From Macrostomum lignano (taxonomy: Eukaryota): a DNA stretch of 36,666 nt. Below, one piece after another: positions 1 to 36,666 of this stretch. The position numbers and the translations under genes were made by a program. Below the pieces are notes generated by a model, which saw nothing but the letters and a program-made list of their open reading frames with translations, did no database searches and was not told the DNA's origin. Numbering within the stretch: the stretch's first letter is position 1; every line of letters starts with the position of its first letter. Where the stretch lies: the NCBI GenBank assembly GCA_002269645.1, contig NIVC01004733.1, positions 1 through 36,666 of the forward strand, in the 5' to 3' direction.

Positions 1-44
1 AATAGCATCCAGCAATCTGCGCCCTCGTTGGGGCGCCCGTCTCC

Positions 45-315
45 TTAGGTAGGCACCCCTGTCTCCTAGGTAGGCACCCCTGTCTCCTAGGTAGGCACCC
101 CTGTCTCCTAGTTAGGCACCCCTGTCTCCTAGGTAGGCACCCCTGTCTCCTAGGTAGGCACCCCTGTCTCCTAGGTAGGTACCCCTGTCTCCTAGGTAGG
201 CACCCCTGTCTCCTAGGTAGGCGACCCTGTCTCCTAGGTAGGAGACCCTGTCTGCTAGGTAGGAGACCCTGTCTGCTAGGTAGGAGACCCTGTCTGCTAG
301 GTAGGAGACCCTGTC
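45..315. repeat. 21-bp minisatellite (ctaggtaggcacccctgtctc)n, ~13 copies
   Basis: Direct tandem repeats visible; later copies drift to ctgctaggtaggagaccctgt. Confidence 0.95.
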
Positions 316-569
316 TATACTATCCGTGGCCTTTTTGCTTAGTCATTTCGCGCGATAGCAGCGTAGCATGATACGTCGTAGCTTTAGCACCAAGCAGACA
401 AGAGCAAACAGCTGCTAACTTCTCTGCGTTCTCTGAATCTTTTATTTCTTGCTTGAAATTCAATTGAGTTATACTTATACAAAAATGCCGACGATCAGTC
501 TTGCGTTCCTGGCTGCGCCAGCAACTACATAAGCGGTGAAAGGTGCACCGTGTGTATACTTTTCCGGAA

Positions 570-723
570 GTCGAAGTCGTAGTCGAAAAATTAAATTCGC
601 ACTGCTTCAACATTTATTTTTGCGGCATGAACTGGCAAGCAATACTATTATGCTTAATTTAATTATTAAGGCAAATAAGGCGAATTATAAGGCGAATTTA
701 ATTTTTTGACTACGACTTTCGAC
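570..723. repeat. Inverted repeat, ~31-bp arms (gtcgaagtcgtagtcgaaaaattaaattcgc / gcgaatttaattttttgactacgactttcgac), possible MITE remnant
   Basis: Arms 570-600 and 692-723 are near-perfect reverse complements. A GACGTC-rich tract follows to ~832. Confidence 0.65.
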
Positions 724-1130
724 GTCGGCCCGACGTCCGACCAATAGGAAACACGTAATGTTACATAGACGTCGTACGACGTCGGTCAGAGGTCGGTGCG
801 ACGTCGGCCGACGTCGGATTGTTGTACGGGATTAAACTTTAATTTCTATTAATTTATTATACACATCGCTTCACAAGCAAAAAGGCCACTAAAACGATAG
901 ACATATACACTCAAAGCGGCCTTTTTAGAATTCTGCCAATATTTGCAAGTGCAACATCCTGTGTTGCTTATAGTATAGTATTCCATGGAAATTTACTGGA
1001 GGGGAAAGCTACAGAGAGCAATCAAAAGTAATAGGAAAAACACGTTGCAGAAAACCTATTATTATCCTGTTAGTCCGTTAGTCCGACGTTCCGAATGAAT
1101 AGACCATTCGTGGTGGCCGATTAACGCTTT

Positions 1131-1491
1131 GGGGGGGGGGTTCACAAACTCGAAATTTCACGTCGAAAGCACCTCTTTCACAAGGTCGAAAACTCAAATA
1201 GCAGCCACTTTCACAAGGTCGAAACTTCACAAGGTCGAAATTTTACAGCATCGAAAACTTTAGCAAGGCACTTCATAAGGTCGAATTTCACAAGGTCTAA
1301 ATTTCACAACGTAAAAACAACTGCATGGTTCTTGTTATACTAAGTTTTCGATTGACGTTGTGAAATTTCGACCTTATGAAGCCCCTTGCTAAAGTTTTCG
1401 ATGTTGTGAAATTTCGACCTTGTGAAGTTTCGATCCTGTGAAATAATTTACTTCTCGACGTTGTGAAATTTCAACCTTATGAAAGCACCCC
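1131..1491. mobile_element. Palindromic MITE, Mutator(MULE)-like, built of ttcacaaggtcgaaa subrepeats
   Basis: The left half (ttcacaaggtcgaaa units) mirrors the right half (tttcgaccttgtgaa units). Ends are GGGG...CCCC. Flanks ttaacgctt / ttcacgctg match at 7 of 9, consistent with a decayed 9-bp TSD. Same family as 2940-3165. Confidence 0.7.
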
Positions 1492-2399
1492 TTCACGCTG
1501 GCCAGATTTTAGATCTAATTACTAAACGGATATTAAAACAAAGTCTTTGACAAACGGATATCTAGAGATGCAAGAAACTTAATTATTTTTATTGGTGTAT
1601 GGCATTGAGACTAACATAGCTCACTTAGCAATTCGATATAGTCAGACTTCTTTCTTTGCCACAATTTTAAAATGAGCCATCTTTCGAAGCCTGCAGGGCC
1701 TTCGCCGACCTACAACCTATAAAAATTGAGCTGTAAGCGTTGTACCTCGGATCTCTCATTAAAATAATAGGAGACTGCGGTCTACAAAGTTCGTTTATTT
1801 TTTTCTAACTTACAGGCTTTCTTTGAAGGATTCACACGTGCTCTCTTACATATAAGATTTCTCGTTCAGTGATACTGACAAGCTGATAGGCCTATAGCTC
1901 TGTTGATCTTTTGAATCTAAATAAAACGCATAGTTCAGTATACTTTATAGGATTAGTTAAGAAAGTAAGCAAAAAAATTTGGATTTTTTTAATAACTTCA
2001 CCAATGTTGTGTCCTATATAAACCAAAGACCTTAGTTTATGCCATGATTGTATTGTATGCCAAGTGCATCAAGGAGCCCTTGTGTGTGTTATACTGTGTT
2101 ATATATTTGGATTTATGGTTTTATTGTCAGTTTGGCACTTGGTACTCTTGGCTTTCCTAAAACATTCCCTGTTTTAGTGAATTTTTTTTGTTCTAATTCT
2201 TGTATATTTACAATTATAATATAAATGTATGTAGCACCTTTTTGTGGGCTTTGGTATTTTAAAACAAGGAATATAAACAGTGAAAACAAAGATAAAAGCA
2301 AGGCAAAAGAGGCTAATTGGTAAATATAAATGCCTTCTAAATTTGCTCAAGGTAGGCTATAGGCTAAATTGATACACAATAAGGTTTATATATGAGTAC

Positions 2400-3781
2400 T
2401 AGGGATATTGACCCCGGGGAGTGCTCCCCGGGGCCCCGGGGAGCTTGTCGGGGAATACTCCCTGGCATACATGCGCAACAGTCAGCCGAGTCGGCCGATC
2501 CGGCCGACCGATCTGGCGGCCAACCAAGGAAGTCGCAAAAATGCCCACCCGAAAAAATAACCAAGTAGTAGTACTAAGTAGCTGATGAGGCATTTTGGCT
2601 TAATAAGACAGTCATAGTTACTCCTGCCGTTTACCCAAAGTTGCGTTAATTTTGCATTAGGGTTTTTTTTACATGTAAGTCGCATTTTTGGCCAAAAACT
2701 ACGTCACATTTTTGTTGAAACTAAGTCGCATGGCCGACCAAATTTCGGAGGTTGCGCATGTATGCTCCCTGGGAAATTAGACTGGGGACCCCGGGGAGAA
2801 AAAAAAGCATTTTTAACTTAATTTTTGCCATTTAAATAAAAAAATCATTCACAGAAAGCTGATTGAAACTCTGTCTATGCTTTTTTACCGCAAAACTGCT
2901 TATTTCAATGTATTATTTCAAACACAACACGTTTGAATAGGGGGGGGGGTTCATAAGACCAAAATTTCACAATGCCGAAACACCATACTTCACAAGACCG
3001 AAACTTCATAAGACCAAAATTTCACATTGTAGAAAACTTAATACAGTAAGGATTGTATTGCATGCAGAATTTTCGGCGTTGTGAAATTTGGTCTTATGAA
3101 GTTTCGGTCTTGTGAAGGGTAGTGCTTTTCGGCATTGTGAAATTTTGGTCTTATGAAAGCGACCCGTTTGAATGTTTTTTTTCACTATTAGTCTTTCAAT
3201 CAAGCAAATTGAACGTACGAGCGTAGAAACCCGTCAGGAAAAAAGCCTTATTAACTATTGTGTTGGTCTGCGTTGACGGCTTGACGCATTTGACGCAGGC
3301 ACAGCGCTGTGTCCTGCGTCAGTCACTGACGCATAGGGGGGTGTCATACAATAACAAAATACTCCCTATTAGACAGGACAAAATGGTGATTTACATGTAT
3401 CTACAAGAAATTAAAATTCCGATTAAAAACAGTCTCATTCATTAATTATCCTCCCACGAGTGTAGCTGCTGAGTATACATTTTCCGCCTCCAGAGTCTGG
3501 ACCCTTTCTGATAAAGGTGCGTGCACGATTTGGTGATGCCACGTTGTCAAATACAGTTTAAACAAACATTGCTTAAAGTTTTTACCCTTGCGCCTTGAAC
3601 GTGTAGTCTATCCAAAGCTTTTATCAAAGTTTAAAAAACGCCACTTAATGACTTAAGATCTAAGTTATCTGCCGTTTTTACTTATTTTTTCTTTTCCCCG
3701 GGGTCCCCGGGGTCCCTGGGGAATGACAGTAAATTCCCCGGGTCCCCAATAAGAAAATTCCCCGGGGAATCGACATCCCTA
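2400..3781. mobile_element. Non-autonomous hAT-like DNA transposon (1382 bp) with 8-bp TSD ATGAGTAC
   Basis: Imperfect TIRs (tagggatattgaccccgggg / ccccggggaatcgacatcccta). Identical 8-bp flanks atgagtac at 2392-2399 and 3782-3789. TAGGGAT terminus plus 8-bp TSD is typical of the hAT/Ac superfamily. CCCCGGGG subterminal motifs. No transposase ORF. Confidence 0.88.
2940..3165. mobile_element. MULE-like MITE nested inside the hAT element
   Basis: TIRs ttcataagaccaaaatttcacaatgccgaaa / tttcggcattgtgaaattttggtcttatgaa. Flanks gtttgaata (2931-2939) and gtttgaatg (3166-3174) give an 8/9 TSD match. Confidence 0.8.
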
Positions 3782-3904
3782 ATGAGTACAGTGCAAAGTG
3801 AAAATAGGATTTTGTCATCTATGCAATTAGAAAATAGAAAAAAATATTGTGGAATTCATGAGCAAGAAATCAATTAAAGATTGGAACTGTAGTTGATATT
3901 TTTA

Positions 3905-4500
3905 GGGATCTGAAGTTGAGATTATTGGGGATCTAAAGTTGAGATTATTGGGGATCTAAAGTTGAAGTTTTTTTTGGGGATCTGAAATTGAGATTATTGG
4001 GGATCTGAAGTTGAGATTATTGGGGACCTGAAGTTAAGATTATCGGGGATCTTAAGTTGAGATTATTGGGGATCTTAAGTTGAGATTATTGGGGATCTGA
4101 AGTTGAAGTTTTTTGGGGATCTGAAATGAGATTATTGGGGATCTGAAGTTGAGATTATCGGGGATCTGAAGTTGAGATTATTGGGGATCTGAAGTTGAGA
4201 TTATTGGGATCTAAAGTTTAAATTATTGGGGATCTGAAGTTGAGATTATTGGGGATCTGAAGTTGAGATTATTGGGATCTAAAGTTTAAATTATTGGGGA
4301 TCTGAAGTTGAGATTATTGGGGATCTGAAGTTGAGATTATTGGGGATCTGATGTTGAGATTATTGGGGATCTGAAGTTGAGATTATTGGGGATCTGAAGT
4401 TGAGATTATTGGGGATCTGAAGTTGAGATTATTGGGAAACTGAAGTTTCGGTTTTTTACAATCTAAAATTGAGATTTTTGAGGATCTGAATTTAGGATTT
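3905..4500. repeat. 23-bp minisatellite (gatctgaagttgagattattggg)n, ~25 copies
   Basis: Direct tandem repeats visible. Confidence 0.95.
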
Positions 4501-4899
4501 AAAGATCTTGTAAAGTTGTAACCAGAACTGGGAAATTATAATTGAGTTTCTGGCATCTGAAAATGCAAATTATTTAAGTTTTATGTTAGCCTTACTAATA
4601 GTAGCACAATTCTACTTATTCAGCAATTTTTATTTAAAAAATAAAAGGACAACAAAAACTACGAGTAGAATAAAATTCTTCTTGCACAAGATGCATCATC
4701 CTGGTTTCCCGGGTATCAATCCTTTAATTCTAAGTTTAATGTTTGAAACTTTAATCGTTAGTAAAACTGCAAATGGTTAAAAACTGTTTACTGGAAAAAA
4801 TTAGAAAAATGACAACTGTACTATGCTGCATACTGTACAAACAGTGAATATATGCGCTACTGTAGTGTACAGTGCATTGATTGGGGTGTACACTTCAAG

Positions 4900-5611
4900 T
4901 TCAGCCAGCAAGGATAGAGGGGAGAGAGAGAAGGAAGGGAACGGGGAGAGAGTGGGTGTGAAATATGTGGCATCGCCTCTTTGGATTTGCATGGGTCCGG
5001 ATGTGACTTGGCCTGTCTGCCCCAGCTAGGACTTGTGCGAATTTGGGTTTTTGGCTAAGTACACAGCTTAAGGCAGGGCTGGACTGTCTTTCTAGCTGCT
5101 AGCTAACAGGAGACTAAAAATAGCTCTTTCATAGCGTCATTTCACTTGCCTGCAAGCACTCTGTGCTACGCCCCATATCTCCTTTTCTCTCTCTCTACCC
5201 CTATAAGCTGAATGTATAACATCTATAATATACCGAAGTGTAGTTTATAAGCTAGCACCGTCTTTCCCTCAGTGTAGCTCGGCTTCTTTTCCTCTCTACA
5301 CAGATAAGAAATAGGGATAGAGAAAGAGAGAACTGAGAAGGGCGAGAAAGAGAGACAGAGAGACTCGCAGAGTACAGTTGGGAACTGCCTGCTCACCAAC
5401 TCTATTCGCTTACCCTCTCCACCCGCTCTCTGCCTGACCCTTGCTGCGCTTGCGTACTTGCACAGAAAACAAGGTAAGAGTGACACACAAACCGGCTTAT
5501 GGGTAGAGAGATTCAGATTGTAAGAGAGGAGAGAGAAGAGAGGCATATAGAGAGAATTTCTCAGTCTGTTCAGCCGTAGCTAAGAGTAAAGAGGGTGACT
5601 GCTAGTCCAGG
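4900..5611 (+). promoter_or_regulatory. GA/CT-rich putative UBA1 promoter / 5' UTR exon region with donor ccag|GTGAGT at 5611
   Basis: GAGA-rich tracts upstream of UBA1. Strong 5' splice site at 5611 and 3' splice site tttgttttttag at 5932. Confidence 0.4.
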
Positions 5612-6031
5612 TGAGTTTCTCTCGCATCTGCCATAGGTTATATCCTCCTCCCCCTTGGTCTGCCCAACAGAATTAGACAGCTTTAAACTGGGCCTTATAA
5701 AGTAGCCAGCTGTCTGCTACTAGCTCAGCATCCTTCAAGCTTCATCAGAGAGCCAGAGTGAAATATAGATAATCCGATAGACCAACATATCTAATTACAT
5801 TTTATATGTATAGAGATTTTAAAGCCGCTAGACTACAACAGGTATTATACACATTATAAATATTTATCAATGACCTTTGTAATGTACATATACTATATAT
5901 AATATTACTAAATATGTACTTTTGTTTTTTAGACAGCGGCATCGCAGGCTACAGCAACAGGAGACGAACGCTCGAACGGTACCGGTTCACAGCAGCAGCA
6001 ACAGCAAGCCAACGGTTCCAGCGCTAACAGC

Positions 6032-9000
6032 ATGTCTAACAATAGCCGATCAGCTGTTAACGGCACCAACGGTGTCGAGATAGACGACTCGCTGTACAGT
6101 CGGCAGCTGTACGTGCTCGGTCACGAAGCTATGCGCAGTATGGCCACATCCAATGTGCTCATCTGCGGCCTGCGCGGTCTGGGCATTGAGATTGCTAAGA
6201 ATGTCATCCTCGGCGGAGTGAAGTCGGTCAGCCTGATGGACAACTCGCTGCCAGATTGGTCAGACCTCACTAGCCAGTTCTACATTGACGAGTCAGATAT
6301 TGGCGGCCCGAAATCCCGGGCTCAAATTTGTCTGCCTAAGCTGGCCGAACTCAACAATTATGTTCGAGTATCGGCGCTTGAAGGCGAACTAACTGAGGAT
6401 GCGATTAAACAGTTCCGAGTTGTAGTGCTGACTGACTGGCCAATGGCTGAGCAGTTGCGCATTAATCAGGTGTGCAGGAAGCATGGGGCCAGGTTTATTA
6501 CCGCCTCTGCTGCCGGCCTGTTTGGCGGCATCTTCTGCGACTTTGGCGATGCGTTCTCCGTTACTGACAAGAATGGCGAGCCGTGCAAGAATTTCATAGT
6601 AGACTGGATTGAGCAATCGGCAGATGGGACTGTGACCTGCGCTCAGGACTCTAGGCACGATCTGGAGGATGGGGACTATGTCACCTTCACTGGGGTGCAG
6701 GGCATGACCCCGTTGAATGGCTGCGCTCCACGGAAAGTGCAGGTGAGTTGTGCCACGCTGGCTCTGGGTTTGAGAAGAATGTTTTAGAATATTTAAAACG
6801 ATTAAAAATCTCTCCCAAATCCACAAGAATCACTCATAAATCCAACTAAAATTATTAATAAATCCACCTAAAAAATCTCCTAAATTCTCGTAAGAATCGC
6901 TCCTAAATGCCCCTAAGAATCGCTCCTAAATATACCTAAAAATCCCTCCTAAATACACCTAAGAATCGCTGCTAAATATACCTAAGAATCGCTCCTAAAT
7001 ACACCTAAGAATCGCTCCTAAATATACCTAAGAATCGCTGCTAAATATACCTAAGAATCGCTCCTAAATAGACCTAAAAATCGCTCCTAAATACACCTAC
7101 GAATCGTTCCTAAATCTGCTAAGAATCGCTCTTATAAATCCATCTAAAAGTCACTTCTAAATCCTCTTAAGAATCACTCCTAAATCCCACTCGAATCGTC
7201 CATAAAATTAAATAGAAAAAAACACCCGTTTCAAGGACGTTTCGTCAGTTCACATTAATTTCCCAGGCTATGTACGCAAAGGTATTGCTTAGCTAGCATT
7301 TCCTCAGTATCAATTTTCTGCATTCCGCACTACATCAGTACCAAGTGCGGCCTGTTAAAGTTTAGTCAATTACTGTGCACTAGTGACTGTCTGCCCCATG
7401 GCAGACCCAATGAGTTCAAGTATAAAAATAGATCTTCGTATATTTTTGCGTCAGTTTTACTACACCAAAAGTAAATTTCGATTGTCATGTACCTTGTTTA
7501 TTACTCTACTAAGAGTAGAAATATGAAAATATGAAAACTAAATTTTCAGGTGGTGAACCCAAGCAGATTCAAAATCGGCGACACTAGCGGATTCCCGCCC
7601 TACGAGAAGGGCGGGTATTGCAAGGAAGTGAAAATGCCGGAACAGATCAGCTTTAAATCTCTGCAGGATGCATTGGCTAGTCCCGAGTTTGTCATCACGG
7701 ACTTTGCCAAGTTTGACAGGCCGGCACAGATTCACGCACTGTTCCAGGTAATTTTTATTTCACTTAAATAATCACTGCATATCTCAGCCACGGATCTATC
7801 AATCATCAGCTCATATCTATCAAACTGATCTATCAATCATCAGCTGACATCTATCAAACTGATCTATCAGTCATCAGCTGACATCTATCAAACTGATCCA
7901 TCAATCACCAGCTGACATCTATCAAACTGATCTATCAATCATCAGCTCAAATCTATCAAACTGATCTATCAATCATTAGCTGACATCTATCGCACTGATC
8001 TATCGTGCAACTATCAATCCCCAGGCCCTGTCCGAGTTCGAATCCCGCCATTCGGGCCGCCGGCCGGAGCCCGGCAACGCCGCGGAAGCCGCCGAGCTGG
8101 CCAGAATCGCTGAGGAGATCGCCAAGCGCCAGGGTCTCGAGCCCGCCCCCGACCCCAAACTGGCGGCCACCTTCGCTCAGGTCAGCTCGGGTCAGCTGGC
8201 CCCGGTCCATGCCGTGATTGGCGGCACAGCCAGCCAGGAAGTGATGAAGGCCTGCTCTGGCAGGTTCAATCCTATCAGACAGTTTCTGTACTTTGACGCG
8301 CTCGAATGCTTGCCCGAAGGTGCCGCACCCTCGGTGGCGCCAGCCGACGGGAAGCGGTACACCGGCCAGACTGCCGTGTTTGGTGACGAATTTCAGGTGA
8401 GCCAGTTTTCTAATTTATTTATTTTCCGAAATCCATGACATCTATAAGCATTTGCGCTACTTTAGATGGCTTAGTGTCATTAGCTCGTAATTGTGAAATA
8501 GTTAGTCCCCAAATGGCAGGTGTCATTAATCCTCTATTGCCCAAATGCATTAATCCCTAAATTACAGGTGTCATTAATCCTCTATTGCCCAAATGCATTA
8601 ATCCCTAAATGGCAGGTGTCATTAATCCTCTATTTTAAAATTCATTAATCCCTAAATGACAGGTGTCATTAATCCTCTATTTTAAAATTCATTAATCCCT
8701 AAATGACAGGTGTCATTAATCCTCTATTGCCCAAGTGCATTAATCCCCAAATGACAGGTGTCATTAATCCTCTATTGCCCTAATTCTTAACCCCCAAATG
8801 ACAGGTGTCATTAATCCTCTATTGCCCAAATGCATTAATCCCCAAATGGCAGGTGTCATTACTCCTTTATTGCCCAAATGCATTACTCCCCAGATGACAG
8901 GTTTCATTAATCCTTTATTCCCCAACTTCTTTAATCCTCTATTGCCCAAATGCATTAATCCCCAAATGACAGGTGTCATTAATCCTTTATTCCCCAAATT

Positions 9001-12000
9001 CATTAATCCCCTTATGGCAGGTGTCTTTAATCCTCTTTTGCCCAAATCAATTATTCTCCTTCCATCTGACAACTCACTTCAGTCTCGCCTCGGCTCCGCC
9101 CGAGTGTTCCTGGTTGGCGCAGGCGCTCTGGGCTGCGAGCTGTTGAAAAACTTCGCCCTGATGGGCATCGGCACCGGCAGCCGCGGTGGTCAGGTGATCG
9201 TCACCGACATGGACCGGATCGAGAAGAGCAATCTGAACCGGCAGTTCCTGTTCCGGCCCTGGGACATTGGCCGCGCCAAGTCCACAACTGTCGCCAAGGC
9301 TGCCATCAGGATGAATCCGAATTTCAAAGTCGAATCGCAGGAGAATCGAGTCGGTCCAGAGACCGAGGCCATCTATACCGATGATTTCTTTGAAAACCTC
9401 ACCGTTGTTGTCAACGCATTGGACAACGTCGAGGCCAGGACTTACGTTGATCGGCGTTGTGTTTATTATAGGAAGCCGCTGATGGAGTCCGGCACCACAG
9501 GGACCAAAGCCAACACTCAGGTTGTGCTGCCGTTTCTCACCGAGTCCTACAGCAGCTCGCAGGATCCGCCGGAGAAAACCACGCCAATTTGTACTCTGAA
9601 GAATTTCCCCTACCAGATTGAGCACACTATTCAGTGGGCTAGGTGAGTTGCCGTTTTTCACAATCACAGGTGCCATTTTTCTTTAATCACGGGTGCCATT
9701 TGTCTTAATCACGGGTGCCATTTTTCTTACTCACGGGTGCCATTTTTCTTAGTCACGGGTGCTACTTGTGTTAGTCACGGGTGCCATTTTTCTTAATCAC
9801 GGGTGCCATTTTTCTTAATCACGGGTGCCATTTGTCTTAGTCACGGGTTCCAGTTTTATTAATCACGGCTGTCATTTTTATTAATCACGGCTGTCATTTT
9901 TATTAATCACGGCTGTCATTTTTATTAATCACGGGTGTCATTTTTATTAATCACGGCTGTCATTTTTATTAATCACGGGTTCCAGTTTTATTAATCACGG
10001 CTGTCATTTATATTAATCACGGCTGTCATTTTTATTAATCACGGGTGTCATTTTTTATCACGGGTTTATTATTAATCACGGGTTCCATTTTTATTAATCA
10101 CGGTGCTATTTTTTTAAAGTCACAGGTGTATGAATTATAATTGCCAATATTTTGAGTTATTTTTTACTTTTCACCCAGGGATTACCTGGAGGGCGTGTTC
10201 TGCCAACAGTCGCAGACTCTGCACCAGTTCCTTCACGATCCCACATTCATGGAGCGAACCCTGGCTCTGCCCGGCAACCAGGGCATTGAGACGCTGGAGG
10301 CCATCAAGACCAACCTGTTGGACAAGCGGCCGAAAGATTTTGCCGACTGCATCACCTGGGCCAGGATGCAGTTTGAAGAGATCTTTAACAATCAGATTCG
10401 GCAGCTGTTGTTCAACTTTCCGCCTAACCAGGTTTGTGCGGTTTTAATTGGTGTCAACCTTGGTTGACCTCAGTCCCATTGTGTGACCGTCCGTTATAGA
10501 AGACTTCTGCACTCAATTGATCCCAACCCCCTGCGTGGAATGCCTTCAGGTGACCCTATCTCTACCCCATTGATATCTTCATGTGACCCCATCTACTGCA
10601 CAATGTCCTCAGGTGACCTCATCTACCCCACAATGTCCTCAGGTGACCCCATCTACCCCACAATGTCCTCAGGTGACCCCATCTACCCCACAATGTCCTC
10701 AGGTGACCCCATCTACCCCACAATGTCCTCAGGTGACCCCATCTACCCCACAATGTCCTCAGGTGACCCCATCTACCCCACAATGTCCTCAGGTGACCCC
10801 ATCTACCCCACAATGTCCTCAGGTGACCCCATCTACTCCAAAATGTCCTCAGGTGACCCCATCTACCCCAAAATGTCCTCAGGTGACCCCATCTACTCCA
10901 AAATGTCCTCAGGTGACCCCATGTACCCCAAAATGTCTTCAGGTAACCCCATCTACCCCACAATGTCCTCAGGTGACCCCATCTACTCCAAAATGTCCTC
11001 AGGTGACCCCATCTACCCCACAATGTCCTCAGGTGACCCCATCTACCCCACAATGTCCTCAGGTGACCTCATCGGGCGCTCCGTTCTGGAGCGGCGTGAA
11101 GAAGTGCCCAACTCCGCTGTCCTTCGACGCGGCCGACCCGACCCACTGCGAGTTCGTCACCGCCGCCGCCAACCTTCGCGCTTTCGTGTTCGGCGTCCCC
11201 GGGGCTTTCGGCGATCGCAAAGCCATCGGCCAGCTGGCGGGTTCCATCCGTGTGCCCGAGTTCGTGCCCCGGTCGGGCGTCCGCATAGCAACCAACGACA
11301 CGGAGCTGCAGAGCCAGCTGTCCGTGTCCTCCTCGACCGAGCCGGACGCGCTGGACAATCTGGCCAAGGATCTGCTCGAAGCCAAGTCGCAGTTCGCCGC
11401 CTCCGGCCTCGCCGACTCCGTCCGAGTGGTGGAATTCGAGAAAGACGACGACTCGAACTATCACATGGATTTTATTACCGCTTGCAGCAACCTGAGGGCG
11501 GCCAACTACGATATTGAGCAGGCCGACCGGCACAAGACTAAACTCATTGCCGGCCGCATTGTGCCCGCCATCGCCACCACAACCTCCGTAGCTGTCGGCC
11601 TGGTCTGCCTGGAGCTCTACAAACTGCTGCAGGGTCGGCAGAAGCTCGAGGACTACAAGAACGGCTTCTTGAATCTGGCGCACCCGTTCTTCGCCTTCTC
11701 CGAGCCGCTGCCGCCTGCCAAGCACAAGTATCACGACACCGAGTTCACCCTGTGGGATCGGTTCGAGATTGACGGCGACATGACTGTGCAGCAGTTGATT
11801 GATCATTTCCAGGTGAGTCTCCACTTAGTCTCTGGTAATTTTCTTCACTGTCTCAGTGTGAGCTTCAACTGTTATTGATTTCTTATTTGTAGGAGAAGCA
11901 CAAGCTGGAGGTGACCATGATCACCCAGGGCATCTCCATGCTGTTCTCCTTCTTCATGCCGCCTGCCAAGAAGAAGGCTCGGCTCGGCTGCGAGTGAGTT

Positions 12001-12057
12001 GCAGGCTTTCATACTGCCTGACTGTGTCTGTCTGTCTCTATCTATCTATCTGTCTGT

Positions 12058-12141
<84 letters not shown>

Positions 12142-12361
12142 ATCAGTGTCCGCCAGTCTGTCAGTGAATCCTCAAGAGTCCCAGCCGCTCAGCTCTCCCT
12201 CCCGCCCCCGCAACCGCAGGATCTCTAAAGTGGTGGAGGAGGTCACCAAGAAGCCGATCCCGGCGCACGTCAAGAGCCTGGTCATCGAGCTGTCCTGCAA
12301 CGACAGCGAAGGCGAAGACGTTGACGTGCCCTACGTGAAGTACAACCTGCCCGGCAAGTGA
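6032..12361 (+). CDS. UBA1: Ubiquitin-activating enzyme E1, 8 coding exons, ~1028 aa
   Basis: Exons 6032-6742, 7550-7747, 8025-8396, 9083-9642, 10179-10431, 11063-11812, 11893-11993, 12220-12361 join in frame (3087 nt) with GT..AG introns. Motifs: [17 protein letters not shown]-binding VGAGALGCE, catalytic [19 protein letters not shown]-terminal UFD ending VDVPYVKY. Confidence 0.97.
6800..7200. repeat. 23-bp minisatellite (cctaagaatcgctcctaaataca)n in UBA1 intron 1
   Basis: Direct tandem repeats, degenerate at the edges. Confidence 0.9.
7790..8015. repeat. 34-bp minisatellite (tcaatcatcagctgacatctatcaaactgatcta)n in UBA1 intron 2
   Basis: About 6 tandem copies running into the 3' splice site ctatcaatccccag. 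Confidence 0.9.
8510..9050. repeat. 48-bp minisatellite (aaatgacaggtgtcattaatcctctattgcccaaatgcattaatcccc)n in UBA1 intron 3
   Basis: Tandem copies; explains the repetitive [16 protein letters not shown] prefix of ORF 8798-9646. Confidence 0.92.
9660..10110. repeat. 22-bp minisatellite (ttttattaatcacgggtgccat-type)n in UBA1 intron 4
   Basis: Direct tandem repeats visible. Confidence 0.92.
10550..11068. repeat. 30-bp minisatellite (caatgtcctcaggtgaccccatctacccca)n, 16 copies, overlapping the UBA1 intron 5/exon 6 junction
   Basis: CAG|GTGAC/GTAAC occurs every 30 bp from 10612 to 11062. The last copy is the junction that gives the conserved [11 protein letters not shown]. Confidence 0.95.
12020..12140. 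repeat. (CCTG)n(TCTG)n microsatellite in UBA1 intron 7
   Basis: Seen directly. Confidence 0.95.
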
Positions 12362-14646
12362 GGCCACAGCTTGGCGGCCCAGACTAGCGAAAGACTTCAA
12401 CTAATGATTTTCGTGTTCATCCATGTTGTCACCAATCCAGGCCCGAGCTCTTCGGTTCTAAAATTAAAATTTCAGTTGTTATTCCGCCGGTCTGTCGCAA
12501 GAGCAGAAACTCAACCCAACACTTCGATAACCCAAGTTCATTAATTATTAATAAATTTGAAGTCCCTGTTTGTGCAACCATTTTTGTGAAGCATAAAAAA
12601 TTTAAATAACCGCGAAGTTTAACTCTCAGCGCACTTAAACAACATGGCTATTCAGAATTGCTAAGTTTAGTGGCTCTCTACCTGCGTGCATTAATTTTTC
12701 ACTATAATAAATATTGCTTTATTTGTCAGTGAATTGCTAAATTTATCGTGTGCCCGAATACTTGCTAACTGAACTGTCAATCTTAAAGAGCATTATATTA
12801 TTAATAAATAATAATTAGCAAGTAACTTGTCGGTCGTATTTTATTTCAACTGATGCTTTATCTGACAAATTATATATTGAAATAATAATAATATTATAGT
12901 CTGTAATATTGATATCACTCCCCAAACCGTGGGAGTCCTGTGCTCTTTGTTATCCTTTAAGCCTTGGTCTTTGTTTCGTTAATAAATTATGCATCGTACT
13001 TTTTAATAACAGAAAAACACAACTTTGCTACTTATAATTAGTGACTCAGTAGTGTAGTTATGACATTAGAACCGCAAATATCGATTATTTAACAAACATG
13101 GAAAGTTCCAATTTAAATATCCGCTTAGAATTGTATAGCAAATTGACTACCAATAGTTCAATGCATCAATTGTTATCCCTTTCGAATTCACCGTTAAGTC
13201 CCTGCTTCAAGCAGTTATATCCAATATCTTGTCTACTTTTTGGTCTTCTAAAAAAGCGCGCGCACCTGCGGCTGCCGCGCTGAGCAGTCGGTGCCAGCCC
13301 GCCGTTCACCCGCCTATTCAGGCCTGGATCTTTCTTTTTTAATTCTAGTATACTGAATAATATTATTTATACTTATGCTTGTCGACTGCTTATAAATTTC
13401 ACAACTCGAATGCTTTTTTCTGCAATCCCGTCTTACAGGCCATAACTCCTCAGCCGCCACTGCATCATAAACAAAGCATGGGTCGGATTGGTGTGGAGAA
13501 TGAGTCCGCGCTAATGAATTCCATTCATTTTGCTTTTGTCTCCGAATCCATTTAGGCCGTATGCTATCCGGTTGAATAATAAAACAGTATCGCCTCCATC
13601 GAGCGGTTCGCTTGCCCAACCCATCAATTTGTTTCGGCATTGAAAAATCCGTTTGTTCGTTTGTCGACTCCGTCATTTTCGGAAATCTACTAAAAGTAGT
13701 ATAGTAAAATGATTGACATCTTTGAGAATGTAAAAATATCTCTAGGATTGCGTTTTTGAAGAAATGTGTTTTATTCATTATACATTCATTATTCATTATA
13801 CATGTATTTTGACCGTGATTTTAATTGTGTGTACCTTCGGAATAGAAATACTTTTGCAAAAACGTAAAAGATTGTCATCATTGGCGAAGCGAAGCAAGGG
13901 CTCAGATACTACTCAACAGTAGTTAATATGCCGAAAATGGTTGATTACAATCAATCAGCATGATTGAATTAGTGGATGCATGCGCTTAGAACGAGTAGAC
14001 TATTGCACATTGTCTACCGATATGCTGCGATCCGCCTCTAACACCGCTCACGCGGTCAAAAGTACATAACGACATTCGTCAAAATACAAAAGCTCCGATT
14101 CGGCAATAATCAGTTGAAATGTAAATCGCATTATTGTAAAATCTTTTGTAGAAAAATCTGGAATTTAGAGGCATCCATATATACAGGTAATGAGAGAAGT
14201 GACTCGACTGGAATATTATGTACAAAATAGATTGGTAATTAGCTAGAGCGAGGACAATGGAAGCATCGAATAAAAAGAATGGCATTTGAGCGGCGCTTTG
14301 AAGGCTTCAATCCGTATAAATTAATAACTGGACAATGCATCACACCTGAATATTTCTTCATAAAATAGGAATTATCAAGGCATCAGCAGTTAAAAAAATA
14401 AACAAACTTTTTTCCGACTGGGAAGTTGTTTTCGATACATATCGTATGCTTCACATGCTATAAATAACAATTCAATTTAAGCCGGAAGGCCAAAACCGAT
14501 ATTATACAAACATACTGATCCTGCATAAAAACTTAATTTAATAATTTAAGCTAAAAACGATACACAAATATCGCTCTAAAATGTTCTTTTCGATACATAT
14601 CGGCATATTTACAAAGAGTGTAAAATTTGCATCAAATTAATTCGCG

Positions 14647-17600
14647 CTACAAAAGCGAGCCCCCAGCAGAGGTCGATGGCCCGGCAACGGAGGAAGCCGC
14701 GGCTGCCGACGCCGAGTGTCGGACAATTCGTCGGGAACGTCGCTGCTGACGTCGGGACAGTCGCTCGCCGTCGCTGTCCTCGTCGTAGCCGATCGCGTTG
14801 TTGTCGGCCTCGAAGCTGCTGTCGGAGTCACCGGAGTCGTTGATAGCAGTTGATGACGCGGTCAGCACGCCGGCCGGGCCGGCCGTGAGGTCGCGGAAGG
14901 CGATGACAGCGCTCAGCAGGGGGTCGCCGACCCGCGGCAGCCACAGGGCGGCAACGAATGCCAGGACTGTCAGCGGGCCGCCGACTGAGAGGCGCCAAAT
15001 CTCTGAGGCCGGCTGCGGGTTGGCGACCGTGCAGGAGCATCTGGGAGGCTGGCCCAACAACTGGGGATCTGGGAGGCTGGCCCAGCAACTGAGGATCTGG
15101 GAGGCTGGCTTAGCAACTGAGGATCTGGGAGGCTGGCCCAGCAATTGAGGATCTGGGAGGCTGGCCCAGCAATTGAGCATCTGGGAGGCTGGCCCAGCAA
15201 CTGAGGATCTGGGAGGCTGGCCCAGCAACTGAGGATCTGGGAGGCTGGCCCAGCAACTGGGGATCTGGGAGGCTGGCCCAGCAACTGAGGATCTGGGAGG
15301 CTGGCCCAGCAACTGAGGATCTGGGAGGCTGGTCAAGCAACTGAGGATCTGGGAGGCTGGCCCAGCAACTGGGGATCTGGGAGGCTGGCCCAGCAACTGA
15401 GGATCTGGGAGGCTGGCCCAGCAACTGAGGATCTGGGAGGCTGGTCAAGCAACTGAGGATCTGGGAGGCTGGCCCAGCAACTGGGGATCTGGGAGGCTGA
15501 GAGTGAACAGCTATGGAAGGCAGCCACAGGCCAAAATCAATAAAAAACAGGCATCTCACCCTGTGAAAGAAGGCAATGCCAGCCACACAGGCCAGCGGCA
15601 CGGCAAGGGTGCAGGACATGCAAGCTGCCAGGCTGTTGGTCAGGTAGCAACCGCTGCAGTGTGAAAAAGTCGTAGCCACTTATAAATTTGAAATAATCGA
15701 GATTAAAAGACAATCTTTAAATAAGTCGGACAGAACTCACAGCACCAGCAGGAACTCGGACAGCGCCACGCCAGTCAAGCCGTGGAACACGAATCTGCCC
15801 CAGTTGGTGGCGTTGGGCAATTGGAACTGTTCCAGCCGGGAGTAGTGCAGGATGAAGAAGCCGGGCCACATGGTCATGCAGCTGACTGCACCGATGAAGC
15901 CTGAGCCCAGGTGCGGGATGCATTTGACATTTTATCCCACCTGAGAATGACTCGATGACCCGATCGCAGAATAACCCTATGATCAAACCTGAGAATGACT
16001 CTATGATCCCACCTGAGAATGACCTATGATCCTACCTGAGAATGACGTCATCAACCCACCTAAGAATGACGTCATCAACCCACCCGAGAATGACGTCCTC
16101 AACCAATCCGAGAATGACGTCATCAACCAACCCGAGAATGACGTCATCAACCAATCCGAGAATGACGTCATCAACCAACCCGAGAATGACGTCATCAACC
16201 CACCCGAGAATGACGTCATCAACCAACCCGACAATGACGTCATCAAGAAATCCGAGAATGACGTCATCAACACGCCAGTGAATGAGATCAAGACTTACCA
16301 AAAAACATCGCTAAGGAGGGCAGCGACCGCAGTCGTGGCGCCCGACGCCTGAGCCCTACGAGGCTTAAAGCGACGCACAGGGCGCCAAGCGCCGCTAGAA
16401 CGGAGCCCCACAGACCGCTGCCGGTGGAGGCGCCAACAAAGAGATGCCGCCATGCGAGCAGCTGCGGCCAGGCGATCAGCAGGGCACCAGCGACGCAGGC
16501 CAGGACGCAGGCCGCTTTGCTGAGCGTGGCGGCGTCCGGCTCAGCGCTGCCGGTTCTCCTGCCGCCTCGGCGACCACTAGTGTCCGGCGCCACTGACGGA
16601 AAGAGTCCGGCCAGCAGCAGCGCCGCCACAGGCGCCACAGCGGCCGAGACAAAGGCGACAGCTGTTTGAGTTGACAGGGCTTGGCGCTGGGACTCCAGCA
16701 GGCACCAGGTGGATACGAACCAGAGCGGTGCGAACATTAGCGCCAGCTGTGGTGGTGGTGGGGGGCAATGAGGGGACTATAATTATTTTCGATACATATC
16801 GGTCACCATTTAAATTCGATGCTATCATAGAATCTTATACGATTAAAAACTACCAAGAATTGTTTTTCATCTCTTTCGATACATATCGGATAGGCATTGA
16901 GTGCATTGTGATAATGAGCTCACATATCGGAAGATTTAAGATAGACAGCATGCCAATTATCAGTTTTTATTGCGTAACAGACTTTTTAACAATAGCTGAC
17001 TCTCGGTCAAGTGTGCCCGGCACTGCACTCCTACCACTCCCTGCCGCGTGCTTGCGTCAACCCCCCCCCATTCTGTCTCGGCTGGCTGCGGCCCCAGTGC
17101 GCCCCTCGCTCGCCCTGCGATTGGCTGGCGGTCCAATGTGTACTTCCCTCCACCAATCGCGACCCCGGCGCGCTTTGTAACTTTTAAGACTCGTAACTTT
17201 GGCTATCTGGGCCTGAGGTAGCGATACCCCAGGGCTTAACCAGCTAGCGTAAATATAAATTTATGCAGGAGCGATTGATATATACGCAGCTGCAAGCTCC
17301 GTTACAACCAAAACTGAACTTACTCAGAAGCCAATCTTTACTCAGAACTTTCGCCAGAAGTTGAGAGAAGCAACCCTGCCGCCGCCATGACTATTGCGAG
17401 AAAATAAGAGAGTGAGTCGCGTGTCTTTGTAATTTGCGGGACTGGCTGGGTTTAATTTGTGCCGTAGGGCGTCCGAAGTCAGTCCGGCCAGTTGGCTGAC
17501 GCCATCTTCGGCTCGTCCACTGAGATAACTAGAGTTGCGGTCCGGCCTTTAGCACAACATGCACACTGTACGTATAATAATTAACAATGTTGTTTTCCAT

Positions 17601-19573
17601 ACATATCGGCAGTCACAGATACATCAAGAAATCGAGATTTAGGATTGCAAAAGGCTAAACTCGTGTTATAACCCGCTATTGAAAATTAGAGCAGATACAT
17701 AGTTATATTCTTTTCGATACATATCGGCAGTCTCCAAACGCCCACCTTGACAGTTTCCACCAGTGACAGAGTCCCAGCTGCGGCAGACGCTGGATCAGTC
17801 GGAGTCGCTTCAGCTGCCTCGCTCGCCGGCGTCACCTCAGCATCGGCATTGAACTCGACATTCTCGTCATCGAAATCGTGCTCAAAATCATCGTAATCCA
17901 ACTCGTCTTCGTCGAATTCGTCCAACTCGTCGGTGACTTCTAGCGACGATTCCAAGGCTCGCTGGTAGGCCTGATAGGACATCCTCGCCATCGAGGCGGC
18001 GTGGGCTTCGCTTTCGCTTAGCTGGCGAACCTCCGAGATTCGAGAGAATCGAACGCCACGAGCTCGTCTGGCCTCAGGCAGAGGTTGAGACTGCGGCAGC
18101 AGGGGGGAAGCTTCATCGGCGGCAGCGAATGCTCCCGGGGCCGATGGGGCAGGCGAAGCATATTCGGCGTTCAGACTGGAGTACAGCTCCGCCTCCGTGC
18201 TGCTCGAGTCGAATTGGACCGGCACAAAATGGGGGTCGCTCTGAGAGAGGAAAAGAGGGTTGGATTGCATACAGTACTAACAGTAAATTGACCTCAGATG
18301 ACCCCTGGGTTGACGTTAGAATTAACGATCTGACCTCAGATGACCCCTGGGTTGACGTTAGAATTAACGATCTGACCTCAGATGACCCCTGGGTTGACGT
18401 TAGAATTAACGATCTGACCTCGAGTTAATATCTGGATTGGCCTCAGATTGATATCTGGATTGACCTCAGATTGATGACCTCAGATTGATATCTGTGTTGA
18501 CCTCAAAATGATTTCTGGATTGACCTCAGATTGATATCTGGATTGACCTCAGATTGATATCTGGATTGACCTCAGATTGATATCTGTGTTGACCTCAAAA
18601 TGATTTCTGGATTGACCTCAGATTGATATCTGGATTGACCTCAGATTGATATCTGGATTGACCTCTGATTGATATCTGTGTTGACTTCAAATTGATTTCT
18701 GGATTGACCTCAGATTGATGACCTCAGATTGATATCTGGATTGACCTCAGGTTGTTATCTGGATTGACCTCAGGTTGTTATCTTGATTGACCTCAGATTG
18801 ATATCTGGATTGACCTCAGGTTGTTATCTTGATTGACCTCAGATTGATATCTGGATTGACCTCAGATTGATATCTGGATTGACCTCAGATTGATATCTGG
18901 ATTGACCTCAGATTGATATCTGTATTGACCTCAGGTTGATATGTGTTGACCTCAGACTGACCTTCCTATCAGCGGAGCACTGTCCCTTTACCCAACTTTT
19001 ATTCACCATCTTTGCTTCATCAGCCTTTTCAGCGGCTTCTTCAACAGTTGCCAGATTATCATAGTCAGTCACGCCTTCGCCAATCTGTACATCGCTAGCG
19101 TCAACTACAGCAGGTCGCTGGCGCTGCCGCTCCGGCCGACGCCTAGAAGAATACAAAAATCTCCGCTGCTGCCACCAATCCGGCAGGAAGGAGAAGCCGA
19201 TCAACTGCAGCGACATCAGACAAGCGGATGTGTACACCACTAGAAACGGCCGATCCGAATTAGCCAGAGTACTGGGCTCCGGACCGTCTGTTGACATTGT
19301 GAAATTCGACAATACCGCCGACAAGTCCGACGGTCTCGCATGTCGACGATGAACGGCGTCGACAATCAGCCTGGCCAGGTGACCGCCAAACGCGCTAAGC
19401 AGAGCCGACGCAATTAAACAGCCGAAGCCCGACAGTCTGTTGGCGAGCCGACGGCGAAATAACCTCCTACGACGGCGACGGCGAATCCGACGGTGCCGGT
19501 AGTAGTCGGCTGATGGCGTCGGTGGCGCGGCCACCAAGCGACTGGGCGGTCCGATGCCTAGAGTGCCTCTCAT
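14647..19573 (-). CDS. SLC35F5: SLC35F5-like drug/metabolite (EamA-fold) transporter, 6 exons, ~724 aa
   Basis: Exons (minus) 19573-18962, 18240-17746, 16746-16299, 15900-15741, 15653-15560, 15012-14647 join in phase. Motifs SDPHFVPVQF, VRFSRISEVRQL, MFFGFIG, WPGFFILHY, LSEFL, GCYLTNS and DPLL parallel the SLC35F5 family. The start may instead be the ATG at 19627. Confidence 0.85.
15040..15500. repeat. 28-bp minisatellite (ctgaggatctgggaggctggcccagcaa)n in SLC35F5 intron 5
   Basis: Tandem copies; same unit as 33645-34370. Confidence 0.95.
15940..16275. repeat. 24-bp minisatellite (gagaatgacgtcatcaaccaaccc)n in SLC35F5 intron 3
   Basis: Tandem copies; source of several spurious ORFs. Confidence 0.93.
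18289..18955. repeat. Compound minisatellite in SLC35F5 intron 1: 42-bp x3, then 23-bp (tgacctcagattgatatctggat)n
   Basis: Both units share the tgacctcag core; the array runs right up to the exon 1 donor at 18961. Confidence 0.93.
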
Positions 19574-19689
19574 AAATTTTTTGCATGCGCTATAGATACT
19601 ACTTAGAGTGGTAACTATGCGATACATGCTACTTATATTGATTTTTATAGTTACAGACTTCTACTTCTGATGATGGTTTTGTTTAGTCG

Positions 19690-20140
19690 ATTTGCGGTAT
19701 ATACTACTTATGGATTTGACTAAATAGGTTGCGGTATGTACTACTTATGGATTTGACTGAATAGGTTGCGGTATGTACTACTTATGGATTTGACTGAATA
19801 GGTTGCGGTATGTACTACTTATGGATTTGACTAAATAGGTTGCGGTATGTACTACTTATGGATTTGACTGAATAGGTTGCGGTATATACTACTTATGGAT
19901 TTGACTAAATAGGTTGCGGTATGTACTACTTATGGATTTGACTGAATAGGTTGCGGTATATACTACTTATGGATTTGACTGAATAGGTTGCGGTATGTAC
20001 TACTTATGGATTTGACTGAATAGGTTGCGGTATGTACTACTTATGGATTTGACTGAATAGGTTGCGGTATGTACTACTTATGGATTTAACTGAATAGGTT
20101 GCGGTATATACTACTTATAGATTTGTCTAATCAGGTTGCG
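19690..20140. repeat. 37-bp minisatellite (tatggatttgactgaataggttgcggtatgtactact)n
   Basis: About 12 tandem copies immediately 5' of the SLC35F5 ORF. Confidence 0.95.
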
Positions 20141-20789
20141 TATATACTACTAATGGATTAAACCTAATGGATTGCGGTATGAACTACCCATACGGTTTTC
20201 AATATTTTCTCCGCACATTCTATTTGATGTCTCGAATAATACGAGTAGTAGCATGAGACGCATATTAAGTTTGCGGCTAGACAGATATTTCTTAAAAGTG
20301 AAATAAATTAGCAAAAAAGTAGAACAAAGCACAAAGCTAAATTTCTCGAATCGCAAAACGACATTAAATATATTTTAGAGAGCAAACAATTAGCAAATGT
20401 ATTTGACTTATTTCGCAACTAAGCTTGTGATTAGATCCGTTCTCTACTTATCGAATCTACCAGAAATAGATATTAAGAATAATTATTACTATTAATAACA
20501 CCTGCTGAGAAAACAAAAGTGAATATTATGTTTAACGGAACATTAAACCAATGAGTAATGAAAGTAAACTTGTGTGTTTCTGGCACTCGTAAAAATATAA
20601 TTTGTCAAGTATAAGCTTACTCGCAAATAAACGACAATAATAAAGAAATCACAGGGCTTACAATAGGCCTGCAGCAGGGAAGATTAAAATAGGCGAATAC
20701 CGGAAACGATATGTAAAGTAAGCTAATAGATTTTCATTGACTCGTAACTCATCATTGGCTAACTGATAGGTCAGGCCAACTCTGTATGA

Positions 20790-21125
20790 ATGGGTCAGAC
20801 TAATACAATGTGGGTCAGACTAACACAATGTGGGTCAGACTAACACAATGTGGGTCAGACTAACACAATGTGGGTCAGACTAACACAATGTGGGTCAGAC
20901 TAACACAATGTGGGTCAGACTAACACAATGTGGGTCAGACTAACACAATGTGGGTCAGACTAATACAATATGGGTCAGACTAACACTATGTGGGTCAGAC
21001 TAACACAATATGGGTCAGACTAACATGATGTGGGTCAGACTAACACTATGTGGGTCAGACTAACACAATATGGGTCAGACTAACATGATGTGGGTCAGAC
21101 TAACACATGGGTCAGACTAACACAA
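20790..21125. repeat. 20-bp minisatellite (tgggtcagactaacacaatg)n
   Basis: About 16 tandem copies. Confidence 0.95.
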
Positions 21126-21893
21126 GTCAGACAAGCCAAAATTTGGGTCAAAAAAGCACTACACGGGTCAGACATGCTCAAACGAGTCAGAAAGTCGAAT
21201 TAAATTTTGAGTAAGCGGAAAAATAAATTGCACAAAAATAGTCGGTCTCTTGCTTACATATTTTTGGCAATTATATTTCATCAATCGAGAAAATACGGAG
21301 ATCAGAGTGTAGAGAAACTAATCATACTACTTATCATAGTACGGAGCGCGCAGTAAGGAGAGAAAAAGTTTATAAGAAACAACATTGTCGGTATTTTATT
21401 TGCAACATCCCAAAACCAGCATATTGATTAAATCAAATTTGAAAAGCTAAACGAAACCAAAGTTGAATTTGCAAGTAGCCAATCGTATGAATCATAATTT
21501 AAATAAAACAAAATCAATTCGACTAACACAAGTTATTAAGCATGAGTTTATCGGGATGAGTTAGGTACTCGTAAAAAACTTTGATTGACAATAGTTAACT
21601 GCACTATGACCGAATATATAGTCACTAATATCGTAGTAAGTCATTAAACTGATTATATATAAACGTCAAGACCACTAATCCGATTCTAAATATCCCAATT
21701 TTGACTCTTAAAGCTAGATCCCAATTCTGAATCTGAAATATCCCAATTAGATCAACCACAGATATCCCACAGATATCCCAACAGATCCCAATTAGGAATC
21801 CAACAGATCCCAATTAGGAATCCAAGACGTCCCAATTACAATTCATAAATACTAAGACGAAGCTCCCAGACCCCGAATCCCTATATCGAACTG

Positions 21894-24148
21894 TCAAAAG
21901 TCGGAGTCTTTCACGCTCTGCTTCAAATAGGCGGTGTACAGCTCCTTCCGCTGGGCTTCCACAAAGCCGGTCACGTGATCGCTGACCTGGCCGAGGCGGC
22001 GCCGCTCAGCCCTGGTGAGCCGCTTGGCGGTGCGGCCGCACAGGCGGGCGAGGACAAAGCAGAACAGGGCAACAGCGGCCACCCCGCCGAACAGGTGCGA
22101 ACTGTACTCGGCCGGGAAGCGTCGATAGAGCGGCACGAGAAAGTCGTGCAACGGAGTCGAATAGCCTAGAAACTGGATAGCAACAGGTTGGGAGACGCAA
22201 ATGGCGAGCAGTACGGGCAGCACGAGGGCCAGCAGGCTGAATAGTAGGAAACGAAATCTGGCGCCGCAGTTGGCGCGACCGCGGGCGGCGTCGGCAGCGA
22301 TGTCTTCGTGGCAGCGACGCGAGATCAACTGGGGGGAGGGGAGGGGTTGACAGGCTGTGTCTCGATCGATAACACTCAGCATACATGCGCAACCTTGGGA
22401 ATCACTCGGCCGTTTCTATTGGCAACACACACACACACACACACATGTAAGTCGCTATTGGCTGAGAGCAGTCACGTGACTACTATTCCGTCCAATAGCG
22501 ACTTACATATGTGTGTGTGTTGCCAATAGAAAAGGCCGGGTGAATCCCTAGGTTGCGCCCAAGTATGGATAACAGGATCTTGAAAGCAACAGGAAGATAA
22601 TAGATCAACCTCTGATCAACTGGAAGACAATGCCTGTCCATGAGCATCTTGAAGACAATGCCTCAGTCTATGAACATCTTGAAGACACAGTCTCAGTCTA
22701 TGAGCATCTTGAAGACAATGTCTCAATCTACTAGTCTTGTATGAGAATCTTGAGGACGATGGCTCAATCTATGAGCATCTTGAAGACAATGACTCAATCT
22801 ATGAGCATCTTGAAGACAATGGCTCAATCTATGAGCATCTTGAAGACAATGACTCAATCTATGAGCATCTTGAAGACAATTCCTCAATCTATGAGCATCT
22901 TGAAGACAACGCCTTAATCTGTGAGTATCTTGAAGACAATGCCTCAATCTATGAGCATCTTGAAGACAATGACTCAATCTATGAGCATCTTGAAGACAAT
23001 GGCTCAATCTACGAGTATCTTGAAGACAATGTCTCAATCTATGAGCATCTTGAAGACAATGGCTTAATCTATGAGTATCTTGAAGACAATGTCTTAATCT
23101 ATGCGCATCTTGAAGACAATGCCTCAATCTATGAGGATCGATCTTGAAAAGAATGTCTCAATCTGTGAGTATCTTGAAGACAATGCCTCTATATAAGAAT
23201 ACTTGGAAGATGACTTAAGTTTTTTCTAACCTTGCAATCGTGCTCAAGCGCATTCAGAGTATGCTGCAGCGTCATCTGAATAGCCTTGTCAATAGTTTTG
23301 GCGGCTTCGTCGATCTGATTGACGCAACGAGTCGGCTTGGCCCGATTGGGATTGTAGATGGTGTGAATGTCGAAGCAGGTCCGATTTAGAGACGGCCATT
23401 TGCACACCTCCTGGGTGATCTGCATCAGCACGCGCTGTCTGTCAGTTTCGTCGCCGCTCTCGTCGGCTTTACTTAAAAAGAAGACGATTCTGTCACGATC
23501 AATCCTATCGCCAATATCTGCCAGGATCTGCATAGTGCGCTTGCACAGCGCCTGACCGATGGGGTCAAAGAAGGCGAACACTAAATCGGCTTGAACAGCC
23601 AGCCAAAGCAGCACCCGGTTCACGTCGAACGCGTACGACATTGAGCCGTCGACTAGACCGGGCGTGTCAATAAAGGTCACGAGAGCGAATCTTTTAGCAA
23701 TGCTGTCGCACAGCTCTGTGCTCAGATTCGACACTACGCCGTCAAATTTTCCTAGCGGAGCCAGCTGAGGAAACAGGTGCAAAGTGGCGTTGCCGCTAAG
23801 CGATTCTCGGCGTTTACCCTGTGTTACTATGGTGATACCTTGCGTCTCAATAGCAACGCCTTCCTTCTGGATCTGTTTCTCAATATACCAATTGATAAAG
23901 GCGCTCTTCCCAGCGGAGTGATTGCCAATCAATAAGACTGTGATTTTCTTCCTCGGTGGTAACAGTTTCACATTGACTAGCTGGGCCAGCTTTGCCAGGC
24001 CATTTTCTTCGTTGGCGTACAGATGGTGGCACTCCTTCAGAATTCGCTCGTTAGTGGCCGTACTGCCCAGACTGTCAACTATGTCGCTGCCGCCTCCTCC
24101 GCTGCGCTTGCTGGCAGCTGCGCTCGAATTGGACTTGCTGTTCGACAT
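21894..24148 (-). CDS. Dynamin/EHD(sarcalumenin)-type P-loop GTPase with C-terminal transmembrane segments, 2 exons, ~450 aa
   Basis: Exon 24148-23231 (G1 GNHSAGKS, G3 DTPGLVDG, G4-like FLSKAD) splices in phase 0 (AAG|GTTAG ... ccccag|TTG) to exon 22328-21894, which has two hydrophobic stretches and a stop. Confidence 0.85.
22387..22558. mobile_element. Fold-back element / MITE, ~70-bp inverted arms, in the GTPase intron
   Basis: gcgcaaccttgggaatcactcggccgtttctattggcaac(ac)n atgtaagtcgctattgg mirrors ccaatagcgacttacat atgtgtgtgtgttgccaatagaaaaggccgggtgaatccctaggttgcgc. Confidence 0.8.
22615..23200. repeat. 30-bp minisatellite (gagcatcttgaagacaatgactcaatctat)n in the GTPase intron
   Basis: Tandem copies; source of the YEHLEDNDSI and HCLQDAHRLS pseudo-ORFs. 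Confidence 0.95.
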
Positions 24149-24299
24149 GCAACACATTAAAGAAATGTCAAGGATAGACTTCATAATAATGAAACTCGGA
24201 CGACATTTTCTAAAAACTATTAAAGAATGAAAGAATTTATTTCTTTTTTATTTCTATTATATTATATTTCTACTATTTTTACTATTACTACCATATGAT

Positions 24300-24555
24300 A
24301 GACTTAGCAGACTTTGAGATATTTCTAAGAAAGCTGGCAGACTCGGAGACATTTCTAAAAAAGATGGCAGACTTGGAGATATTTCTAAGAAAGATGACAG
24401 ATTTGGAGATATTTCTAAGAAAGATGACAGACTCGGAGATATTTCTAAGAAAGATGACAGATTTGGAGATATTTCTAAGAAAGATGACAGATTTGGAGAT
24501 ATTTCTAAGAAAGATGACAGACTCGGAGATATTTCTAAGAAAGACTTGGAGATGC
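24300..24555. repeat. 30-bp minisatellite (atttctaagaaagatgacagatttggagat)n
   Basis: About 8 tandem copies between the SET-domain exon and the GTPase start. Confidence 0.93.
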
Positions 24556-24744
24556 TTCCAAGAAAGTAAATTTAGCTGTTTCTATGAAGTAATATATAAT
24601 CTCTTAGAAACCGCAAATAAATTAAACAAAATACATGTACACACCTTTATTTTTATAAAATTGACTCGAAAACAAACAACCTAAGTTATGTTTTATTTAT
24701 GCACAATAAATTGTTAACAAGCACAGAAAGTCACTGGCTATCAA

Positions 24745-25529
24745 TCAAACAGTTACAATATTACACCAGATGTCAATCAGTTGAACACAGTTACTAATTA
24801 GCCTACAAATCTCATGATGAGATTCCATAGCCAGTTTAACAAGCCAATTCCGGTCGCGAAGTAGTTCAATCTTCAACGCTTTGTACATCAATCGGAGTTG
24901 ACGCCGGACGCAATTCGTCAGCTGATCTTCGCTCATGGAGTGTACAATATCAATAAGACGCTTGTCCGTTGATTCAGAAAGAAACACGAGCAGCAATAGC
25001 AGATAGTAGCTTGGCCCGTCAACAGACAAATGAATGTACTTTAACAGCAACAGACGATCGGATAAAAGTGCATCAGCCGGAGGACACATGCCAATATGGG
25101 CAAGCTGGTTCAAGAAGTCAACAATGTGCTGCTGTTTAGCAGACAGTACATCTGCTACATTGCTCAAACTCACAGGCACGCAGTCGTGCTCAGTAGGATT
25201 AGTCGACTCGAGAACAAAATCGTATTCTAATAGTAGCGTCAAGTTGCTATGGTTACCGTAGTTAATATAGACCTGGTCGCCAGCTTGATAAGCTGTTTTA
25301 GTGGTTAGCACTAGAGAGCGCGTCTCGGTGTTGAATGAGGTCACCGCGGACACGGCTGGCGAGTGGTTGAACAGGTCGAAGTACGGGACCAGGGCGGGCC
25401 GGTTCAGGCCGGGGCAGTGGACCACCCTGTGGGCGGCGAGAGGTTGGATCATCTGTTGCATGAGCAAATAGACAGACAGGCAGCGGCAGATGGACAGACA
25501 GGCAGGCAGGCAGGCAGACAGACAAACAC

Positions 25530-25572
<43 letters not shown>

Positions 25573-25966
25573 GGCAGGCAGGCAGGCAGACAAACACACA
25601 GACAGACAGACAGGCAGACAGACAGACACAGACGCTAAGACAGTCAGACAGACAGCCAGCCGACAGACCGACAGACAGACAGGAACAGGCAGACAGACAC
25701 AGCAGACGGAAACATAGACAGACAGACAGCGAGACGGACAGGCAGACAGCTAGCTACAGCGATCAGTCCGCACTCGGTCACAGCAATAAAGCTTAGCCCG
25801 CAGACACAAACCTTGTATTAGTCCAATGGCAGCAAGCCAGCCACATTTGATGTCGATTGTGCTGCAGCGCATCTGCAGGCGCAGCGGCCAGCCAATCAGA
25901 AGCCAGCGCAGCCAGCCGATCAATCAGCAAATCGGTTGCGTAACCCAGCCAATCAATTGTTGGTTG
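24745..25966 (-). CDS. SET-domain protein methyltransferase (SETD4/Rubisco-LSMT-like), C-terminal two exons only
   Basis: Exon 25966-25812 ends WLACCHWTNT-AG|GTTTGT and joins in phase 2 to cccacag|G at 25426. This gives WTNTRVVHCPGLNRPALVPYFDLFNHSP...VYINYGNHSNLTLLLEYDF, matching the SETD3/4/6 NTR...ALxPxxDxxNH...YG..N..L..YGF pattern. The N-terminal SET half was not found. Confidence 0.75.
25465..25750. repeat. (AGAC/AGGC)n microsatellite in the SET gene intron
   Basis: Seen directly. Confidence 0.95.
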
Positions 25967-26009
25967 CTGGAAATTACGTGTAAAAAAACACTTTAGTAGG
26001 ATTCTTAGA

Positions 26010-26320
26010 AACTGAAAAGTAAATTCAACACATTCTAGAAACTAAAAAGTACATTCTACAAACTGAGTCGAAAAGCATTATCTACACACTATGCGACTAT
26101 CAGATGAAAAGTACATTCTACATACCACAAGATAAAAAGTACATTAATAGATACCATACACTCTACACACTCCATGAGATGAAAAGTACACTACAGTCTA
26201 CATACTCCATGAGATTAAAAGTACACTCTCACTCTATAAGATGAAAAGTACACTCTACACATTCTGAGATGAAAAGTACACTCTACACATTCTATGAGAG
26301 TAAAAAGTACATTCTACACA
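26010..26320. repeat. Degenerate ~30-bp minisatellite (gatgaaaagtacactctacacatt...)
   Basis: Recurring aaaagtacattctaca core. Confidence 0.8.
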
Positions 26321-26461
26321 TCCTATAAACTTCTTTATTCCCGCTGTTTGCTGCCTGGAGTTCAATCTGAAAGGCAAAATGATGATAAGAAATATTGAAA
26401 TAATTTGAACCGATATCTAGTATAATGAGACATGTTTTCTCAAAACTGATCAAACACGCAC

Positions 26462-26559
26462 TCAGAGAGCTGGGGTTAATTTCAAATAAACCGCGAAAGC
26501 ACAAAACACTTTTTTAAAGAATTTGCTACAATCCGGTCTCAAATGTTCAACTTCATCAT
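26462..26559 (-). ncRNA. Box C/D snoRNA family B copy 1 (LSU rRNA guide, yeast Cm2948/snR69-equivalent site)
   Basis: ATGATGA ... TTGAACAT-TTGA(D') ... AACCCCAGCTCT-CTGA. CCCAGCTC is antisense to the conserved LSU GAGCUGGG. Confidence 0.85.
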
Positions 26560-26747
26560 GTGTTTAGAACGTGAAATGCTTAATAACTAAATATATATAG
26601 ATAGTTTCGTAATACTTACTTTATAACTTGGAACAGAAGACCGAAAATTTTACAAGGGAAATCTGAAATAACAAAATTTTTGACGAAAAGTTAAACATTC
26701 TAAGAAATCCAATAGGTCTTAAAATAATAATATAAAATCAAAGAGTC

Positions 26748-26849
26748 TCAGAGAGCTGGGGTTTAATTGCAATTTTTAGCTTTTGGATAAACAAATAGGC
26801 TTAATATTTGTCTAGCACTAAAGCAGTTCAAATGTTCAATTGTCATCAT
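26748..26849 (-). ncRNA. Box C/D snoRNA family B copy 2
   Basis: ATGATGA, TTGAACATTTGA, TAAACCCCAGCTCT-CTGA. Confidence 0.87.
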
Positions 26850-27495
26850 ATTGTTTTTGTGCAAAAGTAACGTTTTAAAGTGAATCGCACGACAGCCCCT
26901 GAACTATTCAATTTTCGTGCACAAACCGCAGGATGGGCCACTCAGCACATTTGCGTGCAAGCTACTTTCAGTTCAGTAGTAAGTAAGTAGTAAGTAGGAA
27001 GTTTATTGGCTCAGTCTTACCCCTCCTTAAGAGCGTAATCCTTCCAACGGCGCCTTTTCACACTAACCCCCCGCCCGCCCCAATTTTCATTGATTTCTCG
27101 GAATTCCAGCCTAAAGCTGCCATGTACATTCAGTAGACTGGCTAATGTACATTATTGCTGAACCAATTAGCAAGCTTGTGGGCTTCTAATCTTATCGAAG
27201 TTATTTTAGCTGCCTTTATTTTTATAAAATAGCTTATGTATTCTTCTCTACTACTGTAGTGAAAGTAGAAAGCTGTTTTGCTAAGCATTCAAGCGGCTTT
27301 TTGAATCTTCTTAATACCAAAAACATGGAGTTTTACAGTATTAAATTACGAGCGTACTTTCCAAGTTATTAGTATGTCACTTACTTTAACTGTTGAGATC
27401 AGTTTCCATCTAAAATTGGATGTTAAAATTACTTGTTAAAAAACACAAACTTTGACGCGAAAAGATAAAAATAAAAATGAATGAGTAGACAATTT

Positions 27496-27567
27496 TCAGT
27501 CTCATTAAATCAGCTTTCGAATGATCATCAGAGATTAAATCACTCAACTATGTAAATCTTTCATCAT
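27496..27567 (-). ncRNA. Box C/D snoRNA family A copy 1 (18S Am99 guide; SNORD57/snR51-type site)
   Basis: ATGATGA, D' TTGA, C' CTGATGA, guide AGCTGATTTAATGAG-A-CTGA antisense to 18S CUCAUUAAAUCAG. The +5 rule targets the A equivalent to human A99. Confidence 0.92.
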
Positions 27568-27762
27568 TTTCAACCATTTAATAACTCAATTTTTTTTCAT
27601 GATTAAAAAATCATTTTTTACTTACTGATATTATCTTTAAATTCCAATTTTCGACTTCAGCTTCAATTAATTAGTTCTAAAAGAAATAAAGAAAAAATAT
27701 CATGAGAAAATGTACGAGAAATGTAGATATTATTAAGTAATGTTATCGCAGAGTGCAAAATA

Positions 27763-27831
27763 TCAGTCTCATTAAATCAGCTTTAGTGTAAGGTCACGGT
27801 TGTGATCAAATATTTAATAAAGTATCATCAT
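27763..27831 (-). ncRNA. Box C/D snoRNA family A copy 2
   Basis: ATGATGA ... AGCTGATTTAATGAGACTGA. Confidence 0.92.
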
Positions 27832-28013
27832 ATTGATATTGGGTTTTGATATTTAAATAAATTATGAACTTACTTAATTGTTACAAGAGCAATCGAGAAA
27901 CAAATAAGGCTCCATGTGCGATCTGAAAAATAAACAGCCCTGTGTATTTGGTATATCAAATTTAATTTAAGTATTTTAAATTATTTTAAAAGTTTTATAA
28001 TACTGTATAATTC

Positions 28014-28098
28014 TCAGAGAGCTCGGGTTTATATCAAAGATAAAAGTACACCATTCGCTTGTACGATGAACTTTAGTCAACTGTTCGATTTTCATCAT
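28014..28098 (-). ncRNA. Box C/D snoRNA family B copy 3
   Basis: ATGATGA, TCGAACAGTTGA, TAAACCCGAGCTCT-CTGA (one extra nt inside the guide core). Confidence 0.82.
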
Positions 28099-28308
28099 AT
28101 TTTTACGTTTAATGAAGTGAAAAATATATAACGAAATTAAACATGAATAAGAGCTATTGCTTACACTTTAGCCAATTTCCAATCAAATTTGAGTGTTTTC
28201 AGCAAGTCTAAAAAATAGAAATGTTTGTTTATTAAGATCAAATTATTTTGGTTACGAAAAGTGCATGTAGCCAAATCAAAAGTACAAAAATATAAGTTCA
28301 ACGAAAGT

Positions 28309-28376
28309 TCAGAGAGCTGGGGTTAATATCAAATAGTCGGATGGAATCCTGCATTCAAATGTTCAAAGGTCATCAT
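28309..28376 (-). ncRNA. Box C/D snoRNA family B copy 4
   Basis: ATGATGA, TTGAACATTTGA, AACCCCAGCTCT-CTGA. Confidence 0.87.
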
Positions 28377-28573
28377 ATTTGGAAAAATATCGTAGTTAAA
28401 AATACAACGAAAAGTATGATCGAACTAACTACTTACAGTAGATCAAATTTATTGACTTTCGCAGAATCTTCTCGAAATGAACACTGAGGTCTGCAATAGT
28501 AAAAAAAGGAATAGTTCAGTGGCAACGATATTAACAACTTCCAACTCCTAATCTAAGCTCGTATAAAGAATTG

Positions 28574-28637
28574 TCAGTCTCATTAAATCAGCTTTTGTGT
28601 TAATCACAAAAATATTCATGAAATATAAATTCATCCT
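28574..28637 (-). ncRNA. Box C/D snoRNA family A copy 3 (variant box C AGGATGA)
   Basis: Intact guide plus D box AGCTGATTTAATGAGACTGA; box C is degenerate. Confidence 0.8.
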
Positions 28638-28821
28638 AAAAATGTTTTAAAAATAAAATGAGTACTACTATTTCACACTTGCATTCTTACCTAGTCGATG
28701 TCATGAACCATGGTAATTTTTTCTCGATTTCAATGCCTGCAAATGCAAAGGCGAGACTGTAATGCTCCAAATTTCAAATAGAACAAAATTCACATTCAAA
28801 AACCAAATATAAAATCACTAT

Positions 28822-28905
28822 TCAGAGAGCTGGGTGTTATTATCACTTAGAAAACAATGAGCCACTAAAAGTGTCCATTGCTATCGAATGTTCGAATGTC
28901 ATCAC
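28822..28905 (-). ncRNA. Box C/D snoRNA family B copy 5
   Basis: GTGATGA, TCGAACATTCGA, TAACACCCAGCTCT-CTGA. Confidence 0.87.
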
Positions 28906-29091
28906 TTTTAATACTGAACGGAGTACAGTAGCTTCCAAAAATAACACGGGGCAAGCTTACCATTGGCAATGAAATAGAAGTACTTCATCAACAAATCTAA
29001 AATTGGAACGAATTGCAGAGCTGTAGCGTAACAGCATGTGAATTTTGAATAAATACCTGCGAAAAAATTTTACGAACACAGAAATGCTATT

Positions 29092-29159
29092 TCAGTCTCA
29101 TTAAATCAGCTTTGGATTGCAATCACATTGCGATCATTTATTGTTTAAAAATTCATCAT
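29092..29159 (-). ncRNA. Box C/D snoRNA family A copy 4
   Basis: ATGATGA ... AGCTGATTTAATGAGACTGA. Confidence 0.92.
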
Positions 29160-29326
29160 CAGCAAATCTACGAGTACATTAAATTAAACTTTACCAGAAA
29201 AAAACGTATTAGAGTTTCAGATACGCAAAGGGAGAAATTAACCCCGTACGTATTATGGGGAATGGAGGTTGTTGTCACTTTAAAACCAGTCACAAGCTAT
29301 ATGCGGATAAAGTAACGCTAGTGGGC

Positions 29327-29777
29327 TAGGGATTGCAATCCCGGGATCCCGGGATTTGGGACCCCAAATCCCGAAACTAATTTTTGTTAATATTTTTTAC
29401 AAAAAGTGCTGTAATATAAACATAATTAGGCCCACAATTAGTTTATTATACTGCGCTAATTTCCGTTAATTGCCTCACGTCGCGTGGCACCTTTTTAAAC
29501 CCCGCATCATAGATTTAAATGTGAAATTAATTCCAATTTAAATTTTGATATAATTTGCTTTTTTACTACTAATTAGTACATTTATACTACTTACTTTAAT
29601 GGGTCACAAGATAATGCTGTTTATCATCTACAAATAGATCATTATCTCTATAACAATAAAAAAGTAAGCAAAAAAGCGTTTAGCGCATATTTTGCCTTAA
29701 AATTTCAACCTAAAAGCATAAAAATCTGTATTATTCTGATCCCGGGATCATAAAAATCCGGGATTTTGCAATCCCTA
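29327..29777. mobile_element. hAT-like MITE (~450 bp) inside a snoRNA-host intron
   Basis: TIRs tagggattgcaatcccggga / tccgggattttgcaatcccta, with CCCGGG subterminal motifs. Shares the TAGGGAT terminus with 2400-3781. No 8-bp TSD; only gggc on both sides. Confidence 0.72.
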
Positions 29778-30313
29778 GGGCACAAAATAACCTAAAAATG
29801 GGGTGGGGCTTGGCTTGGGGCGACCAACCAAAAAATCGATAACAACACTGACTCACTCCGTGCCTTGGGGGCTGTTAGCTGGTGGGGCTAATGGTGGGGG
29901 CAGATAAGATAGGGAATTTGGTGGGGTAAGACGCCAGCGAGAAAATCGATAAAGCTCTCTTACCCATCCCGATTCCACACTCGCTTGCTACAGTAAAATG
30001 GGGTTAGCGGAGTGAGGTTGGGTTTAGATAGGGACGGTCGACCATAAAATCGATAAATCTTTTACTCACTCACGACTCACAAGGCCTCAGTGGAAAACTG
30101 ATGCAAAAAGTTAAATAATTAATAACACAGTTAATAGGAAATAAATTACACTTACCCTATGACGTGCAATTTAAGCAGTAACTTGATCTTTTACACACAA
30201 ACTGGTCTTAAAACTGCGACCTGTAACAAAAATAATGGCTGTGCATGAAATTTCGATTAGCTAATTTCATTAAAATAGGTGTATTAGTACTAGGTTGGGT
30301 TCTAAACATTGCT

Positions 30314-30408
30314 TCAGAGAGCTGGGTGTTAATATCAATTCGTAAAACTAATAAGCCACTTGTTAGGTGTTTATTAATAATTACGTTCTAATGTTCAAGT
30401 GTCATCAT
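30314..30408 (-). ncRNA. Box C/D snoRNA family B copy 6
   Basis: ATGATGA, TTGAACATTAGA, TAACACCCAGCTCT-CTGA. Confidence 0.87.
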
Positions 30409-30608
30409 GTGCTTAAATATCAAACAGTAATTGCTACTGAAGAACAGTAATAAAAATGAAAAAACAAGCTTACCAGATATCAGTTCCATTACAGCCGAAA
30501 TCCAATCCTGGAAAAATGAAATAAAATATAAAGCTATTGATTGTTTTAAGTAAATGTAATTCAAGAAAATGAGTTCTGTTTGAACAAATAATTGCTACTG
30601 ATAAGCAT

Positions 30609-30679
30609 TCAGTCTCATTAAATCAGCTTCAGGTTACACTCATAATATTTGAGGTCATTTATATAGAGATTGTCATCAA
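30609..30679 (-). ncRNA. Box C/D snoRNA family A copy 5 (box C TTGATGA)
   Basis: Guide plus D box AGCTGATTTAATGAGACTGA intact. Confidence 0.88.
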
Positions 30680-30876
30680 AGCTGTATTCATAAAATCCTT
30701 TGTTCTACTAAATTTAGTAACTAATAATGCAATTGACTTACCTATCTTCTTTAACACATGAACCGATAATACACTGTAGAGGTCCTAAAACAAAAGGAGC
30801 AGGTTGATAGGAAGATCGATATTAAAAATAGAAGCTACAAACTATATTTATAATAAAGTTTCCTGGCTCTAAATAT

Positions 30877-30950
30877 TCAGTCTCATTAAATCAGCTTTAG
30901 ATTGCAAAAAGTCACGATTCTATTTTTGCATACAATAATTTTATCATCAT
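30877..30950 (-). ncRNA. Box C/D snoRNA family A copy 6
   Basis: ATGATGA ... AGCTGATTTAATGAGACTGA. Confidence 0.92.
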
Positions 30951-31017
30951 TAATATAGGCCAATAACTGTAACATTAAAAGTGGGAATATTAACAAACCT
31001 CATCTGGTATTGATAGT

Positions 31018-31115
31018 TCAGACGGTAATTCTTGTTTAATTTCAAGGTACTCACGAGCAACTATAAACAAATATAGTCACTCTCTAGACTCAAATTAGAC
31101 ATTCGAGGTCATCAT
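31018..31115 (-). ncRNA. Box C/D snoRNA family C (18S Um627 human / Um578 yeast site; SNORD65/snR77-type)
   Basis: ATGATGA ... GAATTACCG-T-CTGA. The guide is antisense to 18S CGGUAAUUC; the +5 rule hits the U immediately after the G530-equivalent. Confidence 0.82.
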
Positions 31116-31869
31116 TGATAAATCTCTTACTAATAAAAGTTTACATCTAAGCATACAAAACTACTCACAGTTTTAAACAGTCAATCGACGTCTTTTAGCA
31201 GCAGTAGACAGACAGATCCAGCCGGTTGAAATTAAACTAATTGAGTCACCATAGCTATAACAACTAAATACTGCACTGAATATTTCATGAAAAAAATAAA
31301 TACAAGACTTGTACTACAATTTTAATTAAAAAATGTTTTTTGGTACTTAAATACAATAAACTGTGTCAACACAGTAAAAAAAACTACAATAGGTTTGTAA
31401 CAAACGAATAAAAGAGATATTTATTAAATACATATACAGACATTACAACTTACAAGTATCTGATATATAAAAAATGTTATGCGTCACAGCCAGTGGACAC
31501 ATGCTACCTATAAGTTCTCTTACTCTTAAGAACATTACCTAGAAAAAATGTAAGTACTTTAGTCTTGTAAAATGAAACAACACAAAAATAACAATGGACG
31601 GAATGGTGGAATGTCTAATGTATAAGATACTTCAAATTGTTTTTAAATACAGTTGAATTTAATATTCACAACTTAGGTTCGCAACGATTGATTCGGTGCT
31701 ATAATCTAAAGATATCAGATATCTGCAGGTTTCTAACTAATCAGCTGCGCAAGACAATACAATTTATTATGTACGAGTAATTCATGATATTTAGTCAGTT
31801 AACTATTTCGTTCTACAATCGATCAAATTTAAAACTTTTAATCTCGCAGCTCAAGCAACTGGAATTACT

Positions 31870-32690
31870 GGATATCTGGAAGGCTGTCCCACCAACTGAG
31901 GATCTGGGATGCTGGTCCAGAAAATGAGGATCTGGGATGCTGGTCCAGAAAATGAGGATCTGGGATGCTGGTCCAGAAAATGAGGATCTGGGATGCTGGT
32001 CCAGAAAATGAGGATCTGGGATGCTGGTCCAGAAAATGAGGATCTGGGATGCTGGTCCAGAAAATGAGGATCTGGGATGCTGGTCCAGAAAATGAGGATC
32101 TGGGATGCTGGTCCAGAAAATGAGGATCTGGGATGCTGGTCCAGAAAATGAGGATCTGGGATGCTGGTCCAGAAAATGAGGATCTGGGATGCTGGTCCAG
32201 AAAATGAGGATCTGGGATGCTGGTCCAGAAAATGAGGATCTGGGATGCTGGTCCAGAAAATGAGGATCTGGGATGCTGGTCCAGAAAATGAGGATCTGGG
32301 ATGCTGGTCCAGAAAATGAGGATCTGGGATGCTGGTCCAGAAAATGAGGATCTGGGATGCTGGTCCAGAAAATGAGGATCTGGGATGCTGGTCCAGAAAA
32401 TGAGGATCTGGGATGCTGGTCCAGAAAATGAGGATCTGGGATGCTGGTCCAGAAAATGAGGATCTGGGATGCTGGTCCAGAAAATGAGGATCTGGGATGC
32501 TGGTCCAGAAAATGAGGATCTGGGATGCTGGTCCAGAAAATGAGGATCTGGGATGCTGGTCCAGAAAATTAGGATCTGGGATGCTGGTCCAGAAAAAGAG
32601 GATCTGGTGGCTGGCCCAGCAACTGAGGATCTGGGAGGCTAGTCCAGAAAATGAGGATCTGGTGGCTGACCCAGCCGCTGAGGATCTGCA
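31870..32690. repeat. 28-bp minisatellite variant (tgaggatctgggatgctggtccagaaaa)n, 24 apparently identical copies at 31897-32568
   Basis: Homogeneous core; edge units revert to the gaggctggcccagcaac type. Confidence 0.96.
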
Positions 32691-32819
32691 AGATATCAGA
32701 TATCAGATAGGTGGTTCAACAATTTCAGAATTCAGAATAACTCTGATTAAAAACCGAAATAGAACAAAACTCAATATTTTAATTAAAAGCAGTCATAATT
32801 AGCACAGTAAAGAAGTCAA

Positions 32820-33533
32820 TCAAGCAATGGTGGTTTGGCCGGCGTTCCTCCTTCGCAACTCGGTACCCTCGAAGGCATTGTTATAATAGACGTAGCCGTC
32901 TTCCCTGGACTCGCCAGACTGATCCAATCCGTCAGCATTGAAATACTCCATCTTGTGGTGAAACTTCAATGCCTGAACAGTTTGAAACACTTTGATAGTG
33001 TACAGGCCCATGATCACTTCTAGCAGTACGAATATGAATTCCACAGAGTGCATGACGATCTCGAAGGGATTCACCAGCAGATAATAGTTGAATAGAAAGA
33101 AGCAGATAGCTGGCAGCTGTATAATAGTCGTGATAAGCCAACTACCGGCTAAATCGGCAATATTCTCCGACAGATTGCCGAAGTAGCCAATGTAAAGCCG
33201 GATGAATTCCAGGATGCAATACAAGCAGAACAGGGCGATCAATATTGGCTGATAGATGTAATTCAGCTGGCTGTACTTGTCAACTATGGACAATAGGAAG
33301 CCGACAATCCAGAATGGAGCAAAGAATGCGTTGAAATAATACACAATCTGCAATGGCAGGAAGGTGGCGTACTCAAGCCCTGTGCGGCCAGTCTGTAAGC
33401 GGATCTTCTCCAAGTCCTGCTTGCGAACTGGGAACATTTGATTGGTCATGCGGCCCATTGCTGACCGCCAGGTGCCTTGCAGGCGTTGCACAGCCTGGCT
33501 GGCTTGCTGCTGCATGCTGTTCATTGTGTTCAT
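32820..33533 (-). CDS. TMEM17: Ciliary transition-zone transmembrane protein TMEM17 (intronless CDS, 237 aa)
   Basis: LPLQIVYYFNAFFAPFW, EFIRLYIGYFGNLSE, LAGSWLITTIIQLP and four hydrophobic helices match the TMEM17/Transmemb_17 family. Confidence 0.9.
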   Translation of the reverse strand: MNTMNSMQQQASQAVQRLQGTWRSAMGRMTNQMFPVRKQDLEKIRLQTGRTGLEYATFLPLQIVYYFNAFFAPFWIVGFLLSIVDKYSQLNYIYQPILIALFCLYCILEFIRLYIGYFGNLSENIADLAGSWLITTIIQLPAICFFLFNYYLLVNPFEIVMHSVEFIFVLLEVIMGLYTIKVFQTVQALKFHHKMEYFNADGLDQSGESREDGYVYYNNAFEGTELRRRNAGQTTIA

Positions 33534-33644
33534 TTGGTCTGCTTGGGTTTCTGGCGATGCTGCTGTCTAGCGATATCACTGCTTGTCTGCTTCAGTTGTT
33601 CGAGCGTAGGCATGAAAAATCATATAAATCACTATTCAGCTGTA

Positions 33645-34370
33645 ACTGCCTGGAATCTGGGAGCCCAGAAACTGGGGATCTGGGAGGCTGGCCCAGCAAC
33701 TGAGGATCTGGGAGGCTGGCATAGCAACTGAGGATCTGGGAGGCTGGCCCAGCAACTGAGGATCTGGGAGGCTGGCCCAGCAACTGAGGATCTGGGAGGC
33801 TGGCCCAACAACTGAGGATCTGGGAGGCTGGCCCAGCAACTGAGGATCTGGGAGGCTGGCCCAGCAACTGAGGATCTGGGAGGCTGGCCCAGCAACTGAG
33901 GATCTGGGAGGCTGGCCCAGCAACTGAGGATCTGGGAGGCTGGCACAGAAACCGGGGATCTGGGAGGCTGGCATAGCAACTGAGGATCTGGGAGGCTGGC
34001 CCAGCAACTGAGGATCTGGGAGGCTGGCCCAGCAACTGAGGATCTGGGAGGCTGGCCCAACAACTGAGGATCTGGGAGGCTGGCCCAGCAACTGAGGATC
34101 TGGGAGGCTGGCCCAGAAACCGGGGATCTGGGAGGCTGGCCCAGCAACTGAGGATCTGGGAGGCTGGCCCAGCAACTGAGGATCTGGGAGGCTGGCATAG
34201 CAACTGAGGATCTGGGAGGCTGGCATAGCAACTGAGGATCTGGGAGGCTGGCCCAGCAACTGAGGATCTGGGAGGCTGGCACAGAAACCGGGGATCTGGG
34301 AGGCTGGCCCAGCAACTGAGGATCTGGGAGGCTGGCCCAGCAACTGAGGATCTGGGAGGCTGGCCCAGCA
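33645..34370. repeat. 28-bp minisatellite (ctgaggatctgggaggctggcccagcaa)n, ~25 copies, 5' of TMEM17
   Basis: Tandem copies; same family as 15040-15500 and 31870-32690. Confidence 0.96.
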
Positions 34371-35077
34371 AGAGTAATACTAAAGCTTTCACTAAAGCTA
34401 AATTTCGAAAGAACCATAACTAGCAGCGCTTTGATATGTTTTGTCTAAAAATATAACAAAACTGAAAATAAAATCTAGAAAGCAACATATTTATTGTGTG
34501 TGAATGGTGAACTAGAACACCGGCCGTGCGCAGCTAACAAAGCTTTTGAGTAGATTGCTGAATAACGGAAAAATTGCTGTTTGAGTAAATAACAGCCATA
34601 TAAACACGTCTGACAAGTTAACGGTTAATTATCAAGGACAACAAAAAATTCTAGAACAAAATACATAAAAGGTTTCAAAGATGCAAACAAAAATTTTGTA
34701 GTAAAAAAGAAAAATTTGACAGAAATTACAAACTTTAAGCTGACAAATCCAGGATAATATAGCGCATAAACTATGTACTAACCATGAAGGGACTACGAGC
34801 CTGACTCTAGTCGTGTTCGCAACAAGGTACAATTAGTATTGATAATAAGCAGGATTTGAAATCCAACAGTGCCTAATATACAGACTTAACACGACGTATT
34901 GGAGTGTTGTACATCGAGTTCGAATTGAAAATCTACTAATGTACGCATGCTGCGTTAGCTAAGGTTAGCTCAATAAATATACAGCATACGTGTAGGAGCT
35001 GTTTTGATCTATTTTAGCTCACTCAGGGCCGCTACACCAAAGAAAGACAGGTGGTGAAAAAATGACTTTTAAGAACT

Positions 35078-35081
35078 GGGG

Positions 35082-35126
<45 letters not shown>

Positions 35127-35187
35127 GGCAGACAGACAGACAGACAGGCACACACTAAAACACTGAGACAGCCAGACAGACAGCCAG

Positions 35188-35242
<55 letters not shown>

Positions 35243-35271
35243 GGCACACACTAAAACACTGAGACAGCCAG

Positions 35272-35346
<75 letters not shown>

Positions 35347-35578
35347 GCCAGACAGACAGGCAGACAGCCAGACAGCCAGACAGACAGACAGACAGACAGA
35401 CAGCCAGACAGACAAGCAGAGAGACAGACAGACAGCCAGACAGACAGACAGCAGGCAGACACTAAAACACTAAGACAGCCAGACAGACAGACGGACAGAC
35501 AGACAGCCAGACAGACAGGCAGACAGACAGACAGACAGGCACACACTAAAACACTGAGACAGCCAGACAGACAGCCAG

Positions 35579-35641
<63 letters not shown>

Positions 35642-35886
35642 GCCAGACAGACAGGCAGACAGCCAGACAGCCAGACAGACAGACAGACAGACAGCCAGAC
35701 AGACAAGCAGACAGACAGACAGACAGCCAGACAGACAGACAGCAGGCAGACACTAAAACACTAAGACAGACAGACAGACAGACGGACAGACAGACAGCCA
35801 GACAGACAGCCAGACAGACAGCCAGACAGACAGCCAGACAGACAGACAGACAGACAGCAGGCAGACACTAAAACACTAAGACAGCC

Positions 35887-35931
<45 letters not shown>

Positions 35932-35990
35932 GGCAGACAGACAGACAGACAGACAGGCAGACAGGCAGACAGCCAGACAGCAGGCAGGCG
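35078..35990. repeat. (AGAC/AGCC/AGGC)n microsatellite with a periodic acactaaaacactgag spacer (higher-order repeat)
   Basis: Seen directly; the spacer recurs about 6 times. Confidence 0.95.
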
Positions 35991-36009
35991 ATCCTACAGG
36001 CCCTGACTC

Positions 36010-36494
36010 TTATCCGGCGCAGCGAAGCACTGGCCTCGATGACACAGTAAAAGTGCACGGACCTGAAGCCAGGGCTCACCATCACCTGCACCGGGACGCT
36101 GCGGACCGCAGTACAATCTGCAGATTCGAACCCTGGCCCAGCCGTATAGCCGGGCTAATCCCAACTGCAGCTGGGCCATGTGGAAGCTGGAATGCAGCCC
36201 CATCAATTCGAATCGGCCGTCGCCGTGCGATTGCGGCCGGAAATGCAGCTGAGCATCCGGCTGAGCGCCGAGGAGGCTGGACTCGACATCTTCGCAGACG
36301 AGGAATCGTCCGACACGTCGGAGAAGCCGACGATCCCAAGGTCTGCAGCCGGAGCCCCAGGAGGCGATGTTCAGCACGACCAGGCCTTCCAATTCTGGCA
36401 GGTTCAATGGTCGGCCGTCGAGAATCACGGTCAATCGCGGTGCAGATAGCGGCAGACGCGCTCCCATAGGTCTCGGGTGCCGTAGCCAAAATAC
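36010..36494 (-). CDS. Diacylglycerol kinase (epsilon-like) accessory-domain exon, frameshifted in this sequence
   Basis: After acceptor ccccag|G: YFGYGTRD, LTVILDG..LPELEGLVVLNIASWGSGCRPW, DGRFELMGLHSSFHMAQLQ, IRLGQG, VPVQV/DGEPWLQ/GPCTFTV. These DGKE-type motifs are split over three frames. Upstream exons lie beyond the window. Confidence 0.8.
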
Positions 36495-36524
36495 CTGGGG
36501 ATAATTTAAATAGACTACTATTAG

Positions 36525-36666
36525 TTAGATACAGTCACTCGTTAGTCAGTTAGATAAACACAAGCATTAGTGAATTAGATAGACAATCATTAGTCAATTA
36601 GATACAGTCACTCATTAGTCAGTTAGATAAACAACAAACATTAGTGAATTAGATAGACAATCATTA
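36525..36666. repeat. Degenerate minisatellite (agttagata...cattagt) in the DGK intron
   Basis: Recurring ttagata / cattagt units running to the window end. Confidence 0.75.

Follow-up and report, generated by a model that had tools for sequence, protein, structure and literature searches.

Genes that host several snoRNAs in their introns have a textbook architecture and are known from flies, vertebrates and fungi. The vertebrate hosts UHG (U22HG/SNHG1) and GAS5 carry about 8–10 different snoRNAs, and a 5'TOP start as well as NMD sensitivity are documented for them. In Drosophila melanogaster seven lncRNA hosts of the Uhg type are described, of which Uhg4 has seven snoRNAs (PMC11014333, PMC9710044). 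The UHG-like C/D clusters I–V of Neurospora crassa, reported in a paper that also discusses gas5 and UHG, have ORFs of 159–267 bp and place their snoRNAs 41–60 nt from the 5' splice site (PMC2780460).

Here we analyzed a window of 36.7 kb (the whole stretch of DNA under study) from Macrostomum lignano and found that its minus strand between 26315 and 31250 is predicted, with a probability of roughly 85%, to be a snoRNA host gene of the UHG/GAS5/Uhg type, non-coding and with multiple introns. The reading as a splicing-dependent non-coding multi-snoRNA host is supported by every sequence-only test. The host looks like a new member of this class and is a solid but ordinary find, because the gene type is well known in all three groups. 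The first-pass annotation had suggested that ordinary gene annotation would miss such a host; this holds for protein-gene calls, since neither public copy of the locus has a gene annotated there.

The spacings in the array are of the kind that promotes the processing of intronic C/D snoRNAs, which in this gene class lie some tens of nt before the branch point. They agree with the published rules for intronic C/D snoRNAs and with UHG-like genes (PMC2780460, PMC11014333). With the Drosophila Uhg genes the array shares a non-coding multi-exon host, short exons, C/D snoRNAs in successive introns and the presence of several isoforms of one guide, which are often found there within a single gene (PMC11014333, PMC9710044). 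Like the vertebrate hosts it has one C/D snoRNA per intron (here in 11 of 12 introns) at a constrained distance to the 3' splice site and a spliced product with short ORFs only. In the vertebrate genes the snoRNAs are conserved more strongly than all other parts; in M. lignano this is seen against other intron sequence, while the comparison with the exons gives p=0.16. The vertebrate genes carry different snoRNAs and the M. lignano array repeated isoforms. The Neurospora clusters resemble it as non-coding hosts with short ORFs and intronic C/D snoRNAs (PMC2780460), the distance to the donor being 42–66 nt in M. lignano. However, the predicted M. lignano array differs from the fungal clusters, which are RT-PCR-validated, in its snoRNA content; it differs from the Drosophila genes in belonging to the Platyhelminthes, in a host without sequence homology, in three guide specificities amplified 6 + 6 + 1 and in one intron with two snoRNAs.

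Exon–intron organization of the predicted host

We predicted 13 short exons on the minus strand (Table 1), the internal ones 25–65 nt long, with 12 introns of the GT...AG kind between them; the last exon carries AATAAA. The donors read GTAAG in 11 of 12 introns and GTGAG in the first, all 12 acceptors are YAG behind a pyrimidine-rich tract, and all but one of the 12 introns have a YTNAY branch-point candidate 20–44 nt from the 3' splice site. GTAAG was counted 15 times on the minus strand, for which base composition predicts 4.9 occurrences, and 6 times on the plus strand. Each of the 12 predicted introns contains a snoRNA unit, 11 of them one and intron 1 two; U12 is in the long intron 11 (about 720 nt). 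From box D to the 3' splice site we measured 92, 101, 93, 95, 85, 83, 101, 91, 86, 86, 85 and 95 nt, so that the distance is constrained to 83–101 nt for 12 of the 13 units; 10 of them have box C at 42–66 nt from the donor, out of 13 units in all. The exception to the 3' spacing is U1, which has to share intron 1 with U2; the two are separated by 67 nt that contain no exon. The minus strand of the array contains nine strict modules of donor, box C, box D, acceptor and exon; none occurred on the plus strand, elsewhere in the window or in 300 shuffles. All numbers quoted in the first-pass annotation for the box C/D units, the short exons, the splice sites with their GTAAG donors and polypyrimidine-YAG acceptors, and the spacings were reproduced, and the AATAAA that it placed in the terminal exon was located. 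Upstream of the first donor we found no clear 5'TOP tract, and no pure pyrimidine run is visible there.

Table 1. Predicted exons, box C/D units and further features of the array (positions in the window)
Feature	Position	Strand	Remark
Exon 1	31169..31250	-	3' end set by donor GTGAGT at 31168; 31250 is the 5' end guessed in the first-pass annotation
U1, single-copy C/D unit, 98 nt	31018..31115	-	box C ATGATGA to box D CTGA; intron 1
U2, family A	30877..30950	-	SNORD57-like; shares intron 1 with U1
Exon 2, 43 nt	30742..30784	-	predicted splice sites
U3, family A	30609..30679	-	box C TTGATGA
Exon 3, 34 nt	30474..30507	-	predicted splice sites
U4, family B	30314..30408	-	putative guide to LSU site equivalent to yeast C2948
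Exon 4, 65 nt	30156..30220	-	predicted splice sites
MITE-like insertion, ~460 nt	29327..29789	.	in intron 4; bounded by inverted repeats (I16)
U5, family A	29092..29159	-	5-bp terminal stem
Exon 5, 36 nt	28961..28996	-	predicted splice sites
U6, family B	28822..28905	-	family B guide
Exon 6, 46 nt	28691..28736	-	predicted splice sites
U7, family A	28574..28637	-	degenerate box C AGGATGA
Exon 7, 54 nt	28437..28490	-	predicted splice sites
U8, family B	28309..28376	-	sole copy with good D' guide, 12 bp to SSU GAGUGUUCAAAG
Exon 8, 43 nt	28165..28207	-	predicted splice sites
U9, family B	28014..28098	-	guide variant CCCGAGC
Exon 9, 49 nt	27874..27922	-	predicted splice sites
U10, family A	27763..27831	-	best SNORD57 score, 28 bits
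Exon 10, 51 nt	27626..27676	-	predicted splice sites
U11, family A	27496..27567	-	SNORD57-like
Exon 11, 25 nt	27385..27409	-	predicted splice sites
U12, family B	26748..26849	-	in intron 11
Exon 12, 43 nt	26620..26662	-	predicted splice sites
U13, family B	26462..26559	-	clear terminal stem
Exon 13, terminal	26315..26366	-	3' end approximate
Poly(A) signal AATAAA	26334..26339	-	in terminal exon; kept in homeolog

Divergence from the homeolog and coding potential

We compared the array with its homeolog (L001) and observed that the snoRNA bodies differ at 26 of 1044 positions (2.5%) and the other intron sequence at 145 of 2453 (5.9%), the bodies being better conserved (Fisher p=7e-6). The exons differ at 20 of 529 positions (3.8%), which in this comparison with one close homeolog gives p=0.058 against other intron sequence and p=0.16 against the snoRNA bodies. 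The GT of every donor and the AG of every acceptor (12 each) are unchanged, exon 1 and its donor are kept apart from an 18-nt indel, and the terminal exon is identical as far as the start of a downstream minisatellite. Among the units, U7 is identical to its counterpart, U1 shows one mismatch and a 6-nt indel, the U9 guide CCCGAGC reads CCCCAGC in the homeolog, and an 8-nt deletion there has removed box D from the counterpart of U3. The MITE-like insertion is missing from the homeolog (alignment gap 29789–29327) and is outside the conserved gene structure.

These data bear on a different organization: a tandem snoRNA cluster, either polycistronic or with independent transcription, from which endonucleases would free the units as they do in plants, in yeast clusters and in trypanosomatids. 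No splicing would take place, and the ‘exons’ would be spacers. We consider this very unlikely: the 12 consensus donors and 12 polypyrimidine-YAG acceptors are strand-specific and stand at fixed distances to boxes C and D, all 24 splice dinucleotides are kept against a 5.9% difference in the surrounding intron, and a single AATAAA follows the last unit, even though tandem arrays of repeated snoRNA isoforms are known from such clusters too, U1 and U2 lie close together with no exon between them, and the conservation of exons and introns is not significantly different.

The predicted spliced exons add up to about 620 nt with stops in every frame, and the longest ATG ORF comprises 50 aa. When the joined exons were translated in three frames and compared with proteins, no match was returned, in line with the earlier claim of a non-coding host; as an indirect look for ORFs of spliced transcripts this search was likewise negative. 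That the function resides in the spliced exon RNA, acting as a regulatory lncRNA or a micropeptide mRNA with the snoRNAs as passengers, appears quite improbable. The lower divergence of the exons compared to other intron sequence, the identical terminal exon and the presence of the 50-aa ORF would fit such a product; however, part of the exon conservation is expected to be explained by splice-site and exon-definition constraints, the best-conserved class is the snoRNA bodies, and the stops in every frame and the missing protein match speak against a coding role. Taken together, consensus splice sites, spacings, snoRNA conservation and coding potential all agree with the architecture of splicing-dependent snoRNA hosts that had been proposed for this locus.

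Three types of box C/D unit and their predicted rRNA targets

Box C/D units were sought as a RUGAUGA box close to the 5' end followed, 60–110 nt on, by a CUGA box close to the 3' end. We observed box C as RTGATGA in 11 of the 13 units (the exceptions, U3 and U7, are given in Table 1), box D as CTGA in all 13 and a span from box C to box D of 64–102 nt. Terminal stems serve to join boxes C and D in a kink-turn. Clear ones of 4–5 bp are present in U5 and U13; in the other units they are short, offset or absent, as is common among intronic snoRNAs. The claim of 13 snoRNAs stands as to the number of units on the minus strand, but these fall into only three sequence types (1 + 6 + 6), and two units share intron 1, so that the array has three guide specificities and not thirteen. 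Family A (U2, U3, U5, U7, U10 and U11) is marked by a 19-nt element with 6 occurrences versus 0 expected, and family B (U4, U6, U8, U9, U12 and U13) by a 13-nt element with 6 occurrences versus 0.05 expected. Among the paralogs only boxes C, D', C' and D and the guides are invariant, while the remainder is scrambled. A search against Rfam gave nothing at gathering thresholds over the array, and family B and U1 matched no Rfam family.

For the rRNA targets we required at least 10 nt of antisense ending next to box D or D' and took the nucleotide opposite nt5 as the target, using four eukaryotic rDNA units from metagenomes, which are heterologous to M. lignano. The rRNA-antisense guides that had been proposed are clear in family A and good in family B when bulges are allowed, but only modest in U1, all with respect to this heterologous rDNA. 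The 15-bp family A guide forms a duplex of 15–20 bp with SSU CTCATTAAATCAGTT of the heterologous rDNA, ending 1 nt from box D and placing nt5 opposite an A at SSU position 98–101. Over the whole heterologous rDNA units the equivalent of SSU A99 is the top-ranked family A site by a wide margin. In human, SNORD57 is the guide for SSU-A99 (PMC10911272). Scored against Rfam SNORD57 (RF00274), family A reaches 21.3–28 bits (E 0.01–0.75), short of the 47 bits set as gathering threshold. The D-guide core CUGAUUUAAUGAG and the predicted target nucleotide are common to family A and SNORD57, whereas the 5' half of family A is unrelated and its D' box reads GUGA or AUGA without a conserved D' guide.

Family B pairs through a core of 8–9 bp with 3–7 further pairs past a 1-nt bulge or mismatch. 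Its predicted site, LSU GAGC*UGGGUUUAG, came first with each of the six guide variants in one complete rDNA unit; in another it ranked first or second. By ungapped matching, family B (8–9 bp core) and U1 (10 bp) performed no better than shuffled guides. The predicted C is located 26 nt 3' of the A-loop G in 100 of 102 LSU loci and, judged by this position, the putative target equals yeast LSU C2948, the snR69 site, which adjoins the peptidyl-transferase centre. Methylation of yeast C2948 by snR69 has been described (PMC10899779). Like snR69, family B would aim at the C of GAG-C-UGGG, 26 nt 3' of Gm2922; unlike it, each flatworm copy pairs through a bulge or mismatch, and family B shows no sequence-family match apart from a weak one to snoR69Y (E=8). 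The common target may reflect homology or convergence. The D guide of U1, GAATTACCGT, forms 10 bp with GCGG-U-AAUUC in the SSU 530 loop of the heterologous rDNA, the top-ranked duplex in two rDNA units, and U1 contains an internal 11-bp hairpin (z=-2.7).

Some of these features would suit a decaying relic, in which most copies are pseudogenes and any methylation is carried out by snoRNAs encoded elsewhere: U7 has a degenerate box C, the U9 guide is mutated, the homeologous U3 is without box D, most family B copies have eroded D' guides, and every family B guide is imperfect. However, the 19-nt and 13-nt elements are invariant across old, otherwise scrambled paralogs, the snoRNA bodies change less than half as fast as the introns and the splice sites are intact in both homeologs, which makes such a relic extremely unlikely.

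Proposed maturation and growth of the array

From what is established for the UHG/GAS5/Uhg gene class we propose that RNA polymerase II would transcribe a minus-strand precursor of about 4.9 kb, from which the spliceosome would take out 12 introns. The excised introns would be debranched and then trimmed by exonucleases to the C/D core protected in the snoRNP, the assembly of this core being favoured because box D precedes the 3' splice site by ~85–100 nt. The spliced poly(A) RNA of ~0.6 kb, which has no real ORF, would probably be a disposable by-product, and the products would be 13 box C/D RNAs of about 70–110 nt and of three kinds. Stable box C/D RNAs are in general bound by fibrillarin, Nop56, Nop58 and Snu13. 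The six SNORD57-like RNAs may guide 2'-O-methylation at the SSU adenosine that corresponds to human A99, the six family B RNAs may guide methylation at the LSU cytidine corresponding to yeast C2948, with U8 also aiming its D' guide at the SSU, and the U1 RNA would be aimed at the U of its 530-loop site. The array probably grew by tandem duplication of exon-plus-intron modules and would be under birth-and-death evolution, with some copies degenerating.

The locus matches contig NIVC01000497.1 of assembly GCA_002269645.1 at 99.5%. A flanking gene is TMEM17, 98% identical to an M. lignano protein.

Composition and predicted splicing architecture of the array

We counted 13 box C/D units on the minus strand of the array, with a spacing between box C and CTGA of 64-102 nt (coordinates are listed in the table). 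Box C reads RTGATGA in 11 of the 13 units, TTGATGA in U3 and AGGATGA in U7, and each unit carries CTGA at its 3' side. By sequence the units fall into three types, namely U1 and two families (A and B) of six members each. The 19-nt element of family A occurs six times in the whole window compared to 0 occurrences expected by chance, and the element of family B six times compared to 0.05 expected. We observed 12 predicted donors (11 GTAAG and one GTGAG) and 12 polypyrimidine-YAG acceptors, which form 13 exons with internal exon lengths of 25-65 nt and an AATAAA signal in the terminal exon. The distances from box D to the 3' splice site are 92, 101, 93, 95, 85, 83, 101, 91, 86, 86, 85 and 95 nt, and the donor lies 42-66 nt from box C in 10 of 13 units; exceptions to the spacing are U1 and U2, which share intron 1, and the long introns 4 (1159 nt) and 11 (~720 nt). 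All 13 units, the short exons and the AATAAA-bearing terminal exon described in the first-pass annotation were recovered, and both of its spacing ranges were reproduced exactly. An extra exon candidate was left out of the conserved model, as it lies within a MITE-like insertion absent from the homeologous copy of the locus.

Features of the array and its surroundings
Feature	Position	Strand	Remarks
Array (predicted host gene)	26315-31250	minus	
U1	31018-31115	minus	only one copy
Family A: U2, U3, U5, U7, U10, U11		minus	common exact 19-nt element GCTGATTTAATGAGACTGA
U3	30609-30679	minus	
Family B: U4, U6, U8, U9, U12, U13		minus	common CCCAGCTCTCTGA, one variant
AATAAA, terminal exon	26334-26339	minus	
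MITE-like element, intron 4	29327-29789		~460 nt
Spurious exon-like segment	29595-29647		within MITE-like element
Direct repeats, intron 4	29799-30066		three copies of ~105-110 nt
Extra sequence, intron 11	26900-27384		~480 nt, upstream of U12
Minisatellite	26001-26321		28-35-nt units
High-identity tandem arrays	22593-23189, 24308-24544, 25470-25749, 31897-32662, 33663-34371, 35082-35980		
Long spurious ORFs (examples)	33592-34417, 35019-35753		
Dynamin/sarcalumenin-like GTPase exon	23189-24184	minus	flanking protein-coding
SET-domain protein exon	24745-25629	minus	flanking protein-coding
TMEM17 ORF	32820-33533	minus	single exon, just upstream of array; 98% identical to Macrostomum lignano protein

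Nine strict modules of donor, box C/D unit, acceptor and exon were found on the minus strand of the array; its plus strand, the rest of the 36.7-kb window and 300 shuffles yielded none. The minus strand has 15 GTAAG and the plus strand six, with 4.9 predicted for the minus strand by base composition. The spliced exons comprise ~620 nt if the 5' end is arbitrarily set at 31250; they contain stops in all three frames and their longest ATG-initiated ORF spans 50 aa. Comparison of their three-frame translation with a protein collection gave no match and was uninformative. Folding of families A and B was no better than that of shuffled sequences, which is expected since guides must stay single-stranded. 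A search of the entire window against Rfam at gathering thresholds returned no matches, and E-value scans of small pieces covering family B and U1 yielded nothing beyond noise hits such as TtnuCD15, SNORD45 and SNORD19B, each at E>1.

Judging from the sequence, we consider the array to be a splicing-dependent, non-coding host gene of multiple snoRNAs with a probability of roughly 85%. This reading, already proposed in the first-pass annotation, fits the splice sites, the spacings, the non-coding exons and the selective conservation of the snoRNAs. Following the established behaviour of such hosts, the snoRNAs would be released from the excised introns and the spliced RNA would be a by-product. 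An unspliced polycistronic cluster is less likely, as it is contradicted by splice sites that are strand-specific and conserved. In proliferating stem cells of this regenerating species the spliced RNA may act as a GAS5-like regulator by virtue of its conserved exons; that the exon RNA is functional is nevertheless the less likely explanation, as nothing requires it.

The vertebrate genes UHG and GAS5 are hosts of the same class. Seven Uhg lncRNA hosts are described in Drosophila (PMC11014333), and in Neurospora UHG-like clusters show the same 5' splice site distances as the flatworm array (PMC2780460). The locus would belong to a well-known class and its architecture itself is not new; our literature search found no paper on flatworm snoRNA host genes. 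Mildly unusual are the amplification of only two guide specificities, six times each, the interrupted guide helix in every family B copy and the presence of two snoRNAs within one intron, features that would not surprise a specialist. Our understanding of snoRNA biogenesis remains unchanged by the locus, which provides a clean and testable UHG-type host architecture in Platyhelminthes. For this regeneration model the annotation gain amounts to 13 predicted snoRNA genes, or ~25 counting the homeologous copy. In the public records NIVC01000497.1 and NIVC01000137.1 no gene is called across the array, in line with the earlier expectation that ordinary annotation would miss it.

Locus copies and selective conservation

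Comparing the window with NIVC01000497.1 (GCA_002269645.1) we observed a 99.5% match. With only four mismatches and 53 small indels over 13.9 kb, the two sequences represent one locus, apparently polished differently. One of the differences lies within the U13 guide (CCCC versus CCC); such differences look like assembly polishing and matter for reading exact guide sequences. A second, syntenic copy with the gene order TMEM17, array and SET-domain gene was found on NIVC01000137.1, the homeologous contig. The homeologous locus has the flanking genes in the same order (GTPase, SET-domain, TMEM17); further upstream, the public contigs carry a diacylglycerol kinase.

In order to compare the paralogs we aligned the six members of each family. 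Family A retains box C, one internal NTGA and 21 nt of guide and box D without change, and family B retains box C, GAACAnTnGA (D' guide and D' box), a C'-like TGATAT, and guide and box D. Outside these functional elements the paralogs of each family have diverged almost to randomness. Since only the functional elements are invariant, the units are old duplicates under selection on boxes and guides. Between window and homeolog, 26 of 1044 positions differ in the snoRNA bodies (2.5%), compared to 145 of 2453 in the other intron sequence (5.9%; Fisher p=7e-6) and 20 of 529 in the exons (3.8%; p=0.058 versus other intron sequence). This tally was made in window coordinates, and the coordinates of NIVC01000497.1 gave the same result. 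In the homeolog the GT of all 12 donors and the AG of all 12 acceptors are retained, and its terminal exon including AATAAA is identical. That the array is a dead relic is less likely, given the selective conservation, which contradicts it.

Some copies look decayed or redundant. An 8-nt deletion in the homeologous U3 takes out box D, so that this copy is probably dead; the U9 guide reads CCCGAGC in the window and CCCCAGC in the homeolog; and box C of U7 is weak. The homeolog pair shows birth-and-death of redundant snoRNA copies, with a lost box D, a mutated guide and a MITE-like insertion in an intron. U11 carries GAGGCTGA in the homeolog and GAGACTGA in its window counterpart, and the homeologous U1 has a 6-nt insertion.

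Predicted rRNA targets

Targets were searched in four complete eukaryotic rDNA units, which Rfam annotated among the many eukaryotic rDNA contigs of a metagenome scan and which are heterologous to M. lignano. Anchored guide matching without gaps, in which G-U pairs and a single mismatch were tolerated, proved too permissive: because shuffled guides reach 10-15 pairs, it was replaced by ranking of duplex energies. Three specific rRNA 2'-O-methylation sites are predicted, which can be checked by RiboMeth-seq.

In three of the four rDNA units family A pairs with SSU CTCATTAAATCAGTT over 15 bp, of which 13 are contiguous Watson-Crick pairs; in one unit the duplex reaches up to 20 bp. The duplex stops 1 nt from box D and nucleotide 5 faces an A at SSU position 98-101. 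By duplex energy this site is top-ranked with a wide margin. Compared with Rfam SNORD57 the family scores 21-28 bits, which is below the gathering score of 47, and the guide is common to both. Human SSU-A99 is guided by SNORD57 (PMC10911272).

Without gaps, family B pairs with LSU GAGCUGGGUUUAG over only 8-9 bp and an extension, no better than shuffled guides do. Duplex energies with a bulge allowed placed this site at rank one for each of the six guide variants in one whole rDNA unit; in another it was ranked first or second, and the competitors there lie in non-conserved regions. In 100 of 102 LSU loci the predicted target C is located 26 nt on the 3' side of the A-loop G; counting from yeast Gm2922 it corresponds to yeast C2948, which is methylated by snR69 (PMC10899779). 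In U8 the D' guide of family B pairs with SSU GAGUGUUCAAAG over 12 bp, the sole convincing case; erosion has left 6-9 bp in the remaining copies.

The D guide of U1, GAATTACCGT, forms 10 bp with SSU GCGG-U-AAUUC in all four rDNA units. In both units scanned by duplex energy this site is top-ranked, and it is statistically weak on its own. We take the target to be yeast U578 and human U627, a numbering for which no literature source was found. A double guide in U1 (TTATAGTTGCTC|GTGA to LSU GAGUAACUAUGA) was dropped as probably coincidental: the segment is locked in a stable 11-bp internal hairpin, GTGA reads GTAA in the homeolog and the LSU match includes two G-U pairs. A match of a viral contig to a 21-nt 18S string was also dropped, as it is not rRNA.

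It seems rather improbable that the array is, as a joint reading, a macrostomid-specific dosage device, in which one non-coding host in two homeologous copies provides ~12 copies each of two guides. One guide would install Cm at the LSU equivalent of yeast C2948, adjoining the peptidyl-transferase centre, and each family B copy would pair through a bulged or mismatched duplex. In vertebrates this site is not known to be methylated. If the reading were true, interrupted guide helices would be in routine in vivo use by fibrillarin snoRNPs, and flatworms would have kept the C2948 equivalent as an ancestral modification of eukaryotes.

Repeats within and around the array

The MITE-like element is bounded by terminal inverted repeats (TAGGGATTGCAA...TTGCAATCCCTA), contains CCCGGGAT palindromes in its interior and may be flanked by a GCCC target duplication; it is a recent insertion, because the homeologous copy is without it. 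The direct repeats of intron 4 are relatively GC-rich, each contain AAATCGATAA and are present in both homeologs; they may be an old repeat or transposon fragment. Searching the extra sequence of intron 11 against Rfam at E<=10 gave no H/ACA or other family. A GC-rich stretch (GGGGCGGGCGGGGGG) and segments prone to hairpins lie in this sequence, whose conservation in the homeolog reaches 92-97% in places. The minisatellite (...GATGAAAAGTACAC...) begins directly past the predicted poly(A) site and differs in copy number between the homeologs. Tandem arrays of the window consist of 28-30-nt units in up to 27 copies and of (AGAC)n in up to 225 copies, and yield long spurious ORFs on both strands. 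A 28-nt array between TMEM17 and the host gene is mostly missing in the homeolog.
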